Assembly: GCA_025361145.1 (NCBI GenBank)
Contig: JANYAV010000012.1
Coordinates: forward strand, 14,830 to 78,829
Direction: 5' to 3'
Source: Dehalococcoidia bacterium
GTDB taxonomy: Bacteria > Chloroflexota > Dehalococcoidia > Dehalococcoidales > UBA3254
DNA: 64,000 nucleotides
Part shown: positions 1-64,000 of the stretch, in pieces
How positions within the stretch are numbered: position 1 is the first letter of the stretch
How the letters are laid out: every line of letters starts with the position of its first letter
Made by a program: the position numbers and the translations under genes
The notes under the pieces: generated by a model
What the model was told of the DNA's origin: nothing
The model's database searches: none
What the model saw: the letters and a program-made list of their open reading frames with translations, nothing else

Positions 1-642
1 CCTTTCGTGGTGGTGATGGGTGGAGCTAAGGTCAGTGATAAAATCGGCGTTATCGAAAATATATTGGATAAGGTTGAAACTCTATTGATCGGCGGCGGTA
101 TGGCAGCCAATTTCCTGAAAGCTCAAGGGTTGAATGTCGGCGCTTCCAATGTGGAAGCAGAAAAGCTGGGCTATTGTCGTGAAATGTTAAAGAAAGCCCA
201 GGAAAAGGGCAGACGTTTTGTCTTACCGACGGATGTGGTAGCGGCCGAAAAAATAGCAGCCGGGGCAGCTTGTAAAGTGGTGGCGGTCAAAGACATTCCG
301 GATGGTTGGGTGATAGCTGATATAGGGCCAGAGACAATCCAGCTTTTCGTCAAAGAGATCCAGGTTGCCAGGACGATCTTCTGGAATGGCCCGATGGGGG
401 TTTTCGAGATTGAAGCTTTTTCAAAGGGAACAACTTTAGTCGCTAAAGCGTTAGCGGAGAGCCAGGCTGTTACAGTGGTGGGAGGTGGTTCAACCGCTGA
501 AGTTGTGGAGGAGATGAATCTTTCCAGTAAAATGACTCATGTTTCAACCGGCGGCGGCGCCTCGCTGGAGCTCCTGGAAGGTGTGCGGTTACCAGGTGTG
601 GCCGTCTTGCTGAGCAAAGGATATAATTGGCCGGGATATTAG
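1..642 (+). CDS. pgk: Phosphoglycerate kinase, C-terminal part (5' end lies outside the window)
   Basis: Frame is open to the window edge. [15 protein letters not shown] and C-terminal [13 protein letters not shown] motifs are typical of PGK. Confidence 0.95.
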
Positions 643-712
643 ACACAAAATAAAAAATGACAAATAAAAAATAAGAACCAAAATAAATGAGAAATAAAAA
701 ATTATTAATCAT
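643..712 (+). repeat. A-rich degenerate oligo-repeat element (AAATAA / ACAAATA / GAAATA units) just downstream of pgk
   Basis: Shares an identical 18-mer, acaaataaaaaataagaa (660-677), with 54584-54601. A-rich on the sense strand of the flanking genes. Confidence 0.7.
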
Positions 713-981
713 CCCGATTCGCTACGCTTATACGGGATCGAACGGTAAATAAATCCCAGATACGAAACAAATTTATAATTCCAACAAAAAATTTAGCGCT
801 GCAATTGAGTTGAACGCAGTGCTGTTTTTTTATAGCATCTTCGTTGATAGGAAATAGATTAAGATTGCTTACGGTGTGAAGGTGTTCGCAATGACGGATG
901 CCCTGAAGCACTTTAATTATTCGTTTTAGTTTATGATAATATTAGACATTATATGAACAAACGAAAGGTATGGAGTGAATA

Positions 982-2415
982 ATGCCCTTAATGAAACCTT
1001 GGAACCAGCACACCAAAATAGTCTGCACCATGGGACCCGTTCTCAATGCTCGCTTGATCGAGCGTTTGATCCGGGTAGGTATGGATGTAGCCAGATTCAA
1101 TCTCTCACACGGCACACACGCAGAGCATGCGGATAAGATTGGTACAGTACGTGAATCAGCTGCGAAATTGGGCAGAAATGTAGCCATTTTGATTGATCTG
1201 CCCGGTCCCAAATACCGTATAGGTGAATTGAAAACTCCTTTTGTTACCCTGAAAAAGGGTGCTGAGGTCGTTTTAAGCAATACCCGGACACCGGGTGATG
1301 AGAAAATACTTTCGCTTAACTTTCCTACCTTACATAAAGATGTTACTGCCGGCAATTTAATTTTACTGGATGACGGAGCTATGCAGCTGAAAGTGCTGGA
1401 AATCCGCGGTACAGAGATAATCTGCCGGATAGTAGTAGGAGGAATTCTGACTCCACGCAGGGGAGTGGTGGTGCCCGGAGCTAAAATCTCTGAGCCGTTT
1501 TTGACCGCTGATCTGCGGAAAAATCTGGCTTTCGCGGTAGAACAAACAGCGGATTATATTGCTCTTTCCTTTGTTAGCACGGCGGAGGACATCCGGAAGG
1601 TCAAAGATATTCTCAAGTATACCAATTGCCAGACACCTATCATCGCCAAAATCGAGCGGGCAGAAGCGGTAAAAAATTTAAATAAAATCCTGGAAGCCAG
1701 CGACGGCATCATGGTGGCACGCGGCGATCTGGGTGTAGAAATGCCGCTTAAAGAGGTGCCTTTGATACAGAAAGATATTATCCGGCGCTGCAACTTAGCT
1801 GGTAAGTCAGTTATCACCGCTACTCAAATGCTGGAATCGATGATTAACGCACCCCGGCCTACACGGGCTGAAGTCTCTGACGTGGCGAACGCCATTCTGG
1901 ATGGCACAGACGCGATCATGCTTTCCGCTGAGACATCTATTGGCAAATATCCGGTACAGGCGGTTAAGACCATGTACGATATTGCGCTGGTCACTGAGAA
2001 GCATCTGCACCACGATCAAATTCTGGCCAGTTTCGCGCCATATCTGGAGGACCATACCGATGAATTGATCAGCTATAATGCCTGTCTTACCGCGGAAAAG
2101 CTGAATGTTAAAGCCATTGTGGCAGTAACGCAATCCGGCAGCACAGCGCGCCGGGTATCCCGCTATCGACCGCATATGCCGGTGATCGCTATCACCCCCA
2201 ACAAAGAGGTAATAGGGAGATTGGTACTCAACTGGGGAGTATACGCTTTCTATGCTGAAACGCCTGCCTCGTTGGAAAAACAATTGGAAATTTCAGCGAA
2301 GTTGGTCAAGAAATTAGGTATCGCCAAGTCTGGCGATTTGATTGTGATAACCGGAGGTATTCCGGTAGGGGTGGCCGGCACTACCAATTTGTTGAAGGTG
2401 CACCGGGTGCCATAA
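982..2415 (+). CDS. pyk: Pyruvate kinase
   Basis: 477 aa. TKIVCTMGP start, MVARGDLGVE active-site region, C-terminal regulatory domain. Confidence 0.95.
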   Translation: MPLMKPWNQHTKIVCTMGPVLNARLIERLIRVGMDVARFNLSHGTHAEHADKIGTVRESAAKLGRNVAILIDLPGPKYRIGELKTPFVTLKKGAEVVLSNTRTPGDEKILSLNFPTLHKDVTAGNLILLDDGAMQLKVLEIRGTEIICRIVVGGILTPRRGVVVPGAKISEPFLTADLRKNLAFAVEQTADYIALSFVSTAEDIRKVKDILKYTNCQTPIIAKIERAEAVKNLNKILEASDGIMVARGDLGVEMPLKEVPLIQKDIIRRCNLAGKSVITATQMLESMINAPRPTRAEVSDVANAILDGTDAIMLSAETSIGKYPVQAVKTMYDIALVTEKHLHHDQILASFAPYLEDHTDELISYNACLTAEKLNVKAIVAVTQSGSTARRVSRYRPHMPVIAITPNKEVIGRLVLNWGVYAFYAETPASLEKQLEISAKLVKKLGIAKSGDLIVITGGIPVGVAGTTNLLKVHRVP

Positions 2416-2448
2416 AAACACAAATCATAAATAACAAATAACAAAAAG
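2416..2448 (+). repeat. Short copy of the A-rich oligo-repeat (aaacacaaatcataaataacaaataacaaaaa)
   Basis: Same AAATAA/ACAAATA unit composition as 643-712 and 54543-54676. Lies directly after the pyk stop codon. Confidence 0.5.
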
Positions 2449-2492
2449 GACGACCTGGCAAACAGGGGATTGCCCATACGTGTACTAGTAAC

Positions 2493-3227
2493 TTATGTCC
2501 TTTGTTTGACAACCTCATACATGACTACGGCGGCGGCCACTGAGGCGTTGAGAGAGGCGATGCGGCCGCGCATGGGGATGGCCGCCAGAAAATCACAATT
2601 TTTACGGACCAGGTCGGATAGTCCCTCGCCCTCAGCCCCAATGACGATAGCGGTAGCCGGTTGATAATCGATTTTAGTGTAATCGCTTTGTCCCGCCTGA
2701 TCGATGCCTACTACCCAGACGTTGTTTTTCTTGAGCGTTTCAATAGTCTGAGAGATATTGGTTACCCTGGCCACCGGCACATATTCCAGGGCCCCGGCTG
2801 AGGCTTTCTCTACCACAGAAGTGAGCCCTACCGCACGGCGTTCACGGATAATGACTCCGTGCACCCCACAGGCATCAGCGGTGCGGATAATGGCTCCCAG
2901 ATTATGGGGGTCCTCCAAACCATCCAGAACAATGAAAAAAGCGGTTTGCCCTTTTTGAGCAGGAATTGCCAGTAATTCATCCAAATCGGCATACTCTTTA
3001 GCAGCGGTTAAAGCAATAATCCCTTGATTGGCCCCGCTTTGTCCCAACCGGTCGATGGCCTGCCTCTCGATATATTCCAGCAGCACGCCGTTTTGCTGCG
3101 CCAGATGCAGGATGTCGGCGATGATCCCGTGGCGTTCAATGTTTTTCAATAGAAGAATTTTATTAATCGGCCGTCCTGATTTAAGGGCTTCCAGAACCGG
3201 ATTTCTGCCTTCGATGATGCTGTCCAT
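2493..3227 (-). CDS. rlmB: SpoU/TrmH-family 23S rRNA 2'-O-ribose methyltransferase (RlmB-like)
   Basis: 244 aa. N-terminal EGRNPVLEAL substrate-binding domain, LEDPHNLGAIIRTA and IPMRGRIASLNASVAAAV SPOUT-knot motifs. Confidence 0.85.
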   Translation of the reverse strand: MDSIIEGRNPVLEALKSGRPINKILLLKNIERHGIIADILHLAQQNGVLLEYIERQAIDRLGQSGANQGIIALTAAKEYADLDELLAIPAQKGQTAFFIVLDGLEDPHNLGAIIRTADACGVHGVIIRERRAVGLTSVVEKASAGALEYVPVARVTNISQTIETLKKNNVWVVGIDQAGQSDYTKIDYQPATAIVIGAEGEGLSDLVRKNCDFLAAIPMRGRIASLNASVAAAVVMYEVVKQRT

Positions 3228-3378
3228 TCGTTTTTTACGCTCTGTATTTAATTTTTATATTGTTATACTATTATATTAGAGCTATAATCAACTTACCAAT
3301 TAAGCGTAAAGATGCTAGTCTTTCTGACAGAACAATTCAATTCTCCGCATGTCAAGGTAAGCCCAAGGAGGTTAGCTG

Positions 3379-3672
3379 ATGGTTAACTGGTGGCTGGTTG
3401 GCATAATCATCATTGTCCTGGTGGCAGTCATCTCTTTTGTTATCATCAGCATTCTTAACACCTATCAGAAGCAGGCCACTACTGGTAGGGAGGACATGAT
3501 AGGTAAGATAGCCATGGTGAAAGAAAAACTCGCGCCGGAGGGAATGGTCTTATACATGGGAGAACTATGGGCCGCGGTATCTGAAACAGGAGATATCGAA
3601 AGCGGGGGAGAAGTGTTTATTTCTAAGATCGATGGTTTAAGATTGATAGTGAATAAAAAAGGAAAGGAGTAA
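3379..3672 (+). CDS. NfeD-like membrane protein (short form)
   Basis: 97 aa. N-terminal TM helix plus a C-terminal OB-like segment. Lies immediately upstream of an SPFH gene, which is the classic NfeD-stomatin pair. Confidence 0.7.
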
Positions 3673-3676
3673 AAGT

Positions 3677-4444
3677 ATGACAGGAGTTGTTTTAGTTGTA
3701 GTAATTATTTTTCTTTTATTGGTTTTGGGACCGTCCACTATCAAGATCGTACAGGAGTACGAACGCGGAGTTATTTTCCGACTGGGCCGTTTGACCGGCG
3801 CCAAAGGGCCGGGGCTTTTCCTGATCATCCCCTTCGTTGACCGCATGGTTAGGATGGACCTACGCGTAGTGACCCTGGACGTGCCTCCGCAAGACGTTAT
3901 CACTAAAGACAACGTAACGGTCAAAGTCAACGCCGTGGTCTATTTTAGAGTAGTGGATCCTCAGAGTGCCGTGGTAAAAGTGCTCGACCATATCCGTGCC
4001 ACTTCTCAGATCGCCCAAACCACTTTACGGAACGTGCTTGGCCAGGTGGAACTGGATGAACTGCTGGCCTCACGTGAGAAACTCAACCAGATGATTCAGA
4101 AGATCATCGATGAGTCTACCGAACCATGGGGCATTAAAGTCTCGACGGTTAATATCAAGGACGTCGAACTACCTGAAGCTATGAGGCGATCGATGGCCGC
4201 GCAGGCTGAAGCCGAACGCGAAAGACGTGCCAAGATCATTCATGCTGATGGTGAATATCAGGCTTCGGAAAGGCTGGCTCAAGCCGGCGCAGTGATTGCC
4301 AAAGAGCCGACTACCTTGCAGCTGCGTTACTTGCAGACGCTGACGGAAATCGCCTCGGAAAAAACTAACACAATTATTTTCCCGCTGCCTATAGAATTGC
4401 TGAAGGCGTTTTCTAAAATGGTCGAATCCTCTGACAAAAAATAG
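3677..4444 (+). CDS. SPFH/band-7 (stomatin/prohibitin-like) membrane protein
   Basis: 255 aa. N-terminal TM helix, [15 protein letters not shown] and [19 protein letters not shown] core, Ala/Glu-rich coiled coil [14 protein letters not shown]. Confidence 0.9.
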
Positions 4445-4473
4445 AACATGGTAAATTGAAATAGATTTGTGTC

Positions 4474-4509
4474 AAAACCCCCCGGCTTCTTCAGAAGCCG
4501 GGGGGTTTT
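4474..4509 (+). terminator. Rho-independent terminator after the SPFH gene
   Basis: 12-bp GC-rich stem ccccccggcttc/gaagccgggggg, 4-nt loop, TTTT tail. Confidence 0.8.
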
Positions 4510-4531
4510 ATTATAGGCTCCTTCGCCCTGT

Positions 4532-4560
4532 TTGACAGTACTGACGGCAGGTGTTAGATT
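4532..4560 (+). promoter_or_regulatory. Putative sigma-70-type promoter of tyrS (TTGACA-17 nt-TAGATT)
   Basis: Perfect -35 hexamer at 4532-4537, a 17-nt spacer and TAGATT at 4555-4560. It lies about 35 nt upstream of the ATG at 4595. Confidence 0.45.
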
Positions 4561-4594
4561 AAAAACGTTATTGTATTACAAAAGGAAGCAAAAA

Positions 4595-5863
4595 ATGAAC
4601 GTTTTTGATGAGTTTAAATGGCGCGGTCTGGTCTATGATTCTACCGAGGGGATGAGAGAAGTCTTTGAAACTGAGAAGATCATGGGCTATATTGGTTTTG
4701 ACCCTTCCGCCTCCAGCCTGCATTGCGGCTCTTTGCTGCCTATTATGGGGCTGGTGCGTCTGCAGAAATTCGGCCATATTCCCATTGCTGTGGCCGGCGG
4801 CGGCACTGGTTTGATCGGCGATCCCAGCGGCAAGACCACGGAACGCCAGATGCTCACCAAAGAGATGGTTAATTTTAACCTGGAAGGCATTAAGGCCCAA
4901 CTGGCCCGTTTTTTGGATTTCGATAGCAAAGTCAACCCGGCAATTATGGTGAATAATGCGGACTGGCTGACCACTGTCAGCCTGACCGATTTCCTGCGTG
5001 ATGTAGGCAAGCATTTTTCGGTGAATACGATGATCGCCAAAGAGACCGTTAAACGGCGGCTGGAAGCGGAAGGGATCTCTTATACCGAATTCAGTTATCT
5101 GCTTTTACAGTCCTATGATTTTTTAAAATTATATGAAAAATACCATTGCACGCTGCAAATGGGCGGCAGCGACCAGTGGGGCAACATAACTTCAGGGGTA
5201 GACCTGATACGCAAGATGCATGGCACCAAGGCCCATGCCCTGGTGTTTCCCCTATTGACGACCTCTAGCGGCAGCAAATTCGGCAAGACTGAGAGCGGCG
5301 CTGTCTGGCTCGACCCGCAACGCACATCTCCCTACCGTTTTTATCAGTTCTGGCTGAATACCGAAGATAAAGATGCTGTTAATTATTTGAAATATTTCAC
5401 TCTGCTGACCAAGCCGGAGATAGAAGAGCTGGCAGTTTCACTTGCGGCCAGCCCGGAAAAGCGGGAAGCCCAGAGAAAGCTAGCACAAGAAGTCACCCGC
5501 CTGGTACATGGGGATGAAGCCCTGAGAAAAGCCGAGCAGGCTTCGTGCATACTTTTCGGGGAGGCTGTCAGTAATCTAAGCTTACAGGACGTATTGGAAG
5601 TCTTTGCCGATGTGCCTTCGGTTAACCTGAGTAAATCACAATTCGAAGGTTCTGGTCTTTCGGTGGTGGATGTGGTGGCTTCAGCGGGGATGGCGCAGTC
5701 CAAGGGTGAAGCTAAACGGCTGATTCAAGGTGGCGGAGTCTATTTAAATAATGTCCGTATAACGGATGTAAAAAATAACGTCAGGCTGAATGAGTCCATT
5801 GAGGGGCAGGCACTGATTCTGCGTAAAGGCCAGAAGGAATACCGTCTGGTGCGTCTAGTCTGA
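4595..5863 (+). CDS. tyrS: Tyrosine--tRNA ligase
   Basis: The ATG at 4595 is preceded by AAAGGAAG. The class I HIGH-type motif reads SLHCGSL, the KMSKS-type motif reads KFGKT, and a C-terminal S4 domain is present. The TTG at 4532 in the ORF track is the -35 box. Confidence 0.93.
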   Translation: MNVFDEFKWRGLVYDSTEGMREVFETEKIMGYIGFDPSASSLHCGSLLPIMGLVRLQKFGHIPIAVAGGGTGLIGDPSGKTTERQMLTKEMVNFNLEGIKAQLARFLDFDSKVNPAIMVNNADWLTTVSLTDFLRDVGKHFSVNTMIAKETVKRRLEAEGISYTEFSYLLLQSYDFLKLYEKYHCTLQMGGSDQWGNITSGVDLIRKMHGTKAHALVFPLLTTSSGSKFGKTESGAVWLDPQRTSPYRFYQFWLNTEDKDAVNYLKYFTLLTKPEIEELAVSLAASPEKREAQRKLAQEVTRLVHGDEALRKAEQASCILFGEAVSNLSLQDVLEVFADVPSVNLSKSQFEGSGLSVVDVVASAGMAQSKGEAKRLIQGGGVYLNNVRITDVKNNVRLNESIEGQALILRKGQKEYRLVRLV

Positions 5864-6001
5864 GCTGGGATCTTTCCCTAATCGAATTTTTAATTAAAAA
5901 CAGTTGCTTTAATTTGCTGAAAATTCAGTATAATTCGGTTTGCCTTCGAAGCTGATCTACTCTATAATAAAAAGGTTATTATGCTTTCTAGGGGGATTAA
6001 C

Positions 6002-6280
6002 ATGGCTGGGTCACCCAAACTTCGAGTTACAAAATATTTCGGCGGCGCTTCCGTACAAAAAATAGAAATGGATGTGGAAGACGCAAAGGGCAATTTGGGC
6101 TATTTTTGGACGTCTGATGGCGGCAGTAATATCATAGTTTCGATTGAAGGACAGGCGATTAAGTCCTTTGATGAGCTGAAAGCTGTAGCTGCTAAGGACA
6201 AATATAAGAATATGGCCTTTATCGATGTCGGACTATTTCTTTCCAACGACGGTCATAAATCTATCTGGGATAAGAAATAG
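6002..6280 (+). CDS. Hypothetical protein (92 aa from ATG 6002; the ORF track starts at 5981)
   Basis: Open frame with an AGGGGGA Shine-Dalgarno (SD) sequence 5 nt upstream of ATG 6002. I recognise no family. Confidence 0.5.
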   Translation: MAGSPKLRVTKYFGGASVQKIEMDVEDAKGNLGYFWTSDGGSNIIVSIEGQAIKSFDELKAVAAKDKYKNMAFIDVGLFLSNDGHKSIWDKK

Positions 6281-6391
6281 TTTATCTTCCTGCATACCTT
6301 CTTTTCCCGTCCCCTCCGGTCGGAATATAGACATGTCCGTAGTGTCCTTCTGAAAGCACATTTTGATTGTTTCCGGTGATATAATATTTTG

Positions 6392-8578
6392 ATGGATATT
6401 CTTGCCAAACTAAATCCCTCTCAGAAAGAGGCCGTTGAGACGATCGAAGGCCCAGTGCTGATGATTGCCGGTCCCGGCTCAGGGAAAACCAGGGTTATTA
6501 CCCACCGGATAGCTTACCTGATGAAAGTCTGCGGTATCAGTCCCCATAATATCATGGCGGTCACTTTTACCAATAAAGCGGCCCGGGAAATGGGAGAGCG
6601 AATCTCAGAACTGGCGCCGGGTTCAGCGCAAAATCTGACGATGGGCACTTTTCACGCAATTTGCGCCCGCATTCTGCGCAAAGACGGCAAGACCGCCGGA
6701 ATAGAGCCGGGATTCGTGATTTATGATGATGACGATCAACTGGATCTGATAAAGCGGGCTTTGCAGGAATTGAACCTAGATCCCAAAAAATACGTGCCGC
6801 GGGCCGTTCTTTCTGTAATCAGTACGGCAAAAAGCAATATGCTGGCTCCCCAGGACCTTAACCGTCATACCCGAAGCTACTTTGAAGAAGTAACTGCGCG
6901 CGTTTATGAACGTTATCAGCAGCTGCTAACGGAAAGCCAGGCGCTGGATTTCGACGATCTGCTGATGCGGACGGTGCAGCTTTTCCGGGAACATCCGGAA
7001 ATATTGAAAAAATATCAAGACCGGTATATCCACATTATGGTGGATGAGTTTCAGGACACCAACTTGACTCAATATGAATTAATTAAACTAATCGCGGATA
7101 AATATAAAAACGTATGTGTGGTAGGAGATCCCGACCAGTCCATTTATTCCTGGCGCTCCGCTGATTTACGGAACATCCTTAATTTTGAAAAGGACTATCC
7201 CCTGGCCAAGGTAATCTACCTGGAACAAAATTACCGTTCTACCAGCCGGATTCTGGACACGGCTTCTCACGTTATTAAAGTCAACCGGCAACGCAAACAG
7301 AAAGAGTTGTGGACGGAAAATGATCCGGGAGAATTGACCAAAGTTATTGAGACCTTTACCGAGCAGGAAGAGGCTCAATATGTGGTTAAGGAAATTGAAA
7401 GGCTAGTGGACAGCGGGGAGTCTAACTACCGGGATTGCGCCGTTATGTACCGCACTAATGCTCAATCCCGCGTGATAGAAGAGGCTTTTGTGCGCTATGG
7501 CCTGCCCTATAAACTGGTGGCGGGGACACGTTTCTACGAGAGAAGGGAAGTTAAGGACATCATCGCTTATTTGCGACTAGTCCAGAACCCCTTTGACAGC
7601 GTGAGTCTGGCGCGTATCATCAATGTGCCGAACCGCGGTATAGGCCAGCAGACTTTAAATGTATTAGCGAAATGGGCGAAAGAACAGGGGATCTCACAAT
7701 TTGAAGCATTACAAAGGCTATCCGCTCCGGAAAGCATCTCAGGCCTTCTGCCCTTTAACGCCAGAACAGTGAAAATATTAGGTGGATTTGGAGCCGTATT
7801 AAAAGAACTAATTGAGCGCAGCCAAGCGGCCAATCTGCTGGAGTTTTACGATCATTTAACAGTTGCTTCTGGCTACAAAGATTTTATATTAAGTGATGAA
7901 GACGGCGACGAACGCTGGGACAACGTACAGGAACTGAGGACGGTGGCGGAAACCTATCGTGAACTGGCGCCCCCGGACGCTTTAGCAGCTTTTCTGGAGA
8001 GTGTAGCGCTGGTTTCCGATGTAGATGATCTGGATGAGTCAAACAATAAAGTTACGCTGATTACTCTGCACCAGGCCAAGGGGCTGGAATTCAATAATGT
8101 CTTTATGGTGGGTGTAGAAGAAGGTTTACTGCCGCATATCAGGTCTCTGGATGATCCTTTTCAGATGGAAGAAGAACGCAGGCTGTGTTATGTGGGAATT
8201 ACCCGTGCCAAGCGCCGGATTTACCTGACGCATGCTTTCCGCCGCACACTGATGGGACACAGCACGGTTAATAAAGCTTCGCGCTTCTTACAGGATATAC
8301 CCAGGGAACTCATTGCGGGCGGGGAACTATGGCAAGCCGCGGAAAGTAAGTGGGGAGCGGACTACATGAGCAAGTCAACCGCCATTCCGGAAAACAAACC
8401 GCAGGCTCCTTCGATAGAGTTGAAAGCCGGCGACCGTGTACGCCATGCCATATTTGGAGAAGGGGTAGTGGTCAGCTGTACATCTAAGGGGAGCGATTCA
8501 GAGGTGGTAACGGCCTTTAGTGGGGTAGGCGTGAAAAAACTATTGTTAAGCTTTGCCAAACTGGAAAAAGTGCAATAA
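6392..8578 (+). CDS. pcrA: ATP-dependent DNA helicase PcrA/UvrD (superfamily 1A)
   Basis: About 728 aa. AGPGSGKT Walker A, VDEFQDTN, QNYRS, and TLHQAKGLEF...VGITRAK helicase motifs. Confidence 0.93.
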   Translation: MDILAKLNPSQKEAVETIEGPVLMIAGPGSGKTRVITHRIAYLMKVCGISPHNIMAVTFTNKAAREMGERISELAPGSAQNLTMGTFHAICARILRKDGKTAGIEPGFVIYDDDDQLDLIKRALQELNLDPKKYVPRAVLSVISTAKSNMLAPQDLNRHTRSYFEEVTARVYERYQQLLTESQALDFDDLLMRTVQLFREHPEILKKYQDRYIHIMVDEFQDTNLTQYELIKLIADKYKNVCVVGDPDQSIYSWRSADLRNILNFEKDYPLAKVIYLEQNYRSTSRILDTASHVIKVNRQRKQKELWTENDPGELTKVIETFTEQEEAQYVVKEIERLVDSGESNYRDCAVMYRTNAQSRVIEEAFVRYGLPYKLVAGTRFYERREVKDIIAYLRLVQNPFDSVSLARIINVPNRGIGQQTLNVLAKWAKEQGISQFEALQRLSAPESISGLLPFNARTVKILGGFGAVLKELIERSQAANLLEFYDHLTVASGYKDFILSDEDGDERWDNVQELRTVAETYRELAPPDALAAFLESVALVSDVDDLDESNNKVTLITLHQAKGLEFNNVFMVGVEEGLLPHIRSLDDPFQMEEERRLCYVGITRAKRRIYLTHAFRRTLMGHSTVNKASRFLQDIPRELIAGGELWQAAESKWGADYMSKSTAIPENKPQAPSIELKAGDRVRHAIFGEGVVVSCTSKGSDSEVVTAFSGVGVKKLLLSFAKLEKVQ

Positions 8579-8751
8579 ATCCTGCTGTTTTCTCAAGTAC
8601 TAACTTTTAGCTTTTAAGTCCGTTATAGATTGTGCAGGGTCATCTGCGTAAAAATACATGTTTTTACCTATAAAAACTACGGTATTTTACGTATACAATT
8701 ATCACGCTAAAGAACTTATAATGTAACTAGATAGCAAGGAGGGTAAGGGCG

Positions 8752-8874
8752 ATGTGGATCTTGAAATCGATAATCTGTTTGTTCGCTGGGCACATCTGGA
8801 TTAGCTCGAGGTACAAGTATTGCGGACGTTGCGGCAAGCTCGAGTTAGAGCAAGCTCATGATATTGTGCCGTAA
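8752..8874 (+). CDS. Small (40 aa) putative zinc-ribbon/membrane protein, absent from the ORF track
   Basis: The ATG is preceded by AAGGAGGG. The product is MWILKSIICLFAGHIWISSRYKYCGRCGKLELEQAHDIVP, with a GHxW...CxRCG pattern reminiscent of DUF1660-type small proteins. A hairpin terminator follows. Confidence 0.4.
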   Translation: MWILKSIICLFAGHIWISSRYKYCGRCGKLELEQAHDIVP

Positions 8875-8902
8875 TATTAAACGAGGGTAATTCTAAATGA
8901 TC

Positions 8903-8936
8903 AGAGAGAAGAAATTCATTCTTCTCTCTTTTTATT
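8903..8936 (+). terminator. Rho-independent terminator
   Basis: 11-bp stem agagagaagaa/ttcttctctct, 5-nt loop, T tail. Confidence 0.65.
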
Positions 8937-9076
8937 TTAATAATCTAACCACTCCTTCTAAGAATGCAATACAAGATTGATGTTTTAAGATGCGATGATA
9001 GGGCGGATGATGCTATAATAGATACGGTTTCGAGGCTGTAAAATGGGTGAATTTTCTGTATAAAGGGGCAGACGTA

Positions 9077-10258
9077 ATGGCGATATCCAAATCAGTTAAA
9101 AATGCCATGGTGGCGGGTAATTACATCCGCAAAATGTTTGAAGAAGGGATTGCCTTAAAAAAAATACACGGCGATGCTAATGTCTACGATTTAAGCATAG
9201 GAAACCCCGTAATGGAGCCTCCTGAAGCTTTTAACCGTGAACTGCGTCAAATCGTTAACCATCCCTGGCCGGGTATGCACCTGCAGATGGAAGCCGCGGG
9301 CTACACCGCAACTCGCACAACTATAGCCGCCCAGCTCAGCCAGGATACGGGTTTGAAATTCGGTTTGAATGATATTGTGATGGCTTTTGGAGCGGCAGGG
9401 GCCGTAAATGTAGTTTTTAAAACCCTTTTAAATCCAGGCGAGGAAGTTATTTCATTCACACCCAATTATTTTGAATATGTGCATTACGCTGAAAATCACG
9501 GCGGCAGGGTCAAATATATTGCTTCTGATAAGAATCTGAATCCTGACCTGGCAGCACTGGAAGCCGGCATTACCACCAGTACCAGGGCGGTAGTTATCAA
9601 CTCTCCCAATAATCCCACCGGACATGTTTATACCGCTCCGACACTCAAAGGGATCGCTGAAGTGGTTGCCCGCCGCAGCGCTGAATTGAAACACCGGGTT
9701 TACATTATCAGCGATGATGTTTATGCCAACCTGTATTTTGGGCAGGGGAAGTGCCCGCGGATGGCTCAACATTATCAGCATACTATTATCGTCAATTCCT
9801 TTTCCAAAGACCTTTCTGTACCCGGCGAGCGTATTGGCTACATCGCAGTGCAGGCTCAATGTGAGGATGCAGGCGATATAGTGAAAGGCCTGGTATATGC
9901 CAGTCAGGTGCTAGGATTTATCAATCCTCCGGCGATCATGCAGAATGCAATACGCAATCTGCAAAACGCGTCGGTAGATATCTCTATTTATCGTCAGAAG
10001 AGAGACTTCCTGTTTAAAAGTTTAACCGAAATGGGTTACGCCATTGTCAAACCGCAGGGCGCTTTCTACATGTTCCCCAGCTCACCCAATCCGGACGATG
10101 AAGTTTTTGTTAAGGAATTAAAGGATCTTTTGGTGTTAACGGTGCCGGGTCATGTTTTTGGTGCTCCTGGATACTTCCGCCTGTCTTATTGTACGGACGA
10201 CCGGGTGATTGAAGGTTCTTTGAAAGGTTTTAAGCAGGCCATAGCCAAATATAAATAA
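9077..10258 (+). CDS. PLP-dependent class I/II aminotransferase (aspartate/alanine aminotransferase-like)
   Basis: NSPNNPTG and SFSKDLSVPGERIGY (PLP-lysine) motifs. The ATG at 9077 has an AAGGGG SD sequence. The ORF-track GTG at 9047 is an alternative start. Confidence 0.85.
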   Translation: MAISKSVKNAMVAGNYIRKMFEEGIALKKIHGDANVYDLSIGNPVMEPPEAFNRELRQIVNHPWPGMHLQMEAAGYTATRTTIAAQLSQDTGLKFGLNDIVMAFGAAGAVNVVFKTLLNPGEEVISFTPNYFEYVHYAENHGGRVKYIASDKNLNPDLAALEAGITTSTRAVVINSPNNPTGHVYTAPTLKGIAEVVARRSAELKHRVYIISDDVYANLYFGQGKCPRMAQHYQHTIIVNSFSKDLSVPGERIGYIAVQAQCEDAGDIVKGLVYASQVLGFINPPAIMQNAIRNLQNASVDISIYRQKRDFLFKSLTEMGYAIVKPQGAFYMFPSSPNPDDEVFVKELKDLLVLTVPGHVFGAPGYFRLSYCTDDRVIEGSLKGFKQAIAKYK

Positions 10259-10266
10259 CCCTTGTA

Positions 10267-11505
10267 TCAGGCTGTCCTGTTTGGTGGCTTGATCAGATAC
10301 ATCAGTACCACAGAGGCTAGTCCGAGGACTGCGCAGATAATAAAGGCCCAGAGGTAGCTGCCGGTAAGGTCAAAAATGCCACCCGCTAAAGGAGGGCTGA
10401 TAGCTCCTCCCAGCGCGTTGCCCATAACCAGCGCACCCACAATAACACCCAGTGCCTTGAATCCAAAATAATCCGCAACCATGGGGGCAAGCAGAACACC
10501 GACCCCCGAGAAGCAGCCAAAAACGATACCAAAGCAATATAGCACTCCTACAGATTGGCTGGCAGCAAGTCCGCAAAAAGCCACAGTCAACGCCATAAAG
10601 CTGATCAAGACGATAGTTTTGTGCCCATAACGATCCCCTGAAAAGCCTAATCCGATTCTGGCGGCGGTACCCACCAGCCCAATAGTGGTGAGAACTGTAG
10701 CCGCGGCGGTGACGGATAGACCAATGTCTGTGGCGTAGGGCACGATATGAACCAACCCCGCGTGACCAATAAAACCATAACAAACCCAGGCGATGAAAAA
10801 AAGCCAGAATTGATGAGTGCGAACGGCCTGAGCGAAAGTATATTCTTTGCGCGGCGCGGACAACGGCAAGTTTGGGTTAGAGACATGCACCTTCTGGATG
10901 GGAATAGGCGCCTGCCTGGCAAACTGGCCAAGCAGGGTTACTAATAAAAGGCTGAAGATACCTAATAGCAGAGTAGAAGTGTGCCAATTATAGGCGACGA
11001 CCATTGAACTGGCAAGCATCGGCATAACGGCAATACCGAAACCGATGCCGGAAATGCCTATTCCTGCCATGAGACCGCGATTGTGAGGAAACCAGCGGGT
11101 GAGCATGGCAACCAACGGTGTATACATTCCGCTGGAGCCGGCGGCGATAATCACACCGTAAACCAGATAAAGCTGCCAGAGGCTGGAAATTCGTGACATA
11201 AGGATATAACCTATGCCGAAGATCAAACCGCTGATAGTAATAATCAATCTGGGGCCCAAACGATCACTGAGTCGGCCGGTAACTACCGCTAAAACACCGG
11301 TTACGATCATAAAGAGGGCAAAGGGTCCGGCAGTCGCGGCGCGCGACCAGCCGTACTCTGCGATCATAGGTTTAAAAAAGACACCGAAACAGTATTGGCA
11401 ACCGTAGACCACCGTCATAATCAGAAAACAGACTAGTAGTACAACATAGGCGTAGCGGGGAGTTGTGGCGCGTTTTTGGTTTTCCGGAGCAGTGGAAGCA
11501 TCCAA
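10267..11505 (-). CDS. MFS transporter (12 TM, oxalate/formate-antiporter-like family)
   Basis: 412 aa, highly hydrophobic. GRLSDRLGPR motif between TM2 and TM3. Confidence 0.8.
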   Translation of the reverse strand: MDASTAPENQKRATTPRYAYVVLLVCFLIMTVVYGCQYCFGVFFKPMIAEYGWSRAATAGPFALFMIVTGVLAVVTGRLSDRLGPRLIITISGLIFGIGYILMSRISSLWQLYLVYGVIIAAGSSGMYTPLVAMLTRWFPHNRGLMAGIGISGIGFGIAVMPMLASSMVVAYNWHTSTLLLGIFSLLLVTLLGQFARQAPIPIQKVHVSNPNLPLSAPRKEYTFAQAVRTHQFWLFFIAWVCYGFIGHAGLVHIVPYATDIGLSVTAAATVLTTIGLVGTAARIGLGFSGDRYGHKTIVLISFMALTVAFCGLAASQSVGVLYCFGIVFGCFSGVGVLLAPMVADYFGFKALGVIVGALVMGNALGGAISPPLAGGIFDLTGSYLWAFIICAVLGLASVVLMYLIKPPNRTA

Positions 11506-11738
11506 TTAGAGTCTCTTTTGATGGGAGCGGGCCAAATTAGTTTATAGATTTGACATGTCCCATGGGTTTTATTATCCTCTTATTATACAGGATTTAAGGA
11601 ATAAGAGCAGGAATCAGTTCACAGACAGATTGCATTCTGTATATGGAAAACCCACAAAAACAATTTTTCTGATTATAATATAATTAATACTGGAATGAAT
11701 AATTACAAAATATCAAATGACAAAGGAGGTACGCAGTT

Positions 11739-12206
11739 ATGAAAGGCGATCCAAAGGTACTAAAGGTATTGAACGGACTGTTGGCGGATGAACTGACCGC
11801 TGTGAATCAGTATATGGTGCATTCTGAGATGTGTGACAACTGGGGCTATGGCAAATTGGCCAAGACGATTGAGAAGAGGGCCATCGATGAAATGAAACAC
11901 GCGGAAAAACTGATTGGCCGTATTCTTTTTTTGGGGGGTATCCCCATCGTCAGCAAATTGAACGATATTCACATTGGCTCAGACGTTCCCAAGATGTACG
12001 GTAGCGATCATGTCGCTGAAGACGGTGCGGTTAAGAGTTATAATGCCGGCATTGTGGTCTGCGGCGAGGCCAAGGATTATGCCACCAGTGACATCCTGCA
12101 AAGCATCCTCAATGATGAAGATGCTCACATCGATCTTATCGAAGCGGTGCAGGATGAGATCGGTCAAATGGGTATTCAGGTTTTCCTATCAACGCAATTA
12201 GCTTAA
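11739..12206 (+). CDS. bfr: Bacterioferritin
   Basis: 155 aa. MKGDPKVLKVLNGLLADELTAVNQY start, ferroxidase ligands (E..H, DEDAH), Met in the haem-ligand region. Confidence 0.92.
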   Translation: MKGDPKVLKVLNGLLADELTAVNQYMVHSEMCDNWGYGKLAKTIEKRAIDEMKHAEKLIGRILFLGGIPIVSKLNDIHIGSDVPKMYGSDHVAEDGAVKSYNAGIVVCGEAKDYATSDILQSILNDEDAHIDLIEAVQDEIGQMGIQVFLSTQLA

Positions 12207-12227
12207 GGTCTATCCATTCAGAAACTT

Positions 12228-12264
12228 AAAAGAGGGTGACGGATTGATCCGTCACCCTCTTTTA
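12228..12264. terminator. Bidirectional hairpin terminator between bfr (+) and ilvC (-)
   Basis: 13-bp stem agagggtgacgga/tccgtcaccctct, flanked by A and T runs. Confidence 0.75.
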
Positions 12265-12290
12265 TTTAAGCCTGATTATGAGGTGGTGAT

Positions 12291-13391
12291 TTAGTTAGAT
12301 TTTCTGCCCGCAATCCCCTTAGCTTTATCTGAACCGGCTTTAGCTTTCTCATTGGGTCTTAGTGATCTGGTGGCTTTCCCAGCCTGCCACATTTCAGAAT
12401 TACCCATTTTAGCTAACTCCTTACCAAGCTGCGCTTTATAGTTGACCTTGCCGCAAGCAGAAATGACCCGTTTGGTTTCTGCGCCGGTAGCGACACTTTC
12501 ATAAAGATCTTTGAAGACGGGCATAACCGCCTTCTTGAACCTGGGTTTCCAATCCAGAGCGCCTCTCTGAGCTGTGACTGAACAGTTAGCGTACATCCAG
12601 TCCATGCCGTTTTCTGCGACCAGACGGATTAAGCTCTCGGTTAACTCTTCAACAGTCTCGTTGAAGGCTTCGCTGGGGCTGTGGCCTTTCTTGCGTAGAG
12701 TATCATATTGGGCTTCCATAATACCGGCTAGAGCGCCCATCAGAACGCCTCTTTCGCCGACGAGATCGCTATAAACTTCTTTTTCAAAAGTGGTCGGGAA
12801 GAGGTAACCGGCACCGATACCGATACCGATGGCAAGGGCGCGATCTTTGGCGCGACCAGTAAAATCCTGGAAAACCGCGAAACTGGCGTTAATTCCTTCA
12901 CCTGATAGGAAATTACGCCGTAAGGAAGTTCCGGAACCTTTGGGCGCAACCATAATTACATCTACATTTTTGGGTGGAATAAGCTTGGTCTGGTCTTTGT
13001 AGACAATGGAAAAACCGTGAGAAAAATAAAGAGCATCACCTTTTTTAAGATTCTTTTTGATTAAAGGCCAGACTGTTTTATGAGCCGCGTCTGAAACCAG
13101 GACTTCAATAATGGTGGCGCGTTGAACGGCCTCCTCGATTTCAAATAAATCCACACCGGGTTTCCAGCCATCTTTCACCGCCCGGGCCCAGTCTTCCTTA
13201 AAAGTTTTAGATTGTCCGATGATAACATTGAAGCCGTTATCTTTAAGATTAAGGGCTTGTCCAGGTCCTTGCACTCCATATCCGATTATGGCGACAGTCT
13301 CTTTCTTTAAAACCTGGCGGGCTTTCTGCATCGTGAACTCGCTCCGCATGATGACCTCTTCTTTTGTTCCTCCAAAGTCAATGATAGCCAA
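12291..13391 (-). CDS. ilvC: Ketol-acid reductoisomerase (class I)
   Basis: IIGYGVQGPGQALNLKDNG Rossmann motif. The TTG at 13391 lies 6 nt after AAGGAGG, which I prefer over the ORF-track ATG at 13433. Confidence 0.85.
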   Translation of the reverse strand: MAIIDFGGTKEEVIMRSEFTMQKARQVLKKETVAIIGYGVQGPGQALNLKDNGFNVIIGQSKTFKEDWARAVKDGWKPGVDLFEIEEAVQRATIIEVLVSDAAHKTVWPLIKKNLKKGDALYFSHGFSIVYKDQTKLIPPKNVDVIMVAPKGSGTSLRRNFLSGEGINASFAVFQDFTGRAKDRALAIGIGIGAGYLFPTTFEKEVYSDLVGERGVLMGALAGIMEAQYDTLRKKGHSPSEAFNETVEELTESLIRLVAENGMDWMYANCSVTAQRGALDWKPRFKKAVMPVFKDLYESVATGAETKRVISACGKVNYKAQLGKELAKMGNSEMWQAGKATRSLRPNEKAKAGSDKAKGIAGRKSN

Positions 13392-13516
13392 GACCTTCCT
13401 CCTTAATTTTATAAATAATTTATAATAATTCAATCAGTTATTGAAGCTATATTTCACAGCACATTTGTTAATTTTATCACTATCATGCTTATATAACAAT
13501 TCTAGAAGCAGGGGAA

Positions 13517-14290
13517 TCAGGGTTTGCGGATGATAAAACACCAATGGGGCAGGGTTTCGGAGAAATCTGGGGGAATAGTGTCATATTTCTCAGTGATGAC
13601 GCAAGGCAAGAGGTCCTTATCTATCAGGCGGAATTCCCTGTAATTGTTCGTAAACAAAATAAATCCGGATGGGGATAATACCTCAAGGGCGCCATTAATC
13701 AAGCGGGGGTGATCTTTTTGCACGGAAAAAGATTTATTTTTATTTTTACTGAATGTGGGAGGGTCGATAATGATAATATCAAAGATCAAGTTTTTCTTTT
13801 TAGCGTATTGAAAAAATTCCAGAGTGTCCATTTTAATGACCCAGTTATTTTCCAGCGGCAAATTATTCAAGGCTAAATTTTCTTTGGTCCATTCACCATA
13901 TACCTTTGAAATATCTACGCTATAGGTTTTCGCAGCGCCAGCGTTTGCCGCGTAAATAGTAAATGAGCCGGAATAAGCAAAGGTGTTCAATACGGTCTTA
14001 TTTTGGCTCTGGCTGGCTATCCATTTTCGATTTTCACGTTGATCTAAAAATAGGCCGGTGTCCATATAATCAGAGAGGTTAATCAGGAACTTGTTGCCGG
14101 ATTCTTCTAAAATCATTTTCTTAGAGGCACTTTGCGGGATCATAAAATCATCTTTTAAGCTCTTTTTATAAAAGAAAGAATTGATTTGAAGGATTGTTTT
14201 AAGATGCTGTTCAAGTTCTGTTAAAAGTTCCGGCGCGACAGAGGAAAAAACATGGATCACAGCGTTATCTTGATAAATATCTACCGTCAC
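13517..14290 (-). CDS. Class I SAM-dependent (RlmI/RlmK, COG1092-like) RNA methyltransferase; N-terminus probably extends to about 14413
   Basis: TGLFLDQRENR, NTFAYSGSF and IIIDPPTF motifs. The frame stays open upstream and encodes ...SAYRLINNTQYLLPVTVDIYQD, with no canonical start codon in it. Confidence 0.75.
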   Translation of the reverse strand: MTVDIYQDNAVIHVFSSVAPELLTELEQHLKTILQINSFFYKKSLKDDFMIPQSASKKMILEESGNKFLINLSDYMDTGLFLDQRENRKWIASQSQNKTVLNTFAYSGSFTIYAANAGAAKTYSVDISKVYGEWTKENLALNNLPLENNWVIKMDTLEFFQYAKKKNLIFDIIIIDPPTFSKNKNKSFSVQKDHPRLINGALEVLSPSGFILFTNNYREFRLIDKDLLPCVITEKYDTIPPDFSETLPHWCFIIRKP

Positions 14291-14601
14291 AGGTAATAAA
14301 TACTGCGTATTATTAATTAATCTATAAGCAGAAATCTTATTTTGGGAAATATAAGGCCTGATCTCAGCCAGATTATGGACTATTAATTCGTTTATGCCTG
14401 TTTTAGAACTGATTTTACACCTCTATATTTTGAAAACTCCACCAGACAGGCTATCAAGCGCAGTAGCCTTAGTAAATATTATCATAAAATGCTGTGAGCT
14501 GTGGTTAAATGGAGGAAGTCAATTAAAATAACAGAATAAATGCCAAAGAGACATACAGACGAGGGAAAATACGAAGCGAAAAACAGGGTATTGCAACTGA
14601 A

Positions 14602-14677
14602 TGGTGGAGCCGAGGGGATTCGAACCCCTTACCTATTGACTGCCAGTCAATCGTTCTCCCGAGTGAACTACGGCCCC
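14602..14677 (-). tRNA. tRNA-Ala (anticodon GGC), CCA encoded
   Basis: Manual cloverleaf fold: acceptor GGGGCCG/CGGCTCC with the G3:U70 alanine identity pair, anticodon loop CTGGCAG, T-arm AGGGGTTCGAATCCCCT, 3' ACCA. Confidence 0.9.
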
Positions 14678-14840
14678 ATTCAATATACTTATATAATTTA
14701 CCAGAAATCGCGGTATAAGGCAAGCCAAAGAAGGCAAGTTCCAATCTACCGGTGCTTAATTGCCTTAATATCGATTATCCTTTAAAATACCTATTTAGAT
14801 TAATGCAGGAGATAATAAACCAGAGATGATAAGGAGAATT

Positions 14841-15455
14841 ATGAAGTTAGCAACAGTTTTTCTACTTGGGGCAACGATTCTGGCTGGGGGTTGTGCCGCG
14901 CAGTCTGGAACACCCTCACCCAAAACAACCTCATGGCCTAAGGCTCCGGCTATGCAGATAGATAAATCCAAAAGCTACACCGCTACGGTGGACACCTCGC
15001 TGGGGACGTTCAAGATACAACTTTTAGTCGACGAGACCCCTAATACAGTCAATAATTTCGTTTTTCTGTCCAGACAAGGCTATTATGAAGGGATTATTTT
15101 CCATCGCATTATTAAAACATTTATGATCCAGACCGGAGATCCTACCGGTACGGGAAGCGGTGGTCCGGGATATAAATTTGCGGATGAATTGCCACCCAGG
15201 CACAGCTATGAGGCTGGGATTGTGGCTATGGCTAATGCCGGTCCGAACACTAACGGTAGTCAGTTCTTTGTTTGTACCGGGTCTGACTCTAAAAACCTCG
15301 ATAATTATCCCAATTACAGCCAGTTTGGGAGAGTTATCGAAGGGATGGATATAGTGCAAAAAATAGCTTCCGTCCAGGTAGTTTCAAACGGACGTGAGGT
15401 CAGTAAGCCGGTTACACCACCCGTAATCAAGAACATAACCATCACAGAAAAATAA
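14841..15455 (+). CDS. Cyclophilin-type peptidyl-prolyl cis-trans isomerase, lipoprotein
   Basis: AAGGAG SD sequence 5 nt before ATG 14841. LAGGC lipobox. FHRIIKTFMIQTGDP and GPNTNGSQFF cyclophilin motifs. Confidence 0.9.
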   Translation: MKLATVFLLGATILAGGCAAQSGTPSPKTTSWPKAPAMQIDKSKSYTATVDTSLGTFKIQLLVDETPNTVNNFVFLSRQGYYEGIIFHRIIKTFMIQTGDPTGTGSGGPGYKFADELPPRHSYEAGIVAMANAGPNTNGSQFFVCTGSDSKNLDNYPNYSQFGRVIEGMDIVQKIASVQVVSNGREVSKPVTPPVIKNITITEK

Positions 15456-15471
15456 ACCAGATTGTGTTGTT

Positions 15472-15508
15472 AAAAAACCCTGTGCTTGTCAAAGCACAGG
15501 GTTTTTTT
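15472..15508 (+). terminator. Rho-independent terminator (also faces epmA on the minus strand)
   Basis: Stem ccctgtgctt/aagcacaggg, followed by a run of seven T. Confidence 0.8.
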
Positions 15509-15526
15509 ATTAGCTGATCTCCTGTA

Positions 15527-16453
15527 TTACAGCAGATCTGAAGGGAAGGCGATGACCTCATCTATTTCTGCGGAATCGGTGAGGAGCATGACCAGGCGGT
15601 CTATGCCCAGCGCGATACCGGTGCATTCAGGTAAATTCTTGACCGACTCAATAAATTTATCCGGCCAGACAGTCGGTTTGCCGGTTTTTAACATTTCCGC
15701 CATTTCGGATTTAAAGCGTTGTTCCTGTTCCACCGGGTTGGTTAATTCGCTGTAGCCGTTAGCGATTTCCAGTCCGGCAATGAAGACTTCCGCTCTTTCC
15801 GCGGTGTTAGAGGTGCCGGGTTTCAGCCTTGCCAGTGCGGCGCATTCCCGAGGGTAATCCATTATTATAATAGGGCGGTTGGCAGGGAAACGGGGGATGA
15901 TCTTATCTACCAGATCATCATCAAAGCGCAGCCCGTCAAAGGCTGTAAAGGGGTCCCATCCTGCCCAATCCAGATAAGCTTCTCTTACACTGATGCGGGG
16001 CCAGGGCACGCGTAAATCTATGGACTTCCCCTGGTAAATCAAATCAGATCCGACGCCTAATTTTTCAGCCAGGAAGATTACCAGATTTTCAGTATCGGTA
16101 ATGATTTTTTGATAGTCATTTCCCTTCCGGTACCATTCGAGCATAGTGAATTCAGAGTTATGGTGGCGGCCACGTTCATCCCTGCGGAAACAATGACAAA
16201 TCTGGAAGATCCGCTCATAACCGGCGGAGAGCAGTCTTTTCATTTGAAGTTCAGGTGAGGTGGAAAGAAACCAGCCTTCCGAGGTGTAAGGGTGGATAAA
16301 TTGCTCGGGAGCGACAGCCGGTACACGCAACGGGGTGTCAATCTCAAGAAAACTCTCGAGCATAAAAAAAGCTCGAATGCCGTCCATTATTCTTGCGCGA
16401 CATTCGAGCTTGTCTTTGATTTTCTGCAGGCGTCTGGACTCGTCCAGTGCCAT
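15527..16453 (-). CDS. epmA: Elongation factor P--(R)-beta-lysine ligase (EpmA/GenX/PoxA, truncated class II LysRS paralogue)
   Basis: 308 aa. FRRDERGRHHNSEFTMLEWY (motif 2) and GIALGIDRLVML (motif 3). Directly coupled downstream of efp. Confidence 0.85.
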   Translation of the reverse strand: MALDESRRLQKIKDKLECRARIMDGIRAFFMLESFLEIDTPLRVPAVAPEQFIHPYTSEGWFLSTSPELQMKRLLSAGYERIFQICHCFRRDERGRHHNSEFTMLEWYRKGNDYQKIITDTENLVIFLAEKLGVGSDLIYQGKSIDLRVPWPRISVREAYLDWAGWDPFTAFDGLRFDDDLVDKIIPRFPANRPIIIMDYPRECAALARLKPGTSNTAERAEVFIAGLEIANGYSELTNPVEQEQRFKSEMAEMLKTGKPTVWPDKFIESVKNLPECTGIALGIDRLVMLLTDSAEIDEVIAFPSDLL

Positions 16454-16454
16454 T

Positions 16455-17018
16455 TTACTTGTTGCCTACACGCTCAAGATAGTTACCGGTGCGGGTATCC
16501 ACTCTAATGAGATCACCGTCTTTAATAAAGGAGGGGACGCCGATGATGACTCCAGTTTCTAGTTTGCCTTCCTTATTCTGGGCGGTGATGGTTGCGCCTT
16601 TGAGGGCGGCTGATGTTTCTACTACTTTCAGTTCAACGGTCTTGGGCAGTTGAATATCAATTGGACGGTCGTTCCACATCATGATGACCACTGGTGTGCC
16701 TTCTTTTAAGAATCCGCCTTTTTCGCCCATCTGCGCTTTGGTCATGGGAATCTGTTCAAAAGTAGAGCTGTCCATGAAAATATAGTTGTCGTTTTCCTGG
16801 AAGAGGTACTGCATTTCATGCATGGTAACGCTGGTTTCTTCAACCTTTTCACCGGAATGGAAGGTGATGTCCAGAACGTTGCCGGAAAAGAGGTTACGCA
16901 ACCTAAATTTGTAGATGGCGCGGCCTTTCCCGGGTTTGACGAACTCGACCGTTTCCACTGAAAACGGGACGTTATCAATCAGCATTTTAGTGTTCTTAGT
17001 TACCTCTTCAATGTTCAC
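16455..17018 (-). CDS. efp: Elongation factor P
   Basis: 187 aa. VKPGKGRA loop with the modifiable Lys. Three OB/KOW-like domains. Confidence 0.93.
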   Translation of the reverse strand: MNIEEVTKNTKMLIDNVPFSVETVEFVKPGKGRAIYKFRLRNLFSGNVLDITFHSGEKVEETSVTMHEMQYLFQENDNYIFMDSSTFEQIPMTKAQMGEKGGFLKEGTPVVIMMWNDRPIDIQLPKTVELKVVETSAALKGATITAQNKEGKLETGVIIGVPSFIKDGDLIRVDTRTGNYLERVGNK

Positions 17019-17244
17019 TGTAAGCGATTCTCCTTGTCCCCGGTCTACGGGGTATGCTCTCTATTACTATCCGGTTATTCCGGAAAGAAACCCTATCATA
17101 AAAATGCCAACCTTCAATATAATGCCATTTTTAACGCATTTTGGCAACTGATTATTTAAGCGTGAATTAAGAAGAGGGTGGTTGGCAGACGAACGGGAAC
17201 TTCAAATCAACAGGGACAACTGTGCTGTTAGCAAACTTGGTTGG

Positions 17245-17282
17245 TGAAAAAAGTCCCTACCTTACCGAGGTAGGGACTTTTC
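17245..17282 (-). terminator. Rho-independent terminator downstream of rho
   Basis: 11-bp stem aagtccctacc/ggtagggactt, followed by TTTTTT on the minus strand. Confidence 0.75.
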
Positions 17283-17303
17283 TGGTTGATTTTTGAGGCC
17301 GAT

Positions 17304-18632
17304 TTAGGTGTCTTTGGTAAGATTGGTCAGGAATTCGGCGTTGGTTTTAGCGCGGCGCAGACGTTCGAGAACACGCTCAGTGGCTTCAGAGTATTTATTA
17401 GAGTCCTGAGAAATCATGGCCACCATGCGGCGCATAAGCCAAACTTGCTTGATGGTATTCTCGTCAAGCAGGAGTTCTTCACGGCGGGTGCCGCTGCGCT
17501 GGATATCCACGGCCGGGAAGATACGGACTTCAGCCAAACGACGGTCAAGATGCAGTTCCATGTTGCCGGTACCTTTGAACTCTTCATAAATCAGTTCATC
17601 CATACGGCTATTGGTATCAACCAAACAGGTAGCGATGATAGTAAGACTGCCGCCTTCCTCAGTGTTACGGGCAGCACCAAAGAAACGCTTGGGAGGATAT
17701 AGAGCAGCTGGATCGATACCGCCGGAGAGCGTGCGTCCACTGGGCGGCATGGAAAGGTTATAGGCACGGGTCAGACGAGTGATTCCGTCCAGGAGAATCA
17801 TGACATCTCTGCCGCTTTCCACCAGTCGTTTGGCTCTTTCTAGTGCCAACTCAGCCACACCGGTCTGGTTCTCGGCTGGCTCATCGAAGGTAGCACTGAT
17901 AACGTCGCCTTTAACGGCGCGTTTCATATCTGTGACCTCTTCGGGGCGTTCACCAATAAGGCAGACCATGACGTGAATATCATTGTAATTATTGGAAACA
18001 GCGTTAGCGATGGCTTTCATAAGAAGGGTCTTGCCGGCTTTAGGAGGTGAGACGATCAGACCGCGTTGTCCGCGGCCGATGGGAGCTACCAGGTTAACCA
18101 GTCTGGCGGAGAGATCGCTGCTACCGGGGACTTCCAAGTTGATCAACCTATCCGGGAAAGTAGGTGTCAGTCCCCCGAAGTTAGGTCTTTGCTTGCATAA
18201 TTCAGGATTGAGGTCGTTAATGGCCTCGACCCTTAAGAGGCTCATGTACTTTTCGCCGTTCTTGGGCGGGCGGCCCTGGCCGATTACCATATCGCCAGTA
18301 CGTAAGCCAAAGCGTCTGATTTGGGACTGGGATATATAGACATCGGTCAGGCTGGGCAGCAGGCTGCTCTGGCGCAGGAAACCATAACCGTCCGTCATGA
18401 TCTCCAGTATACCCGAGCAGAAGATATTGCCCTGTTTTTGGGTGTGAGTCTGCAGTATGCGCATGACCATATCTTGCTTTTTAAGTCCGGTGAAGCCGCT
18501 GATGCCCATTTGGCGGCCAATATCCAGAAGTTCATCCCGTGTCATACTCTCGAGATCGGTGATGTTCATCTTCACCTCAACTGGTGGTGGTGCATTAACT
18601 GCCGATTCAGGTACCTGTTCGATGTTTTCCAT
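17304..18632 (-). CDS. rho: Transcription termination factor Rho
   Basis: 442 aa. N-terminal Rho_N and cold-shock-like RNA-binding domain. PPKAGKT Walker A with the RecA-type ATPase core. Confidence 0.95.
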
Positions 18633-18774
18633 TTGTTTTCTCTCTTAAAAAATATTTAGCGTTTTTATTGATCTTTATTATTAGATAAATTCCCTTATAG
18701 CTGATAATCTGAGTTACTGCTAATATCAGGGGAAAGGTGAATACTTCAGGGTTTTATTTTATGAGAGTATTCAC

Positions 18775-20406
18775 TTATGAAAGGGGTAAAGAAGATTGTG
18801 TCCCCTCGCGGAGTACGTTCCTGGCCGCATCAATAAATCCCAGGAACAGAGGATGAGGGCGGTTGGGTCTGGAACCAAACTCAGGATGGAACTGACAACC
18901 TACCATCCATGGATGATCGGCTAATTCACAGACTTCAACCAGTTTGCCGTCTGGAGATAGTCCGCTGTATACCATTCCAGACTTCTCCATTATATCACGA
19001 TAATCGTTATTAAATTCATAGCGGTGGCGGTGGCGTTCTTTGATCTCTGTTTGTCCATAAACCGCAGCTGCTTTAGTGCCGGTTACCAGGTGACAGGGAT
19101 AATTGCCCAGGCGCATTGTGCCACCCTTATTTTTCATCCCGCGTTGCTCAGGAAGATAGTCGATCACCGGATACTTGGTTTTAGCATTAAACTCAGTGGA
19201 GTTGGGCTCATTACTATTAAATATGTGTCTGGCAAATTCTATAACCATGACCTGCATTCCCAGGCACAACCCCAGATAGGGCACCTTATGGTCACGGGCA
19301 TAAGTAACAGTTTTGATCATTCCTTCGATACCCCGGTCTCCGAACCCGCCCGGCATAACAATGCCCTGGACTGAATGGAGCACGGTGTGGGGATCGATAT
19401 TTTCCAGGGATTCTGACGGGACCCATATGAGATTAATATCCCGGTTATAGTGCAAAGCGGCATGATGCAGGGCTTCGCGTACTGAAAAATAGGCGTCGTG
19501 AAGCTCAACATACTTGCCTACAAGGGCGATATTGATCGGTTCCCTCGGGGATTGCAGTCGGTTGACCAACTCGCGCCATTGGGCAAGGTCTTTCGGCCCG
19601 GCCCTCAAATTTAATTTATCGATCATCAGTTCATCCAGACCGCATTGTTCCAGCATCAAAGGAACAGAATAAATACTGGGAACAGTGGGCATTGGAATAA
19701 CTGCGGTCTTAGGAACATCGCAGAAAAGAGAAATCTTAGAGCGTAGACTTTCTTCAATCGGATAATCACTGCGGCAAACAATCACGTCAGGCTGTATACC
19801 AATGCGCCGTAATTCATTGACGCTGTGTTGAGTGGGCTTGGTTTTAAGTTCATGAGTACAAATGAGGTAGGGCAGATAAGTTACATGAACATAAAGCACA
19901 TTATCCCGGCCCACTTCATTACGCATCTGACGAATAGCTTCCAGAAAAGGTTGGCCTTCAATATCGCCGACTGTGCCGCCAACTTCGATTATGATGACAT
20001 CTGCTCCAGACTTAGCGGACAAAGCTTTAAACCTTTCCTTGATCTCGCTTACAAGGTGAGGAACTATCTGAATCGTACCGCCCAAGAAATCGCCATGTCT
20101 TTCTTTAGCTATTAAAGAACTATATATCTGACCTGAGGTGATGTTAGATTGCGCAGTCAGTTCAATATCTATAAATCGTTCATAGTTACCCAGATCGAGG
20201 TCGGTTTCAGCCCCGTCTTGGGTGACGAAAACCTCGCCGTGCTGGTAAGGAGACATCGTACCGGGGTCAACGTTCAGGTAGGGATCAAGTTTCAGGACAG
20301 AAACGGAGACTTTGCGACTCTTAAGGATAGTTCCGATTGAAGCGACGGTTATACCCTTACCAACAGAACTTACAACACCGCCAGTTACGAAGATATACTT
20401 TGACAT
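18775..20406 (-). CDS. pyrG: CTP synthase
   Basis: 543 aa. MSKYIFVTGGVVSSVGKG start, with a C-terminal glutamine amidotransferase domain (GLCLGMQ). Confidence 0.96.
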   Translation of the reverse strand: MSKYIFVTGGVVSSVGKGITVASIGTILKSRKVSVSVLKLDPYLNVDPGTMSPYQHGEVFVTQDGAETDLDLGNYERFIDIELTAQSNITSGQIYSSLIAKERHGDFLGGTIQIVPHLVSEIKERFKALSAKSGADVIIIEVGGTVGDIEGQPFLEAIRQMRNEVGRDNVLYVHVTYLPYLICTHELKTKPTQHSVNELRRIGIQPDVIVCRSDYPIEESLRSKISLFCDVPKTAVIPMPTVPSIYSVPLMLEQCGLDELMIDKLNLRAGPKDLAQWRELVNRLQSPREPINIALVGKYVELHDAYFSVREALHHAALHYNRDINLIWVPSESLENIDPHTVLHSVQGIVMPGGFGDRGIEGMIKTVTYARDHKVPYLGLCLGMQVMVIEFARHIFNSNEPNSTEFNAKTKYPVIDYLPEQRGMKNKGGTMRLGNYPCHLVTGTKAAAVYGQTEIKERHRHRYEFNNDYRDIMEKSGMVYSGLSPDGKLVEVCELADHPWMVGCQFHPEFGSRPNRPHPLFLGFIDAARNVLREGTQSSLPLS

Positions 20407-20785
20407 AAAATAAAAAAGTACTCAACCTTAAATTTATAGAATTGGTTACTTTTGTAATGCAGGGAAAATTGTAAACATAGACACACAGGGTGGGGAACAA
20501 CTTTAAGTTCTAGTAATTATAGGGAGATTAAAAGTAGTTTGTCAAGCTTTTGTTTAGACACGAAAGTGGTTAATTTATGCTAAAAATTCAAAAGGAAAAC
20601 CTCAAAGGTTAAATTATCCAACGGTTTTACAAAACAAAAAGAATATGGTATCGTGTACAATCAGTACTTAGAGGTATCAATTCGTTAGTAAAATTTAGGC
20701 TTGCTGTTTCCGGCCACTAATACAGCCTCCTCCTTTTCTTGAATGCCTGTTACAAGGCCGGAACTGTGTTATCAAAGGAACATAA

Positions 20786-21031
20786 TTGGTAGAGAAACTA
20801 AAAAGATCGGCTTATATTGTTATTGAAGCTGAAAGATGTAAAGGGTGCCGTTATTGCATCGCAGTTTGTCCTGTCCAAATCATCGGAGTATCTAAGAGCA
20901 CCAATCAGATGGGAGCTAATCCTGTTGAGGTCATTGTCGGCAAAGATGATTTGTGTACAGGCTGTGGGAATTGTGCTACGATGTGTCCCGATACCGCTAT
21001 CTCCGTTTTTTCTACCAGAGAAAAAAGCTAA
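20786..21031 (+). CDS. 2-oxoacid:ferredoxin oxidoreductase, delta (2x[4Fe-4S] ferredoxin-like) subunit
   Basis: 81 aa with two CxxCxxCxxxCP clusters (CKGCRYCIAVCP, CTGCGNCATMCP). It is the first gene of a delta-alpha-beta-gamma cluster. Confidence 0.85.
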   Translation: MVEKLKRSAYIVIEAERCKGCRYCIAVCPVQIIGVSKSTNQMGANPVEVIVGKDDLCTGCGNCATMCPDTAISVFSTREKS

Positions 21032-21070
21032 GCGTTATGGTTTTTTAGGTGAATTTATCCGGAGGTAAAA

Positions 21071-22135
21071 GTGTCGAAAAAGGTACTCATGGTCGGTAAT
21101 GTAGCTATTGCAGAAGGTGCTGTTTTGGCCGGCTGCCAAGCTTATTTCGGCTATCCCATAACACCCCAGAATGAGATTTTGGAACATCTCTCTAAACGTT
21201 TGCCTGAGTTGGGTCGGGTCTTTTTACAGACTGAAAGTGAATTAGCCGCTATCAGCATGGTTATCGGTGCTGGAGCTACTGGTGTCCGTGCCATGACCTC
21301 CACCTCAAGCCCCGGTTTTTCTTTGCAACAAGAGGGTATTTCTTACATGGCAGGCGCGCAAATCCCGGGCGTTATTGTGAATGTTATGAGGGGTGGCCCT
21401 GGCCTGGGCAACATCGGTGGGGCTCAGGGCGATTATTTTCAAGCTGTTAAGGGTGGTGGTCACGGGGACTACCGTATTATAAATTTAGCCCCGGCCTCGG
21501 TGCAGGAAATGATGGACCTTACTATGCTGGCCTTTGAGTTAGCGGATAAATACCGCAATCCGACTTTTATACTGGTAGATGGGTTTTTAGGTCAAGCCAT
21601 GGAACCAGTTATTATACGAGATGCTGTTACTAAGTTTCCTGCGAAACCCTGGGCTATTACCGGAGCTAAAGGGCGCCCCAAGAATCTGCTTGATTCCTTT
21701 GAAATGAACCCTGTAAATTATCCTTCAAGGGTAAAAAAGCTGCTGGATAAATACGAAATCATACGCCGGAATGAGGTGCGTTTCGAAGGCCTACTCCTGG
21801 AAGATGCTGAGATTGTTGTGGTAGCTTACGGCAGTGCCAGCCGTTCGGCTATGTCAGCGGTCAAGCTGGCTCGCACTGATGGCATTAAAGCTGGGCTCCT
21901 TCGTCCTATTACCCTTTTCCCCTTTCCTGAAAAGGCATTGAGGGAGCTGTCCCTGCGGATTCAGGCTTTTTTAGTTGCCGAATTGAGTGGGGGGCAGATG
22001 ATTGAAGATGTAAGATTGGCGGTTGGGTTGGACTGTGAAGTGGACCTGGTCAACCGTTATGCTGGTGTGCCTCTGCCGGCCGAAGAAATACTGGAGAGCC
22101 TGCGAGGTATCGCGTTAAAACAGAGGAAGAATTAA
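21071..22135 (+). CDS. 2-oxoacid:ferredoxin oxidoreductase, alpha subunit
   Basis: 354 aa. GNVAIAEGAVLAGCQAYFGYPITPQNE N-terminus is typical of KorA/PorA/OorA. Confidence 0.88.
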   Translation: MSKKVLMVGNVAIAEGAVLAGCQAYFGYPITPQNEILEHLSKRLPELGRVFLQTESELAAISMVIGAGATGVRAMTSTSSPGFSLQQEGISYMAGAQIPGVIVNVMRGGPGLGNIGGAQGDYFQAVKGGGHGDYRIINLAPASVQEMMDLTMLAFELADKYRNPTFILVDGFLGQAMEPVIIRDAVTKFPAKPWAITGAKGRPKNLLDSFEMNPVNYPSRVKKLLDKYEIIRRNEVRFEGLLLEDAEIVVVAYGSASRSAMSAVKLARTDGIKAGLLRPITLFPFPEKALRELSLRIQAFLVAELSGGQMIEDVRLAVGLDCEVDLVNRYAGVPLPAEEILESLRGIALKQRKN

Positions 22136-22137
22136 GA

Positions 22138-22923
22138 TTGGATAAAGTAATATATACCAAACCAGAAGCCATGGAAGACCGCTTCACCCACTACTGTCCC
22201 GGTTGCGGACACAGTACTATAACCCGGCTGATAGCTGAGGCATTAGATACTCTGAAGATACAGGAAAAGGCGGTCTGTGTATCATCTATCGGCTGCTCGG
22301 TCAGTTCATATTATTATTTTAAATGTGACGGCCTGGAAGCTGCGCATGGACGCGCTCCGGCCGTGGCTACAGCTATCAAGCGCTGCCGTCCCGAATTATA
22401 TCCTTTCACTATCCAGGGGGACGGCGATTTGGCAGCCATCGGCACCGCCGAAACGGTGCATGCCAGCGCCCGGGGTGAAAATATTGTGCTCTTTTTCGTT
22501 AACAATGCAATTTATGGAATGACGGGCGGACAAATGGCTCCTACCACCCTGGTGGGAATGAATTCCACCTCTACCCCGGGAGGGCGGAAAACCGACACCG
22601 CCGGTTATCCCATCCGGGTTTGTGAGATGCTGGCTACTCTTGACGGTCCAGCTTATATTACCCGGGTATCTTTACACAATCCTGCCAATGTTCGTAAGGC
22701 TAAAAAGGCCATTGAGACTGCTTTCAGGGTACAGATGGCAGGACTGGGCTTATCTCTGGTAGAGATTCTTTCCCCTTGTCCGATCAGCTGGAAACTGGAG
22801 CCGACAAATGCCTTGAAATTTATCGAAGAGACTATGATCAAGCAATACCCACTTGGTGATTTCAAGGTTATAGATGGCGTAAAAGCTTTAATAGAAGGAG
22901 TTAACCCATGCTCGCCGAAATAG
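22138..22923 (+). CDS. 2-oxoacid:ferredoxin oxidoreductase, beta (TPP-binding) subunit
   Basis: 261 aa. YCPGCGH motif and GDGDLAAIG TPP-binding motif. Confidence 0.88.
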   Translation: MDKVIYTKPEAMEDRFTHYCPGCGHSTITRLIAEALDTLKIQEKAVCVSSIGCSVSSYYYFKCDGLEAAHGRAPAVATAIKRCRPELYPFTIQGDGDLAAIGTAETVHASARGENIVLFFVNNAIYGMTGGQMAPTTLVGMNSTSTPGGRKTDTAGYPIRVCEMLATLDGPAYITRVSLHNPANVRKAKKAIETAFRVQMAGLGLSLVEILSPCPISWKLEPTNALKFIEETMIKQYPLGDFKVIDGVKALIEGVNPCSPK

Positions 22924-23453
22924 TAATCTCTGGTTCGGGCGGGCAGGGAGTGCTGGTGATAGGACGTCTTATAGCAGAGGCGGGCTTTCTGGAGGGACAA
23001 GAAGTGGTCTGGTCGCCTTCCTATAGCGCTGAAAAGCGGGGAGGCACGGTTTCTTGTATGGTAACCATCTCCACTGAGAAGGTCGGCTCTCTCATGATTA
23101 CCCGTCCTACTATTGGCATAGCTATGAACCATGCTGCAGCCATAAAATTGGAACCAGCTCTAAAAAAAGATGGCTGGCTATTAGTTAATCAAGCCGAAAA
23201 TGGCTACCAACCTGCTCGCAAAGATATTCACTTTCTCACCGTCTCTGCTAATCAACTAGCACTGGAACTGGGATCTGAATCAACAGCCAATATTGTCGCG
23301 CTGGGGGCTTTGCTATCAATTCATCCGGTGGTTTCCCTGGACGGAGTTATCAAGGCTATGGCACAATTGTTCGGGAGTAAAATTCTGGAAATGAACAAGC
23401 AGGCCTTAATCAAGGGTAGTAAATCGGTAAAAACTAAGGATGAAAAGATCTAA
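22908..23453 (+). CDS. 2-oxoacid:ferredoxin oxidoreductase, gamma subunit
   Basis: 181 aa. ISGSGGQGVLVIGRLIA N-terminus. Overlaps the beta gene by 16 nt. The D-A-B-G order resembles oorDABC/kor clusters. Confidence 0.85.
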   Translation: MLAEIVISGSGGQGVLVIGRLIAEAGFLEGQEVVWSPSYSAEKRGGTVSCMVTISTEKVGSLMITRPTIGIAMNHAAAIKLEPALKKDGWLLVNQAENGYQPARKDIHFLTVSANQLALELGSESTANIVALGALLSIHPVVSLDGVIKAMAQLFGSKILEMNKQALIKGSKSVKTKDEKI

Positions 23454-23572
23454 CTTGAGTCCTTAGTGGTGGATAGGATATAGTAGTAACAATCAGTCCG
23501 GTTTTTAAAAAGTCCGGATTTATAGATAATAAATATTAAAGATAAAATGGACTAAACAAGGAGGTCAAATTC

Positions 23573-23833
23573 ATGGGTGCAATGTATGATAAATTGAAAA
23601 AGATAATAGTCGATCAATTAGGTGTGGAAGAAGTTAAAGTGGTTCCTACTGCTAAGTTTGCGGAGGACCTGGATGCCGATTCTTTAGACCTGGTGGAGTT
23701 AATCATGTCCATAGAGGAAAAATTCAGCACACCCGAATTGAAAGTAGAAATCCCAGATTCAGACGCTGAGAAGATTGTCTGTGTGCAGGATGCCATGGAT
23801 TATCTGATTAAGCTAGGCGTCAAAGACGCCTGA
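23573..23833 (+). CDS. acpP: Acyl carrier protein
   Basis: 86 aa. [20 protein letters not shown] with the phosphopantetheine Ser in DSL. AAGGAGG SD sequence. Confidence 0.9.
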
Positions 23834-23861
23834 TAAGTCCTGGTTAAATTGGAGTATTTAA

Positions 23862-23899
23862 GGAGGGCAGTAGTCGCAAAACTACTGCCCTCCTTTTTT
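23862..23899 (+). terminator. Rho-independent terminator after acpP
   Basis: 13-bp stem ggagggcagtagt/actactgccctcc, followed by TTTTTT. Confidence 0.85.
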
Positions 23900-23966
23900 A
23901 AATAAGTTTATAATGAATAAGAAAAGACTTTGATAAAATGTTGTTAACAATCGGCAGGGAAGCACT

Positions 23967-24593
23967 TTGGATATACAGGTGATAAACAATAACATAAGAG
24001 AAATATTGTCCAAGCACAAGAAAGTTTCGTTGGAGATGCCAGGCAAGCAACCTTCAGCCGTTTTAATTCCAATCTATGTCAAGGACGACAGGCATATTTT
24101 GGTCCTGACTCTCCGTTCGCAGTTGGTCCATCACCATAAGGGTGAGATTTCTTTTCCGGGAGGGGGATATCACCCCTTAGACATGAACTTGCAGCAGACA
24201 GCTTTACGTGAAACCTTTGAAGAGATAGGGGTGGATCCGGGGCAGGTGGATATTCTAGGTGAACTGGACGATAGTGCTACCATGGGTTCGGGTTTTATTA
24301 TCACCCCATTTGTCGGACTGATTCCAGCGGACTACCCTTTTAAGATTAGTGATTATGAGATTAGTAAATTGATTCACGCTCCGCTGGACGATTTACTGGC
24401 CAAGGGTTGCTGTCAATCTATCGCTCCGATCAACCGTGATGGGAATCCTGTCAGGCAGTTTATATTTACTTACCTGGGCCAACAAGTCATCGGAGCCACC
24501 GCCCGTGTCTTGCGGCAATTTCTGGATATTTACTCTCAAGCTGCGGGTTTGCCTACCCAGGAAAACAATTCCAGTGGGGAAAAGCAGCGGTAG
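23967..24593 (+). CDS. NUDIX hydrolase (CoA pyrophosphatase-like)
   Basis: 208 aa. Nudix box GEISFPGGGYHPLDMNLQQTALRETFEEIG. Confidence 0.85.
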   Translation: MDIQVINNNIREILSKHKKVSLEMPGKQPSAVLIPIYVKDDRHILVLTLRSQLVHHHKGEISFPGGGYHPLDMNLQQTALRETFEEIGVDPGQVDILGELDDSATMGSGFIITPFVGLIPADYPFKISDYEISKLIHAPLDDLLAKGCCQSIAPINRDGNPVRQFIFTYLGQQVIGATARVLRQFLDIYSQAAGLPTQENNSSGEKQR

Positions 24594-24616
24594 ATTCACA
24601 ATCTTGTATTAAGCAT

Positions 24617-24697
24617 TTGACTAAATATGTTAAAAGACTTAATATTATATTATTAAGAATATAACAATATTCATAACTAGCTCAAGTTAAATTTGAG
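24617..24697 (+). promoter_or_regulatory. Putative heat-shock operon promoter (TTGACT-17-TAATAT) with two inverted repeats
   Basis: -35 at 24617-24622 and -10 at 24640-24645. The 7-6-7 palindrome cttaata-N6-tattaag (24638-24657) overlaps the -10. A second inverted repeat, ctcaa-N7-ttgag, lies at 24681-24697. Confidence 0.4.
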
Positions 24698-24714
24698 AAT
24701 AAGTGAGGCTAAAA

Positions 24715-25731
24715 ATGGCCGGGAAAGATTATTATAGCATTCTCGGAGTCAGCCGAACCGCTGCCGATAAGGATATCAAAGCGACCTACCGCCGGTTGGC
24801 CCGCCAGTATCATCCTGATGTGAATCCCGGCAACAAATCCGCGGAAGAACATTTCAAAAAGATCAACCAGGCCTATGAGGTCTTATCTGATCCTGAGAAG
24901 CGTAAAAAATACGATCAATATGGAGATGGGTGGGAGCACGCTGAGCAATATGCTGAGGCAGCCCGTCAGCAACAGCAACAACAGCAGCAGAGGAGCGGAT
25001 TCCGCTATACCCAGAAGCCAGGAGCGGAAGAAGCCTTTGGCTCTGATGAACCGGACCTGGCGAGTTTATTCGGCAATTTATTTGGGGGAAGGGCCGGTGC
25101 TTCCAGCCGCAAGAGCAGTCGTGTCCAGCGCGGTGAGGACGTAGAGTATCAGATTGAACTGACACTGGAAGAGGCCTTCAATGGCACTATGAGGAATATT
25201 TCTCTGCAGTCTGAAATTCCCTGTGCTGCTTGTCATGGCACGGGACGTATTCAGGGATTACCCTGCTCGGTTTGCCGCGGTTCGGGTTCCACTCACGAGG
25301 TTAAGCGTCTTGAGGTAAAGATCCCGGCCGGAGTGGACGATGGCTCGCGCGTGCGTATTGCGGGCAAAGGCCAGCCTGGCGCAGGGGGTGGGACACCGGG
25401 AGACCTATTTCTGGTGGTTTCTTTAAAGAAGCACAACCAGTTTGAACGCAAGGAAAACGATTTATACATTGATTTACCAGTCCAACTTGTGACTCTTATG
25501 CTGGGGGGCGAGGTGCAGGTACCAACTCTAAAAGGCAGTAAACTGGCGTTAAAAATTCCTGCAGAAACGCAAAATGGAAAAGTATTTCGCCTTGCAGGAC
25601 AGGGCATGCCTGTTCTGGGCTCAGTGGCCAGGGGCGATCTGTTGGTCACAGTTAAGGTGGTTCTACCTAAATCCTTGACTGTGGAGGAAAAAGCCCTGTT
25701 TACCCGCTTGAAAGAGATCAGGCCTGTCTAA
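24715..25731 (+). CDS. dnaJ: DnaJ/CbpA-type J-domain co-chaperone
   Basis: KDYYSILGV...HPD J domain. A poly-Q/G-rich linker, only two CxxCxGxG zinc repeats, and a C-terminal substrate-binding domain. Confidence 0.88.
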
Positions 25732-25753
25732 ACTTTAATGAGGTGGGAGCGCG

Positions 25754-26068
25754 ATGAAAAAAATGGAAAATGAACCTCGCTATGTAATCAGTATTGCTGC
25801 CCAAATGTTAGGAATTCAGACTCATACTTTGCGTTATTACGAGAGAATAGGCGTCGTTCAGCCTTCCCGGTCGCGTGGCAATATTCGGCTTTATTCAGAA
25901 CAGGACCTGGAACAACTCCGTCATGTAAAAAATTTAATTGAGGAATTAGGAGTTAATTTAGCTGGAGCTGAGGTTATTCTGCGCATGGCACGCCAGATTG
26001 CAGAGTTGCAGCTGCGCGTACAGGAACTTGAGGCTGAATTGTATGGGAAGAAGGGAGGAAGACAATGA
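25754..26068 (+). CDS. hspR: MerR-family heat-shock regulator (HspR-like)
   Basis: 104 aa. MerR helix-turn-helix IAAQMLGIQTHTLRYYERIG plus a coiled-coil tail. It sits between the dnaJ and clp genes, as in hspR operons. Confidence 0.8.
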   Translation: MKKMENEPRYVISIAAQMLGIQTHTLRYYERIGVVQPSRSRGNIRLYSEQDLEQLRHVKNLIEELGVNLAGAEVILRMARQIAELQLRVQELEAELYGKKGGRQ

Positions 26069-28506
26069 AACAGGAAAAATTCACCGAACAAGCACAGGAA
26101 GTTATGGCAGCGTCCCAGGAATTGGTTCGCACCTATAAGCACAATCAATGGGACGTCGAACATATATTAATGGCATTGTTACAACAGGAAAAAGGCACCG
26201 TTAATCAGGTCCTGGAGAAAATGGGTGTCGATCTGGAGACGCTCCGCCAGAAAGTGGGGGATGCTTTAGAGAAAATGCCCAAGGTCACCTATGATACCGG
26301 TCAAATTTACGCTACTCCCAGGATTCAATGGCTTTTTCAGGCCGCAGATGCTGAAGCTAAGAGGCTAAAAGACGAGTTCATCGGTACTGAGCACTTTTTG
26401 ATTGCGATGTCCGGCGAGCAAAAAGGTGAAGCCGCGGGAATACTGCAAAGCGCAGGGATTGACCAGGAGAAGGTCTATACCGCTTTGAAAGAGATACGCG
26501 GGGCACATCGGGTGACGGACGCTCGCGCGGAGAGTAAATATCGTTCTTTAGAAAAGTACAGCCGTGACCTAACGGAACTGGCCCGTCAGGGCAAACTTGA
26601 TCCAGTAATAGGCCGGGAAGACGAGATCAAACGTGTGATGCAAATACTGACCAGGCGAACCAAGAATAATCCGGTTATTGTGGGTGAGGCTGGTGTGGGT
26701 AAAACTGCTATCGCTGAAGGCCTTGCGGAAAAAATCGTGGCTAATGATGTGCCTGATTCTTTGAAAGGACGTAAGGTAGCCGCACTGGATATGGGCGCGC
26801 TGGTGGCTGGCAGCAAGTTCCGCGGTGAGTTCGAAGAAAGACTAAAAGCCGTGATGGACGAGATAAAAAGCTCAAATGGCGAAGTCATTCTTTTTATTGA
26901 CGAAATTCATACAGTAGTCGGCGCGGGAGCCAGCGAGGGTGCAATCGATGCCAGCAACATGCTTAAACCCGCTCTATCCCGGGGTGAGCTGCAGACTATC
27001 GGTGCCACTACTCTTGATGAATACCGTAAACATATCGAAAAAGACAAAGCGCTCGAGAGGCGTTTTCAGCCGGTGTATGTCAATGAACCTACTATCGAGC
27101 AAGCTATTTTAATATTAAAAGGTCTGAGACCGCGTTATGAGTCCCATCATAAGGTCAAGATCACAGACGCCGCTCTGGAAGCCGCTGTTAAACTTGGTCA
27201 ACGCTATATCACTGAACGGCATTTGCCGGACAAAGCCATAGATTTGATAGATGAAGCAGCTAGTAAGTTGAGAATAGAAGCCCCAGGAGCTTCCCCGAAG
27301 TTAAAACAAGTTGATGAGGAAATAAGAAAACTAAAAGAAGAAGAAGAAAAATTTTCTGGTCTAGGAGAATATGAAAGACTAGCAAAAACCAAAGCTGAGA
27401 GGGTCAAAAAGGAAATAGAATATAAAAAAATAAATGATCCATACATCGAAAAGCTCAAAGAATTTTTAATAGTCAGAGAAGCGGATATCGCTCAACTCGT
27501 GTCAAAATGGACGGGTATTCCTGTTACCCAGAATGCGGAAGGCGAAAGTCAGAAGCTGGTTAATATGGAAGAGCGGATTCATGAACGTATGATCAACCAG
27601 GAAGAAGCCGTCAAGACGGTTTCCGAAGCCATCCGGCGCAGTCGGGCTGGCTTAAAAGATCCCAAGCGTCCCATCGGCAGTTTTATTTTCCTGGGTCCGA
27701 CAGGTGTCGGTAAGACCGAATTAGCCCGCAGCCTGGCCTGGTTCTTATTCGATGATGAGACCGCCATGATCCGGCTGGATATGTCCGAATATCAGGAGAA
27801 ACACACCATCTCGCGCATGATTGGGGCTCCTCCCGGTTACGTCGGTTTTGAAGAAGGTGGCCAACTGACTGAGGCTGTACGGCGACGGCCATATCGTGTG
27901 ATCTTGCTGGACGAAATAGAGAAAGCCCATCCAGAGGTTTTCAATACACTGTTACAGGTGCTTGATGACGGGCGTCTCACTGACGGCCAGGGTCGCACGG
28001 TGGATTTTAAAAATACCGTAATTATCATGACCAGTAATACCGGAGTGGATTTGATAAAGAAAGCCGGTCCCATCGGCTTTGCCACCAATAAGAGCGCTAC
28101 TAAAGTTCAGGCGCAGAACTATGACAATATGAAGGAAAAGGTGATGGCTGAAGTGCGCAAGACCTTCCGCCCTGAGTTTATCAACAGACTGGATGATATT
28201 ATTGTTTTCCATGAGTTATCCAGAGAACAAATAGGCAGTATAGTGGAACTGATGATAAAAGATTTGCAGAAACGGCTTAGCGAGCGTAAACTGAATCTTG
28301 AGTTGTCTGACACGGCCAGAAAATGGTTGGCAGATACGGGCTACGATCCGACCTATGGAGCGCGTCCGCTGCGTAGGGCCATTGAACGGTTTGTGGAAAA
28401 CCCCCTCGCCAGTAAGATACTCTCAGGAGAGTATAAAGAAGGGGAAACTATTCTGGTAGACCTGACAGGCGATGAATTGACGTTTAAGAAGAAAGAGATC
28501 TCATAA
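26065..28506 (+). CDS. clpC: Class I Clp/Hsp100 AAA+ chaperone, ClpC-like (could be annotated ClpB)
   Basis: 813 aa. Clp_N repeats, two Walker A sites ([16 protein letters not shown]), and a short middle domain. There is a PIGF loop before the FRPEFINR region where ClpP-binding ClpA/C/X proteins carry (I/L/V)GF. Confidence 0.8.
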
Positions 28507-28527
28507 TTATTTGGCCTATTCCCACCG

Positions 28528-29181
28528 GTGATGGAGGAATCTGACATAACAGACCGCACTAAATACATACTTCTTACCAGTGTCGTAGTGATCACTACAG
28601 CTCTCTCCATCTGGTTGATGATCCGTTTCTGGGATAAAATTGGCGAGTTACAGGAGTGGGGGCTGGTAGGAGTTTTTGGGATAGCCTTTCTTGCCGGTAG
28701 CAGCATTCCTACTCCCATTTCATATCTGCTCGTAGTGTTTGCCATGGCTCATCAACCCACCTATGGGATTTGGCAGCCCACTTTCGTAGGCTTATCGGGT
28801 GGAGTTGGAGCCGGTTTGGGTGGTACACTGGTTTTTTTAATAGGCAGGGGAGGCCGAAGGTTCTTTCCCGAGTTAAAAGACCTCAGCGCTGAGGAACAAG
28901 CTCGAAATAGGCTTTCCAGAATATTAACCGGTAAATTTAATAAGTGGGCCCATAAACGTGGTTCTATAGTCGTTTTTGTCATGTCCGCTATGTTAAATCC
29001 GGTTTTCGCACCGATGGCTATCGCGATGGGAGCGTTGCGTTTCAAAGCGATCAGGTTTTTTTTCATGTGCACATTAGGCAACCTGGTTAAAGCTTTGATA
29101 ATTTCATATTTAGGGTATCTTGGTCTGGGTTTATTTAAAGTGCTTTTTGATAAAATAGTTATGATTCTCGGAGGTTCATAA
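28528..29181 (+). CDS. Polytopic membrane protein (possibly YqaA/DedA-VTT-like)
   Basis: 217 aa with about 5-6 predicted TM helices. The family assignment is tentative and made by eye only. Confidence 0.5.
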   Translation: MMEESDITDRTKYILLTSVVVITTALSIWLMIRFWDKIGELQEWGLVGVFGIAFLAGSSIPTPISYLLVVFAMAHQPTYGIWQPTFVGLSGGVGAGLGGTLVFLIGRGGRRFFPELKDLSAEEQARNRLSRILTGKFNKWAHKRGSIVVFVMSAMLNPVFAPMAIAMGALRFKAIRFFFMCTLGNLVKALIISYLGYLGLGLFKVLFDKIVMILGGS

Positions 29182-29315
29182 TAGGTAATAAATTTCAGAA
29201 ATTTATTTACGATATTTTTGGTACCAGCCTGTATATTAGCCCTCCCATCAGGGGACAGATTAATTGGATTGCATCCAGAATACCCCAAACTTATTTAAAT
29301 AGGGAAATAGATGAT

Positions 29316-29729
29316 TTGGGCTGCGGAGACGGCAGGATTACCAAAGAAATGGGGCAGATTTTTAAAGCTAAAAAGGTGCGCGGATTCGATGTGTATCCCT
29401 CTCTGGTAAAACGGGCTTGTCATAACGGTGTCGACGCTTGTGTAATGGACCTTGAGAACGGTATGCCCAGGGGAGAATTGGCGGTGATGTGGGGAGTTCT
29501 GCATCATTTAAAGGAGAGGGAAACCTGTATTAAGAGAATCAGCGAAAATTATTCCATGGTGTTTATCCGTGAACCTATCAAGACCATTTCGTTAAAGGTA
29601 TTTGAAATGGGTGATCCGATTGAAAAGGAAGAATTCGAAAGGCTGGTAAACAAATATCTGCCTGGAGCGCAGATTTTATATTATTCCTTCTGTGTTTTTG
29701 TTTTTTATAGTAAAAACGGCGTTAGTTAG
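29316..29729 (+). CDS. Class I SAM-dependent methyltransferase; true N-terminus probably upstream (frame open from 29154)
   Basis: The ORF-track TTG is the Leu inside SAM motif I (EIDD-L-GCGDG). There is an upstream in-frame extension preceded by a GGAGG SD sequence, but it has no ATG, GTG or TTG. Confidence 0.55.
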   Translation: MGCGDGRITKEMGQIFKAKKVRGFDVYPSLVKRACHNGVDACVMDLENGMPRGELAVMWGVLHHLKERETCIKRISENYSMVFIREPIKTISLKVFEMGDPIEKEEFERLVNKYLPGAQILYYSFCVFVFYSKNGVS

Positions 29730-29752
29730 TCTAAGAGAGTAGTTCTTAATCA

Positions 29753-29788
29753 AAAGGGGTGGATATTGTTCGCTATCCACCCCTTTAT
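29753..29788. terminator. Bidirectional hairpin terminator between the convergent methyltransferase and mscL genes
   Basis: 13-bp stem aaaggggtggata/tatccaccccttt. Confidence 0.7.
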
Positions 29789-29807
29789 TGTTGGTTTATT
29801 ATATAGA

Positions 29808-30269
29808 CTATTTCTTTAATTCGGAGGTACAATTAGGGCAGCGGGTGGCCTTGATAGGAATATTGGAAAAACAATAGGGGCACTCTTTGGTGGTGGGTGC
29901 TGCCGGAGCGGCGGGGGTTGACTTTCTAGCGTTTAGCCTGGCAATCGGCCGAACTACAAAGAAGAAGAGTACTGCTGCGATAATCAGGAAGTTGATGATA
30001 GTGTTGATAAAAACACCGTAGTTGATGGTGATGGCGCCGGCTGCTTGAGCTGCCGCTAGCGAAGCGTAAGGTCCAGGGGTGGCACCAGCTTTGAGGACTG
30101 CAAACATGTTTTGAAAGTCCACATTACCCAGAGCCAGTCCGATGGGCGGCATGATAATGTCTTTAACCGCCGAATTGATAATCAGACCGAAAGCGATACC
30201 GATAATGATACCGACAGCCATGTCTACTACGTTGCCCTTCATAATGAAGTTTTTAAAATCCTTGAACAC
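29808..30269 (-). CDS. mscL: Large-conductance mechanosensitive channel MscL with a C-terminal CxxC...CxxC zinc-ribbon tail
   Basis: FKNFIMKGNVVDMAVGIIIG start, two TM helices, and the tail ECPYCFSNIPIKATRCPNCTSEL. Confidence 0.9.
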   Translation of the reverse strand: MFKDFKNFIMKGNVVDMAVGIIIGIAFGLIINSAVKDIIMPPIGLALGNVDFQNMFAVLKAGATPGPYASLAAAQAAGAITINYGVFINTIINFLIIAAVLFFFVVRPIARLNARKSTPAAPAAPTTKECPYCFSNIPIKATRCPNCTSELKK

Positions 30270-30373
30270 TTATCTCCTCCTTTAATATTTTCATTAAAAT
30301 GAACAGCTTTGAACCATATTATACGCTATTTCCACCGGTTTTCAAGAGTGCTGAAAATGACTTGAACCTGGGA

Positions 30374-31450
30374 TTATCTAGGAATAGCGCTGCCGGTATT
30401 GATAATATTGAAGATATCGTGATATGTGACCAGGACCATTAACCCGATCAGCAGAAAGAAACCGACCGTATGGATAATCGCCTCTGTTTTGGGTGATACA
30501 CGCTTGCCGCGTCTCAGCATTTCCAGTAGTACGAAAACAATTCTACCGCCGTCCAGGGCAGGAAGAGGTAGGAGGTTTACGATTCCAAGGTTGATACTGA
30601 TAAAAGCGGCAAACTCGATGACCGGGCTAATACCAGCCTTGGCTACAAGGCCCGTCATCTCTGCCATGCCGACCACCCCGGTAACCTGGGGGGTAGTGGC
30701 GCCGATGATCCACCGAATAATCTCGTTTTTAAACAGCACCAGTGTTTCACCGCATTCTTTTAAACCCAGTGAAAAAGCCTGCAGGAAAGGTGAACTGGTT
30801 TTGGTATACGTATACTCTTGTGTAACCTGGTAACCGATACCAAGTCCGGTAGTGCCCTGTCCCGCTGGCGGTTTCCACATCGGAGTTAACTCTATGGTTT
30901 CAAACGATGAATCGGCACGCTTAATAACCAGCTCAATCTTTTTATTCAAATTGAGCATTGTATTGCGCTGCATAACACCAGTATTGTCGATGGGGATACC
31001 GTTTATACTTACCAGTTGGTCTCCGGCAATCAGACCTGCTTTCTCAGACTGTGAACCCGGTAGAATCTCTGTAACCATTACGGGTGCTTTAGCGACATCA
31101 TGAGGAATCATAAAAGCTGCAGAGAGTAAAAGGAAAGGTAGTAACAGATTCATAACCGAACCAGCCGCCAGCACCAGTATACGGGTACCGTAACCCTTAC
31201 TGGCCAGACTGCGTTCGACTTTAGGGTCTTCTTCCCCGGCCAGTTTTACGAAACCGCCCAGCGGCAGAGCGTTAACCGAGTAAATCGTCTCCCCTCTCTT
31301 AACACCCCAGATTCGCGGAGGAAAACCCACCCCAAACTCTATCACTTTGACACCCCGGACCTTAGCCGTGATGAAATGCCCTAACTCGTGGGCCACTACC
31401 AATACGATCAGGACGATGATAAAAGTGATAATACCAATAAAAACGGACAT
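30374..31450 (-). CDS. rseP: Site-2 protease RseP (M50 zinc metalloprotease with PDZ domain)
   Basis: 358 aa. HELGHF zinc motif in TM1, a central PDZ domain, and a NLLPLPALDGG motif. Confidence 0.9.
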   Translation of the reverse strand: MSVFIGIITFIIVLIVLVVAHELGHFITAKVRGVKVIEFGVGFPPRIWGVKRGETIYSVNALPLGGFVKLAGEEDPKVERSLASKGYGTRILVLAAGSVMNLLLPFLLLSAAFMIPHDVAKAPVMVTEILPGSQSEKAGLIAGDQLVSINGIPIDNTGVMQRNTMLNLNKKIELVIKRADSSFETIELTPMWKPPAGQGTTGLGIGYQVTQEYTYTKTSSPFLQAFSLGLKECGETLVLFKNEIIRWIIGATTPQVTGVVGMAEMTGLVAKAGISPVIEFAAFISINLGIVNLLPLPALDGGRIVFVLLEMLRRGKRVSPKTEAIIHTVGFFLLIGLMVLVTYHDIFNIINTGSAIPR

Positions 31451-32616
31451 TAAGCCTCTCTCGCGGTCAGAATCCGGACCTGCGCTCTGGCCCAGCTATC
31501 CGCTGCATTAATATCTGCCAATTCAGGTCTGGAGTTATTGACATGCATATTCAGGGTTTTTTCTAAAAGGACGGGTATATCCGTAAAACCGATTTGTTTT
31601 TTCAAGAAAAGGTCGACAGCCGCTTCGTCTACCGCACAAAGCACGGCCGGGTATGTGCCACCCTGTTTGCCAGCCGCGATTGCCAGCTTCAAACAGGGGA
31701 AACGCTCATAATCAGGTTGTTCAAAGGACAGGCTCTGGATTTTATGCCAGTCCAATTTGGGCAGGGTAACATTATTCAGACGTTCAGGGTAAGTCAGCGC
31801 GAATTGAATCGGCAGGCGCATATCCGGATGGCTCAACTGGGCCTTGACCGAGCCGTCTGCCATCTCAATCATAGAATGAACGATGCTCTGAGGATGAACC
31901 AGAATGTCGATTTTCTCATATGGCATATCGAAAAGCCAGTGAGCTTCAATCACTTCCAGGCCTTTGTTCATTAAAGTAGCAGAATCAATGGTCACTTTAC
32001 GGCCCATCTGCCAGGAGGGATGTTTGAGAGCTTGTTCTACAGTTACACCGGCTAATTGTTCTAGTGTGTAGCGCAGAAAAGGCCCTCCCGAGGCAGTCAG
32101 AATTAATCGGGCGGGCTTCTGAGCTTCTCCGTTCATACACTGCCAGATGGCGCTGTGCTCACTGTCTACAGGCAAAATCCAGCCCTGATGCTTCTTCATC
32201 TCGGCCAGAATGATCTCCCCTGCGGTAACCAGAGGTTCCTTGTTGGCCAGAGCTATTTTTTTATCGGCCTTGATAGCGGCCAGTATTGGATTTAATCCGG
32301 CTTGTCCGGATGTGGCTCCTACTACGATATCCACCTTCTCATGAGAGGCCATCTCTTCCATTGAAACCAGTCGTGAGCCTTCGATTTTAGTTCGACCGCT
32401 CTGATTCAAGAAGTAAACCATCTCAGGTTTAAATTCAGCGGCTTGTTGCTGCAGCAGGTTAAAATTTTTACCTGCCGCTAACCCAACCACTTTAAAATGC
32501 TGAGGTAGAGCCCGCACTATTTCCAGCGTTTGCTGTCCGATAGAACCGGTTGAACCCAGGATGGCCAATCGTTTGATAGATTCAGAAAATTCAGGCATAT
32601 TATAACCATCATACAA
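31450..32616 (-). CDS. dxr: 1-deoxy-D-xylulose-5-phosphate reductoisomerase
   Basis: LAILGSTGSIG NADPH motif, LANKE, and DSEHSAIWQC. The start could instead be the second ATG at 32598. Confidence 0.93.
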   Translation of the reverse strand: MYDGYNMPEFSESIKRLAILGSTGSIGQQTLEIVRALPQHFKVVGLAAGKNFNLLQQQAAEFKPEMVYFLNQSGRTKIEGSRLVSMEEMASHEKVDIVVGATSGQAGLNPILAAIKADKKIALANKEPLVTAGEIILAEMKKHQGWILPVDSEHSAIWQCMNGEAQKPARLILTASGGPFLRYTLEQLAGVTVEQALKHPSWQMGRKVTIDSATLMNKGLEVIEAHWLFDMPYEKIDILVHPQSIVHSMIEMADGSVKAQLSHPDMRLPIQFALTYPERLNNVTLPKLDWHKIQSLSFEQPDYERFPCLKLAIAAGKQGGTYPAVLCAVDEAAVDLFLKKQIGFTDIPVLLEKTLNMHVNNSRPELADINAADSWARAQVRILTAREA

Positions 32617-32696
32617 TAAATTTGACCTGCTTGCAGATACGAAATTTCAGTCAGGAGAATTTTAGATAAGTGAAAACTTGAAAATGGGCGGAATAA

Positions 32697-33245
32697 ATGA
32701 TTAAAATAGAATCAGCAAAAGGAATATTCATGGTAGATCACCCTTGTTTAGTGTTGAATCAAAGTTATGAACCGCTAAACGTCTGCCGTGCCAGGCGCGC
32801 TATAAACATGATTATCTCCGGCAAAGCAGAAATGCTGGAGAATGGCGCAGGATATATCCACACCGCGAACACTATTTTCCCCATTCCTTCAGTTATCAAA
32901 TTGGCTTATCTGGTTAAAAGGCCCCGCCCCCAACCCAAACTGACCCGCGTTGAGATTTTTAACAGGGATCATTATACCTGCCAATACTGCGGCAAGATCA
33001 GTAATCAATTGACTCTGGATCATGTGATACCACGTTATCAGAGTGGCCGTCATACGTGGGAGAATCTGGTAAGCGCTTGTGGCCCCTGTAACCGCAAAAA
33101 GGCAGGGCGAACGCCTGAACAAGCTAATATGAGTCTTCATAAAGCCCCGGTACGCCCGGCTGGCAATATTTACTTAAATATTCCTATTAACTTTATACAA
33201 AGTCAAAGCCACTGGCAGAAGTATTTGCCCAATTTAGCGCGCTAA
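32697..33245 (+). CDS. HNH endonuclease-domain protein
   Basis: CQYCG...LTLDHVIPRYQSGRHTWENLVSACGPCNRKK (HNH with a zinc-finger frame). The start could be ATG 32730. Confidence 0.85.
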   Translation: MIKIESAKGIFMVDHPCLVLNQSYEPLNVCRARRAINMIISGKAEMLENGAGYIHTANTIFPIPSVIKLAYLVKRPRPQPKLTRVEIFNRDHYTCQYCGKISNQLTLDHVIPRYQSGRHTWENLVSACGPCNRKKAGRTPEQANMSLHKAPVRPAGNIYLNIPINFIQSQSHWQKYLPNLAR

Positions 33246-33265
33246 GAAATCATATCTTTAAAACG

Positions 33266-33297
33266 AAAAACCCTTCTCTGGTTTGAGAAGGGTTTTT
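33266..33297. terminator. Bidirectional hairpin terminator
   Basis: Stem aaaaacccttctc/gagaagggttttt, lying between convergent genes. Confidence 0.75.
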
Positions 33298-33317
33298 AAT
33301 TAACTCAAGGTTATTAA

Positions 33318-34424
33318 CTAGGCCTGAGGTTTTTCTTCTAGTTTAGGAGCTTCAGTTGGGATAGTTGGAGGCAGATTTTCAGGAGTTGCCTGGTTATGTA
33401 GCGGAGCAGCCGGCGCTACCACGGCAGGCGGCAAAGCGTTCGGTTTAATTTCCAGAGCAACAGGTGGTTTAATAACAACTGACTTTTCAATAACCGCGCC
33501 GGCAGGGGTTTCAGGCTGATTGACAGGCGCGGCAGGCGGGGGTGCGTTCATCACCGGTTTATGGTCTGTTGCGGTGTCGCCGAGATGGGTAGTTTCAGTT
33601 ATTTTGGGTGGAATAACCACTGGCGCATCTATTACCTTGATTTGGGCGACGGGGAATTCCGCTCTGGTCTGGCTATCCAGGTCCACCATTACGCTCTCTT
33701 TGAGGGGATAAATACCGGTTATCCAGCCATCACCTGAAGGAGTGCTGACCCGCTGTCCTCTCTTGGGCATTTCGGCCTTGATGTCATGATACATACTGCT
33801 TTCGTAAGCCAGGCAGCACTGCAGACGACCACAAACGCCTGAAATTTTCATGGGATCCAGCGGCAGGTCTTGTTCTTTAGCCATCTTGATTGAGACCGGG
33901 TTGAATTCTGTGAGATAACTGCTGCAGCAAAGCAGTCGACCGCATCTGCCCATTCCGCCGATCATTTTAGCCTGGTCACGGGGGCCGATTTGACGCAGTT
34001 CAATACGGCTCTTGAAAAAGCTAGTAAGCTCCCTGACCAATTCGCGGAAATCCACCCGCTCATCGGCGGTAAAATAAAAGGTCAAGCGGGAACCATCCAG
34101 ATTATATTCGGCTATAACCAGTTTCATGGGCAGGTTCATTCGCAGAACAATCTTGTTGCATTCTGTCAGGGCAAAGTTTTCTTTAGCTGCGTAATCCTGA
34201 GCGCGTTTGAGGTCTTCCTCAGTGGCTTTGCGCACAATGGATTTCAATTCAGCAGTAATATCAGCAGCCAATATCTGTTTTGGAGCAATGGTGACCTGTC
34301 CAAGTTCTACACCGCGGGCGGTTTGTACTACCACATGGTCGTAAACTTTGAGTTCGATGCCGGCGGGGTCGAAATAGTACACTTTCCCGGCCATTTTAAA
34401 ACGTACTCCGACAATATCAGGCAT
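33318..34424 (-). CDS. PSP1-domain protein (RicT/YaaT-like) with a long Pro/Ala/Val-rich C-terminal tail
   Basis: The PSP1 core has Cys clusters (GRCGRLLCC, GVCGRLQCC). It sits downstream of holB, as in the Bacillus holB-yaaT arrangement. Confidence 0.85.
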   Translation of the reverse strand: MPDIVGVRFKMAGKVYYFDPAGIELKVYDHVVVQTARGVELGQVTIAPKQILAADITAELKSIVRKATEEDLKRAQDYAAKENFALTECNKIVLRMNLPMKLVIAEYNLDGSRLTFYFTADERVDFRELVRELTSFFKSRIELRQIGPRDQAKMIGGMGRCGRLLCCSSYLTEFNPVSIKMAKEQDLPLDPMKISGVCGRLQCCLAYESSMYHDIKAEMPKRGQRVSTPSGDGWITGIYPLKESVMVDLDSQTRAEFPVAQIKVIDAPVVIPPKITETTHLGDTATDHKPVMNAPPPAAPVNQPETPAGAVIEKSVVIKPPVALEIKPNALPPAVVAPAAPLHNQATPENLPPTIPTEAPKLEEKPQA

Positions 34425-34437
34425 TTCTCACCTCTAA

Positions 34438-35475
34438 TTAAGCCCCGGGGGCTGTGGTTTCCGGGACTTTGGGGATATTTAACATAAGGGCTTCCAGCAC
34501 CAGACGAGAGTTAGCGTTCTGCTTGAGCTGTACTCCCGCTTCCCGAATATATTTTATGACGGCGTTTATTTGAAAGAGTGTATAAGTCCTGGCCATTTCA
34601 GCCAGAGCAGGCTCGAAATCAAGGCTAATAATATCACTATGGCAACCAGTTTTGGCCAGAAGTATGTCACGCCACCAACCGGCCCACGTATCCAGTGTTT
34701 CATATACCGCTTCCCTCTTTTTTGCGAACTGCTGGGCAATTATTGAAGCAGCCGCAAAACGTTCGCTATAACCACCTTTAACGATGGTCTGCATTTTTTC
34801 AAACTGGGCGCTACGTTCAGCCGGTAAATCGGACTTGTGGGAGGCTTCCACCGCCCAACCCAGGCAACCATGACTGAGTCTAGCCAGCAGGAGAGCTTTC
34901 TCAGGTTCTATTTGCCAGCGCTCATTAAGCGCTTTTTCTATCTCGAGGGTCTTCAAGCGTGCCAGTTTCAGCTTTTGACAGCGTGAAACCACCGTTATAG
35001 GAATCAGGCCGCTGTTAGCCGTTAAAAGGATAAAGATGATTTTACCGATAGGTTCCTCCAGCGTTTTCAGGAGGCGGTTAGCGGCTTCCATCGATAAATT
35101 GGAAGCCTCATCGATAATATAGACCCGATAGTAGCCTTCAAAGGGCGGCAAGCTGGCAGAGTGCAGCATGTCTTTGATCAGGTCAATACCGATCTCGGTC
35201 TTTTCCTTAGAATCATCCGAACCGTTCTGGTTGAGGGAAAGAACCTGGACGTCTGAGTGTCTACCGGCGGCGATCTTTTTACAAGCAACGCATTCGCCGC
35301 AAGGTTTTTTATCAGGCTCTGCCCGGCAATTGAGTGCCATGGCGATATCAATCGCGATAGTCATTTTGCCGATATGCGGAGGGCCTACCAATAAATAGGC
35401 ATGGGATAAACCGCCCCGTTTTATAGCGCGCTGTAAAAGCTCAATTGTCCCTGAATGTCCAATGGTCTGCCACAT
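34438..35475 (-). CDS. holB: DNA polymerase III subunit delta'
   Basis: 345 aa. LSHAYLLVGPPHIGK P-loop-like motif, CGECVACKK zinc module, and a clamp-loader AAA+ fold. Confidence 0.85.
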   Translation of the reverse strand: MWQTIGHSGTIELLQRAIKRGGLSHAYLLVGPPHIGKMTIAIDIAMALNCRAEPDKKPCGECVACKKIAAGRHSDVQVLSLNQNGSDDSKEKTEIGIDLIKDMLHSASLPPFEGYYRVYIIDEASNLSMEAANRLLKTLEEPIGKIIFILLTANSGLIPITVVSRCQKLKLARLKTLEIEKALNERWQIEPEKALLLARLSHGCLGWAVEASHKSDLPAERSAQFEKMQTIVKGGYSERFAAASIIAQQFAKKREAVYETLDTWAGWWRDILLAKTGCHSDIISLDFEPALAEMARTYTLFQINAVIKYIREAGVQLKQNANSRLVLEALMLNIPKVPETTAPGA

Positions 35476-35666
35476 AATTAGTAATTAGTATTTAGTGTTT
35501 AAAATTTTGAAATTGATTATAATTTTGATTTCACTAGCCACTGTCTCAATGTTACCAGCGCACCTTATTGAAGTCAATTATATAGAGAAGTTGTTTGTCC
35601 TCGTAATTTGCCCTGATTGCCGTCAAATCACTATAATGCTCTTAGGCTTTGGAAAGGAGTAAATGA

Positions 35667-36446
35667 GTGGCACAGGGTGAAATTCAGGAATTTACATATC
35701 TAGTAGACATAATCGCTAAATTACGCGGACCGGAGGGATGTCCCTGGGACAAGGAACAGACCCACAGCTCATTAAAAGAGTTTCTGCTACAAGAGACATA
35801 TGAAGTCCTAGACGCCCTTGATGAAGGCAAAGATTCGAAACTGCAAGAAGAACTGGGCGATTTACTTTTACAAATTGTGCTGCATGCTCAGATTGCTGCT
35901 GAAGCCGGGCAATTCGATATTAAGGATGTTATCAATGACATCAATACCAAGCTAATAAGGCGCCATCCTCATGTTTTCAAAGATACTAAGGTTTCCAGCG
36001 CTGACGAAGTTATTCGTAACTGGGAAAAGATCAAAAAGACCGAACGCCATCCCGAAACCTCCATTCTGGCCAGTGTGCCGAAACAAATGCCTGCTCTGGC
36101 CTACAGCCAGGAAATTCAGCGCAGGGTTGCTCAGATAGGCTTCGACTGGGAAAATATTGATGGCGTGATCGATAAGCTGGTTGAAGAGGTCAAGGAATAC
36201 AAAGAGACGGAAAATAAGACGGAACGGGAAGATGAATTCGGCGATCTTCTTTTCACCCTGGTTAATATCGCCCGGCGGGTGGAGATTGAACCGGAAGTGG
36301 CTTTAAGGCAGGCCAACCGCAAGTTCCTCACCCGTTTTTCCAGCATGGAGAAGCTGTGTTATGAGAGGGGATTGGAATTGGGCAAGCTCTCTTTCGATCA
36401 GCAAAATCAACTCTGGGAAGAGGCCAAAAAGCTAAACAAATCCTAG
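35667..36446 (+). CDS. mazG: Nucleoside triphosphate pyrophosphohydrolase MazG
   Basis: 259 aa with two MazG repeats (CPWDKEQTHSSL...EELGDLLLQ and EFGDLLFTLVN). Confidence 0.9.
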   Translation: MAQGEIQEFTYLVDIIAKLRGPEGCPWDKEQTHSSLKEFLLQETYEVLDALDEGKDSKLQEELGDLLLQIVLHAQIAAEAGQFDIKDVINDINTKLIRRHPHVFKDTKVSSADEVIRNWEKIKKTERHPETSILASVPKQMPALAYSQEIQRRVAQIGFDWENIDGVIDKLVEEVKEYKETENKTEREDEFGDLLFTLVNIARRVEIEPEVALRQANRKFLTRFSSMEKLCYERGLELGKLSFDQQNQLWEEAKKLNKS

Positions 36447-36516
36447 AAATTGCAGCAGTAGTTTCCTCAGACGCTTCAACGTGAGTCTCTTGAATAATCC
36501 TGAAAATAGCAATATA

Positions 36517-36537
36517 ATAGTTAATATAATTAACTAT
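36517..36537. promoter_or_regulatory. Perfect 9-3-9 palindrome, a putative MarR operator
   Basis: atagttaat-ata-attaactat, lying 18 nt upstream of the marR-family start codon. Confidence 0.5.
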
Positions 36538-36554
36538 TAATAAGATGAACTACC

Positions 36555-37007
36555 ATGACTAAAATAGATAGAAATATAATCGATAATATCGGTGAAGACA
36601 TTATCGCGATTATGCCTGTCATACATAAAAAACTGATTAATTTTGTGGATGAAGGGGTTGAGCTTGATCTTTCCCATTATCACTTTGCCATTTTGGGTAT
36701 GTTAAGCAAATCTAATGCGCTGCCGGTTTCTGAGATAGGGCGGCGTTTACTGATATCCAAACCCCAGATGACCGCCATGCTGAATAAACTGTCTGATCTT
36801 GGGCTGGTTACCAGGAGCCAGAGTCCGCAAGACAGACGTATCGTGTATATATCTATTACACCTGATGGAGAAAAAGGACTGGTTCAGGCACGGGAAAAGA
36901 TCAAAAAAAATCTGGCAGTAAAATTAGCTGGTTTATCTGAGGCTGATTTGGAGGCTTTCTCCGCAGCTTTGAAAAAAATTAATGAAGTCGGTTCAAAGAT
37001 AGAATAA
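36555..37007 (+). CDS. MarR-family transcriptional regulator
   Basis: 150 aa. Winged helix-turn-helix (LPVSEIGRRLLISKPQMTAMLNKLSDLGLV, DRR wing). Confidence 0.88.
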   Translation: MTKIDRNIIDNIGEDIIAIMPVIHKKLINFVDEGVELDLSHYHFAILGMLSKSNALPVSEIGRRLLISKPQMTAMLNKLSDLGLVTRSQSPQDRRIVYISITPDGEKGLVQAREKIKKNLAVKLAGLSEADLEAFSAALKKINEVGSKIE

Positions 37008-37026
37008 AAAACTAAGGGGTGCATGT

Positions 37027-38601
37027 ATGGTTCGCTCAACTTCGGCAACTCCTGCGAACAGCAGAAGAAAATGGTTGGTGCTGGCGGTTATCTCATTCGC
37101 GCTATTTATGATTCTATTGGATGTCACAATTGTTAATATAGCTTTACCGCACGTGATGAATTCACTAAAGGTTGGGTTAGCGGATGTAGAATGGGTGATA
37201 AATGTTTACACCCTGGTTTTTGCGGTTCTGTTGCTTACTCTAGGTAAATTAGGTGATCTTTTCGGACGTAAACGCCTCTTCATGGCCGGCCTGGCGGTCT
37301 TTACTTTGGCGTCTCTGGGTTGCAGCCTGGCTCCTAACCTGGCTGTTTTGGTAACAGCCAGAGCAATTCAGGCCATCGGCAGCGCGGGCATGATGCCGGC
37401 CACTCTTTCAATATTGAATGTGGAATTTGATAAAGGTCAGCGGGGATTGGCGCTAGGAGTTTGGGGAGCGATTTCCGGCGCGGCCGTTGCGCTTGGCCCC
37501 ATCATTGGCGGGGCGCTGGTAGATGCCTTTTCCTGGCGGTACATTTTTATCATCAACATACCCATCGGTATAATTGCCTTCATTGCGGCTATGCTGATTA
37601 TTCGCGAGTCGAAAGATCCTAATGTGGAGCGCCACATCGATATCCCGGGTGTGCTTTTAATTTCCGCGGCGCTGTTCTGCCTGACCTTTGCTTTTATAGA
37701 AGGCCAGAGATACGGATGGACTTCTGTAACAATATTAAGTCTTTTTGCTGGTGCAATAGTGGGTCTGGTGGCCTTCGTCATCCTGGAGTTAAAAACAGCC
37801 AGGCCTCTAGCCCAGCTGCGTTTATTTAAAAACCGCACCTACGCGGCCGGTAATTTCATTGGAATAGTGATTAATTTTGGTTTAATCGGAGTAATCTTCC
37901 TGGTGGTGCTGTATTTACAGATCGTATTAGGGCTAAAAGCTCTTCAAGCCGGTTTGTGGCTTTTACCCATGCCATTGATGATAATGCTGGTCGCGCCTAA
38001 TGCAGGACGTTTGACCGATAAGCTAGGAGGCCGCTGGATTTTGCTGGCTGGTACGCTGATTTCGGCTGTGGGTATTTTCTTGTTATCTAGAATGTCTAAC
38101 ATCACCAGCTGGACGGATATGCTCTTGCCTCTATTGGTTGCTGGTGCAGGATTGGGATTAGTCATGGCTCCGGTGACCACCATTGTGATGGCCAGTACAC
38201 CTGTACAACAATCCGGCATGGGAGCGGGGATATTGTCTACCACCCGTCAGATAGGATCGGTGATGGGCATTGCGGTACTGGGTGCCATAGTGCAGAACCA
38301 GTTGGTTTCTAACGTTACTTCCGCTCTGGCAAAAATACCGCAGTTGCCTGGTGCTATTCGCGATCAGATCGCGCTGGGGCTGGCTACAGGAAATATGAGC
38401 ATGGGTGGTTTTAATAGTGCGGGTAATTTACCTCCCGCGCTGGTCCAACAACTAACTGAACTTTTTAAGACCCAGTTTGCTAACAGCCTTAGCACAGCTA
38501 TGAGAGTGGGCATGCTGATCGTCTTGCTGGGGTCAGTATCCGCATTATTTATTGCTAACCATGTCAAGAAAGCCAAAGCAGATGAAAAACCCTCTGCCTG
38601 A
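37027..38601 (+). CDS. MFS drug:H+ antiporter, DHA2/EmrB-type (14 TM)
   Basis: 524 aa. LDVTIVNIALP motif and GKLGDLFGRKR motif. Coupled to marR. Confidence 0.88.
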   Translation: MVRSTSATPANSRRKWLVLAVISFALFMILLDVTIVNIALPHVMNSLKVGLADVEWVINVYTLVFAVLLLTLGKLGDLFGRKRLFMAGLAVFTLASLGCSLAPNLAVLVTARAIQAIGSAGMMPATLSILNVEFDKGQRGLALGVWGAISGAAVALGPIIGGALVDAFSWRYIFIINIPIGIIAFIAAMLIIRESKDPNVERHIDIPGVLLISAALFCLTFAFIEGQRYGWTSVTILSLFAGAIVGLVAFVILELKTARPLAQLRLFKNRTYAAGNFIGIVINFGLIGVIFLVVLYLQIVLGLKALQAGLWLLPMPLMIMLVAPNAGRLTDKLGGRWILLAGTLISAVGIFLLSRMSNITSWTDMLLPLLVAGAGLGLVMAPVTTIVMASTPVQQSGMGAGILSTTRQIGSVMGIAVLGAIVQNQLVSNVTSALAKIPQLPGAIRDQIALGLATGNMSMGGFNSAGNLPPALVQQLTELFKTQFANSLSTAMRVGMLIVLLGSVSALFIANHVKKAKADEKPSA

Positions 38602-38618
38602 TCGGTTTCCGAAGAATG

Positions 38619-38654
38619 AAAGAGGCATTAGATCGATCTAAGGCCTCTTTTTTA
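38619..38654 (+). terminator. Rho-independent terminator
   Basis: Long hairpin aaagaggc-attagatc/gatctaag-gcctcttt, followed by T tail. Confidence 0.7.
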
Positions 38655-38669
38655 TTTGCTTTGGCGTCT

Positions 38670-39941
38670 TTAGCTACACTTACAGTGGCTTGGTGGATTT
38701 GATTGATCTTTGGGTTGTTGCCATCGGACAAAAGTGAGTACGATATACATCAGTGAAAAGCACATGATCGCAACAGCCAGGGTTGCGTAAATGTAATCCG
38801 GCAGTATGCGCTCCGCTAGTCCAAAGCGGGCTAAGATCGGGTTGACCCAGGGAAAGTGTGGGTCCCAGTCGTTGAACCAGAAGGGCATATTATTAAACCA
38901 GAGCCATGTGGCAGGCAGAAACGCCAGTGCCAGAGCGAATATTCTCTCGCTTCGGTAAGTCGTCCGCGAAGCTTGCAGAATAGCCAGAGGAATATAGATC
39001 ACAAGGTATTGGTAGTTCACCCGATAAAACAGGCTGATAAAGAGAAGAAAACCGATGAGCGCTGCCTGCAGCGGAGTTATAGCTTTCTTGAAGGCCAATA
39101 TCCCTGTAATTATTAAGGCAATAACGAGTAATGGTGTACAGAATTTCAGCAAACCGCTAATCTCCCAACCAAAACTATTATGCAGTTGGGTAACCAGAGC
39201 GCCAATACCGCTAAAAGCAAAGACCAGAGGGTCTTGATAACCGGGGACTGACAATGGGAAAACAATTGAACGGGCATAAGAATAGAAATTGCCGGTTATC
39301 AGAAAAGGAATAGAGAAGAGTACGACTACCCCCACCAAAATCGAGCAATTAGTAAGCAGTCGGCATTTTGTCATCTGTTTGGCGCAGACGACCAGCATCA
39401 GAGCGACTGGAATCAGAGTGTGCTGTTTAGTCATCACGGCCAGGCCAGCTAATAGAAATGCGATGCGGTCCTTATTTCTTATAAGCATGATTACGGAAGC
39501 TAGCAGAAAAGTAGCAGCAATAGCATCAAACTGGCCGAAGACAGCAGATTCATACCAGGCGGTGGGATGAAATAGCCAGAGACAGGCAAAGAGCAACTTG
39601 CGCCATTTTGAACCGGGGACAGCCCAGAAGATGAGAAGGCTGATGGCCAGATCCGCTGCAATAATAGGGAATTTCTCAGCTATTCTCCATCTGGAGTCTA
39701 TCAGGTGGCCTGAAGATAAACTCGGGGGAACAAAGATAAGGGCCAGGCCCAATATCAGAAGCCAGACTGGCGGATAGAGAAAACCCCAGCCTTGATATGG
39801 GAAAATGGGCAGGCTAGCATCAGCGAATCTGTAGAAATCCAGTCCATGATCATGAAAGACTTTAGCGAAAGCCCAAAATTGGGGAACATCTGGTCCAGTA
39901 GAAAAAGGCGCAGCCCAGAACCGGATAAAGGCAGCCAGCAA
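38670..39941 (-). CDS. Polytopic membrane glycosyltransferase-like protein (GT-C/DUF2029-like); N-terminus uncertain
   Basis: 423 aa, with about 10 or more TM helices and aromatic-rich loops. The TTG start cuts a predicted first TM helix. Confidence 0.5.
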   Translation of the reverse strand: MLAAFIRFWAAPFSTGPDVPQFWAFAKVFHDHGLDFYRFADASLPIFPYQGWGFLYPPVWLLILGLALIFVPPSLSSGHLIDSRWRIAEKFPIIAADLAISLLIFWAVPGSKWRKLLFACLWLFHPTAWYESAVFGQFDAIAATFLLASVIMLIRNKDRIAFLLAGLAVMTKQHTLIPVALMLVVCAKQMTKCRLLTNCSILVGVVVLFSIPFLITGNFYSYARSIVFPLSVPGYQDPLVFAFSGIGALVTQLHNSFGWEISGLLKFCTPLLVIALIITGILAFKKAITPLQAALIGFLLFISLFYRVNYQYLVIYIPLAILQASRTTYRSERIFALALAFLPATWLWFNNMPFWFNDWDPHFPWVNPILARFGLAERILPDYIYATLAVAIMCFSLMYIVLTFVRWQQPKDQSNPPSHCKCS

Positions 39942-39985
39942 TAAGGCTAAAACCAGGGCAGCAACATAACATATTTTGTTTTTGT

Positions 39986-40732
39986 TTATTTAGCTTTCCC
40001 CTGTTTGGCTACCGCTTCAGCGGCTTTTTGGATTTCCTCCGGGTCGCCCAGATAATAATGGCGGATAGGTTTGAGATTATGGTCCAACTCATATACCAAC
40101 GGTATCCCGGTAGGGATATTCAGACCTACTATTTCCGTTTCTGGGATGTTGTCCAGGTATTTAATCATGGCCCGCAGGCTGTTGCCGTGGGCGACGATAA
40201 TCAGCTTATGTCTGGATTTGAGAGCAGGAGCCAGAGTATCGTTCCAGAAGGGTACTACGCGGGCGATGGTGTCTTTGAGGCTTTCAGTTTGAGGTAGTTC
40301 AGCAGGTTTGAGCTGGGCATAGCGCGGATCATGTCCCGGATACCTGGCATCTTTTTTCTCAAGTGCAGGCGGTTGGACATCAAAACTGCGGCGCCAGATC
40401 AAGACCTGCTTTTCGCCGTATTGTGCAGCCATTTCAGCCTTGTTCAAACCCTGCAAAGCGCCATAATGCCTTTCATTTAATTTCCAGGAGCGGTAGACAG
40501 GAATCCACATCAGATCCATTTCATCCAGGGTGATCCAGAGGGTACGGATAGCCCTTTTTAAGACTGAAGTATAGGCGTTATCGAAAATATAGCCCTGTTC
40601 TTTCAAAATTTGCCCGGCCTTACGGGCCTCTTCTTTACCCTTGTCAGACAAGTCTACATCTGTCCAACCGGTAAAGCGGTTCTCTTTATTCCAGAGACTC
40701 TCCCCGTGTCTAAGCAGTACCAGTTTAATCAT
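39986..40732 (-). CDS. gpmA: 2,3-bisphosphoglycerate-dependent phosphoglycerate mutase
   Basis: [20 protein letters not shown] catalytic His motif. 248 aa. Confidence 0.95.
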
Positions 40733-40879
40733 GATGTTCTCCCGCTGCTAAATTTTATACGTTCATTATTTTAGCGCATTATGAGGGGTTTGTCTGCTGC
40801 GATATCTCCTAATCATAAATTAATTTATAATGAATGCTAAGTACTAAGTCAGAGAAACAAGAATAGGGAGGTTTTAAAA

Positions 40880-42046
40880 ATGCTGGACTTTGATTTTTAT
40901 AATCCAACCCGTATTATCTTCGGTCAGGATAGACTTGAGAGTATTGATAAATATGTACCCTCTGAGGCTGTTGTTTTAATCACCTACGGAGGTGGCAGCG
41001 CCAAAAAGAGCGGCCTTATTGATCAAGTTAAAGCCGCACTTGGCAAGCGCAAAGTCTATGAATTTGGCGGCATTGAGCCGAATCCTCATTTCGAAACATT
41101 GATGAAAGCGGTTGAAGTTATCCGCAGTAAGAAGATCGATTTCATGCTGGCTGTGGGTGGGGGTTCAGTCATCGATGGCACGAAGTTTATAACACTGGCT
41201 TCTTATTATGAGGGGGATGCCTGTGAATTATTGAAATGCGGCTTTGCGCGTATTACTTCTGCTGTAGTAAAAAAAACCATACCCTTTGGCACTGTGCTGA
41301 CTTTACCTGCTACCGGTTCTGAAATGAACTGTGGAGCGGTGATAAGCTATGGGCACGGGAAATTCCCGGTGATGAGCGAACTGGCGTTCCCCCAATTTTC
41401 AGTATTGGACCCAACTCTCACTTTTAGTCTGCCTAAAATTCAGGTAGCCAATGGAATTATAGACGCGTTTGTACATACTACCGAGCAATATCTGACCTAT
41501 CCCGTGGACGGTAAGCTACAGGACCGCATAGCCGAGGGTATTTTACTGACCTTGATTGAAATCGGGGTAACTTCCGTTGCCGAGCCTGAAAATTACGATG
41601 CGCGGGCTAATCATGTTTGGTGTGCTACTCTCTCCTTGAACGGGATCGTAGGCGCGGGAGTCCCTCAAGACTGGGCGACTCATATGATAGGGCATGAACT
41701 GACCGCCGCTTTTGGCATTGATCACGGGCAGACTCTGGCGATAGTCATGCCTTCACTATTGGAGGTAAGACGCCAACAAAAACGCGCTAAACTGCTGCAA
41801 TACGCGGAACGCGTCTGGCAAATCAAGAAAGGCAGCGAAGAGGAAAAAATCGACCTGGCTATCAAGAAAACCAGAGAATTCTTTGAGAGCCTGGGTGTGA
41901 AAACTCGTCTATCCCAATATGGGGTGACCGCGGATAAAATACCCTTGGTGATAGAACAGCTTAAGTATCACGGGATGACGGCGCTCTCTGAAACCCGGGA
42001 TCTAAGCCTGGACATTAGCCGCAGGATTCTGGAAAACGCGTTATGA
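40880..42046 (+). CDS. Iron-containing (group III) alcohol dehydrogenase, YqhD/butanol-DH-like
   Basis: 388 aa. GGGSVIDGTK motif and metal-binding His residues (HMIGHELTAAFGIDHG). Confidence 0.88.
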   Translation: MLDFDFYNPTRIIFGQDRLESIDKYVPSEAVVLITYGGGSAKKSGLIDQVKAALGKRKVYEFGGIEPNPHFETLMKAVEVIRSKKIDFMLAVGGGSVIDGTKFITLASYYEGDACELLKCGFARITSAVVKKTIPFGTVLTLPATGSEMNCGAVISYGHGKFPVMSELAFPQFSVLDPTLTFSLPKIQVANGIIDAFVHTTEQYLTYPVDGKLQDRIAEGILLTLIEIGVTSVAEPENYDARANHVWCATLSLNGIVGAGVPQDWATHMIGHELTAAFGIDHGQTLAIVMPSLLEVRRQQKRAKLLQYAERVWQIKKGSEEEKIDLAIKKTREFFESLGVKTRLSQYGVTADKIPLVIEQLKYHGMTALSETRDLSLDISRRILENAL

Positions 42047-42089
42047 TCGATTTAGATAAGAAATTCAGGGTGTTATTAATTATTATCAA

Positions 42090-42755
42090 TCAATATTTCG
42101 ATCCGTCTAAACCTTCGTGCGTGCCGGTTACGAGATAAATGATGCGTTCAGCGATATTGGTTACCCGATCCGCGCTGCGTTCCAGATTATGGGCTACCCA
42201 GATCAAACGGGTGGCCCGGGTAATAGATTTAGGGTCTTCGGTCATATAAACCAGCAGTTCGTGGAAGACTTGATCGTAAAGATGATCTATATTGTCATCC
42301 TCAGAGCAGATTTTGGCTGAGACTGAGGCGTCATGATTGATAAAAGCCTCCAACGCTCGCCTGAGCATGCTTCCGGTCATTTCAGCCATTCTCGGTAGAT
42401 CTACTAGAGGTTTAAGAGGCGGCTCATTGCCCAGCATGATAGCGATCTTACTGTTTCCTGCAGCATGGTCCGCGATACGTTCCAGGTCTACTATGATATT
42501 CAGAACCGCGATGATGATGCGCATATCACCGGCCATGGGCTGTTGGGTGACAATCAGATCGATGCATTCCTCTTCTATTTCGTATCTTTTGCTATCGATC
42601 TTATCATCGTCATCAATTACTTTTTGAGCCAGTTCCAGATTGCGGTTTTTTAGCGAGTCCATCGAACGATAAATTGAGGTTTCAACCATGCTGCCCATTA
42701 TCAGGACATGGTCTTGCAAATCGTGTAAATGCTGTTCAAATAGTTTTCTAGGCAT
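42090..42755 (-). CDS. phoU: Phosphate signalling complex protein PhoU
   Basis: The ATG at 42755 has an AAAGGAGAA SD sequence. The longer ORF-track start would overlap pstB. Two PhoU repeats are present, with ERIADHA and ERSADRVTNIAE motifs. Confidence 0.9.
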   Translation of the reverse strand: MPRKLFEQHLHDLQDHVLIMGSMVETSIYRSMDSLKNRNLELAQKVIDDDDKIDSKRYEIEEECIDLIVTQQPMAGDMRIIIAVLNIIVDLERIADHAAGNSKIAIMLGNEPPLKPLVDLPRMAEMTGSMLRRALEAFINHDASVSAKICSEDDNIDHLYDQVFHELLVYMTEDPKSITRATRLIWVAHNLERSADRVTNIAERIIYLVTGTHEGLDGSKY

Positions 42756-42768
42756 TAAAAATTCTCCT

Positions 42769-43524
42769 TTAACCAAAGCGTCCGGTGATATAATCTTCTG
42801 TGCGTTTGTCTTTGGGGCGGCTGAACAATTCATGAGTTGCGCTATATTCGATCATTTCTCCCAGCAGCATAAAGGCCGACCACTCAGAAACTCGGGCAGC
42901 TTGCTGCATATTGTGGGTGACGATGACGATAGTATACTTTTGTTTAAGGTCCTGCATCAACTCTTCAATTTTGAGGGTTGAAATGGGATCAAGCGCGGAA
43001 CAGGGCTCGTCCATCAGAATAACTTCCGGTTCTACGGCCAAAACCCGGGCAATGCATAAGCGCTGCTGCTGTCCACCTGAGAGGGCCAATCCGGATTTAT
43101 CCAGGTCGTCCTTAACCTCGTCCCAGAGAGCAGCAGCCCGCAGGCTCTTTTCAATTAATTCATCTATATTGCCCTGGTGAGTAAGACCCAGCATTTTGGG
43201 CCCGAAAGCTACGTTTTCAGCGATCGACTTAGGGAAGGGATTGGGTTGCTGGAAAACCATGCCCACCCTTTTTCTGAGCTCAACGATATCAACCAGAGGA
43301 TCAAAAATATTTTTACCGTCTAGCAGTGTCTGGCCTTCTACCCTTGCTCCCGCAGTCAGATCGGTCATGCGGTCAAAGGTGCGTAAAAGCGAAGATTTGC
43401 CGCAGCCGGAAGGGCCGATGATGGCGGTTATCTGTTTCTCTCTGATTTTAAAGTCGATGTTTTTTAAAGCGTGGTTGTTCTTGTAGTAAAGGTTCAGTTT
43501 TTGGGTTTCGATTTTTGGATCCAT
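42769..43524 (-). CDS. pstB: Phosphate ABC transporter ATP-binding protein
   Basis: GPSGCGKS Walker [14 protein letters not shown] signature and ILMDEP Walker B. Confidence 0.95.
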
Positions 43525-43525
43525 C

Positions 43526-44377
43526 TTACGTCCTCCCTACCATTCTGGTATGAAAGCGCTGGGATAACCAGTTGGTCAGGGTATTTATGATGATGATAAG
43601 AATGACCAGAATGGCTGCAGTGGCCATGGCTTTTTCCGAGGCGCGGGTATCTGTGGCCAGGTAATAAACGTGCAAAGCCAGAGTCCGTCCACCTGATAAA
43701 AGGGAAGTTGGAACAGCTGAGCCGCCTCCCATAGTAACATACAGACAGGCGGTCTCACCGATGGCCCGGCCGATGCAGAGAATAATGCCGGTGATAATGC
43801 CAGGCAGTGCCGCCGGCAGAATAACGTGTGAGATGGTCTGCCATTTGGTAGCTCCCAGTGAAAAACCAGCTTCCCTCTGATATTGCGGAACGGCCCGGAT
43901 AGATTCCTCTGTGGTGCTGATCAGGGTTGGCAGGAGTAAACAGACCAGGGTTAAGGCTCCCGAGAGGATCGAGAAATTGAAGTGCAGAGCGGTCACAAAG
44001 AGGGCAAAGCCGAAAAGACCGAAGACTATGGATGGCACTCCAGCCAGAGTGTTAATGGCGTAGCGAATTGCGCTGGTGAACCAGTTGTCCGGGGCGTATT
44101 CAGTTAAATAAATGGCGGTACCAATGCCCGGAATAATGAGTAAAGCAATAGTGAAAGCGATCAAGTAAACAGTGGCGATGATAGCGCTGGAAATACCGCC
44201 TTCTCCCGAAAGTCCGCCCTCAGGAGCGGTGGTCAGGAATTGCCAGTTTACATAAGGCAGGCCTTTAGCCAGGATATAAAGTACTATCGTCAGCAATATA
44301 AGCGCAGTCACTACTCCAGACGCCCAGATTACAGCAGTAGCTATTTTTTGCTTAGATCTAGCGGTTACCTGTGCCAC
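43526..44377 (-). CDS. pstA: Phosphate ABC transporter permease PstA
   Basis: 283 aa, 6 TM, EAA-type loop ([14 protein letters not shown]). It is the second permease gene after pstS. Confidence 0.9.
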
Positions 44378-45185
44378 TGATGCCCCTCTTAAAAATATTC
44401 ATAGTGATGGTGTTCAAGATAATAATAAAAGCCAGCAATACTACAGCCGTGGCAAACAAAGCGCTGGCGTGGGTGCCGCTGGCGTATTGTATTTCAACCG
44501 CGATATTGCCGGTCAAAGTCCTGGCAGGGGAGAGCAGGGAGTCCGGGAAAATTACTGCATTGCCTATTACCATGATCATCGCCATGGTTTCACCGATAGC
44601 GCGTCCGATTCCCAGGACAACGGCTGCCCCGATACCCGAACGGGCGGCAGGAATTAAAACATGCCAGATCGTTTGCCAGTGAGTAGCTCCCATGGCCAGA
44701 GAACCTTCTTTATATTTGCGAGGGACTGCCCTGATACTATCATCGCTGATACTGATAATGGTGGGAAGTATCATGGCCATCAAGACAACGCAGGCGGCTA
44801 AAACGCTGTAACCCGTTCCTCCGATTTGCCTTATGGTTGGAACAATCACCAGCATGCCCACCAAGCCGAAGACTACCGAGGGAATGCCTACCAGCAGTTC
44901 AACGGCTGGACGGAGCATTTGGCGGACCCTTACCGGGGCCACTTCTGCCAGCAGAATGGCACAGGCTATGCCCATGGGCACTGCCAGGAGCAAAGAGCCG
45001 CAGGTGACAACCAGAGAACCAACGATCATAGGTAAAAGGCCGTACTGGTTATTGGTTGGGCTCCATTCCGTGCCAAAAAGTAGTTGGAAGATGCCAATTT
45101 TGGAAAATGCCGGCAGTCCTTCTCTTAGTATAAAGATGATGATAGCTAAGAGAATAATAAAAGAAAGGGAGGCGCAGACCATCAC
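44358..45185 (-). CDS. pstC: Phosphate ABC transporter permease PstC
   Basis: 275 aa, 6 TM, EAA-type loop (KEGSLAMGATHWQT). The frame is open further upstream, so the N-terminus is uncertain. Confidence 0.88.
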   Translation of the reverse strand: MMVCASLSFIILLAIIIFILREGLPAFSKIGIFQLLFGTEWSPTNNQYGLLPMIVGSLVVTCGSLLLAVPMGIACAILLAEVAPVRVRQMLRPAVELLVGIPSVVFGLVGMLVIVPTIRQIGGTGYSVLAACVVLMAMILPTIISISDDSIRAVPRKYKEGSLAMGATHWQTIWHVLIPAARSGIGAAVVLGIGRAIGETMAMIMVIGNAVIFPDSLLSPARTLTGNIAVEIQYASGTHASALFATAVVLLAFIIILNTITMNIFKRGISGTGNR

Positions 45186-45249
45186 GCCGATTTTAGCCGC
45201 ACGGTCTGTAAAATAGCGTGATACGCCTGCACCTTTGGTTAGCTTATTT

Positions 45250-46152
45250 TTATTGAACAGAGATGTAACCTTCCTGAGTAATTATTTGTTGAGCAGATGC
45301 GCTCTGGCAATAGTCCGTGAAGGCTTTCACCAAGCCTGCGGGTTGGTTTTTAGTCAGGAAGTAGAGGGGTCTGACTACCGGGTAAGTGCCATTTTTGGCG
45401 TTATCTGCGCTGGCGGCTATGTTATCGATCGACAGGGCCTTGACCGAGGTATCAACATAGCCGAAGGAGTCGAAGCTGATAGCCTGGGGATCGCCCTTGA
45501 TTACCTGCATAATCGCTCCGCTGGAAGATTGCAAGATAGCTTTCTTGCTGATATTGATGGCGTTGCCGTTGGCGTCTTTCCCCATTACCAGGTCCTGGAA
45601 GGCTGTTCGGGTACCTGAGCCTTCTTCACGGGCAGCTACATGGATTTCCTTATCCAGTCCTCCTACCTCTTTCCAGTTGGTGATATTGCCTGCGAAGATA
45701 TCCCTGACCTGGGTTTTGGTTAAACCGGTGACCGGATTGGCCGGATTGACGATGATGGCGATGCCGTCGCGAGCCAGTAATATTTTATTCAGGACAGGAT
45801 CATCTTTGGTCAGTTCTCGTGAGGCCGCGCCGATATCTACTGTGCCGTCATTGGCAGCCTTGATGCCTACGCCGGTGCCGCCGCCCTGGATGGTTACTTT
45901 TACTTTTGGATTGGCGGTCATAAAAGCGCCGGCCAGTTTTTCGGCCAGGGGTTGAACTGTAGTCGAACCGGATTCAGTGATAGTCCCGGAAAAAGCAGAA
46001 GTGGTTGGAATTGTTGCTGAAGTTGTAGGAGCTATGGTTGTGGGATTGGTTGGTGTAGTTGCATTACCGCTGCAGCCGGTTAATATTAGCATGATGACCA
46101 TCAAGCAGGCTGCGATAGAACTGAATAACTTAATATTTTTATTGAATGTCAT
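45250..46152 (-). CDS. pstS: Phosphate-binding lipoprotein PstS
   Basis: LTGCSG lipobox. GSGTGV-type and GSGTR phosphate-binding motifs. Confidence 0.92.
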   Translation of the reverse strand: MTFNKNIKLFSSIAACLMVIMLILTGCSGNATTPTNPTTIAPTTSATIPTTSAFSGTITESGSTTVQPLAEKLAGAFMTANPKVKVTIQGGGTGVGIKAANDGTVDIGAASRELTKDDPVLNKILLARDGIAIIVNPANPVTGLTKTQVRDIFAGNITNWKEVGGLDKEIHVAAREEGSGTRTAFQDLVMGKDANGNAINISKKAILQSSSGAIMQVIKGDPQAISFDSFGYVDTSVKALSIDNIAASADNAKNGTYPVVRPLYFLTKNQPAGLVKAFTDYCQSASAQQIITQEGYISVQ

Positions 46153-46210
46153 TTACGGACTTAATCCTCCTAATTTTTCACCTGTCTTTAGCGCTATTCT
46201 CAGGTTCCAT

Positions 46211-46270
46211 GATTAACGATAACAGACCCGGTTTAACGGAGGTTTAAGCCAAGGTTAACGGAAGGTTAAA
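46211..46270 (-). promoter_or_regulatory. Pho-box-like array of four or five direct repeats with 11-bp phasing, upstream of pstS
   Basis: The minus strand reads TTTAACCTTCCG-TTAACCTTGGC-TTAAACCTCCG-TTAAACCGGGT. On the plus strand the GGTT(T)AA units begin at 46230, 46241, 46253 and 46264. The array lies 59-118 nt upstream of the pstS ATG. Confidence 0.6.
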
Positions 46271-46310
46271 TTTTATAAGGGGATAAGTCTTAATTTAAAA
46301 GAAGGATACC

Positions 46311-46337
46311 CCTCTGCAAGGACCGTCCTTGCAGAGG
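46311..46337 (-). terminator. Hairpin downstream of arsM (possible terminator isolating ars from pst)
   Basis: 12-bp stem cctctgcaagga/tccttgcagagg with a 3-nt loop. The U tail is weak. Confidence 0.45.
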
Positions 46338-46347
46338 CCTTAGAGTT

Positions 46348-47202
46348 TTATTTTTTGCTGGCGGAGACTTTGACGCTGACCACGGAAGAGGCGATTTTCT
46401 TTAATTGGGTTTTGGACATTTTAGATTCCTTGATGAAAGCTTGTATGTCAGGATCATTTGAGATGAAATCTATCGGGTAGACGGTCTCATCCACTACTTT
46501 GACCTCTTGAAATCCCGCTGCCTGGATGGCTGCCAGATAGTCACTTTTCTGACTGGCTCCGGCAACGCAGCCCACATAAGCTTCGACAGATGCCAGGATT
46601 TCTTTCGGCAGATCGGCCAATAAAACAATATCCGAAACCATTAATCTGCCGCCCGCTTTTAAAACTCGGTAAGCTTCTTTAAAGACTCTGGGCTTATCCA
46701 GGGAAAGATTAACCACACAATTAGAGATGATTACATCCACTGACTTATCGGCTGCGGGCAGGTTCTCGATTTCTCCCAGCCTGAATTCAACATTCGGGTA
46801 ATTTCCCTTGTGTTTATTATCACGGGCCTTATCCAGCATTTCAGGCGTCATATCCACACCGATGACTTTACCCTTAGGGCCGACCTTGGAAGCCGCTATA
46901 AAACAATCAAATCCTGCCCCGGAACCCAGATCAAGAACTGTTTCTCCCTCTTTTAAAGAGGCCATCGCCACCGGGTTGCCGCAGCCCAGTCCCAGGTTGG
47001 CGCCTTCAGGAACCGCATTCATGTCGGCATCGCTGTAGCCGATAAATTTGCTGATTCCCCTGGCGGTAGTAGCTGTATTTGGGCTGCAGCAGGATGACGA
47101 TTTACCTGCCCCCGGAGAGCCCGAGCAACCGCAGGAACCGCCCTGTTTAGCTGCATTGGCGTAACGTGATCTAACTGTTTTGGTTACCTCTTCTTTTTTC
47201 AT
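46348..47202 (-). CDS. arsM: Arsenite S-adenosylmethionine methyltransferase
   Basis: 284 aa. N-terminal Cys-rich region (GGSCGCSG...SSCCSP), GLGCGNP, and the SAM motif VLDLGSGAGFD. Confidence 0.88.
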   Translation of the reverse strand: MKKEEVTKTVRSRYANAAKQGGSCGCSGSPGAGKSSSCCSPNTATTARGISKFIGYSDADMNAVPEGANLGLGCGNPVAMASLKEGETVLDLGSGAGFDCFIAASKVGPKGKVIGVDMTPEMLDKARDNKHKGNYPNVEFRLGEIENLPAADKSVDVIISNCVVNLSLDKPRVFKEAYRVLKAGGRLMVSDIVLLADLPKEILASVEAYVGCVAGASQKSDYLAAIQAAGFQEVKVVDETVYPIDFISNDPDIQAFIKESKMSKTQLKKIASSVVSVKVSASKK

Positions 47203-47251
47203 GATTCACTCCCATATATATTTATATTTTAAATCTATATATTTTCGTTTC

Positions 47252-48349
47252 TCAAGCTTGTATCTTTTCAATACACCTGGCTGCATTTTCAGGCTTGAAA
47301 TATTTACGCTGGAAATAAAGAGCGACATTGACCAGACCGATCAGTACAGGCACTTCCACCAGAGGACCAATCACCGCCGCGAAGGCCTGTCCCGAGCCGA
47401 TGCCGAAGACTGCCACAGCCACCGCAATCGCCAGTTCAAAATTATTGCTGGCAGCAGTGAAAGCGATAGTGGCAGTTTTGGAGTAATCCGCGCCAATTTT
47501 CTTGCCCACATAGAAAGAAACTAAAAACATTATCACAAAATAGATCAGCAGCGGAAGAGCTATTTTAATTACGTCCAGAGGCAATTGGATAATAATTTCT
47601 CCTTTGAGAGAGAACATGATTATGATGGTGAAAAGCAGCGCTGCCAGGGTTATCGGGCTGATCCTGGTAATAAATTTCTTTTCGTACCAGTCGATGCCTT
47701 TGGCTTTTTTGAGCGCAAAGCGTGTGAGCATCCCTGCCAAAAAAGGAATCCCCAGATAAATCAGAACACTCTGGGCGATTTGTCCTATAGTAATGTCTAC
47801 CGCGGAACCCTTTAGACCAAAATACCCCGGCAAAATGGTGATAAAAACATAAGCATAAACCGAATAGAATAAAATCTGGAAAATGGAGTTAAAGGCGACC
47901 AGTCCGGCGGCATATTCGTTGTTGCCCCTGGCCAGTTCGTTCCAGACAATGACCATCGCGATGCAGCGGGCCAGTCCTATCATAATCAAGCCCATCATAT
48001 ATTGGGGCATGGGCCAGATATACCCCAGGAAAAGAACAGCCAGAAAAAACATCAGTATTGGGCCGATAATCCAATTCTGAATTAAAGAGAGTCCCAGTAT
48101 GCGCCAGTTGCGAAATACCAGACCCAGGTCTTCGTATTTTACTTTGGCAAGAGGAGGGTACATCATCAGGATTAAGCCGATGGCGATAGGAATTGAAGTT
48201 GTGCCAATCGATAAAAAATTAATAAAGCTGGCGACACTAGGAATAAAATAGCCCAGGCTCACTCCCAATAACATAGCCAGGAAAATCCACAAGGTCAGAA
48301 AACGGTCTAGAAAAGATAGGCTGGGGGTTTTACAAGTTTGTTCACTCAT
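47252..48349 (-). CDS. acr3: Arsenite efflux permease, ACR3 family
   Basis: 365 aa, 10 TM, with the conserved GLARCIAMV (Cys) and [10 protein letters not shown] motifs. Confidence 0.9.
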
Positions 48350-48738
48350 TTACCCGTCATTTCCTCGATTAAGTTGTCTACCCTGTTTTTGATCTCATCC
48401 CGGATTTCCCTGACCTGTTCGATGGGCTTATCTTTGGGGTTCTTCAGACCCCAATCCCGTGTTTCAACCGGGGTGAAAGGACAGGCATTCTCACAGCCCA
48501 TAGCAACAGCCAGGTCAATCCCCTTTATTATTTCGGCAGTAAGCAACCTGGGTTTGTTGCGGCTAATATCAATACCCACTTCCTGCATCGCCGCGGCGGC
48601 CACCGGATTTACTTTATCTGCCGGCTGGGAACCGGCCGATATGGCTTTGAATCTTCCTTCAGCTGCCCGGTTAAAAAAAGCTTCTGCCATCTGACTGCGG
48701 CCTGAATTATGCACACAAATAAAAAGTACTGTTTTCAC
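48346..48738 (-). CDS. arsC: Arsenate reductase, LMW-PTPase (thioredoxin-coupled) type
   Basis: 130 aa. [15 protein letters not shown]-loop (CX5R). Overlaps acr3 by 4 nt. Confidence 0.9.
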
Positions 48739-48751
48739 TTGTTCTCCTGTT

Positions 48752-49129
48752 CTAAGCCGATTTGAGTGCTTTGGTTTGTGCTGGATAGCAGCATTGAGGT
48801 CCCAGGCGTTGAGCCTCTTTCAAATGTGTTCGATCTAGATTAGCCGTCTTATTTTCTGTCAAGCCGTGCTTCAGAGCGTCGACAAGGAGCGCTAAATAGT
48901 CCTCTAGATCAGTTCTATCTAGCGAATAATATACCCAGAGGCCCTCCTTTCTTACCTTCAAGAATCCGGCGTCATATAATATATTCAAATTGCGGGAGGC
49001 GCGGGTCTGTGAGATATCCAGTACCTGCATTACTTCGCAGACACAGCATTCTCTCAAGACGAGCAGGTTCAAAATTCTAATGCGGGTTTCGTCCGAAAGG
49101 GCTTTCAAAGCTTTTATTAATTTGTGCAT
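48752..49129 (-). CDS. arsR: ArsR/SmtB-family metalloregulator
   Basis: 125 aa. ECCVCEV metal-binding site ahead of the helix-turn-helix (LDISQTRASRNLNIL). Confidence 0.9.
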   Translation of the reverse strand: MHKLIKALKALSDETRIRILNLLVLRECCVCEVMQVLDISQTRASRNLNILYDAGFLKVRKEGLWVYYSLDRTDLEDYLALLVDALKHGLTENKTANLDRTHLKEAQRLGPQCCYPAQTKALKSA

Positions 49130-49140
49130 TCCTAACTCCT

Positions 49141-49156
49141 ATATATGCGCATATAT
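49141..49156. promoter_or_regulatory. Perfect 16-bp palindrome, a putative ArsR operator
   Basis: atatatgcgcatatat, lying 12 nt upstream of the arsR ATG and followed by AT-rich TATAAT-like sequence. Confidence 0.5.
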
Positions 49157-49284
49157 AATTATATAATAGCAAATCTTGAACCGAGGTTAAAGCTGGCAAA
49201 TAACGTGAATTATGGTGTATGAATTAAACTAAACCTGGATATTAGAAGCTATACCGCACACTCGAAGCTTGAAGATAGAAACTG

Positions 49285-51033
49285 TTATATCGGCAGACTA
49301 AAACCGAAGGTCGAACCCTTTCCTTCCTGGCTTTGTACCCAAATTTGGCCGTTATGGGCCTGCACGATATGTTTGGCGATAGCCAGTCCCAGTCCGCTGC
49401 CCTGAGAGGAACGGGATTTATCAGCTTTGAAGAAACGCTCAAAGATATGAGGCAGATCTTCAGTTGAAATACCGATGCCGTTATCATTTACTTCAATAAT
49501 GGCAGTATTGTCTTTCATTCCGGTTTTAATCACGATACGCCCGTTATGTGGGGTAAATTTAATAGCGTTATACAGAATATTATTTAAAGCCTGCTGGATG
49601 CGTTCAATATCCATTTTTACTGCAGGTAGATCGGGCTGTAGTTCTGTTAAAAGCGTGATTTGCTTTCTCTCTGCTTGTGGCAGAAAGCGATTGACTGTCT
49701 CCTGAACAAACAGATTTAAATTCACCGGTTGGAATTTGAAACTGGTTTTGCCCGTCTCAATACGTGACAATTCAATCAGTTCATTGATCATCTGGGTCAG
49801 GCTGTCCACTTCTAAATTAACTTTTTCCAGAAAGTCAGCAGCTACGACCTTATCCTCAATCGCTCCGTCCTGCAGCGTCTCTACCACCGCTTTGATTGAA
49901 GCTAAAGGTGTCCTTAGTTCATGTGAAATGTTGCCGACAAATTCGCGGCGCATAGTCTGTAAACTGCGCATTTCGGTTAAATCCTGGAATAACAGTAAAG
50001 CGCCGGTGATTTGTTCAGTCCGGAAAGCCACCACAATCACCCGCAAGAATTTCCCATTATTGAGATCAATAAAAGTATTTTGATTTTGCTGGGTGGTCAA
50101 ACAGTTTGTAAGGGACTGGTCGATTTCATAGTTCAAAGTAGCTTCAATGATATGTTTGCCAGTCATTTCTGCGGTATTGAAATTGAAGAGATTTTGTGCT
50201 GCCGGATTAGCCAGCATGATTAAACCGTGGGAATCGGTCATGATCATTCCATCGGTCATGGTAGCCAGAATAGTGGTCAGTTTATTTTTCTCAGAAGAGA
50301 GAATTGTCATGTTGTCTTTCAGATGGTCGGCCATGCGATTAAAAGCCCGCCCCAAACTGCCCAATTCATCATGCGAGGTTACGGTAATCTGCGTATCAAG
50401 ATCCCCGGCAGCGATTCTGACGGCTGCCCGGGTGAGCTGTCGGATGGGCTGGGTGAGCCTGCGGGTAATAAAGAAGGTGGCCAAAATCACCAGCAGAGCG
50501 GCTAAGGCAATTGCCCATGAGATCAGAGCGATGCTGCTGCCGACAGATTGGTTAACCGCAGTAAGGGGCAAGGCTACCCTGGCGACGCCCAAAACCACCG
50601 CCTGGCTTTTGATAGGCACCGCAATATAGAGCATGTTTTGTCCGGTAGTAACGCTTAGTCGTGTGTCTTCTCCGACCTTAGAATTAAGGGCCTGTTGAAC
50701 TTCCGGCCGGCTGCTGTGGTTTTCCATCACAGCCGGGTTTTCCCAGCTATCGCCTAAGACGGTGCCATCGGCCCTTATTACGGTTACCCTGGCCTGTATT
50801 TCGGCACCGGTACTTTTAGTCAGGGCATCAATTTGGCTGTAGCCTGCCGCATCGGTTATATCCGGTTGTACCGTATCGGCTACCAATCTGGCTTCATTGG
50901 TCAAATAGGTGCGCAGGTGTTCCAACTGTAGATCGCGAACTGATGAGACCATAAAAAAGCCCAGGATACTGAGGCTGGCTACTACTACCAGTATTATCGG
51001 CAGGGTTATCTTCCAGTAGATACTGCGTGTCAT
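49285..51033 (-). CDS. phoR: PhoR-type sensor histidine kinase (TM-extracytoplasmic-TM-HAMP-PAS-HisKA-HATPase)
   Basis: 582 aa. FVGNISHELRTPL H-box, and N/G1/G2 boxes (NAIKFT, DNGIGI, GSGLGLAI). Confidence 0.85.
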   Translation of the reverse strand: MTRSIYWKITLPIILVVVASLSILGFFMVSSVRDLQLEHLRTYLTNEARLVADTVQPDITDAAGYSQIDALTKSTGAEIQARVTVIRADGTVLGDSWENPAVMENHSSRPEVQQALNSKVGEDTRLSVTTGQNMLYIAVPIKSQAVVLGVARVALPLTAVNQSVGSSIALISWAIALAALLVILATFFITRRLTQPIRQLTRAAVRIAAGDLDTQITVTSHDELGSLGRAFNRMADHLKDNMTILSSEKNKLTTILATMTDGMIMTDSHGLIMLANPAAQNLFNFNTAEMTGKHIIEATLNYEIDQSLTNCLTTQQNQNTFIDLNNGKFLRVIVVAFRTEQITGALLLFQDLTEMRSLQTMRREFVGNISHELRTPLASIKAVVETLQDGAIEDKVVAADFLEKVNLEVDSLTQMINELIELSRIETGKTSFKFQPVNLNLFVQETVNRFLPQAERKQITLLTELQPDLPAVKMDIERIQQALNNILYNAIKFTPHNGRIVIKTGMKDNTAIIEVNDNGIGISTEDLPHIFERFFKADKSRSSQGSGLGLAIAKHIVQAHNGQIWVQSQEGKGSTFGFSLPI

Positions 51034-51034
51034 G

Positions 51035-51742
51035 TTATTCCTCGAACTTGTAGCCTACCCCGCGTATCGTGACGAGATGGGCGGGTTTTTCAGGATTAGA
51101 TTCAATTTTCTCACGCAGCCAGCGCATGTGCACATCCACGGTGCGGGTGTCTCCCGCGAAGTCATAACCCCAGACTTTTTCTAGCAGGGTGTCGCGGTTG
51201 AAGACCTGGCTCTTGTTTTTGAGTAAAAATACCAGCAGATCGAACTCTTTGGGATTTAGATTAACAGGTTTTGCCGCCACGTTTACCAAATGGCGAGATA
51301 CATCGATTTCAATATCACCTGCACTAATACTGGTTGAAGCCTCTTTAGTTTCAACAACGGCGGTTTCATTGATCATTTTGATGCGGCGCAGCATGGCCCT
51401 GACTCTGGCCATGAGTTCTCTCATGCTGAAGGGTTTAGTCATATAATCATCCGCGCCGACTTCCAGTCCGAGGATCTTGTCAATCTCGTCGGCGCGAGCG
51501 GTAAGCATCAGGATAGGGACTGACATTTCTTTGCGCAATATGCGGCAAACTTCCAATCCATCCAGTTTGGGGAGCATAAGATCCAGTACAATTATTTCAG
51601 GTTTTTCTCTGCGTGCTTTTTCCACGGCATCCAGGCCGTCAGCACAGGCAACGACCTTATAACCTTCTTTGTTAAGGTTATATTCCAGCATGGCACGTAG
51701 AGTTCCATCGTCTTCTACTACTAGAATCTTATTGCCGGCCAA
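51035..51742 (-). CDS. phoB: OmpR/PhoB-family response regulator
   Basis: 235 aa. Receiver domain (DDGTL...VLDLMLPKLDG) with a winged-helix output domain (TVDVHMRWLREKI...RGVGYKF). Confidence 0.88.
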   Translation of the reverse strand: MAGNKILVVEDDGTLRAMLEYNLNKEGYKVVACADGLDAVEKARREKPEIIVLDLMLPKLDGLEVCRILRKEMSVPILMLTARADEIDKILGLEVGADDYMTKPFSMRELMARVRAMLRRIKMINETAVVETKEASTSISAGDIEIDVSRHLVNVAAKPVNLNPKEFDLLVFLLKNKSQVFNRDTLLEKVWGYDFAGDTRTVDVHMRWLREKIESNPEKPAHLVTIRGVGYKFEE

Positions 51743-51754
51743 GCGAACTCCTCT

Positions 51755-52858
51755 CTAGACATTAAAAAGGTAATTGATGGTGTCTCCGTCCTGGACGATG
51801 TAGGTCTTGCCTTCCAGACGCAGCAGGCCCTGCTTTTTAGCCTCAACCAGACTGCCCACTCTTTTAAGTTCAGAATAATGGATGACCTCAGCGCGGATGA
51901 AGCCCCGTTCGATATCGGTATGGATTTTACCGGCGGCTTTGACGGCTTCCGTGCCCCGTTTGATCGGCCAGGCCCGGCATTCGTCCTCACCCACCGTCAG
52001 GAATGAAATCAGGTCCAGTAATTCATAAGAGACCTTGATGGTACGGTCAAGCCCGGATTCGGTCATGCCAAACTCCTTGCGGAATTCTGCCATGGCGTCC
52101 TCTCCCATCTGGGCGAGTTCCATTTCCAGTTTGCCGCAGGAAGCAATGACCCGGCTTTTGGGTTTGGCGAATTTGGCGTTTAAGTCAGCTTCAATTTTGG
52201 TGACGTTGGGCAGTTCATCTTCCCCGATGTTAACCACTGTCAGTATCGGTTTAGCCGTCAGGAACTGATAGTTGCTGAGTGATTTTATCTCCTCCGCCGT
52301 CAATTGCATCTCACGGATGGGAATATCTTTTTCCAGGCCGGCTTTAATTTTAAGCAGTGTTTCCTGTTCTTTCAAGACGATGGCCCGTTCAGCCTGTTTG
52401 GCGGATTTGAGCGAGTTTTCCATTTTCTCAAGACGTTTTTCCATAATGGCCAGATCGGAGAAAGCCAGTTCCAGATTCATGGCTTCGATATCGCGCGCGA
52501 CGTCGATGCTGCCGTCGGGATGAGGCAGGCTGTCATCTTTAAAGGACCGAACCACATTAACCAACAGGTCCACAGTGCTGAGGGTGTTTAGCAATTGCCC
52601 GCCGATGCCTTTATCGGTGGCCATCTCTTTAACTGAAGCGCCGATATCAATGTATTTAACCTCGGCATATACGATCTTTTTAGGATTATAGATTTTAGCC
52701 ATCTCAACGATACGTCCATCGGGAACAGCAGCCATACCAATGTTGGCTTCTTTTTTGGCGCTATACGTGCCAGTGGCAGCTTTACCTTTAGTCAGGCCGT
52801 TGAAAATGGTAGTTTTCCCGCTTTTAGAGAGTCCAACGATGCCGATATCTACACTCAT
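51755..52858 (-). CDS. ychF: Ribosome-binding/redox-regulated ATPase YchF
   Basis: 367 aa. GIVGLSKSGKTT G1 motif, a coiled-coil insert and a C-terminal TGS domain. Confidence 0.92.
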   Translation of the reverse strand: MSVDIGIVGLSKSGKTTIFNGLTKGKAATGTYSAKKEANIGMAAVPDGRIVEMAKIYNPKKIVYAEVKYIDIGASVKEMATDKGIGGQLLNTLSTVDLLVNVVRSFKDDSLPHPDGSIDVARDIEAMNLELAFSDLAIMEKRLEKMENSLKSAKQAERAIVLKEQETLLKIKAGLEKDIPIREMQLTAEEIKSLSNYQFLTAKPILTVVNIGEDELPNVTKIEADLNAKFAKPKSRVIASCGKLEMELAQMGEDAMAEFRKEFGMTESGLDRTIKVSYELLDLISFLTVGEDECRAWPIKRGTEAVKAAGKIHTDIERGFIRAEVIHYSELKRVGSLVEAKKQGLLRLEGKTYIVQDGDTINYLFNV

Positions 52859-53017
52859 GTTATTTTCCTTATGAAGTTATTTATGTCTATCTGAATACTG
52901 TCTCATTTTACTCTGTGGGGATTGATTGTTCAATCAAAGTTAGCGGGTGACACTTTTAGCATAACTTTTCAGAGGGTAAGTATGTTAAAATAGGGTATTC
53001 TAAACAGGGGGCTGAAT

Positions 53018-54034
53018 TTGCTGCATATTCTGTGGGGCGAAGATTATTTTTCTATCGAGGAAGCCCTGCAAACCATCAAAAATGGGCTCGGTGACCTCTC
53101 CATGCTGTCTTCCAACACCAGCGTTCTGGAAGGGCCTAAGCTGAGCGTTAATGAATTGAAAGTGGTGGGAGAAGCCATGCCCTTTCTATCTTTAAAACGG
53201 CTGGTGGTAATTAACGGTTTACTGACGCGTTTCGAGCCGAAAGAAAAATCCTATCGCCCTAAGAAAACTGAGAGTGCTAATAAAAAGCCGGATGAATCAG
53301 CCGCCTTTGGTGCCTGCCTGAAAGGCCTGCCTGACAGCACGGTGGCGGTGCTGGTCGATCATATCGAGATGGGCAAAAAAGCCCTGCAAAATAATGCGCT
53401 GTACCAGATTATTTTCCCAGGCAGCGACGTGCGACCTTTTCCTTTGCTCAAAGGGATTAAACTCTCTCAGTGGATACAGGAGCGGGTTACCGCTCAAGGT
53501 GGCAGCATCTCCCGTCAGGCCATGAATATTCTCATGGAAAATATCGGCGGCGATCTTTATACTCTCTCTAATGAATTGGTTAAGCTAAACAGTTACACCG
53601 CAGGCAGGATGATTGAGGAGAAGGATGTGCGCTCCTTGGTTAGCGCTTCACGTGAGGCGGATATCTTTGCCATGGTGGACGCGGTTATCGACCGGAAAGC
53701 TGGATTAGCTGAACAAATACTGGAGAAGCTACTGCAAAACGGCGTTGTGCCGCAGCAAATCCTGGCATTGATCTCCCGCCAGATCCAGATGCTGATTCAG
53801 GTCAAAGAGCTCAAGAAAGCCAGAAAGCCTACCGCTGAAATTCAGACCAGACTGGGGATTTTCAGCTCATTCGGTTGGGATAGACTCTCCGCCCGTTCAG
53901 AGAAGTATACTATGGAAAAACTGATGTTAATCTATCAAAGTTTGCTGCAGACCGATCTGGCGATTAAGACCGGCAAATTAGAAGGCAATCTGGCAGTTAA
54001 TATACTGGTAGCCGATCTCTGTGAACGGGGTTGA
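53018..54034 (+). CDS. holA: DNA polymerase III subunit delta
   Basis: 338 aa. The length and LWGEDYFSIEEAL start are typical of HolA, and the helical C-terminal domain also fits. Confidence 0.75.
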   Translation: MLHILWGEDYFSIEEALQTIKNGLGDLSMLSSNTSVLEGPKLSVNELKVVGEAMPFLSLKRLVVINGLLTRFEPKEKSYRPKKTESANKKPDESAAFGACLKGLPDSTVAVLVDHIEMGKKALQNNALYQIIFPGSDVRPFPLLKGIKLSQWIQERVTAQGGSISRQAMNILMENIGGDLYTLSNELVKLNSYTAGRMIEEKDVRSLVSASREADIFAMVDAVIDRKAGLAEQILEKLLQNGVVPQQILALISRQIQMLIQVKELKKARKPTAEIQTRLGIFSSFGWDRLSARSEKYTMEKLMLIYQSLLQTDLAIKTGKLEGNLAVNILVADLCERG

Positions 54035-54060
54035 TCCTGCAAGGCCCGGCCTTGCAGGAT
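54034..54060 (+). terminator. Hairpin overlapping the holA stop codon
   Basis: 12-bp stem atcctgcaaggc/gccttgcaggat with a 3-nt loop. The T tail is interrupted (tgttgttg). Confidence 0.5.
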
Positions 54061-54134
54061 TGTTGTTGACATAAATAAAGAGGCATGGTAGTATTTGAAC
54101 TCATATAATATCCAGCAAGTCCAGGGATTTAGAA

Positions 54135-54542
54135 ATGACTGAACCGGTGAAAATTGAATATTATCAACTAACGGTGGGTTTTGAGTTTCCGCCGCAGAGT
54201 TATGATTTGGAGGCTGGGTTGGTTTCTTTGTACCTGGAGGCCACCCGGGATTCCTCTGAAATACTCCGTAAGGGGAAGTTAGTGCCTCCCATGGCGGTCA
54301 CCGCTTACGCGATGAACGCGCTTTCCCAGTCGGTGGCCTTGCCTTCTGGCACTATCCACGTTACCCAGGAACTGGATTTCTTAAAAACGGTTAAGATAGG
54401 CGATACGATTATTTGTCATTCAAAGGTCAGCCGCAAAGTTGACCGCGGCGGTATGCGTCTAATGAATATTGATCTCACAGTAACCAATCAGAGCGCTGAA
54501 ACCGTTTTGACAGGGAAAGTGGGCTTTATACTGCCGGAATAA
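54135..54542 (+). CDS. Hotdog-fold protein, MaoC-dehydratase N-terminal-like (non-catalytic partner type)
   Basis: 135 aa. The size and pairing with a downstream MaoC gene resemble HadA/HadB-type heterodimeric dehydratases. Confidence 0.6.
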   Translation: MTEPVKIEYYQLTVGFEFPPQSYDLEAGLVSLYLEATRDSSEILRKGKLVPPMAVTAYAMNALSQSVALPSGTIHVTQELDFLKTVKIGDTIICHSKVSRKVDRGGMRLMNIDLTVTNQSAETVLTGKVGFILPE

Positions 54543-54676
54543 CAAGCTCCAAGATACAAGTTACAAGATACAAATGAAAAATAACAAATAAAAAATAAGA
54601 AAATACGAAATAAAAATACGAAATAAGAAATACCAAATAAAAAGTTTCAAATATAAAATAAAAAATAAAAACGGAA
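54543..54676 (+). repeat. 134-nt A-rich intercistronic oligo-repeat element with internal tandem duplications
   Basis: caagatacaa occurs twice (54550 and 54564, period 14). aatacgaaataa occurs twice (54602 and 54615, period 13). The 18-mer at 54584-54601 is identical to 660-677. Confidence 0.8.
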
Positions 54677-55123
54677 ATGACATTAAAACTAGCAGAACTT
54701 AAAATAGGACAGGAATTGCCCTCACGGGTCAAACAGATCAGCCAGGACGAGATTGATCTGTATGCCAAAGCCAGCCGGGATTTCAATCCCATCCACATCG
54801 ATCCGGTGTTTGCCCTGCAGACCGCGGCCAAAGGCACCATCGCCCACGGCATGCTGGTGCTGGCCTATGTGTCCCAGATGATGACGGAATCTTTCGGTTT
54901 GAACTGGCTGAGCGGGGGGCGCTTCAACATCCGCTTTAAAACTCCGGCCAGACCGGGGGATACGTTGACTATCCAGGGGAAAGTGGAAAAAATAGAGGCT
55001 CAAGACTCCAGGACTCAAATAGTATGTTCGATATTATGCTCAAACCAGAACAATGAGGCCAATATTACCGGAGAAGCCGTGGTCAGGTTTAATAACCAGG
55101 AAGGGGAGAAAGATGTCAGCTGA
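54677..55123 (+). CDS. MaoC-like (R)-specific enoyl/3-hydroxyacyl dehydratase (hotdog fold)
   Basis: 148 aa. DFNPIHIDPVFA catalytic hydratase 2 motif, then a hotdog core. Confidence 0.8.
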   Translation: MTLKLAELKIGQELPSRVKQISQDEIDLYAKASRDFNPIHIDPVFALQTAAKGTIAHGMLVLAYVSQMMTESFGLNWLSGGRFNIRFKTPARPGDTLTIQGKVEKIEAQDSRTQIVCSILCSNQNNEANITGEAVVRFNNQEGEKDVS

Positions 55124-55370
55124 TAACACGCAGACGGGGGAAGAAACCCTGCGCAGGATTATCGCCAAAATAATCCACAATGATAATGTGGCCCTTACTC
55201 CCGCCACTACCTTTAAAGACCTGGGCGCCGATTCGCTGGATGTGGTCAAAGTGATCGTAGCCCTGGAAGCAGCTTATAATATAGAGCTGGAGGATGAAGT
55301 TCTAAAAAACATCAAGAATATGGGCGGCTTGATGGCTTACGTGAAGGAAAAGGTGGCAGCTAAAAAATAG
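55113..55370 (+). CDS. Second acyl carrier protein, translationally coupled to the MaoC gene
   Basis: The ATG at 55113 follows GGAAGGGGAG and overlaps the MaoC stop by 11 nt. FKDLGADSLDVVKVIVALE carries the DSL phosphopantetheinylation site. Confidence 0.8.
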   Translation: MSADNTQTGEETLRRIIAKIIHNDNVALTPATTFKDLGADSLDVVKVIVALEAAYNIELEDEVLKNIKNMGGLMAYVKEKVAAKK

Positions 55371-55412
55371 ATTGGCCGGGTTATTCGGCAAAATAGTCAG
55401 ATAAATTCTTAA

Positions 55413-55461
55413 AAACAAATTGTGAGAGTGTGACAATCCTACCTCTCACAATTTGTTTTTT
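55413..55461 (+). terminator. Rho-independent terminator after the ACP gene
   Basis: 16-bp stem aaacaaattgtgagag/ctctcacaatttgttt, followed by a T run. Confidence 0.8.
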
Positions 55462-55648
55462 CAAAGCAAGCTCATTGCCTCTGCGAGTGCGTCTCTCAAT
55501 TCGTGTGAACAATACTACAAAATTCTCTCAATATCTGGATTCCCCTGTTTTTATGTGATTGACTTGTAATCGCATAGCCCTTCTTTATGATTCGGCAGCA
55601 ACTCCCACCTTCTAGAATTCGGGTGGTTGAAAGGAAAGGGGGGTTGCC

Positions 55649-56659
55649 ATGAAACTTCAAAACATAGCCCTAAAGTTAATAGCTTTCATGTTTTGCGCCT
55701 GGCTGCCCATCAACGCTGTCCTGCCCCCAGCAGATGACAGGGCAACCCCCGGTTACATCGCTGAAATTGGTGGAACTACCGCTGTTCTGAATCAGGAAAC
55801 TCTGCGCTGGGATCTACTCCAAATTGAAGCCCAGAAAGGCTGGTCTATTGTTACCGGTGGAAAAGATGTGCTGGTGGCAGTTCTGGATACCGGTATCGAT
55901 GATACCCATGCAGCCCTCGCTGGCAAGGTGGAAGGCAGAGTCAATTTCACTAACAGCCCAGCCGCAGACGTGCAAGGACACGGCACTTTTATTGCCGGTA
56001 TTATCGCCGCCGGCGCAGAGAATCCGGGCTGCCCCGGCCTGGCCTACAATGCCAAATTACTGGACGTTAAAGTCGCTGAGGACAATGGCAGCACGGATGC
56101 TAAAAAGGTAGCCCAAGGGATTATCTGGGCAGCTAACCACGGTGCTGAAGTGATTAATATAAGCATCGTAATCAATCAAGAATACCCTCTATTAGAGTAC
56201 GCGGTAGATTATGCCTGGGAAAAGGGTTGCGTAATTGTAGCCTCGGCCGGTAACAGGGCTACCACAACGCCCGTCTATCCCGCGGCCTATGCCAATGTAA
56301 TCGCGGTAGCCGCTTCCGATAAAAATGATGATCTGGCCCGCTGGTCCAATACCGGAAAGTGGGTGGATGTGGATGCCCCCGGCACCGAGATTTATTCAAC
56401 TCTTCCCGGCAATAAATATGGTACGAAATCCGGTTCTTCTTTCTCAGCCGCGCTGGTTTCCGGTGAAGCTGCCCTCTTATTTACCCGGGCCATAGATGTT
56501 GATAATGACGGCCTGCTCAACAACGAGATCAGCACCAATATTCTGAATAATTGCGATGTGATCCAGGGGCTGGAAAACACCCGCAAGCGAATCAACGTTT
56601 ATGACGCCGCCAAAGCGGCCGATATCATCCGCGAAATGCTGACGGTGACGGGGGGGTAG
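55649..56659 (+). CDS. Secreted subtilisin-like serine peptidase (S8)
   Basis: Signal peptide, then the D/H/S triad contexts VAVLDTGID, HGTFIAGIIAA and GSSFSAALVSG. Confidence 0.88.
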   Translation: MKLQNIALKLIAFMFCAWLPINAVLPPADDRATPGYIAEIGGTTAVLNQETLRWDLLQIEAQKGWSIVTGGKDVLVAVLDTGIDDTHAALAGKVEGRVNFTNSPAADVQGHGTFIAGIIAAGAENPGCPGLAYNAKLLDVKVAEDNGSTDAKKVAQGIIWAANHGAEVINISIVINQEYPLLEYAVDYAWEKGCVIVASAGNRATTTPVYPAAYANVIAVAASDKNDDLARWSNTGKWVDVDAPGTEIYSTLPGNKYGTKSGSSFSAALVSGEAALLFTRAIDVDNDGLLNNEISTNILNNCDVIQGLENTRKRINVYDAAKAADIIREMLTVTGG

Positions 56660-56681
56660 GAGGAATCGGGAAGTTCCGCCC

Positions 56682-57190
56682 CACCCTGAGATGCTTCGCT
56701 ACGCTCCAGCATGACAACCTTACGCACTTCAGTATGACCGAAGGTTATTGGTGTCATTCTGGAGTCCCGATTTTATCGGGACGAAGAATCTGGTGGGGAG
56801 GGGAAAATAGGAATAGCAGTTATATGATATAATAGCCAGCAAATGCAAGAATATTATGTCAATATCATGACCAATAAATCAGGAACTTTATACACGGGAA
56901 TAACCAATAATTTGGAACGCCGTGTTTATGAACACAAGAACAAGCTGATTGAAGGTTTTACAAAACGATACAATATTACTCAACTGGTATATTTTGCTTC
57001 AGGTAATGATGTTACTGCTGCTATCACCATGGAAAAGCGGATTAAGGGAATGTTGCGAAGTAAAAAGATAGAGTTGATTAAAACAATTAACCCTCATTTC
57101 CAGGATTTAAGTGAGAGTTGGTTTGATTGCGGTAATAAAGAAGGAGTTTGACCTCACCCTGAGATCCTTCACTTCGTTCCAGGATGACAA
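56682..57190 (+). mobile_element. Putative selfish GIY-YIG cassette: a GIY-YIG gene bracketed by 36-bp direct repeats plus a hairpin
   Basis: DR1 (56682-56717) is caccctgagatgcttcgctacgctccagcatgacaa and DR2 (57155-57190) is caccctgagatccttcacttcgttccaggatgacaa, with 31 of 36 positions identical. A hairpin gtcccgat-ttt-atcgggac lies at 56764-56782. Confidence 0.4.
56843..57151 (+). CDS. GIY-YIG (URI-domain, COG2827-like) nuclease family protein
   Basis: 102 aa. YYVNIMTNKSGTLYTGITNNLERRVYEHK is the GIY-(X10)-YTG ... R ... E pattern. Confidence 0.85.
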   Translation: MQEYYVNIMTNKSGTLYTGITNNLERRVYEHKNKLIEGFTKRYNITQLVYFASGNDVTAAITMEKRIKGMLRSKKIELIKTINPHFQDLSESWFDCGNKEGV

Positions 57191-57221
57191 ATGAAATTCT
57201 TCTTTCGCCCTCTAAATACAA

Positions 57222-57250
57222 AAAGCCCGCTGGATTTTTCAGCGGGCTTT
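57222..57250. terminator. Bidirectional hairpin between the convergent GIY-YIG gene and the last fibre-operon gene
   Basis: 10-bp stem aaagcccgct/agcgggcttt, flanked by A and T runs. Confidence 0.7.
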
Positions 57251-57253
57251 GTT

Positions 57254-58834
57254 TTATTCCTTGTCTGTTGTCTGAGTAGCTTCAGCTTCCTGCAGCTGAC
57301 GTCTGCTGCGGAAAAGCGAAATAATCATTGTGGAGATTCCGGCGGCGATGCACAGCAGCCACCAGTAGTTAGTCTCCGAGACGTCAGGTATGATCCTGGG
57401 ATCTACCCACAACTCGTCGCCCAAAGGACCGGCGGTTACGGTATAGATGCCGCTGGTCCCGGGCATTAAAATCATATCCACTTCTGTGCTTTGTCCCGGA
57501 TTAAGGTGCACGGACTGGCTTTTTTGGATCTTGCCGTCTACCTTGATGACCACCACATATTCACCCGGCAGGCCGCCTTTGTTGATGACTCTGACTCGAA
57601 CGTCTGCACTTTGGCCCACCAGGATTCTTTGAGGCCTGACAGTCAGTCTCTGCAGCATAATATTGGCCGGCGGCTTGCCCGCGCCGGATTTCGCCAGTAC
57701 CACAAACAGCGAGAAGTGGTCTACCTCCGCCGCTACCTCCGGGCCTTCCGCGATAAAGCCGGCAGGGGGTGAAAGTTCTGTCCAGCCGTCCTGGTAGCTG
57801 TAGTAGAAAGCGGCCAGATCGTCTACTGTTTCAGGCAGAAGTTTATCGTTATATTTAATGATCAGGGTAGAAGGCCTATCCAGCTTCACACCGGTAATAT
57901 AGCCGTTAGTGACGCCGTTAATATCGTAATTCGGGCTGACGGGTATCCAGCCGTCCGGATAAGGGGGCACTTCAGAAACGTCAGGGTTGGTTACCCTGAT
58001 CTCCCAGGGAACGGTCTCTCCCACCTTGCTCAGGTCTACAGGGTACTGGCGGTTTTCATTAGAAAGGTGCACCTGGGTGCCCTGTAAGATATCCAGTGTA
58101 AAACTGCCGTCAGGCACAGTGGCTTTAAGACCGCCGATCACAATACCGTCAGCGGTTACCCTGGACTGGTCGCCGGCCTGAGGCATTACCAGGCTAATAA
58201 ACCGGTCTCCGCCGCCAGGCGGATTGGGAGTAGAAGGGGGCGTGGGTATGGGGTTAGGTTCAGGTTCAGGAGTTGTGGGTGGAGCACCCGTACCGCTTAA
58301 CTGGTAATTGACATCAAAAGAGATGCCGTCTCCCTGAACGATATTGTCGGTGTTAGAAGTAAAGTGGCTGCCGCCGCTAAGGGGCAAATACCAACGCCAG
58401 GTGAGTGTGACCGTGTCCCCCGGGTTTATAGCGGGGACAGTTAAGGTTTTAGGGCTGGAGGCGCTCATGGGAAACCCGGAAATAGGTCCCGGCATGGGAA
58501 AATTAGCGGCTGTCAGGCCGGAGCCGGAAACGCTGAATTGCAGATTATCGGCTAAATCGGCGGTTCCATCCTTACCGGCGGTATTGACGAATGAATCCAG
58601 CCAGATGAGCAGGGAGGCAGATTCAGTGCTGTTATTACTGACTTTTACTACCTTGGAGTCACTCTGGCCGGGGTAGATATTATTAAAGACCAGACTGGTA
58701 TTAGTTCCCCCCAGCGCATCGGTCAAACTAATGTTGATGCTGGCGGCGGAAACCGGGACTGAAGTGGGCAAGCCGAAGAGCAGGATCACTCCTGCCATCA
58801 TAATGGCTATCGTTCTTAACATCAGTGTTTTCAT
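57254..58834 (-). CDS. Membrane-anchored surface protein: signal peptide, TasA/camelysin-like domain, Pro-rich linker, unknown domain, CARDB-like Ig domain, C-terminal TM anchor
   Basis: - 526 aa with an AxA-type signal (SVPVSA/AS).
- N-terminal domain ends NIVQGDGISFDVNYQL, like the terminal strand of the neighbouring TasA-like proteins.
- Linker is PPTTPEPEPNPIPTPPSTPNPP.
- CARDB-like segment is VRVRVINKGGLPGEY...NPGQSTEV.
- C-terminal helix WWLLCIAAGISTMIISLF is followed by RSRR. Confidence 0.6.
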   Translation of the reverse strand: MKTLMLRTIAIMMAGVILLFGLPTSVPVSAASINISLTDALGGTNTSLVFNNIYPGQSDSKVVKVSNNSTESASLLIWLDSFVNTAGKDGTADLADNLQFSVSGSGLTAANFPMPGPISGFPMSASSPKTLTVPAINPGDTVTLTWRWYLPLSGGSHFTSNTDNIVQGDGISFDVNYQLSGTGAPPTTPEPEPNPIPTPPSTPNPPGGGDRFISLVMPQAGDQSRVTADGIVIGGLKATVPDGSFTLDILQGTQVHLSNENRQYPVDLSKVGETVPWEIRVTNPDVSEVPPYPDGWIPVSPNYDINGVTNGYITGVKLDRPSTLIIKYNDKLLPETVDDLAAFYYSYQDGWTELSPPAGFIAEGPEVAAEVDHFSLFVVLAKSGAGKPPANIMLQRLTVRPQRILVGQSADVRVRVINKGGLPGEYVVVIKVDGKIQKSQSVHLNPGQSTEVDMILMPGTSGIYTVTAGPLGDELWVDPRIIPDVSETNYWWLLCIAAGISTMIISLFRSRRQLQEAEATQTTDKE

Positions 58835-58877
58835 TGATCAATTTCACGACTAACTTTAAATCATTTACGACCCAATG

Positions 58878-59990
58878 TTATTCTTCAGTTCCGATAACGT
58901 AAGAGACGTAACGCCAGACCTTGATATAATCCAGGTAAGCCTTGGGCAGGCTGGTAGTGGTGTTAAAGAAAAAGTTCTGATTGGTAGGAGTAATGGCATT
59001 GGAAAAAGGAAAGGTCGAGGATCCCCCCGATGTTAACAGCTGGGCGTCATTCACAAATACTTCGTAGGTATCGGCGGTGGTATTGACGTTGGCGAATTGA
59101 ATATCATACAGATTGGTGGTTGAATAAGAATAAGCCGGTGAAAAACTGTTAATGGTCCCTGAGTTGGTAGTATAGTATTTAAGGTAGCTGTCGCTGTAGA
59201 AGCTAATTCTCGGACCCGCCGTGTTGTTAGCGCCGTTGGTGTTATTGGACAGCATCATATTGTAAACCAGATTGGTTTGCATAGGTTTGGATAGAAATTC
59301 TATATTGTAAGGCTGGGTCGGAAAAGCAAAGGCATAATTTCCGCCGTAGATATTATTATTGGTATAATCCTTATTGATGTACATGCTGTGGCTATTATGC
59401 TGCCCCGTGACGCTTGAATATTGTAACTGGCCTCTGGTTCCGCTGATTTCAGTCCATCCCGTTGGCACACTCTGGTTTTGATTGGGGTTACTGGTCCAGC
59501 TGGTCTCAAAGTCCTGATAATTCAGGAATAGAGATGACACGCTGCTTTCACTACCGGTGGTAGCGGCCGAAGTATTGCCGTAATACATATATATGATGGT
59601 TGGTGTTCCGCTGGCTTCGATAATAGGGACATTCACCCAGATTATAGCGCTGGTGGAAGCAGTGTAGGATTCTATCCAGTATGTCAGAGCTGTTGTCCCG
59701 TTTGAGCTGGTAAAACGGACGTCTGAGAAATCTGTATTCATATGGTCTGTCACGAAAGGGACATTCCTTAGTTTAAGGGGATAGGCGCTGGTTATAGCTG
59801 TTGCAGGATTGGTAATGACTATTTGTTTCCGCCATTTCCAATGCACGTCAAACCAGTCCGTACGGACGGTGACCACATTACCGGATACCTTCTCGGTATC
59901 GCTGAAATAGGCCACCGATTTACCTATCAGACCGCCGACCAGCATGACCAATACTATAATACTAAAGATGATCCAGTATTTTTTATTCAT
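58878..59990 (-). CDS. DUF2341/LamG(ConA)-like secreted protein carrying a SipW-cognate-type signal peptide
   Basis: - 370 aa with signal ...GKSVAYFSDTEKVSGNVVTV.
- DUF2341-like core: WKWRKQIVITN...DFSDVRFTS..GT.LTYWIE...IWVNVP...IYMYYGN.
- Asn/Thr/Tyr-rich second jelly-roll-like half.
- 4-nt overlap with the upstream peptidase gene. Confidence 0.65.
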   Translation of the reverse strand: MNKKYWIIFSIIVLVMLVGGLIGKSVAYFSDTEKVSGNVVTVRTDWFDVHWKWRKQIVITNPATAITSAYPLKLRNVPFVTDHMNTDFSDVRFTSSNGTTALTYWIESYTASTSAIIWVNVPIIEASGTPTIIYMYYGNTSAATTGSESSVSSLFLNYQDFETSWTSNPNQNQSVPTGWTEISGTRGQLQYSSVTGQHNSHSMYINKDYTNNNIYGGNYAFAFPTQPYNIEFLSKPMQTNLVYNMMLSNNTNGANNTAGPRISFYSDSYLKYYTTNSGTINSFSPAYSYSTTNLYDIQFANVNTTADTYEVFVNDAQLLTSGGSSTFPFSNAITPTNQNFFFNTTTSLPKAYLDYIKVWRYVSYVIGTEE

Positions 59991-60514
59991 AATTTGGCCT
60001 CTTTGACCTTTTTATCGGCAGCCAGCCGGGATATTTCTGAACGCAGATTTCTGACGCAGAGGTAGATGATATACAGGGTAGGGACCACCAGACCGGCTAT
60101 CAGACCCACTTCGGTTTTTAAAAAAGAGATAAAATAACCCACATAATCAGCATGAAAGCTTACTTTGCCAACCACATTGGCCGCTGGAATAGCCATCTCA
60201 TCAGTTTGAGAGACTGCGTCTCCCCGGGTTACAAAGCTTAACTGCTTTGCCTGATTTATCTTCACGATGCGGTGGCAGACATTATACTGGCTTTCGAAAG
60301 GCGGCTTGAAAATAATAATATCGCCGACTCTCAGGTCGGCTGGATTCACTCTGTTGGCCACTACCATGGTGCCTACGTGCAGCGTAGGCGTCATGCTCCC
60401 CGAACCGACGTTGTTGATAGACAGTCCCAGGCGGGGGGAAATGTAAACCAGCGAGGAGACCAGGACCAGGAAGAGCACTATTATTAATAAAAGCGTATCC
60501 CAAAGTTTGTTCAC
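59987..60514 (-). CDS. sipW: Signal peptidase I, archaeal/ER (S26B, SipW/Sec11) type, copy 2
   Basis: 175 aa with N- and C-terminal TM helices. GSGSMTPTL (Ser) and VCHRIV (His) motifs and a RGDAVSQTD box. It lacks the Lys/GDNxxxSxDSR motifs of bacterial LepB. Confidence 0.8.
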   Translation of the reverse strand: MNKLWDTLLLIIVLFLVLVSSLVYISPRLGLSINNVGSGSMTPTLHVGTMVVANRVNPADLRVGDIIIFKPPFESQYNVCHRIVKINQAKQLSFVTRGDAVSQTDEMAIPAANVVGKVSFHADYVGYFISFLKTEVGLIAGLVVPTLYIIYLCVRNLRSEISRLAADKKVKEAKL

Positions 60515-60540
60515 TCTGCTTTCTTTATTATCCTTATATC

Positions 60541-61242
60541 CTACTGCTGGTGAATTGTATAATATAAGTCGATAGAAAGTCCATTGCCCATGAAGGTACC
60601 CGCCAGACTGGCCGGCACCGGGTCAATAAGGCTAAGCTGCATCGTCATCTTGATTATTCCCGTGGCGGGGTTGGTAGAATCTGTGGCGGTCAAAGGGCCA
60701 ATTTTGGTTGCTTCCCATTCGCCGTTTCCGGCTATACCGGTTGTATTGGTGTCATGGGTCAGGTCATATAAATCATAATAGCCTTTTGAACCGTGATCTG
60801 TCAGATAGATGGTGGGATCCAGATTGCCGTCTGTAGTCGTGTTTAATAAATTGACGTTTCTGCCGTAGTTTAGTTGAACCAGTTTGAATAACTTCAAGGT
60901 ATCATCCAGGCTGCCGTTAGTGCCGGTATTGCCGGTGCCGCTGATACTGAAAGCAAAATCTATCTTGGTGGCAGCTACTGTGCCTTCGTCTCTGACCCAC
61001 ATTTGGGCGATTGGTGAGGCATAGCCGGCTTTAAAATTAGCGTCTGTAAACCAGCTGGAAAAACCGTCATATTGAACGTACCCGCTTCCCGGATTGATGA
61101 CTGTCTTCAGGTCCATCCTGCCCGCCGTCACCAGGTTATCTGCGGACCGTTCACTATCTTGCAAATACGCCCAGATACCCCCGGCGGTCAGGCTGAGAAT
61201 AATTACAAAAGCTAGAGTTAATCCCACTATTTTCTTAATCAT
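60541..61242 (-). CDS. TasA/camelysin-like (peptidase M73-fold) secreted protein with SipW-cognate signal, paralogue 3
   Basis: 233 aa. MIKKIVGLTLAFVIILSLTAGGIWAYLQDSERSADNLVTAGRMDL. Terminal strand GLSIDLYYTIHQQ. Confidence 0.7.
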   Translation of the reverse strand: MIKKIVGLTLAFVIILSLTAGGIWAYLQDSERSADNLVTAGRMDLKTVINPGSGYVQYDGFSSWFTDANFKAGYASPIAQMWVRDEGTVAATKIDFAFSISGTGNTGTNGSLDDTLKLFKLVQLNYGRNVNLLNTTTDGNLDPTIYLTDHGSKGYYDLYDLTHDTNTTGIAGNGEWEATKIGPLTATDSTNPATGIIKMTMQLSLIDPVPASLAGTFMGNGLSIDLYYTIHQQ

Positions 61243-61261
61243 TTCTTTAGCTTCGAGTTTC

Positions 61262-61320
61262 GAGCTATGAGCTTCCAGTTACCAATTTGTTTCTTATTTG
61301 TAATTTCTTATCTGGTTTTC
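61262..61320 (-). repeat. A-rich oligo-repeat (sense = minus strand) upstream of paralogue 3
   Basis: The minus strand reads gaaaaccagataagaaattacaaataagaaacaaattgg. It has the same AAATAAG/ACAAATA unit family as 643-712 and 54543-54676, and again lies on the mRNA-sense strand. Confidence 0.55.
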
Positions 61321-61387
61321 TATCGAAAGGGTCTGATGTTTCTCATCCGGCCCTTTCGATAGGGGAGCAGGGCTTGCCCTGCTCCCC
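61320..61387 (-). terminator. Two tandem strong hairpins downstream of the 241-aa subunit gene (attenuator or mRNA-stabilising structure)
   Basis: Hairpin A has a 12-bp stem ctatcgaaaggg/ccctttcgatag (61320-61362). Hairpin B has an 11-bp GC-rich stem ggggagcaggg-cttg-ccctgctcccc (61362-61387). Confidence 0.6.
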
Positions 61388-61405
61388 CGGAATTACTAAG
61401 AGCTA

Positions 61406-62131
61406 TTATTCTCCAGCTTGAACTAGAGCGAAGGACAGATCGAAGGTAATGTCATCATCCTGGGCTTTGTTATCGGGATCAATAGTAAAGTGGCTGCCGG
61501 CATTCTTCGGGAAATAATAATCTACATAGAAGATACCAACACCGCTACCGCCAGCAACATTTCCAACTAATAGGGTGTCAGTTATCCCAGGAACCATAGA
61601 ATTGGCAGTTGCGTATGCACTATCAGGAGCAATACCACCATAAGTGACTGCTTCTCCGCCAGCATAAGCGAATTTAGCTCCCGCGCTGGTGATGTAATAA
61701 TCACCGGTGTTCCAGGTTCCTGAAGTATCGGCATCAACCCAGATCGCTAATTTCAACAAGCCACCCAGTTCTCCGTCAGTTCCGCTATTGGTTCCAGGAT
61801 CTCCGGCTTTATCTTCAACCCCACCGGAAGTCCAGGTATTTTCATGATTGACCAGGTTGAGTGTTTTAAAACGAAAATCACCGTTTATATTACCGCCGTT
61901 AGTGAGGGTCCAGTTACCGGCATGCCCTTTATCACCGGGTTTCATTTTAGTGGCTGAACCGATACTGATGGGGAGTAAGGCGTTAGCACCACCGACTGTG
62001 AGGCTAAGTTTCCCGGCCGTGATGGTGTTGCCGGTTGAGGTAACAACATCATTGAAGTAGGCCCAGGTGCCTGTGCCGAGCATCGCGATGACCGCGATCA
62101 GGGCCACTGTGAGTCCAATAATCTTTTTCAT
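61406..62131 (-). CDS. TasA/camelysin-like secreted protein with SipW-cognate signal, paralogue 2 (candidate major subunit)
   Basis: 241 aa. GTGTWAYFNDVVTSTGNTITAGKLSL compares with B. subtilis TasA GGGTWAAFNDIKSKDATFASGTLDL. It also has a KMKPGDKG strand and the terminal strand AQDDDITFDLSFALVQ. Confidence 0.75.
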   Translation of the reverse strand: MKKIIGLTVALIAVIAMLGTGTWAYFNDVVTSTGNTITAGKLSLTVGGANALLPISIGSATKMKPGDKGHAGNWTLTNGGNINGDFRFKTLNLVNHENTWTSGGVEDKAGDPGTNSGTDGELGGLLKLAIWVDADTSGTWNTGDYYITSAGAKFAYAGGEAVTYGGIAPDSAYATANSMVPGITDTLLVGNVAGGSGVGIFYVDYYFPKNAGSHFTIDPDNKAQDDDITFDLSFALVQAGE

Positions 62132-62172
62132 CGTTTTCTCCTATTTTATTTTTCTTTTTTATATCTTATCAA

Positions 62173-62201
62173 GAGGCCGGCACTTGCCATGTCCCGGTCT
62201 C
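62173..62201 (-). terminator. Hairpin downstream of paralogue 1
   Basis: Stem gaggccgg/ccggtctc (7 of 8 bp) with a 13-nt loop. On the minus strand it is followed by an A-rich spacer and then the AGGAGAA SD sequence of the next gene. Confidence 0.4.
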
Positions 62202-62214
62202 GATTTGCCTTCTA

Positions 62215-62982
62215 TTAGTCCTGATGCAGAGAGTACAGGAAATCTGTGTATAATTTCAAGCCCTGCACCTTGTTATTAACGGTATGGGTGGTGTCATCGG
62301 GCAGGTAATAAGTGAAGTGCATGTAGATGGTGGAGTTGGCCGTCAAATAAGTAGTTCCGCCCGCTGAACCGTTGGGAATCGGTACGCTAGTCCAGGTAGT
62401 TTCACCGGTGGTATTGGGCCGGCTGGCATAGGTGGGTGAAGAAGCAGCACCGATATAACCCGTGGTGGTAGTGACCCAGGGAGCGAAGCGCCCGGTTAAA
62501 CTGGGAGAAGCGCCCAGATCGGTAGTGGTCCCGCCCGGATTTAACAGGATGCTGTAAGCGGGAGGAGTTGCCGAAGCGGTGGTGCTTAACCAGATCGCTA
62601 CTTTGGAGGCAGTTCCCAGGTCTCCTACGGTTACTACTGTGGTCCCGTCAGCAGCATGTAATTTACCGGTGGGAAAGCCCGCTGCATCCTGGCCGGCGTT
62701 AGTAATTTTAATATCCAGCTTCCCGGAGATGTTGGTGGCCCCATCATTTTTCAAGGAAATGGATTGATGGGCTGCTCCCGACCCGTTGGCGGCTGTGGGT
62801 ACGAAGGCTGAGTCAGTCAGGAAAGTATAGGGTGTGGTGCCGCCGATAGTCAGATCCAGCGTTCCGGCTGTCACATAGTTGTCTGCTGATTTTTCGGTAT
62901 CGGAGAAGTAAGCGAAGGATCCGACACCAGCTACGGCGATAATGATGATGGCCGCGATGGCTAAACCTAATATTTTCTTCAT
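62215..62982 (-). CDS. TasA/camelysin-like secreted protein with SipW-cognate signal, paralogue 1
   Basis: 255 aa. MKKILGLAIAAIIIIAVAGVGSFAYFSDTEKSADNYVTAGTLDLTIGG. Thr/Gly/Ser-rich. Terminal strand VQGLKLYTDFLYSLHQD. Confidence 0.72.
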   Translation of the reverse strand: MKKILGLAIAAIIIIAVAGVGSFAYFSDTEKSADNYVTAGTLDLTIGGTTPYTFLTDSAFVPTAANGSGAAHQSISLKNDGATNISGKLDIKITNAGQDAAGFPTGKLHAADGTTVVTVGDLGTASKVAIWLSTTASATPPAYSILLNPGGTTTDLGASPSLTGRFAPWVTTTTGYIGAASSPTYASRPNTTGETTWTSVPIPNGSAGGTTYLTANSTIYMHFTYYLPDDTTHTVNNKVQGLKLYTDFLYSLHQD

Positions 62983-63052
62983 TTAATGTTCCCCCTGTAT
63001 TGGAATTTATATAATGGTAAGCGGGTTTTCCCGCGAATACTCAAATTACCAT

Positions 63053-63832
63053 CTATGAAAGATCGGCTAAGATTTTTCTCATCTCGTTACGGATGTTATC
63101 ATTAACCTGTTTATTGCTAAAAACCTGGGCAGGCACTTCTTTTGCCGCTTTTGCGGCCTTGACTTCAGCAACCACAGGTTTAATCACTTCAGGCTGGGCT
63201 GCCTTTTTGACCGCTGGCGTAACCGGTTCAGGACTAACCGGTTTGGACTGGCGCTTGTTCATCACGCCACTGTCAGCCCCCACGGCTACAGTTTGCATAA
63301 CCGGGCTAATACCAGCGGCGCTTTTCTTTTTATCATCTTTAAAGGCTTCTTTAAGAATATCTTTGATCAGGAACCCGACCAGGATCAGAGTAGGAATGAT
63401 CACGATTAAAAACCAGCCTTTCTTGGAGTTGGTCAGGTTCGTAATCCAGCCGATGGCCGGAACCTTGAAAAGATAGGACCCCTGAACGGATGAGATTGCG
63501 GTGGTGCCTGAATCAGCACTTTTATTGGCGTCACCTTTGGTGGTGATCTGTCCGTTTTCTATGCTAACGGCACGGTGAGTGACTATTTTGCCTTGATTGT
63601 CGAAGGTAATAATCTCCCCGGGTTGAATCTCATGCACGGGACCGGTGATGATGATATCTCCGGCGCTGATGCCGGGTTTCATACTGTCACTTCGTACGAT
63701 ATACATACCATAACCGGGCACCAGTTTTACAAAAGCTACGCCCAGTATAGCCAGGCCGATAATTACCGTTATAGTCCAGGACACTATCTGGCCGATCTTC
63801 TTGGTTCTTATTCGTTTAGAGGCTGCGAACAT
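63053..63832 (-). CDS. sipW: Signal peptidase I, archaeal/ER (S26B, SipW/Sec11) type, copy 1, with a Lys/Ala/Pro/Val-rich C-terminal extension
   Basis: 259 aa. N-terminal TM helix, SDSMKPGI (Ser), VTHRAV (His), a KGDANKSADS box, and a second TM helix. The tail is about 90 aa (PVSPEPVTPAVKKAAQPEVIKPVVAEVKAAKAAKE). Confidence 0.78.
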   Translation of the reverse strand: MFAASKRIRTKKIGQIVSWTITVIIGLAILGVAFVKLVPGYGMYIVRSDSMKPGISAGDIIITGPVHEIQPGEIITFDNQGKIVTHRAVSIENGQITTKGDANKSADSGTTAISSVQGSYLFKVPAIGWITNLTNSKKGWFLIVIIPTLILVGFLIKDILKEAFKDDKKKSAAGISPVMQTVAVGADSGVMNKRQSKPVSPEPVTPAVKKAAQPEVIKPVVAEVKAAKAAKEVPAQVFSNKQVNDNIRNEMRKILADLS

Positions 63833-63882
63833 CTTAACTTTCCTCTTGCAAATTACTTTTCTACCTATTGATTACATATAAA

Positions 63883-63970
63883 ATTATAGGCTTTGCAGGT
63901 AACAAACGGATTAAGGAACGCCCTGAATTGGTTACAATGGGTTACAATTTGGGTTACAGCGGGTTACAAT
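63883..63970 (-). promoter_or_regulatory. Putative fibre-operon control region: a consensus -10 plus four phased direct repeats
   Basis: A minus-strand TATAAT lies at 63883-63888, 51 nt upstream of the ATG, with no good -35. GGTTACA(A/G)(T/C) units start at 63930, 63940, 63952 and 63962, giving 10-12 bp spacing. Confidence 0.5.
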
Positions 63971-64000
63971 GTGGTAAAAAAGAGGTAAAAATAACGAAAA

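Follow-up and report, generated by a model that had tools for sequence, protein, structure and literature searches.

Organization of the operon

The window analyzed here, a stretch of 64,000 nt from a Dehalococcoidia bacterium, carries a co-directional run of seven minus-strand genes, g1 to g7, which extends from 63832 to 57254 (Table 1). The ORF coordinates were checked, and all ORFs and spacings agree with the first-pass annotation, where the genes were described as separated by a 4-nt overlap or by gaps of 26-163 nt. From g1 to g5 the genes are spaced by 70, 83, 163 and 26 nt; the stop of g5 and the start of g6 share 4 nt, and 43 nt separate g6 from g7.

Table 1. Genes and candidate control elements of the operon (positions in the window)
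Feature	Positions	Strand	Description
g1	63053..63832	-	259 aa, signal peptidase A, Sec11/SipW-type
g2	62215..62982	-	255 aa, TasA-family subunit paralogue
Promoter-like site TTGATA-18-TAAAAT	62143..62172	-	just 5' of g3; 10/12 consensus matches (scan), weak alone
g3	61406..62131	-	241 aa, TasA-family subunit, probable major shaft subunit
Two tandem GC-rich hairpins	61320..61389	-	directly after g3 stop codon
g4	60541..61242	-	233 aa, divergent TasA-family paralogue, "B-type"
g5	59987..60514	-	175 aa, signal peptidase B, Sec11/SipW-type
g6	58878..59990	-	370 aa, donor-only tip/initiator candidate, DUF2341
g7	57254..58834	-	526 aa, acceptor-only terminator/anchor candidate
Bidirectional intrinsic terminator	57222..57250	both	13-pair stem, T-runs on each strand, 4 nt past g7 stop

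The bidirectional terminator marks the end of the operon. The hairpins downstream of g3 (-47.9 kcal/mol, z -6.5; 0 of 200 shuffles equally stable) are probably an intra-operon attenuator or mRNA stabilizer, and a GC-rich hairpin of differing sequence also lies 3' of the A-type TasA gene in the related loci L004, L005, L006, L007, L008 and L012. The best Shine-Dalgarno match of the operon, AGGAG, precedes g3, and no ribosome-binding site is recognizable at g7. Thus the strongest ribosome-binding site, a promoter-like site of its own and a position-conserved hairpin at g3, together with the bare g7 start, fit the expected stoichiometry.

TasA-family subunits and their signal

The products of g2, g3 and g4 are assigned by sequence comparison to the TasA family. 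A profile built from 52 members of the family aligns with Bacillus subtilis TasA (8AUR, 5OF1) along the entire mature protein, from the donor strand through the last strand (E 2.5e-8). Against PF12389 (Peptidase_M73/camelysin), g3 and g2 score 33.8 and 28.6 bits and g4 scores 19.6, below the cut-off; these matches span the N-terminal parts only, which we count against the fibre reading. The g2 product aligns inside the family alignment A1; it is 30% identical to g3, and g4 is 22% identical to g3. The AF2 model of g3 (pLDDT 86) has a predicted TasA-like fold, the jelly roll foreseen in the first-pass annotation, and its top Foldseek match in the PDB is the TasA fibre 8AUR (E 3e-6, probability 1.0), followed by the TLP-1b fibril, the bundling pilus and the cannulae; the TM-scores to TasA are moderate (0.45-0.47), another point on the negative side. 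The TasA-like KPGD strand noticed earlier in the 241-aa protein aligns with NLKPGD of TasA. The C-terminal Q-x-D...F-D...L-x-Q strand ascribed to all three paralogues and to the N-domain of the 526-aa protein is clear in g3 and g7 and looser in g2, but degenerate in g4.

An unusual signal had been noticed in four products (255, 241, 233 and 370 aa), and its motif is indeed found in all of them: g2, GSFAYFSDTEKSADNYVTAGTLDL; g3, GTWAYFNDVVTSTGNTITAGKLSL; g4, GIWAYLQDSERSADNLVTAGRMDL; and g6, KSVAYFSDTEKVSGNVVTVRTDWF, where the common part reaches only through N-x-x-T-V and the sequence diverges beyond it. By sequence comparison, this agreement exceeds chance. The SipW-dependent-type signal profile TIGR04088 (cut-off 19 bits) is passed by g3 (40.8), g2 (36.2) and g6 (22.1). 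Both kinds of profile match proposed as checks, TasA/M73 and SipW signal, were found. The g4 product (14.9 bits) stays below the cut-offs of both TIGR04088 and PF12389 though the motif is present, and this too is counted against the fibre reading.

In B. subtilis the donor strand of TasA comprises residues 28-38, directly after the signal cut, and TapA supplies the first donor strand to TasA (PMC9674648, PMC10151520). Alignment with TasA, which is cut between GGGTWA and AFNDIKSKDAT, predicts cleavage before Y-F-x-D, and the g2 donor strand would be YFSDTEKSADN. Nearly invariant columns of the family alignment include W23, A24, Y25, F26, D28 and N35.

Two signal peptidases

Both g1 and g5 pass TIGR02228 (77.4 and 99.8 bits; cut-off 51.85), in agreement with the proposal that two Ser/His-type, Sec11/SipW-like peptidases are embedded in the operon. 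The g5 product aligns with human SEC11A over SGSM (Ser), HR (His) and GD..D, and the SDSM, THR and GDAN motifs of g1 align with their g5 counterparts; both are classified on these motifs as Ser/His/Asp peptidases of the Sec11/SipW type. Against the SipW equivalog NF046067, g1 scores 76.6 bits, under the cut-off of 190. It has two transmembrane segments followed by a 95-aa Lys/Ala/Pro-rich C-terminal tail. The two peptidases are only 25% identical and form separate orthologous groups: g1 orthologues (43-49% identity) open the cluster in L004-L009, and B-type orthologues of g5 (34-41%) occur in L005, L006 and L008. Which peptidase cuts which substrate we can only infer. All four substrates with a SipW-type signal (g2, g3, g4 and g6) have similar cleavage sites, and the presence of two peptidases is counted against the model.

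A donor-only and an acceptor-only protein

The g6 and g7 products divide the TasA profile between them. In hhalign comparisons with the TasA family, only residues 1-43 of g6 match (95.6%), and the g6 family covers profile columns 1-41 only; g7 matches with 98.9% probability (E 2e-17) over columns 38-222 only. Thus g6 has in common with the TasA family the signal and the donor strand alone, consistent with the suggested accessory or tip role, and g7 would be the membrane-anchored TasA-domain base that the first-pass annotation had proposed.

Apart from the TIGR04088 signal, DUF2341 (69.2 bits) is the sole domain of g6 to pass its threshold, so of the earlier DUF2341/LamG description the first half stands and LamG is not supported. 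Domain and family searches assigned no family to the C-terminal half and no match to TIGR04087 (TapA). The orthologue in L006, 31% identical over the full length, has a weak Sialidase-like_CBM match. The expected tip-protein fold was not upheld, the g6 model having a pLDDT of 38; because of this, and because the C-terminal half lacks an assignable family, a lectin-like tip is a guess.

The g7 product begins with an ordinary signal (cut between VSA and AS), and the absence of a SipW-type signal, which the first-pass annotation had not ascribed to this protein either, is its key feature. There follow a TasA-like jelly roll without donor strand (aa 28-183), a Pro/Thr linker, a middle domain to which the same searches assigned no family, CARDB (aa 398-468; like DUF2341 in g6, anticipated and present), a transmembrane segment and a basic tail. 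Among public sequences the SipW/donor motif is found in 0 of 60 g7 relatives versus 116 of 119 free subunits, and a transmembrane segment past residue 150 in 54 of the 60 versus none of the 119. One g7 relative, P0229, matches PF12389 directly.

Conservation of the gene cluster

The gene order is found again in other Dehalococcoidia assemblies and metagenome contigs, complete in L006 and L013/L014 and partial or contig-truncated in L003-L005, L007-L009, L012, L015, L016 and the P0123 contig. On the last of these no second peptidase was called separately, which is counted against the model. In L005, L006 and L008 the gene immediately 5' of the second peptidase is a B-type orthologue of g4; the loci that lack both this peptidase and the tip gene (L003, L004, L007) showed no B-type paralogue. 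This co-occurrence of B-type TasA, peptidase B and tip gene suggests ordered minor subunits.

Discussion

We consider it likely, with a probability of about 0.7, that the seven genes specify a TasA-type surface fibre that is complete in itself and is assembled by donor-strand complementation without chaperone or usher. In the proposed scheme g2, g3, g4 and g6 would be exported by Sec and cleaved by g1 and g5 after (W/F/V)-A, and the new N-terminus Y-F/L-x-D... would become the donor strand. Since g6 has a donor strand and no TasA body, it could only donate; it would thus initiate polymerization, like TapA in Bacillus and TafC in the archaeal Tafi system, and end at the distal tip bearing DUF2341. 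Along the growing shaft each TasA-like subunit would take up a strand and afterwards hand the one it carries to its successor; the major subunit is probably g3, with g2 as a second shaft paralogue and g4 as a possible adapter. Finally, g7, with a TasA body, no donor strand and a C-terminal anchor, could only accept; it would therefore close the chain and tie the fibre to the membrane. The order would run from tip/initiator through shaft to membrane terminator, and such a polymer may serve adhesion, aggregation or matrix formation.

Alternatively, each TasA paralogue might build a homopolymer of its own, used separately or in place of the others, for example under different conditions, or the three might yield a loose matrix; g6 and g7 would then be unconnected surface proteins exported by the same route, not the two ends of one filament. 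The strong divergence of g2, g3 and g4 would suit this, the promoter-like site of g3 and the strong hairpins could divide the transcription units, and a single TasA gene suffices in the short-form loci L003, L004 and L007. However, a donor-only g6 and an acceptor-only g7 are hard to explain outside a donor-strand chain, the strand is absent from all 60 anchor relatives, and the joint occurrence of the B-type genes points to ordered minor subunits; we regard this alternative as unlikely. Less probable still is that the TasA-like proteins are secreted or envelope proteins that stay monomeric, acting for instance as a protease of the camelysin kind or as part of a surface layer, and that the SipW-type peptidases just mature them. 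The Pfam family still bears the camelysin name, the soluble TasA monomer is stable (PMC9674648), and the literature is without filament data for Chloroflexota homologues. Nevertheless, the top sequence and fold matches are solved fibres, the many nearly invariant columns in the donor-strand segment are expected if it is structural and not just a signal, and a strand-less membrane-anchored paralogue would have no obvious role. That g2-g4 are precursors of ribosomally synthesized, post-translationally modified peptides, as automated JGI names on several homologues ([quoted passage not shown]) alone suggest, is effectively refuted by their confidently predicted jelly-roll fold and their length of 230-255 aa; moreover, their TasA homology is full-length, and profile searches found no modification enzymes in the operon.

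The fibre reading can be compared with several known systems. The B. subtilis tapA-sipW-tasA operon is alike in its PF12389 subunit family, SipW-type signal, donor strand directly after the cut, dedicated Sec11/SipW-type peptidase inside the operon and overlapping peptidase and accessory genes; TapA, like g6, begins with a TasA-like strand but has an otherwise unrelated body. However, neither the subunits (TasA equivalog 26.6 bits, cut-off 450) nor the peptidases (SipW equivalog about 80 bits, cut-off 190) are orthologues, g6 is not a TapA homologue, and the present host is a member of Dehalococcoidia, not a Firmicute, with three subunit paralogues, two peptidases and a membrane-anchored strand-less TasA-domain protein that is absent from Bacillus.

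The haloarchaeal Tat-fimbriae (Tafi, TafA-TafG) include the tip TafC, the adapter TafE, the shaft TafA, the membrane terminator TafF with a Sec signal and the peptidase TafD, the roles of TafA and TafD coming from knockouts and those of tip and anchor being models (PMC11821415, PMC12337348). By their descriptions, TafC, which pairs a laminin-G-like domain with its donor strand, would correspond to g6, the minor pilin TafE possibly to g4, the major pilin TafA to g3 and g2, and TafF, with its N-terminal pilin-like domain, different signal and C-terminal membrane span, to g7; the dedicated TafD would correspond to g1 and g5. In contrast, the archaeal pilins are exported by Tat and cluster separately within the TasA superfamily, and their peptidase works with a DUF5305 partner that is absent here.

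The AbpX and archaeal bundling pili (AbpA/AbpB) likewise belong to the TasA superfamily and are donor-strand polymers, as is proposed for the present fibre (PMC9245690; bioRxiv 10.64898/2026.01.04.697558). AbpX-type loci also have minor subunits, tip proteins, a dedicated peptidase, anchors, nearby HD-GYP genes and reported Chloroflexota homologues. They differ in a 10-transmembrane peptidase with DUF5305 (versus the two-transmembrane SipW type), in SLH or LPXTG cell-wall anchors in bacteria (versus a transmembrane-anchored subunit-like domain) and in about 15% Asp+Glu (versus 7-11% in the subunits here); among solved structures our subunit profile matches only TasA by sequence. Chaperone-usher pili (type 1 and P) are polar donor-strand-exchange fibres with tip adhesin, adapters, major subunit and fixing terminator, an organization that is proposed here as well; they have no sequence relation to the present proteins, their FimH tip accepts a strand where g6 would donate one, and they require a periplasmic chaperone and an outer-membrane usher, neither of which is encoded here.

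The earlier statement that no characterized example of this architecture was known is therefore too strong: its logic of tip, shaft, membrane anchor and dedicated peptidase was described for Tafi (PMC11821415, PMC12337348) and similarly surveyed for AbpX-type loci (bioRxiv 10.64898/2026.01.04.697558), and TasA homologues in Chloroflexota were reported before (PMC9245690). Overall, sequence comparison gives good support to the operon as a bacterial counterpart of the fibre systems that recent work has described from Bacillus and archaea, encoding a complete predicted kit of three shaft subunits, a donor-only tip, an acceptor-only membrane base and two dedicated peptidases.

A Probable Locus for TasA-Like Fibers

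The seven-gene head-to-tail layout described in the first-pass annotation was reproduced exactly, coordinates included, with all ORFs on the minus strand: signal peptidase A (g1), three TasA-family subunits (g2, g3, and g4), signal peptidase B (g5), a DUF2341 protein (g6), and a CARDB protein (g7). Successive genes are spaced by 70, 83, 163, and 26 nt, a 4-nt overlap between g5 and g6, and 43 nt. Upstream, 168 nt separate the start of g1 from the window end; the remaining window is ordinary housekeeping sequence (a ClpB-like chaperone, PcrA, PyrG, pyruvate kinase, HolA, YchF, and ACR3). Identical proteins also occur on an NCBI contig and on Logan contigs of SRR23617162/3, and a search of the source annotations found no name for the exact window proteins in any source.

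The proposed TasA/M73 relationship held for two of the three subunits at the level of the Pfam model PF12389 (Peptidase_M73/TasA, cut-off 22.5 bits), which matched g2 (28.6 bits) and g3 (33.8 bits) and gave 19.6 bits for g4. Similarly, the model of the SipW-dependent signal domain, TIGR04088 (cut-off 19 bits), recognized g2, g3, and g6 (36.2, 40.8, and 22.1 bits), with g4 below the cut-off at 14.9 bits and no match in g7. There are 119 detectable g3 homologs, all but one or two carrying PF12389; the few named ones are called "TasA family protein" and come from Chloroflexota or Dehalococcoidales. Two JGI labels, "ribosomally synthesized peptide" and "spore coat-associated protein N", were discarded, being legacy names or automatically assigned ones.

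In an alignment of 52 g3-family sequences, the near-invariant columns include the signal/donor segment (G21, T22, W23, A24, Y25, F26, D28, N35, A39, G40, L44) and the last strand. Among PDB sequences, TasA is the only solved structure matched by the profile of this alignment (8AUR and 5OF1, E 2.5e-8); positions 26-219 map onto TasA residues 2-205, from the mature N-terminal F-x-D through the final F-x-x-x-Q strand. The predicted TasA-like jelly roll was borne out by the AlphaFold model of g3 (pLDDT 86), whose top Foldseek match in the PDB is the TasA fiber 8aur_A (E 3.2e-6, probability 1.0, TM 0.45-0.47), followed by the pond fibril TLP-1b, TasA crystal forms, the Pyrobaculum bundling pilus, and cannulae (the entries after 8aur_A being 5OF1/2, 7UEG, and 9H8B). 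Judged by these comparisons, the subunits appear to be TasA-like along their whole mature length, beyond the signal region. With their acidic pI (4.4-5.1) and lack of cysteine, the mature proteins resemble usual extracellular proteins.

In Bacillus subtilis, SipW cuts TasA between GGGTWA and AFNDIKSKDAT, and residues 28-38, right after the cut, form the donor strand, by which the sheet of the following subunit is filled in; a TasA subunit holds back its strand until it has itself been complemented, and the first strand is thought to come from TapA (PMC9674648, PMC10151520). Alignment with TasA predicts the mature N-termini YFSDTEKSADN for g2, YFNDVVTSTGN for g3, YLQDSERSADN for g4, and YFSDTEKVSGN for g6, a placement of the cleavage that we infer by homology.

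The assignment of both peptidases to the Sec11/SipW type was upheld. The model of the ER/archaeal-type signal peptidase I, TIGR02228 (MEROPS S26B, cut-off 51.85 bits), gave 77.4 bits for g1 and 99.8 bits for g5, and both were under the cut-off of the bacterial-type model TIGR02227. The SGSM (Ser), CHR (His), and GD..D motifs of g5 align with SGSM, VHR, and GD..DD of human SEC11A (7P2P), and g1 has SDSM, THR, and GDAN at the same positions; both enzymes are thus predicted to use Ser and His (plus Asp) as catalytic residues and not a Ser/Lys dyad. Each has one N-terminal and one C-terminal hydrophobic segment, and they are only 25% identical to each other. Peptidases A and B form two orthologous groups: at locus L006, a syntenic relative of the operon, for example, comparison with g1 and g5 gives 160 and 62 bits, respectively, for the first peptidase, and 63 and 138 bits for the second. 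The 95 C-terminal residues of g1 form a low-complexity Lys/Ala/Pro/Val-rich tail past the second transmembrane segment, which is presumably cytoplasmic, and peptidase A orthologs are between 155 and 328 aa long. In B. subtilis, SipW uses its C-terminal tail for a distinct, regulatory function in biofilm formation.

The window proteins are family members rather than orthologs of their Bacillus counterparts, since the Bacillus-specific TasA, SipW, and TapA equivalogs are far under their cut-offs: the TasA model NF046066 (cut-off 450 bits) gives 26.6 bits for g3 and 13.5 for g2, the SipW model NF046067 (cut-off 190 bits) gives 76.6 bits for g1 and 82.0 for g5, and the TapA model TIGR04087 (YqxM_for_SipW) does not match g6.

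Complementary Division of the TasA Profile between g6 and g7

The accessory or tip role proposed for g6 agrees with the extent of its likeness to the TasA family. In a profile-profile alignment of the two families, the match is confined to residues 1-43 (95.6%), that is, to the signal and the donor strand, after which follow DUF2341 and a C-terminal half. The DUF2341 domain was confirmed by PF10102 (69.2 bits, residues 87-166; 82.2 bits in the L006 ortholog). The C-terminal half, in which a LamG or concanavalin-like lectin domain is at most a possibility, matches nothing in Pfam (E up to 10) or, with the g6 profile, among PDB sequences; the L006 ortholog has a sub-threshold match to Sialidase-like_CBM (24.2 bits against 27), and the AF2 model of g6, built from an alignment of only four sequences, is unusable at a pLDDT of 38. 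We regard g6 as a candidate functional analog of TapA, not a member of its family, the common trait being a TasA-like donor strand on an unrelated body.

The anchor candidate g7 shows the reverse arrangement. Its family aligns with columns 38-222 only of the TasA profile (98.9%, E 2e-17), a stretch that starts at "TAGTLDL" and takes in the last strand, and its N-terminus is an ordinary signal peptide ending VSA|AS. The TasA body is followed by a Pro/Thr linker, a middle domain with no match in Pfam (E up to 10), CARDB, a transmembrane segment, and a basic tail. The CARDB assignment was confirmed (30 bits, residues 398-468; CARDB was also matched against 2KL6 and 3IDU), and the profile-profile match together with the transmembrane segment bears out the earlier description of g7 as a membrane-anchored TasA-domain base.

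This arrangement is general in the family. Word-index searches, which yielded eight g7 relatives and four g6 relatives, understated the size of the g7 family: an exhaustive profile search at E <= 1e-30 found 331 proteins, among which dozens of clusters are full-length, at about 500 aa. A metagenome scan gave no confirmed g7 relative. The SipW/donor-type motif occurs within the first 90 residues in none of 60 full-length g7 relatives versus 116 of 119 free subunits (g3 homologs), and 54 of the same 60 have a predicted distal transmembrane segment versus none of the 119. One g7 relative, P0229, matches PF12389 directly, from profile position 54. By sequence, g6 thus keeps the strand without the body, whereas g7 keeps the body without the strand and is fixed in the membrane.

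Behind the transmembrane segment, the window g7 has only its short basic tail. The relatives P0204, P0199, and P0216 carry a cytoplasmic HD_5 (HD-GYP-type) domain at this place (127.6 bits in P0204), which suggests a link between the fiber base and c-di-GMP turnover; P0152 has Big_2 domains past the transmembrane region instead of HD_5. A different candidate for the tip was seen at locus L003, where a 490-aa protein with the SipW-like N-terminus TTTAYCIDLETAAGN and without Pfam domains adjoins the TasA gene, at the position of the DUF2341 protein of other loci; it may represent an alternative tip type.

Conservation and Genomic Context

In a scan of one genome per species, relatives were found in eight Dehalococcoidia/Dehalococcoidales assemblies and in one Methanomethylovorans; to judge by these relatives, the window probably belongs to Dehalococcoidia as well. 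Comparison of the neighborhoods confirmed that the gene order recurs in Dehalococcoidia. The full collinear set (peptidase A, three TasA genes, peptidase B, DUF2341 protein, CARDB anchor) is present in L006, at 28-48% identity, and in the closest syntenic relatives L013 and L014, which also have in common with the window lineage the flanking hisD, PKD/InlB-repeat, GIY-YIG, and serA genes. Loci L005, L008, L012, and L016 have the long form in part or cut by a contig end, and L003, L004, and L007 have a short form with a single peptidase, a TasA gene, and an anchor. The B-type (g4-like) TasA gene, peptidase B, and the tip gene co-occur as a linked module. On the contig of the close relative P0123, the DUF2341 gene encodes 870 aa, and a second peptidase is not called separately.

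The Methanomethylovorans locus combines proteins that have GTWAYFSD-type N-termini with a Sec11-type peptidase, so that the pairing of signal and peptidase crosses domains. A long tail of Gly-Gln repeats distinguishes one of these archaeal proteins, and a second one (351 aa) is Thr/Asp/Ser-rich.

In one other clade, the genes immediately upstream encode a CHASE4-PAS histidine kinase and a response regulator of the OmpR type, and at several loci small receiver-like ORFs (120-146 aa), which have no Pfam match, just precede peptidase A; all of these are likely regulators. No equivalent genes adjoin the operon in the window lineage. Its contig extends past the window (L001), and no convincing gene lies in the 714-nt gap preceding g1; in short ORFs on the minus strand, about 200-650 nt upstream of g1, a similar peptide, "ARPDLVKPP...", recurs, hinting at repeated DNA elements. 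Farther on, between hisD and peptidase A, lies the gene of a large surface protein that combines PKD with InlB B-repeat (Flg_new_2) domains. The gene recurs only in L013 and L014 and is absent from the P0123 contig and from loci of more distant relatives; its product may be an additional cargo particular to the lineage, or the gene may simply be a neighbor without any relation to the operon.

Two genes at the other end were rejected as parts of the system. The S8 subtilase gene is convergent and situated past the terminator, and none of the loci searched had it; the GIY-YIG gene also lies past the terminator and recurs only in L013 and L014.

Features of the operon, its surroundings, and related loci (window positions unless a locus is named)
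Feature	Position	Strand	Size or remark
g1, peptidase A	63832-63053	minus	259 aa
g1 C-terminal tail	63053-63340		95 aa
g2	62982-62215	minus	255 aa
Promoter-like site just upstream of g3	62172-62143	minus	
g3	62131-61406	minus	241 aa
Two tandem hairpins directly after g3 stop	61320-61389	minus	-47.9 kcal/mol, z -6.5
g4	61242-60541	minus	233 aa
g5, peptidase B	60514-59987	minus	175 aa
g6	59990-58878	minus	370 aa
g7	58834-57254	minus	526 aa
Bidirectional terminator	57222-57250	both	13-pair stem, 4 nt past g7 stop
Small GIY-YIG nuclease-domain gene	56843-57151	plus	convergent to operon, beyond terminator
Secreted S8 subtilase	55649-56659	plus	convergent to operon, beyond terminator
"ARPDLVKPP..." ORFs	L001 7650-8100	minus	outside window
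PKD + InlB B-repeat (Flg_new_2) large surface protein	L001 5298-7586	operon strand	762 aa, just past window end
PKD + InlB B-repeat (Flg_new_2) protein, counterpart	L013 1002-5414		1470 aa
490-aa protein adjoining TasA gene	L003 10699-12171		490 aa
CHASE4-PAS kinase + OmpR-type regulator	L012 4587-7974; L015 3870-6751; L016 2953-5834		
Small receiver-like ORFs before peptidase A	L004 8954-9382; L005 8946-9362; L006 6715-7095		120-146 aa, several loci
Methanomethylovorans MAG locus	L010 7858-11586		three GTWAYFSD-type N-terminus proteins + 339-aa Sec11-type peptidase
Hairpins after TasA gene in relatives	L004 10640-10772; L005 10613-10719; L008 1421-1545; L012 10242-10353; L006 8384-8493; L007 6449-6660		

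Expression Signals

Within the operon, the best Shine-Dalgarno match (AGGAG) is that of g3, and g7 has no recognizable Shine-Dalgarno sequence. A promoter-like site precedes g3 and two tandem hairpins follow it; in six relatives a GC-rich hairpin is likewise found right after the corresponding TasA gene, its position kept and its sequence different. The hairpins are probably an intra-operon attenuator or mRNA stabilizer setting the subunit stoichiometry. Taken as soft evidence, the ribosome-binding sites, the promoter-like site, and the hairpins would fit a highly expressed major subunit with scarce end pieces.

Discussion

The observation of the operon was confirmed, and its interpretation as a fiber operon is supported by evidence from family, fold, the g6/g7 split, and conservation. 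Since the donor segment is conserved and the TasA profile is divided between g6 and g7, polymerization by N-terminal donor-strand complementation may be inferred. The SipW-type peptidases would trim the precursors of g2, g3, g4, and g6 on their export through Sec, although which peptidase serves which substrate can only be proposed. In the order of assembly that we suggest, g6 would give the first strand and end as the distal tip; shaft subunits would join one by one, g3 being probably the major and g2 the second subunit, with g4 possibly an adapter; and g7 would take the last strand, stop growth, and anchor the fiber to the membrane. The function of such a fiber may be adhesion, aggregation, or matrix formation.

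A joint reading that goes further, and that we consider unlikely as a whole, would make the cluster a self-ordering minimal pilus machine without cell wall attachment, with signaling through the anchor in relatives. According to it, the tip and the adapter g4 would be substrates of g5, whose translation is coupled to that of g6, and the shaft subunits would be substrates of g1, this division of labor ordering the assembly. The strand-less g7 would both end growth and report the end, and in the lineages with HD-GYP-fused anchors these proteins would be transmembrane sensors connecting fiber assembly or tension to c-di-GMP breakdown.

By family, the closest known system is tapA-sipW-tasA of B. 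subtilis; however, its gene content differs, and B. subtilis has no anchored strand-less paralog. In architecture, the closest are the Tat-fimbriae (Tafi) of haloarchaea, the likeness, drawn from described roles, being one of analogy only. The Tafi system comprises the tip/initiator TafC with a donor strand and a laminin-G-like domain, the adapter TafE, the shaft protein TafA, the dedicated peptidase TafD, and the terminator/anchor TafF, which carries a Sec signal in place of a Tat signal and in which a pilin-like domain at the N-terminus is combined with a membrane region at the C-terminus (PMC11821415, PMC12337348). No twin-arginine motif is present in the N-termini of the operon proteins that were inspected, and none of the seven operon proteins matches DUF5305, the Tafi peptidase partner, in Pfam.

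A survey on AbpX, a preprint of 2026, describes loci of the TasA superfamily that include minor subunits, tips, peptidases, and anchors and have HD-GYP genes nearby, and reports AbpX homologs in Chloroflexota (bioRxiv 10.64898/2026.01.04.697558). The AbpX loci have a 10-transmembrane peptidase with DUF5305 and cell-wall anchors, whereas the window operon has neither; AbpX subunits are very acidic (about 15% Asp/Glu), in contrast to 6.9-10.6% Asp+Glu in the window subunits. The window operon is thus not of the AbpX type, either by a ten-transmembrane peptidase with DUF5305 or by very acidic subunits.

The novelty first claimed for this architecture was overstated: the logic of the fiber locus is known from Tafi and AbpX, and Chloroflexota were already listed among the phyla with PF12389 by Wang et al. 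2022 (PMC9245690). A specialist would not be astonished by the operon. In the literature we found no paper on the Dehalococcoidia cluster, none linking a TasA-like fiber or SipW to Dehalococcoidia, and none on DUF2341 with TasA or SipW. What appears distinctive is the set as a whole, a locus of the canonical TasA type with a predicted donor-only tip, a predicted acceptor-only transmembrane anchor, and two presumably specialized SipW paralogs, conserved in Dehalococcoidia.

Fibers of the TasA superfamily, joined by donor strands, are increasingly seen as a means, found across domains, of building biofilm matrices and bundling pili. How such fibers are started, stopped, and attached without chaperone, usher, or sortase is an open question in the field, even in Bacillus. 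Since the end pieces are explicit in the sequences of g6 and g7, initiation and termination can be tested directly with a few recombinant proteins, and the operon offers an unusually clean test case for the start, stop, and attachment of chaperone-free donor-strand fibers. The fusions of anchors with HD-GYP-type domains in relatives suggest a tie of the fiber state to c-di-GMP signaling, and the cluster points to a surface-fiber system in Dehalococcoidia, bacteria important in subsurface and dehalogenating communities.

Follow-up and report, generated by a model that had tools for sequence, protein, structure and literature searches.

The window analyzed here, by which we mean the whole stretch of DNA of 64,000 nucleotides, contains a gene (57254..58834, minus strand) for a 526-aa membrane-anchored protein with a TasA-like head that is predicted to be acceptor-only. 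We propose, with a confidence slightly better than even, that this protein, anchored in the membrane, is the terminator or base of a donor-strand fiber of TasA type that the same operon encodes. Termination and cell attachment of TasA-type fibers are an unsettled question: TapA, formerly seen as the "anchor," has come to be regarded as a strand donor that starts the fiber, and the sole proposed terminator, archaeal TafF, is a model. The protein is a concrete candidate for the missing terminator, i.e., a TasA without its donor strand that has a stalk and a membrane helix attached; its gene is kept downstream of those for the subunits, the peptidase, and the tip and is the last gene in most of the TasA operons examined.

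The open reading frame and all features listed for the protein in the original prediction were present on checking, and a 186-kb NCBI contig carries an identical protein. Residues 1 to 30 (58745..58834, minus strand) read as a signal peptide with a classic AxA site for general signal peptidase (VSA|AS); as claimed, the AYFSD motif of SipW-type signals is absent, and the NCBIfam model for such signals (TIGR04088) does not match the protein. The signal is followed by the head (residues 31 to 183; 58286..58744, minus strand), a jelly roll without an N-terminal donor strand that was identified as TasA-like by hhalign, Foldseek, AF2, and BLASTP. This N-terminal domain had been expected to span ~190 aa; it comprises ~153 aa after removal of the signal. 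C-terminal to the head are a Pro-rich linker, three beta-rich/Ig-like modules, one transmembrane (TM) helix, and a basic tail. The linker (residues 184 to 208, APPTTPEPEPNPIPTPPSTPNPPGG; 58211..58285, minus strand) is Pro/Thr-rich, as anticipated, with 12 Pro in 25 residues and pLDDT values <50.

The region of ~200 aa that was originally left without assignment corresponds to a conserved beta-rich stalk module of ~180 residues (residues 209 to 388; 57671..58210, minus strand; AF2 pLDDT ~76 to 90). Searches of Pfam and PDB with a 16-sequence profile of this module found neither a Pfam family nor a sequence relative in PDB, and the matches to HTRA1 structures were at chance level (E >1) and were rejected. 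Both the head domain and the stalk module are currently without a Pfam family model. The CARDB Ig-like domain that follows (residues 389 to 479; 57398..57670, minus strand; AF2 pLDDT 80 to 89) matches PF07705 at residues 398 to 468 (E 6.1e-7; 30 bits versus a gathering threshold of 22.7), in agreement with its earlier assignment. The single C-terminal TM helix (residues 490 to 508, hydrophobic stretch YWWLLCIAAGISTMIISLF; 57311..57367, minus strand), modeled by AF2 as a helix at 491 to 525, precedes a short tail that reads as cytoplasmic and starts with RSRR (residues 509 to 526; 57257..57310, minus strand), also as predicted. A type I, C-terminally anchored surface protein is the topology supported by these data.

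The head is homologous to TasA but lies outside the curated PF12389 model. By BLASTP, residues 75 to 179 have 30% identity to the neighboring 241-aa TasA-like protein (E 2e-7), and by hhalign, the head family alignment matches the neighbors and TasA over 146 columns with 97.2% probability (E 4e-11). An AF2 model of the head alone, based on a 27-sequence alignment, had a pLDDT of 85.9, and with this model the top three Foldseek matches in PDB were TasA structures (5of2/5of1; TM 0.63 to 0.66, probability 1.0, E 2e-4 to 1e-3), while the folds ranking next had TM ~0.3. The model is more similar to monomeric, self-complemented TasA (TM 0.66) than to the fiber form 8aur (TM 0.53). The fold of the N-terminal domain thus proved TasA-like, as originally suggested. 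In the full-length AF2 model, for which an 8-sequence alignment was used, the head had pLDDT values of 45 to 70, and Foldseek against PDB gave only generic multi-Ig matches. In a database of 5.8 billion sequences, the head profile reached PF12389 proteins (E 1e-16 to 1e-6), and the head HMM matched the SipW-type subunits of six loci (E 1e-17 to 1e-5). A Pfam search of the protein itself gave no PF12389 match and reached no Pfam TasA threshold; 11 of 27 related heads match PF12389 (best E 3.4e-6), and the match of the head profile to TasA in PDB is weak by sequence (E 0.3). Matches of the head to NCBIfam choice_anch_D and Pfam ASH (E 0.02 to 0.14) were taken as generic beta-sandwich noise.

In TasA, residues 28 to 38 form the donor strand and residues 48 to 61 the self-complementing strand, and a TasA variant lacking residues 28 to 38 has been made as a donor-strand mutant (PMC9674648). 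The mature N terminus of the head aligns with residue 38-39 of the neighboring subunit and with TasA residues ~40 to 47. Head alignments always begin at subunit residue 35 to 42 or beyond, i.e., past the signal and the ~13-aa strand, and in the PDB profile alignment, head profile position 14 corresponds to TasA residue 49. Because its mature start aligns past the TasA donor strand, the head could only accept a strand. Judged by this register, the head would be a natural "delta-donor-strand" TasA, a candidate acceptor and not a donor, and because it has no donor strand, the protein is predicted to be incapable of forming a homopolymeric donor-strand fiber. The protein has neither a SipW-dependent signal nor the donor strand that follows its cleavage, and a SipW-type motif precedes only 3 of 155 family heads. 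The acceptor-only character of the head points to a terminator or base and not to a nucleator. Thus, the TasA-fold head, the anchor, and the linkage to a fiber operon stand from the original prediction of a membrane-tethered, subunit-like anchor, while a strand-donating or nucleating role is made unlikely by the absent donor strand.

A bidirectional intrinsic terminator (57222..57250; a stem of 11 to 13 bp, 7 of them GC pairs, with T-runs on each strand) lies 4 nt past the stop codon, and the gene is therefore the last of its operon; 43 nt separate it from the upstream gene. The latter (58878..59990, minus strand) encodes a 370-aa DUF2341 protein (PF10102, E 4e-19) that has a SipW-type signal (TIGR04088, 22.1 bits versus a cut-off of 19), a donor-like strand (YFSDTEKVSGNVVTV), and no TasA core, and it is not matched by the head HMM; its equivalents in L001, L007, L008, L010, and L011 share its N terminus. 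Further upstream are genes for a SipW-like signal peptidase of 175 aa (59987..60514, minus strand; TIGR02228 E 1e-28; SipW model E 4e-23, under the equivalog cut-off), three TasA-like subunits, and a second SipW-like peptidase of 259 aa with a C-terminal extension of ~100 aa (63053..63832, minus strand; TIGR02228 E 1e-21); these two peptidases, both S26, are the SipW-like peptidases of the window. All three TasA-like neighbors carry SipW-type signals. Subunit 1 (255 aa; 62215..62982, minus strand; AYFSD signal, TIGR04088 E 4.6e-9) and subunit 2 (241 aa; 61406..62131, minus strand; AYFND signal, TIGR04088 E 1.7e-10) score 28.6 and 33.8 bits, respectively, with PF12389 (cut-off 22.5 bits), while subunit 3 (233 aa; 60541..61242, minus strand; AYLQD signal) is under this cut-off with 19.6 bits; TIGR04088 likewise places two of the three above its cut-off and the third below. 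The mature subunit N termini are YFSDTEKSADNYVT, YFNDVVTSTGNTIT, and YLQDSERSADNLVT, and the tip strand is YFSDTEKVSGNVVT. The donor strands in the window, one in the tip and one in each of the three subunits, thereby number four, as do the acceptor domains, one in each subunit and one in the head described here.

These features make the DUF2341 protein the more likely candidate for a tip or TapA-like nucleator, and the original suggestion that the membrane-anchored protein is a functional analogue of TapA applies better to this neighbor, with its SipW-type signal and donor-like strand and without a TasA core. The same observations bear on the idea that the anchored head is a nucleator or assembly platform that takes in the first subunit's donor strand, such that the fiber grows outward from the cell. 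This option was already named in the original prediction, and the TasA-like head, the anchor, and the operon position fit it equally well. We nevertheless consider it unlikely: an acceptor-only domain supplies no strand, a TasA subunit gives up its own strand only once it has been complemented (PMC9674648), so that the chain has to begin with a donor, and the operon already has a donor-only protein in the DUF2341 protein.

If the protein is the terminator and base of the fiber, assembly would start with the tip protein, whose donor strand, attached to a DUF2341/LamG-like head, would complement the first subunit. The complemented subunit would free its own N-terminal strand for insertion into the subunit that follows, as TasA of B. 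subtilis does; the polarity of the proposed model is taken from the latter by analogy. With tip-first complementation and release of strands from subunit to subunit, the growing end would therefore be the one nearest the cell, at which new donor strands would be freed by SipW. The groove of the head would take the last free donor strand, and the incoming strand would probably displace the head's own self-complementing strand (residues ~44 to 57). Because the head has no strand to hand on, growth would stop at this point, and the stalk and TM helix would fix the fiber to the cytoplasmic membrane across the Dehalococcoidia cell envelope. The ratio of this protein to the subunits would set fiber length.

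The architecture had been described as a chimera; it is not a one-off fusion and recurs in dozens of clusters at 50% identity, of which the head family comprises ~250. Seven further loci (the P0004 contig, L001, L007, L008, L010, L011 [Dehalococcoides mccartyi], and in part L006) have conserved synteny, in which the homologue of the gene described here comes after the genes for TasA-like subunits, for SipW, and for a large "tip" protein with a donor strand. Six of the seven clusters end with the homologue, as the cluster in the window ends with the gene described here, and the predicted link to a fiber operon accordingly extends beyond the window. A scan of a genome collection with a narrower head alignment found two loci only, both in Dehalococcoidales. 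A C-terminal TM helix with an R/K tail follows 91 of 155 complete heads, and many of the 64 heads without a visible anchor are contig fragments. In line with the positive-inside rule, the family tails contain on average 4.4 K/R among their first 12 residues. We also considered a sorting signal for sortase, exosortase, or archaeosortase (LPXTG, PEP, PGF, etc.) and rejected it; the 91 family C termini and that of the protein in the window have no conserved signature motif ahead of the TM helix. One relative is labeled LPXTG by JGI, solely from its TM helix and basic tail.

Since some family members lack a TM helix, as does the protein in L008, which consists of the head only (177 aa), anchoring is not universal in the family, and its core role may be capping. 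L005 encodes a TasA-like protein without donor strand that has a lipobox in place of the TM helix, which suggests that anchoring of such heads recurs by different means. Capping that is separable from anchoring would also suit a transient chaperone or length regulator, the head of which binds free donor strands or caps fibers that are later released, without a permanent base; TapA has been described as a strand-complementing chaperone (PMC10151520). Set against this role, to which we give a slightly lower probability than to the nucleator, is the majority architecture, with stalk and TM anchor, and the long stalk (linker and three domains) makes better sense as a structural spacer than as part of a holdase. 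Moreover, donor-strand complexes are typically very stable, which argues against transient binding.

The distribution of the modules is relevant to a third alternative, namely, that the protein is an independent adhesin or envelope protein that reuses a TasA-like jelly roll for binding and has no part in a fiber. The stalk module was found in at least 98 of the proteins retrieved; it occurs without a TasA-like head in P0007, and the stalk-CARDB-TM body is combined with other heads in unrelated contexts (P0007, Big_5, beside a cohesin gene). In L003, the fiber genes are absent, the head is internally deleted, and the stalk and anchor are retained. While a head-degraded copy without fiber genes would fit an independent function, the decay of the head accompanies the loss of the fiber genes, and we read L003 as a probable case of coupled loss of the two. 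The head-bearing form lies downstream of TasA, SipW, and tip genes in all seven head-bearing loci with available flanks that were examined outside the window, and the exact loss of the donor strand alone argues for a role in strand exchange. We therefore regard an independent function as the least probable of the three alternatives.

Beyond the single operon, it is conceivable, although at somewhat less than even likelihood, that TasA paralogues without donor strand and with a membrane tether form a previously unrecognized, widespread bacterial family, found mainly in Dehalococcoidia/Chloroflexota, that is dedicated to ending and anchoring TasA-type pili. With SipW and a lectin-like tip protein that only donates, they would constitute a complete tip-first, base-anchored assembly line that has its logic and some of its parts (S26 peptidase, DUF5305) in common with archaeal Tafi; DUF5305 (TafG-like) is present in Dehalococcoidia clusters too. 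If true, this would answer how TasA-like fibers end and attach in cells without a peptidoglycan wall. On this view, Dehalococcoidia are predicted to bear a TasA-like pilus that is anchored and carries an exchangeable adhesin at its tip (DUF2341/LamG; Kelch in D. mccartyi). Dehalococcoidia include the bioremediation organism Dehalococcoides mccartyi, and in dechlorinating consortia such a pilus would matter for attachment and for the growth of biofilms. The literature searched contained no report of a fiber in these organisms and nothing relevant on TasA in Dehalococcoides, with DUF2341, or as a membrane anchor or terminator.

With TasA, the major biofilm fiber subunit of B. subtilis (TasA/camelysin family; PF12389, Peptidase_M73; PDB 5OF1/5OF2/8AUR), the head has the jelly-roll fold and sequence homology in common, and it is likewise encoded beside SipW-type peptidases and true TasA-like subunits. 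The protein differs from TasA in that it has no SipW-type signal and no equivalent of donor strand 28-38, and in its fusion to the linker, stalk, CARDB domain, and C-terminal TM anchor; unlike TasA, it is predicted to be unable to propagate the chain. A final subunit dedicated to arresting growth and attaching the fiber to the cell is known from PapH of P pili, which are assembled by the chaperone-usher pathway, and from the basal pilins of sortase pili, and the abundance of PapH or the basal pilin sets fiber length. The polarity of PapH, which can donate but not accept a strand, is opposite to that proposed here. The folds and machineries of PapH and the sortase basal pilins are unrelated to the protein described here, and sortase pili are covalently linked.

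B. subtilis TapA, an accessory protein of the TasA operon, was formerly called an anchoring/assembly factor and acts by strand complementation (PMC9674648, PMC10151520). TapA nucleates the fiber and provides it with a TasA-like N-terminal strand, while the protein described here has a TasA core and no such strand; TapA combines a SipW-type signal with a macroglobulin-like sandwich, versus an AxA signal and a TasA-fold head. In agreement with these differences, TIGR04087 (YqxM_for_SipW, TapA) does not match the protein.

A terminator/anchor role has already been proposed for TafF of the archaeal Tat-fimbriae, or Tafi (Haloarcula hispanica HAH_0238; Natrinema TafF1/F2); in AlphaFold models, the sole basis for this role, TafF takes up the TafA strand, ends the fiber, and anchors it (PMC11821415). 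By analogy, haloarchaeal TafF, itself only modeled, would be the closest precedent for the role proposed here. TafF is archaeal, Tat-linked, and without a stalk or CARDB module, in contrast to the protein described here; it has three C-terminal TM helices, while Natrinema TafF1/F2 have one TM helix ahead of a jelly-roll-like domain, and the Tafi pilins have been described as a group separate from TasA/ABP. The TafF cluster encodes an S26-type peptidase (TafD), the DUF5305 protein TafG, donor-strand pilins, and a LamG-like tip (TafC) (PMC11821415, PMC12337348). Compared by its published description, TafF, with a pilin-like beta-sandwich head and membrane-spanning helices, is alike in architecture (PMC11821415), and the protein described here similarly has a pilin-like head and a membrane segment and is encoded in a cluster of pilin and signal peptidase genes.

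The 526-aa protein is encoded by the last gene (57254..58834, minus strand) of a co-directional cluster. In transcription order, this cluster starts with a SipW-like S26 peptidase of 259 aa (63053-63832, minus strand; TIGR02228, E 1e-21), followed on the same strand by TasA-like proteins of 255 aa (62215..62982; PF12389, 28.6 bits), 241 aa (61406..62131; 33.8 bits) and 233 aa (60541..61242; 19.6 bits, below the Pfam cut-off of 22.5 bits), a second SipW-like peptidase of 175 aa (59987-60514; TIGR02228, E 1e-28) and a 370-aa DUF2341 protein (58878-59990; PF10102, E 4e-19). TIGR04088 is above its cut-off in the 255-aa and 241-aa proteins as well as in the DUF2341 protein. The genes for the 175-aa peptidase and the DUF2341 protein overlap by 4 nt, and 43 nt separate the DUF2341 stop codon from the start of the gene for the 526-aa protein. 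A strong, perfect bidirectional intrinsic terminator (57222-57250) with a stem of 11-13 bp and T-runs on both strands lies 4 nt past the stop codon of the latter and is shared with a convergent GIY-YIG gene (56843-57151, plus strand).

We note that the operon contains two SipW-like S26 peptidases, of which the 259-aa protein is extended at its C-terminus by ~100 aa with a high content of Ala, Lys, Pro and Val. Just outside the operon and on the opposite strand is a gene for an S8 subtilisin-like peptidase (55649-56659, plus strand) with a hydrophobic N-terminal segment that is probably a signal peptide; this peptidase may be linked to the processing of fibres. Antisense to the gene for the 526-aa protein are several ORFs (60-110 aa), including 57191-57469 (plus strand), which look like chance ORFs within a coding region. 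The remainder of the window is ordinary chromosome, encoding pyruvate kinase, UvrD, CTP synthase, a ClpB-type ATPase, a PstS-like phosphate-binding protein, PhoU and a two-component sensor kinase/response-regulator pair, and relatives indicate Dehalococcoidia.

All features listed in the original prediction were found in the 526-aa protein. Residues 1-30 form a signal peptide with the AxA-type end VSA|AS, residues 31-183 the N-terminal domain (from here on, the head), and residues 184-208 a Pro-rich linker, in which 12 of the 25 residues are proline. A CARDB match above threshold covers residues 398-468, and the hydrophobic helix at residues 490-508 is immediately followed by RSRR. Residues 209-388 (window 57671-58210, minus strand) have no Pfam family and no PDB sequence relative, also when a 16-sequence profile was used, and have a confident, beta-rich predicted structure. 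This middle module contains the conserved motifs PxGW..VS..YD and HFS.F.V.AK and is also present inside proteins of ~700-1,700 aa that have no TasA-like head (P0127, 708 aa; P0088, 1227 aa; P0099, 1358 aa; P0095, 1677 aa). This mobile envelope domain is undescribed and has no Pfam model.

Three independent lines of evidence (direct comparison, profiles and structure) show that the head is TasA-like, and its fold therefore does not refute the original prediction on this domain. First, residues 75-179 share 30% identity with the 241-aa neighbour (BLASTP, E 2e-7). Second, a 27-sequence head alignment matched five aligned TasA-like operon proteins and Bacillus subtilis TasA, fragments of the latter sequence being consistent with the PDB alignment, with 97.2% probability over 146 columns (hhalign, E 4e-11). 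Searched against 5.8 billion proteins, the head profile grades continuously into PF12389 proteins (E 1e-16 to 1e-6); PF12389 is matched individually by 11 of the 27 heads, and TasA provides the two best matches among PDB sequences, though at E 0.3. Third, a head-only model built with the 27-sequence alignment (pLDDT 85.9, pTM 0.79) had monomeric TasA (5of2, 5of1) as its three best PDB matches (probability 1.0, TM 0.63-0.66), while the next, unrelated folds were at TM ~0.3.

All alignments place the start of the head after the N-terminal segment of the subunits. Using hhalign, A31-S-I-N-I-S-L pairs with T38-A-G-K-L-S-L of the 241-aa neighbour, the mature N-terminus of which is Y25 following the SipW site WA|YF, leaving 13 residues of the neighbour, YFNDVVTSTGNTI, without a counterpart. 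Similarly, a head HMM matches SipW-type subunits of six loci (E 1e-17 to 1e-5), and these alignments never start before residue 35-42 of the subunit. Position 14 of the head profile aligns with TasA residue 49, and the first mature residue of the family therefore corresponds approximately to TasA residue 40. Within the structure of the TasA fibre, the donor strand comprises residues 28-38 and the connector residues 39-47, while residues 48-61 self-complement the monomer and are displaced on polymerisation; the donor-strand mutant is a Δ28-38 allele (PMC9674648). Because the head starts after the region equivalent to residues 28-38, its sequence identifies it as a natural Δ-donor-strand TasA in which the connector and the self-complementing strand are kept. 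The head model is nearer to the self-complemented TasA monomer (TM 0.66) than to the fibre form 8aur (TM 0.53). The donor strand starts within the SipW-type motif, and the changed signal-peptide type noted in the original prediction and the missing donor strand are one fact seen from two sides.

The architecture is not unique to this protein. With residues 25-395 as the query of an exhaustive HMMER scan, 250 clusters at 50% identity were identified (E up to 1e-3), 103 of them at E up to 1e-10. The family is undescribed but widespread. Most members have ~450-550 aa and a common plan, i.e. a classic signal peptide, a head starting with "PVDLELGGEGATSWNIsNIKPGDSG", often the middle module, and a C-terminal TM helix with an Arg/Lys tail. 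Among 155 complete heads, 91 have a C-terminal TM anchor and only three are preceded by a SipW-type motif; in anchored members, the 12 residues past the helix contain 4.4 K/R on average. A comparison of the family C-termini revealed no conserved sorting motif before the TM helix.

Wherever the flank sufficed, the head-bearing gene was downstream of genes for TasA-like, peptidase and tip proteins. In gene order, the P0004 contig encodes a 256-aa protein, three M73 proteins, a DUF2341 protein (870 aa) and the homologue (537 aa); locus L001 two M73 proteins, a 174-aa protein that is SipW-like by sequence, a DUF2341 protein and the homologue (542 aa); and L008 an M73 protein, an S26 peptidase, a DUF2341 protein (761 aa) and a head-only protein (177 aa). 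L010 encodes two M73 proteins, an S26 peptidase, a DUF2341+LamG protein (1650 aa), an M73+Big_9 protein, a head+TM protein (281 aa) and more M73 proteins, L011 (Dehalococcoides mccartyi) two TasA-like proteins, a Kelch protein (1038 aa) and a head+TM protein (255 aa), and L006 has a partial form of this arrangement. L007, from a Dehalococcoidia MAG, encodes three M73 proteins, a 173-aa protein (SipW-like by sequence), a DUF2341 protein and a homologue split into ORFs of 247 and 505 aa (10001-12301); the split is inside the middle module, which points to a frameshift or to misassembly.

In L005 (3741-6071, Dehalococcoidaceae MAG), four SipW-type TasA-like genes and SipW precede the gene for a 219-aa TasA-like protein that is donor-less, lacks the SipW-type motif, has the lipobox VVSGC and matches the head HMM weakly (E 3.6e-4); next is a DUF5305 protein of 540 aa (E 6e-23). 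The lipobox would provide an alternative, N-terminal lipid anchor for a donor-less TasA-like protein. In L003 (650-2505), there are no TasA, SipW or DUF2341 genes between hisD and the gene for the close relative P0003 (431 aa), with a DUF5305 fragment as sole remnant; the P0003 head has an internal deletion, while the stalk, CARDB and TM parts of this protein are intact and 55-60% identical, which looks like coupled decay. In P0007, the stalk, CARDB and TM body is beneath a different head (Big_5) in an unrelated gene context.

All large proteins encoded just upstream of the head gene have, at the N-terminus, a signal peptide and a donor-like strand, xSDxExSxxN, that leads straight into a lectin-like or propeller domain, and none is matched by the head HMM. 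In the 370-aa DUF2341 protein, which has a SipW-type signal and no TasA core, the strand YFSDTEKVSGNVVTV leads directly into the DUF2341 domain. By analogy, this protein looks like a strand-donating tip or nucleator comparable to TapA and TafC, with LamG (L010) or Kelch heads (L011) in its equivalents.

The fold, missing strand, topology elements, operon position and conservation of the 526-aa protein are established. Taking TasA and TapA of B. subtilis as the analogy (PMC9674648, PMC10151520), we propose a mechanism. A chain would need a donor to start, here the DUF2341 protein; each complemented subunit would release its own strand to the next; and the chain would stop once a strand is taken up by a domain without one of its own to pass on, i.e. 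the head. The operon would then be balanced, with four donors (the tip and three subunits) and four acceptors (three subunits and the head). Because the head is tethered by the linker, three beta-rich/Ig-like modules and a TM helix, termination would also anchor the fibre, and growth would take place at the cell-proximal end, where SipW frees new N-termini. The existence of head-only members (L008) suggests capping as the core function, with anchoring as a frequent addition. The original prediction, an anchor that starts or terminates the polymer as a functional analogue of TapA, is partly supported and can be sharpened. A TasA fold without a donor strand fits a strand-accepting base or terminator; a nucleator would also be anchored at the membrane, but this reading is less likely, since a chain cannot be primed by an acceptor, and the protein is not TapA-like.

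In the literature, we found no paper tying TasA systems to a membrane-anchored terminator, DUF2341 or Dehalococcoidia. The 526-aa protein, with its predicted strand acceptance, makes how TasA-type fibres end and attach a directly testable model. It is homologous to TasA yet lacks the defining N-terminal feature of that family. Judged by its description, TafF of haloarchaeal Tat-fimbriae comes closest as a functional precedent; it has a pilin-like head and membrane helices, and AlphaFold modelling suggested that it accepts the TafA strand and "terminates assembly by anchoring" (PMC11821415, PMC12337348). The TafF cluster also encodes the S26 peptidase TafD, the laminin-G-like tip TafC, which supplies the first strand, and the DUF5305 protein TafG (PMC11821415, PMC12337348), to the family of which the DUF5305 protein of L005 belongs.

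Follow-up and report, generated by a model that had tools for sequence, protein, structure and literature searches.

The closest described relatives of the locus analyzed here are the tapA-sipW-tasA operon of Bacillus subtilis and the sipW-tasA/calY operon of Bacillus cereus, in which, as here, an archaeal/ER-type signal peptidase is encoded together with TasA-family fiber subunits. In B. subtilis, the tapA stop codon overlaps the sipW start codon and TapA donates its N-terminus to TasA (PMC10151520). LepB is described as poor at sites with an aromatic residue at P2' and SipW as the dedicated enzyme (PMC10269814), and homologues of TasA are already known from Chloroflexota (PMC9245690). The locus examined here lies in a 64,000-nt stretch of DNA (the window, to which all coordinates refer) and carries two such peptidases, SP1 and SP2, a pairing of which we found no mention for a TasA-fiber operon in the searchable literature.

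The genes of the locus lie in the order SP1, T1 and T2 (two 'major' subunits), T3 (a 'minor' subunit), SP2, a DUF2341 protein and a membrane-anchored protein, followed by a terminator (Table 1). From their common strand, short gaps and single terminator we infer that the seven form one operon. In agreement with the original prediction, both peptidase ORFs occupy the given coordinates, SP1 opens the operon ahead of the three subunit genes, and the ATGA overlap that would couple SP2 translationally to the DUF2341 gene is real and conserved in relatives. Upstream of SP1, the TGTAACC boxes gave three paired matches versus none expected, and 10 related loci have the same paired boxes ahead of the operon. 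In 8 genome loci, the genes immediately upstream of SP1 encode a CHASE4 histidine kinase and an OmpR-type regulator. A promoter scan returned 17 matches, with 10.5 ± 3 expected. The hairpin that follows the last gene has 11-13 pairs, 7 of them G-C, and is terminator-like on both strands.

Table 1. Features of the two-peptidase locus (window coordinates; the arrow marks the predicted signal peptidase cleavage site).
Feature	Coordinates	Strand	Assignment or basis
Four direct TGTAACC boxes, 10-12 nt period, ~100 nt upstream of SP1 start	63930..63968	minus	candidate operator, OmpR-type response regulator
SP1, archaeal/ER-type (S26B-like) signal peptidase I, 259 aa	63053..63832	minus	TIGR02228, SEC11C alignment, AF2/Foldseek, hydropathy
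SP1 cytoplasmic tail, residues 169-259 (91 aa)	63056..63328	minus	composition, charge, pLDDT
T1, TasA-family subunit, 255 aa, SipW-type signal peptide (…GSFA↓YFSD)	62215..62982	minus	PF12389, TIGR04088
T2, TasA-family subunit, 241 aa, 'major' (SP1-adjacent) class (…GTWA↓YFND)	61406..62131	minus	PF12389, TIGR04088
T3, TasA-family subunit, 233 aa, 'minor' (SP2-adjacent) class (…GIWA↓YLQD)	60541..61242	minus	subunit profile A3
SP2, archaeal/ER-type signal peptidase I, 175 aa, GTG start	59987..60514	minus	TIGR02228, SEC11A/C alignment, clade membership
ATGA overlap, SP2 stop/DUF2341 gene start	59987..59990	minus	translational coupling
DUF2341 accessory protein, 370 aa, candidate TapA-like initiator or cap	58878..59990	minus	PF10102, TIGR04088, hhalign
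Membrane-anchored protein, 526 aa, candidate fiber base	57254..58834	minus	hhalign, CARDB, orthologue alignment
G+C-rich hairpin and T run, directly 3' of last gene	57222..57250	minus	probable operon end

Both peptidases had been predicted to be Ser-His enzymes of the Sec11/SipW type rather than the LepB type, and this was borne out by profile comparison: SP1 and SP2 passed the archaeal-type signal peptidase I model TIGR02228 (77.4 and 99.8 bits, cut-off 51.85) and failed the bacterial, LepB-type model TIGR02227 (22 and 35.6 bits, cut-off 47). In alignments with human SEC11A/C, both proteins match at the serine of SGSM, the histidine of (I/V)xHR and the GD box, giving a catalytic set of S50 (63683-63685), H86 (63575-63577), D101 and D107 in SP1 and of S40 (60395-60397), H81 (60272-60274), D99 and D105 in SP2; the general-base position is His, not Lys, and neither copy has lost its Ser or His. 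The KGD-N-x-x-x-D box ascribed to the two copies did not hold for SP2, whose RGDAVSQTD fits only GD-x5-D. Each enzyme has two transmembrane helices (residues ~12-43 and ~136-162 in SP1, by hydropathy) and positively charged termini, and the N-terminus of SP2 lines up with its orthologues. The AF2 model of SP1 has a core pLDDT of ~80-89, and its best Foldseek matches were SipA (4n31, the top match) and SEC11A (7p2p), the structural alignment with the latter showing 28% identity. By these features, SP1 and SP2 are apparently catalytically competent. Since the Ser/His/Asp/Asp set is invariant in both clades (31 SP1 relatives and 70 SP2 relatives), the suggestion that one of the copies acts solely in a non-catalytic way finds no support in sequence.

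To call the pair a duplication, as was originally done, is misleading. SP1 and SP2 are 22% identical, and mean identity is 0.28 between the two clades versus 0.46-0.49 within them; in a simple neighbor-joining tree the SP1 clade was recovered in 166/200 bootstraps, the SP2 clade in 102/200 (just 51% support) and the two as sisters in 1/200. Because identity is only ~22-28% and the two are not sister lineages, a recent duplication is rejected, and SP1 and SP2 are, judging from these comparisons, old, divergent paralogues from separate lineages.

The three subunits belong to one family, whose profile matched B. subtilis TasA (5OF1/8AUR) over its full length (E=2.5e-8). T1 and T2 were recognized by PF12389 (28.6 and 33.8 bits) and TIGR04088 (36.2 and 40.8 bits); T3 reached 147 bits with subunit profile A3 and, at 19.6 bits, stayed below the PF12389 cut-off. 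Against HMMs of the two subunit classes, T1 scored 93.9 bits for 'major' and 65.2 bits for 'minor', while the mature part of T2 matched the 'major' HMM only (E=1.5e-19) and that of T3 the 'minor' HMM only (E=2e-7). The DUF2341 protein (PF10102, 69.2 bits), which shares the TIGR04088 signal peptide with T1 and T2 (22.1 bits), consists of a SipW-type signal peptide and donor-strand-like segment (…KSVA↓YFSDTEKVSGN) followed by the DUF2341 domain; in hhalign only columns 10-42 of the TasA subunit profile aligned to it, without the TasA core, and its AF2 model has a pLDDT of 38. The four SipW-type sites of the window are nearly alike, with a small P1, Asp at P4' and Phe at P2' in all except T3, which has Leu; T3 carries AYLQD and so departs from the AYF-x-D motif foreseen for all four substrates. 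The anchored protein combines an ordinary AxA signal peptide (VSA↓AS) with a TasA-like core that lacks the donor-strand segment (hhalign of A3 with the anchored-protein profile A4: probability 99.3%, E=7.8e-21, from subunit column 42 onward), a linker rich in Pro, a middle and a CARDB domain (30 bits) and, at the C-terminus, a transmembrane helix plus basic tail. From this homology and the presence or absence of domains we infer that the DUF2341 protein, since it would donate a strand, serves as initiator or cap, and that the anchored protein, since it would accept one, serves as the base.

The SP1/SP2 pairing recurs in many related genomes, with the arrangement of SP1, subunits and SP2 found in 8 genome loci, and both pairing and coupling are conserved features. 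A TasA gene, typically encoding 190-198 aa, lies directly before SP2 in all 62 informative metagenome loci, 40 of them with a gap of 10 nt (26 nt between T3 and SP2 in the window), and in 33/45 related loci the end of SP2 shares 4 nt with the following gene, which encodes the donor-strand-only protein. Among the 27 metagenome loci whose sequence extends 2.3 kb or more upstream of SP2, SP1 is found there in 14. Given this, together with the fixed position of SP2 beside a TasA gene, the operon resembles a fusion of two SipW-TasA modules.

We consider it reasonably probable that the seven genes specify a TasA-type extracellular fiber assembled by donor-strand exchange, in two joined modules and with two active peptidases whose work is partly divided. 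One module would comprise SP1 and the 'major' subunits T1 and T2, the other the 'minor' subunit T3, SP2 and the DUF2341 protein, which has only the signal peptide and donor strand of the family; the last gene would supply the membrane-anchored TasA core that lacks a donor strand. With their catalytic domains outside the cell, SP1 and SP2 would cleave each pre-protein behind the small residue that comes before (Y/F)-F-x-D, dedicated enzymes being needed because LepB is poor at sites with an aromatic P2', and cleavage would release the strand at the N-terminus which, in TasA-type subunits, is inserted into the next protomer. SP1 may mainly serve the bulk subunits, and SP2, produced at a constant ratio to the minor subunit and the TapA-like accessory protein, mainly those two, a specialization that would owe more to proximity and joint expression than to a differing cleavage motif.

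Such a division of labor is plausible only, because the cleavage sites in the window are so similar, and a rival account, tentative yet worth weighing, is that both peptidases are interchangeable on all SipW-type precursors and are kept through module joining or for capacity. In related loci, too, major and minor subunits hardly differ at P3-P1 and P1'-P4' (T-W-A↓Y-F-S-D for each class, with P1 Ala in all and P2 Trp). Moreover, several subunit genes, along with accessory proteins, occur in loci with SP1 only (L013, L015, L017), and several subunit genes occur in each of the 11/27 loci in which no SP1 precedes SP2 over a stretch of at least 2.3 kb. Neither enzyme is thus obviously limited to one substrate set. 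Interchangeability fits less well with the retention of the pair across many loci at just 40-60% protein identity with catalytic residues kept in both clades, or with the near-fixed spacing of SP2 on both sides, which is unexpected for a dispensable spare. The accessory class, furthermore, mostly has different residues at the cleavage site (P1 Ser in 37/44; P2 Arg, Thr or Ser in most). The proposed substrate specialization is thus upheld insofar as SP2 is locked to the minor subunit class and this accessory class, and weakened by the likeness of the window's sites and by the loci that show just one of the two enzymes.

The extension of about 90 aa noted in SP1, rich in Lys, Ala, Pro and Val and without a counterpart in SipW, was confirmed: K+A+P+V make up 53% of the tail and 27% of the remaining protein, and the Bacillus SipW model covers residues 15-163 only. 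The tail (net charge +7) comprises a linker predicted to be disordered (169-239, AF2 pLDDT < 50) and a terminal helix (240-258; 63056-63112; pLDDT ~80). As a general feature of SP1 the tail finds no support in sequence, being restricted to the closest relatives (P0002-P0007, L003 and L021) and variable in length; it would be a lineage-specific, disordered cytoplasmic extension ending in a helix. An extra or alternative role that is not proteolytic, with SP2 as an assembly chaperone like SipA/LepA or SP1 signaling through this tail as reported for B. subtilis SipW, is in our view unlikely. SipW has been described as bifunctional (PMC13082335), the terminal helix is confidently predicted and conserved in close relatives, and other SP1 members bear other cytoplasmic extensions (zinc-ribbon-like repeats in L005). 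SipA, however, is defined by the loss of the catalytic residues that both clades here retain, the amphipathicity of the helix was not significant (matched by 8% of shuffles), and most SP1 orthologues (155-200 aa) lack a tail, so any function of it would be lineage-specific.

Wall-less Dehalococcoidia have archaeal-like envelopes, and between SP1 and T1 there is a normal intergenic gap without coupling, as might suit a general secretory signal peptidase lying beside the fiber genes by chance, with SP2 alone dedicated, but this is highly improbable given that a TasA-family gene directly follows SP1 in every Dehalococcoidales/Chloroflexota locus recovered by the SP1-profile search with an intact SP1 and downstream sequence, and that the ordinary AxA site of the anchored protein, without an aromatic P2', is as expected of a separate housekeeping enzyme.

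With the Bacillus SipW operons the locus shares SipW-cognate signal peptides and a Phe at P2'; with that of B. subtilis it shares an accessory protein which, like TapA, has a donor-strand-like N-terminus and no TasA core, and the overlap of accessory and peptidase genes by stop and start codons. It differs in its host, an uncultured Dehalococcoidales bacterium, and in having two peptidases of different lineages instead of one, both below the cut-off of the Bacillus SipW equivalog model (77 and 82 bits versus 190). Compared with B. subtilis, moreover, the order of the two genes is reversed so that the peptidase comes first, the subunit paralogues number three and fall into two classes, an extra membrane-anchored protein is present, and the accessory domain is DUF2341 rather than the Ig-like TapA domain. 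The SxSM serine, xHR histidine and GD-x5-D aspartates align with those of Sec11 (SEC11A/C) and archaeal signal peptidase I (MEROPS S26B), whereas SP1 and SP2 are stand-alone bacterial proteins, with two transmembrane helices and, in SP1, the tail, and are operon-dedicated rather than general. SipA/LepA of Streptococcus pyogenes likewise places a signal-peptidase fold within a fiber or pilus operon with shaft, tip and base components (PMC4049620), but belongs to the Ser-Lys branch, lacks catalytic residues and works with sortases, none of which was seen in this operon. The archaeal bundling pili (AbpA/AbpB, Pyrobaculum) and other TasA homologues outside the Firmicutes also have TasA-fold subunits joined by donor strands and a TapA-like partner, but no dedicated peptidase was found near the AbpA/AbpB operon (PMC9245690), as opposed to two here. 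The Dehalococcoidales operon can therefore be viewed as a variant of the known SipW/TasA system, equipped with two peptidases.

Seven consecutive minus-strand ORFs fill positions 57254-63832 of the window; on the evidence of their sequences, the most fitting reading is of two SipW-TasA modules combined in one operon, plus an anchor. The signal peptidase SP1 opens the operon and is followed by the TasA-family subunits T1, T2 and T3, a second signal peptidase (SP2), a DUF2341 protein (the accessory protein) and a CARDB-domain protein (the anchored protein). Exact copies of the operon locus are borne by metagenome contigs, and its closest genomes are those of uncultured Dehalococcoidales. A promoter scan gave no backing for internal promoters within the operon. 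A secreted subtilisin-like ORF, judged by eye from its translation, lies just past the operon terminator, as does a small ORF; the matching ORF of two related loci, L001 and L002, has a GIY-YIG Pfam match.

Features of the two-peptidase operon, its flanks and related loci (L numbers denote related loci found in the scans)
Sequence	Feature	Position	Strand	Remark
Window	SP1	63832..63053	-	259 aa
Window	T1	62982..62215	-	255 aa
Window	T2	62131..61406	-	241 aa
Window	T3	61242..60541	-	233 aa
Window	SP2	60514..59987	-	175 aa, GTG start
Window	DUF2341 protein	59990..58878	-	370 aa
Window	CARDB-domain protein	58834..57254	-	526 aa
Window	ATGA common to SP2 stop and DUF2341 start	59987-59990	-	
Window	Strong hairpin and T run	57222-57250		3' of last gene
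Window	Subtilisin-like ORF	55649-56659	+	
Window	Small ORF	56843-57151	+	
Window	Direct TGTAACC boxes	63930-63968	-	10-12 nt period
Window	Regulator and kinase pair	49285-51742	-	
Related loci	TGTAACC boxes	L004 9425-9453; L026 427-444; L031 3976-3993; L042 2936-2953; L052 1598-1615; L054 415-432; L069 255-283; L070 3756-3773; L065 1737-1754; L090 112-129		
Related loci	Kinase/regulator pairs	L004 6357-9295; L006 6355-9230; L010 6357-9244; L011 6901-9790; L014 6463-9344; L007 5176-7681; L012 407-2147		
Related loci	ORF of ~140 aa	L004 9554-9970; L006 9492-9932; L010 9458-9892; L014 9524-9910; L018 670-1098		
L001	Three ~30-nt repeats	9400-9700		contain CTTCACAAGGTCGG(G/T)CC
Related loci	Accessory class of SP1-only loci	L013 11939-12808; L015 11432-14424; L017 5443-6318		
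L022	SP1-like domain with TasA-type N-terminus	10135-10866		GTSWAYFNND
L005	SP1-clade ORF with N-terminal extension	9332-10516		

The original prediction had assigned both peptidases to the Sec11/SipW type rather than to LepB, and this was borne out. SP1 scored 77.4 and SP2 99.8 bits on TIGR02228, which models signal peptidase I of the archaeal/ER type (MEROPS S26B-like) and has a curated cut-off of 51.85. Both fell below the cut-off of TIGR02227, the bacterial LepB type or S26A (22 and 35.6 bits against 47), and aligned with human SEC11A/C at the serine of SGSM, the histidine of xHR and the GD box. Both also scored below the cut-off of the Bacillus SipW equivalog NF046067 (76.6 and 82 bits against 190), and by their sequences they would work like SipW without being its orthologues. 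Catalysis by Ser and His, also predicted for both copies, agrees with the residues found: SP1 has the catalytic set S50/H86/D101/D107 and SP2 the set S40/H81/D99/D105, with the nucleophile Ser in the SxSM-P motif, His, not Lys, at the general-base position and the two aspartates of each set in the GD-x5-D box. All four positions are 100% conserved among 31 SP1-clade and 70 SP2-clade sequences, and the clearest difference between the clades adjoins the nucleophile (S-E/D-S-M in SP1, S-G-S-M in SP2). Hydropathy analysis gave each peptidase two transmembrane helices and positively charged N- and C-termini, which places the catalytic domain outside the cell and both termini inside.

Both SP1 and SP2 are almost certainly active peptidases. 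The AF2 model of SP1 was confident in its core (pLDDT about 80-89), and its top PDB matches were S. pyogenes SipA (4n31) and human SEC11A (7p2p, 28% identity), with LexA/UmuD and enzymes of the LepB type ranking below them. In S. pyogenes SipA, Asp and Gly replace the catalytic residues (PMC4049620). Unlike SipA/LepA, in which these have been lost, SP1 and SP2 keep them, invariant in both clades, and so the evidence does not favour a non-catalytic, SipA-like part as the only function of either; a pseudo-peptidase reading of either copy is rejected on the same grounds.

Also predicted was a duplication, which in the recent sense does not stand: SP1 and SP2 share 22% identity, and the two grouped as sisters in just 1 of 200 bootstrap replicates, which rules out a recent tandem duplication. 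The SP1 clade was recovered in 166 and the SP2 clade in 102 of the 200 replicates (neighbour-joining, rooted on SEC11), and members of the SP1 clade have a mean identity of 0.49 and those of the SP2 clade one of 0.46, as against 0.28 for comparisons across the two. Since the tree is simple and the alignment short, we claim qualitatively only that these sequences are old paralogues.

The C-terminal tail described for SP1 is real but, judging from its relatives, lineage-specific. Residues 169-259 (91 aa) are 53% K/A/P/V, compared to 27% in the remainder, with a net charge of +7; AF2 gave a pLDDT below 50 for residues 169-239 and a helix at 240-258 at about 80, the amphipathicity of which was tested and found not significant. 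Long tails occurred in the closest SP1 relatives only (P0002-P0007 and locus L003), with a shorter one of about 65 aa in L021, and most SP1 orthologues are 155-204 aa long, ruling out the tail as a conserved feature of the SP1 family. Apart from a terminal helix-like motif and the juxtamembrane motif KDI(L/V)KEAF, which almost every SP1 has, the tails vary in length and sequence. The precedent of SipW signalling is given second-hand in one report (PMC13082335). Another cytoplasmic add-on in the SP1 clade is that of L005, which is extended at the N-terminus by about 230 aa holding five zinc-ribbon-like repeats (CxxC…CxxC).

T1, T2 and the DUF2341 protein passed TIGR04088, the SipW-cognate signal peptide model, so that both peptidases are encoded beside SipW-cognate substrates, and this adjacency is conserved across loci; in this they fit SipW in its functional sense, a TasA-dedicated peptidase. 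PF12389, the TasA/camelysin family, was passed by T1 and T2, with matches confined to the N-terminus, and T3 fell below its cut-off (19.6 against 22.5 bits). A profile of 22 subunits, from the window and related loci, matched B. subtilis TasA (5OF1/8AUR, residues 4-203, E=2.5e-8) across the whole mature domain, including the C-terminal N-x-x-QGD…F…Q motif, and because this motif and the N-terminal segment are conserved, we infer that T1-T3 would assemble into fibres by donor-strand exchange. The accessory protein, the AF2 model of which (from a 4-sequence alignment) reached a pLDDT of 38, aligned with columns 10-42 only of this profile, namely the signal peptide and donor-strand segment; it could therefore donate but not accept a strand, making it a candidate TapA-like initiator or cap. 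TapA works by giving its N-terminus to TasA (PMC10151520). The anchored protein has an ordinary signal site (VSA|AS, the bar marking the predicted cut) and a TasA-like core that aligns from column 42 on, past the donor-strand segment (hhalign probability 99.3%, E=7.8e-21), followed by a Pro-rich linker, a middle domain, CARDB, a C-terminal TM helix and a basic tail. It could accept but not donate a strand, and is therefore a candidate fibre base.

The predicted cleavage sites of T1, T2, T3 and the DUF2341 protein are GSFA|YFSD, GTWA|YFND, GIWA|YLQD and KSVA|YFSD, respectively. According to a published report, sites with an aromatic P2' are cut poorly by LepB, and the dedicated enzyme of TasA is SipW (PMC10269814); this poor cutting would explain a dedicated peptidase. 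Class HMMs placed T2 in the 'major' class of subunits, adjacent to SP1, T3 in the 'minor' class, adjacent to SP2, and T1, more weakly, in the major class. The site logos were GGG-T-W-A|Y-F-S-D for major subunits, G-I-G-T-W-A|Y-F-S-D for minor subunits and T-G-V-T-(R/T/S)-S|x-F-x-D-D-E for the accessory class, which is thus usually unlike the subunits at P1 and P2; the contrast is clear in loci such as L011 and L042. The accessory site in the window, however, S-V-A|Y-F-S-D, is near the subunit type.

Related loci were collected in two scans. The genome scan, using an SP1-only profile, returned 21 loci, almost all from Dehalococcoidales or Chloroflexota, with one to three TasA-family genes directly after SP1 and an SP2-clade gene further down the operon in 8 of the 21; seven loci with intact downstream sequence had SP1 only. 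The metagenome scan, using an SP2 profile built from six closer SP2 sequences, returned 80 loci. A TasA-family gene, typically of 190-198 aa, lay directly before SP2 in each of the 62 loci where the upstream sequence sufficed, at a gap of exactly 10 nt in 40 of these, and 33 of 45 loci showed a 4-nt overlap between the SP2 stop and the next gene. The protein after SP2 ranged from 190 to >2,600 aa, starting with a TM segment and a donor-strand-like motif, and several such proteins ran on into DUF2341. Among 27 metagenome loci with at least 2.3 kb upstream of SP2, SP1 was found in 14, another peptidase in two and none in 11. Word-index homologue searches gave 20 relatives for SP1, 28 for SP2 and 4 for DUF2341, and SP2 orthologues surfaced only in the locus scans. 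In three SP1-only loci (L013, L015 and L017) a different accessory class, with a GTS(A/S/G)|(F/Y)FSDTE site followed by Cys-rich sequence, stands in for the minor-subunit/SP2/accessory module. In L022 an SP1-like catalytic domain is in frame with a TasA-type N-terminus, which may reflect a genuine fusion, decay of the locus or an error of assembly.

The substrate specialisation originally proposed was upheld in part: a division of labour between SP1 and SP2 is plausible but unproven, backed by the linkage, which is conserved, and by an accessory-class site that in most loci is distinct. It is weakened in that the sites of the window itself are near-identical and in that some loci have SP1 only and others lack SP1 within reach of SP2. 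Redundancy of the two peptidases is therefore a serious rival, against which stand that same linkage and accessory site.

Direct TGTAACC boxes lie upstream of the first operon gene (3 paired matches in the window against 0 expected) and recur in ten related loci, being kept among loci with only 40-60% protein identity; they resemble the target site of a regulator of the OmpR/PhoB type. Many related loci encode, directly upstream of SP1, a histidine kinase (CHASE4-HAMP-PAS) together with a response regulator of the OmpR type; the window has only a weaker-matching pair, about 5.5 kb past the operon end. A conserved ORF of ~140 aa with no Pfam match, absent from the window, separates SP1 from the response regulator in related loci. 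In L001, at a place just past the end of the window (64000), three repeats part the promoter region of the operon from a PKD-domain gene upstream.

It is possible, if doubtful, that the operon encodes a polar TasA-type pilus of Dehalococcoidales with a base, a shaft and a cap, and two peptidases with separate jobs. The base would be the membrane-anchored TasA-core protein, acting as strand acceptor only, the shaft would be built from both subunit classes, major and minor, and the donor-only protein, fused to adhesin-like domains that vary (190 to >2,600 aa), would serve as initiator or cap. SP1 would be the bulk enzyme, and SP2, stoichiometrically coupled, would free the initiator or cap as well as the minor subunit, thereby controlling the place and time at which fibres begin or end; the cytoplasmic extensions of SP1, which vary, might tie processing to an intracellular signal.

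TasA fibres are a main model of biofilm matrix assembly, a model that to date is that of Bacillus, where a single peptidase is dedicated to them and the anchor is of the cell-wall kind; operons with one SipW-TasA set are already familiar. The host lineage here is wall-less, uncultured and widespread in the environment. The gene set is a fuller, pilus-like one, with two peptidase lineages, two subunit classes, a TapA-like protein predicted to be donor-only and an anchor predicted to be acceptor-only, and these genes are strikingly conserved in their spacing. The set gives testable predictions on how donor-strand fibres start, end and are anchored, and makes it possible to ask if peptidases of the Sec11/SipW type can specialise by substrate; the many natural variants of SP1, SP2 and their substrates could map specificity in a family related to the eukaryotic signal peptidase. 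More interesting are the system-level predictions, namely a membrane base that only accepts a strand, a variable cap that only donates one, and a second peptidase that is coupled.

TasA homologues of Chloroflexota have already been noted (PMC9245690). In the literature searched, coverage of which was limited, we found no paper on SipW with Dehalococcoidia or on a two-peptidase TasA operon, and nothing relevant on two peptidases, DUF2341 and camelysin together. In B. subtilis, tapA and sipW share a stop/start overlap (PMC10151520), and the SP2 module has an equivalent overlap with the gene order reversed. If the polar-pilus reading is true, the split between SP1 and SP2 would resemble that between housekeeping and pilus-specific sortases.
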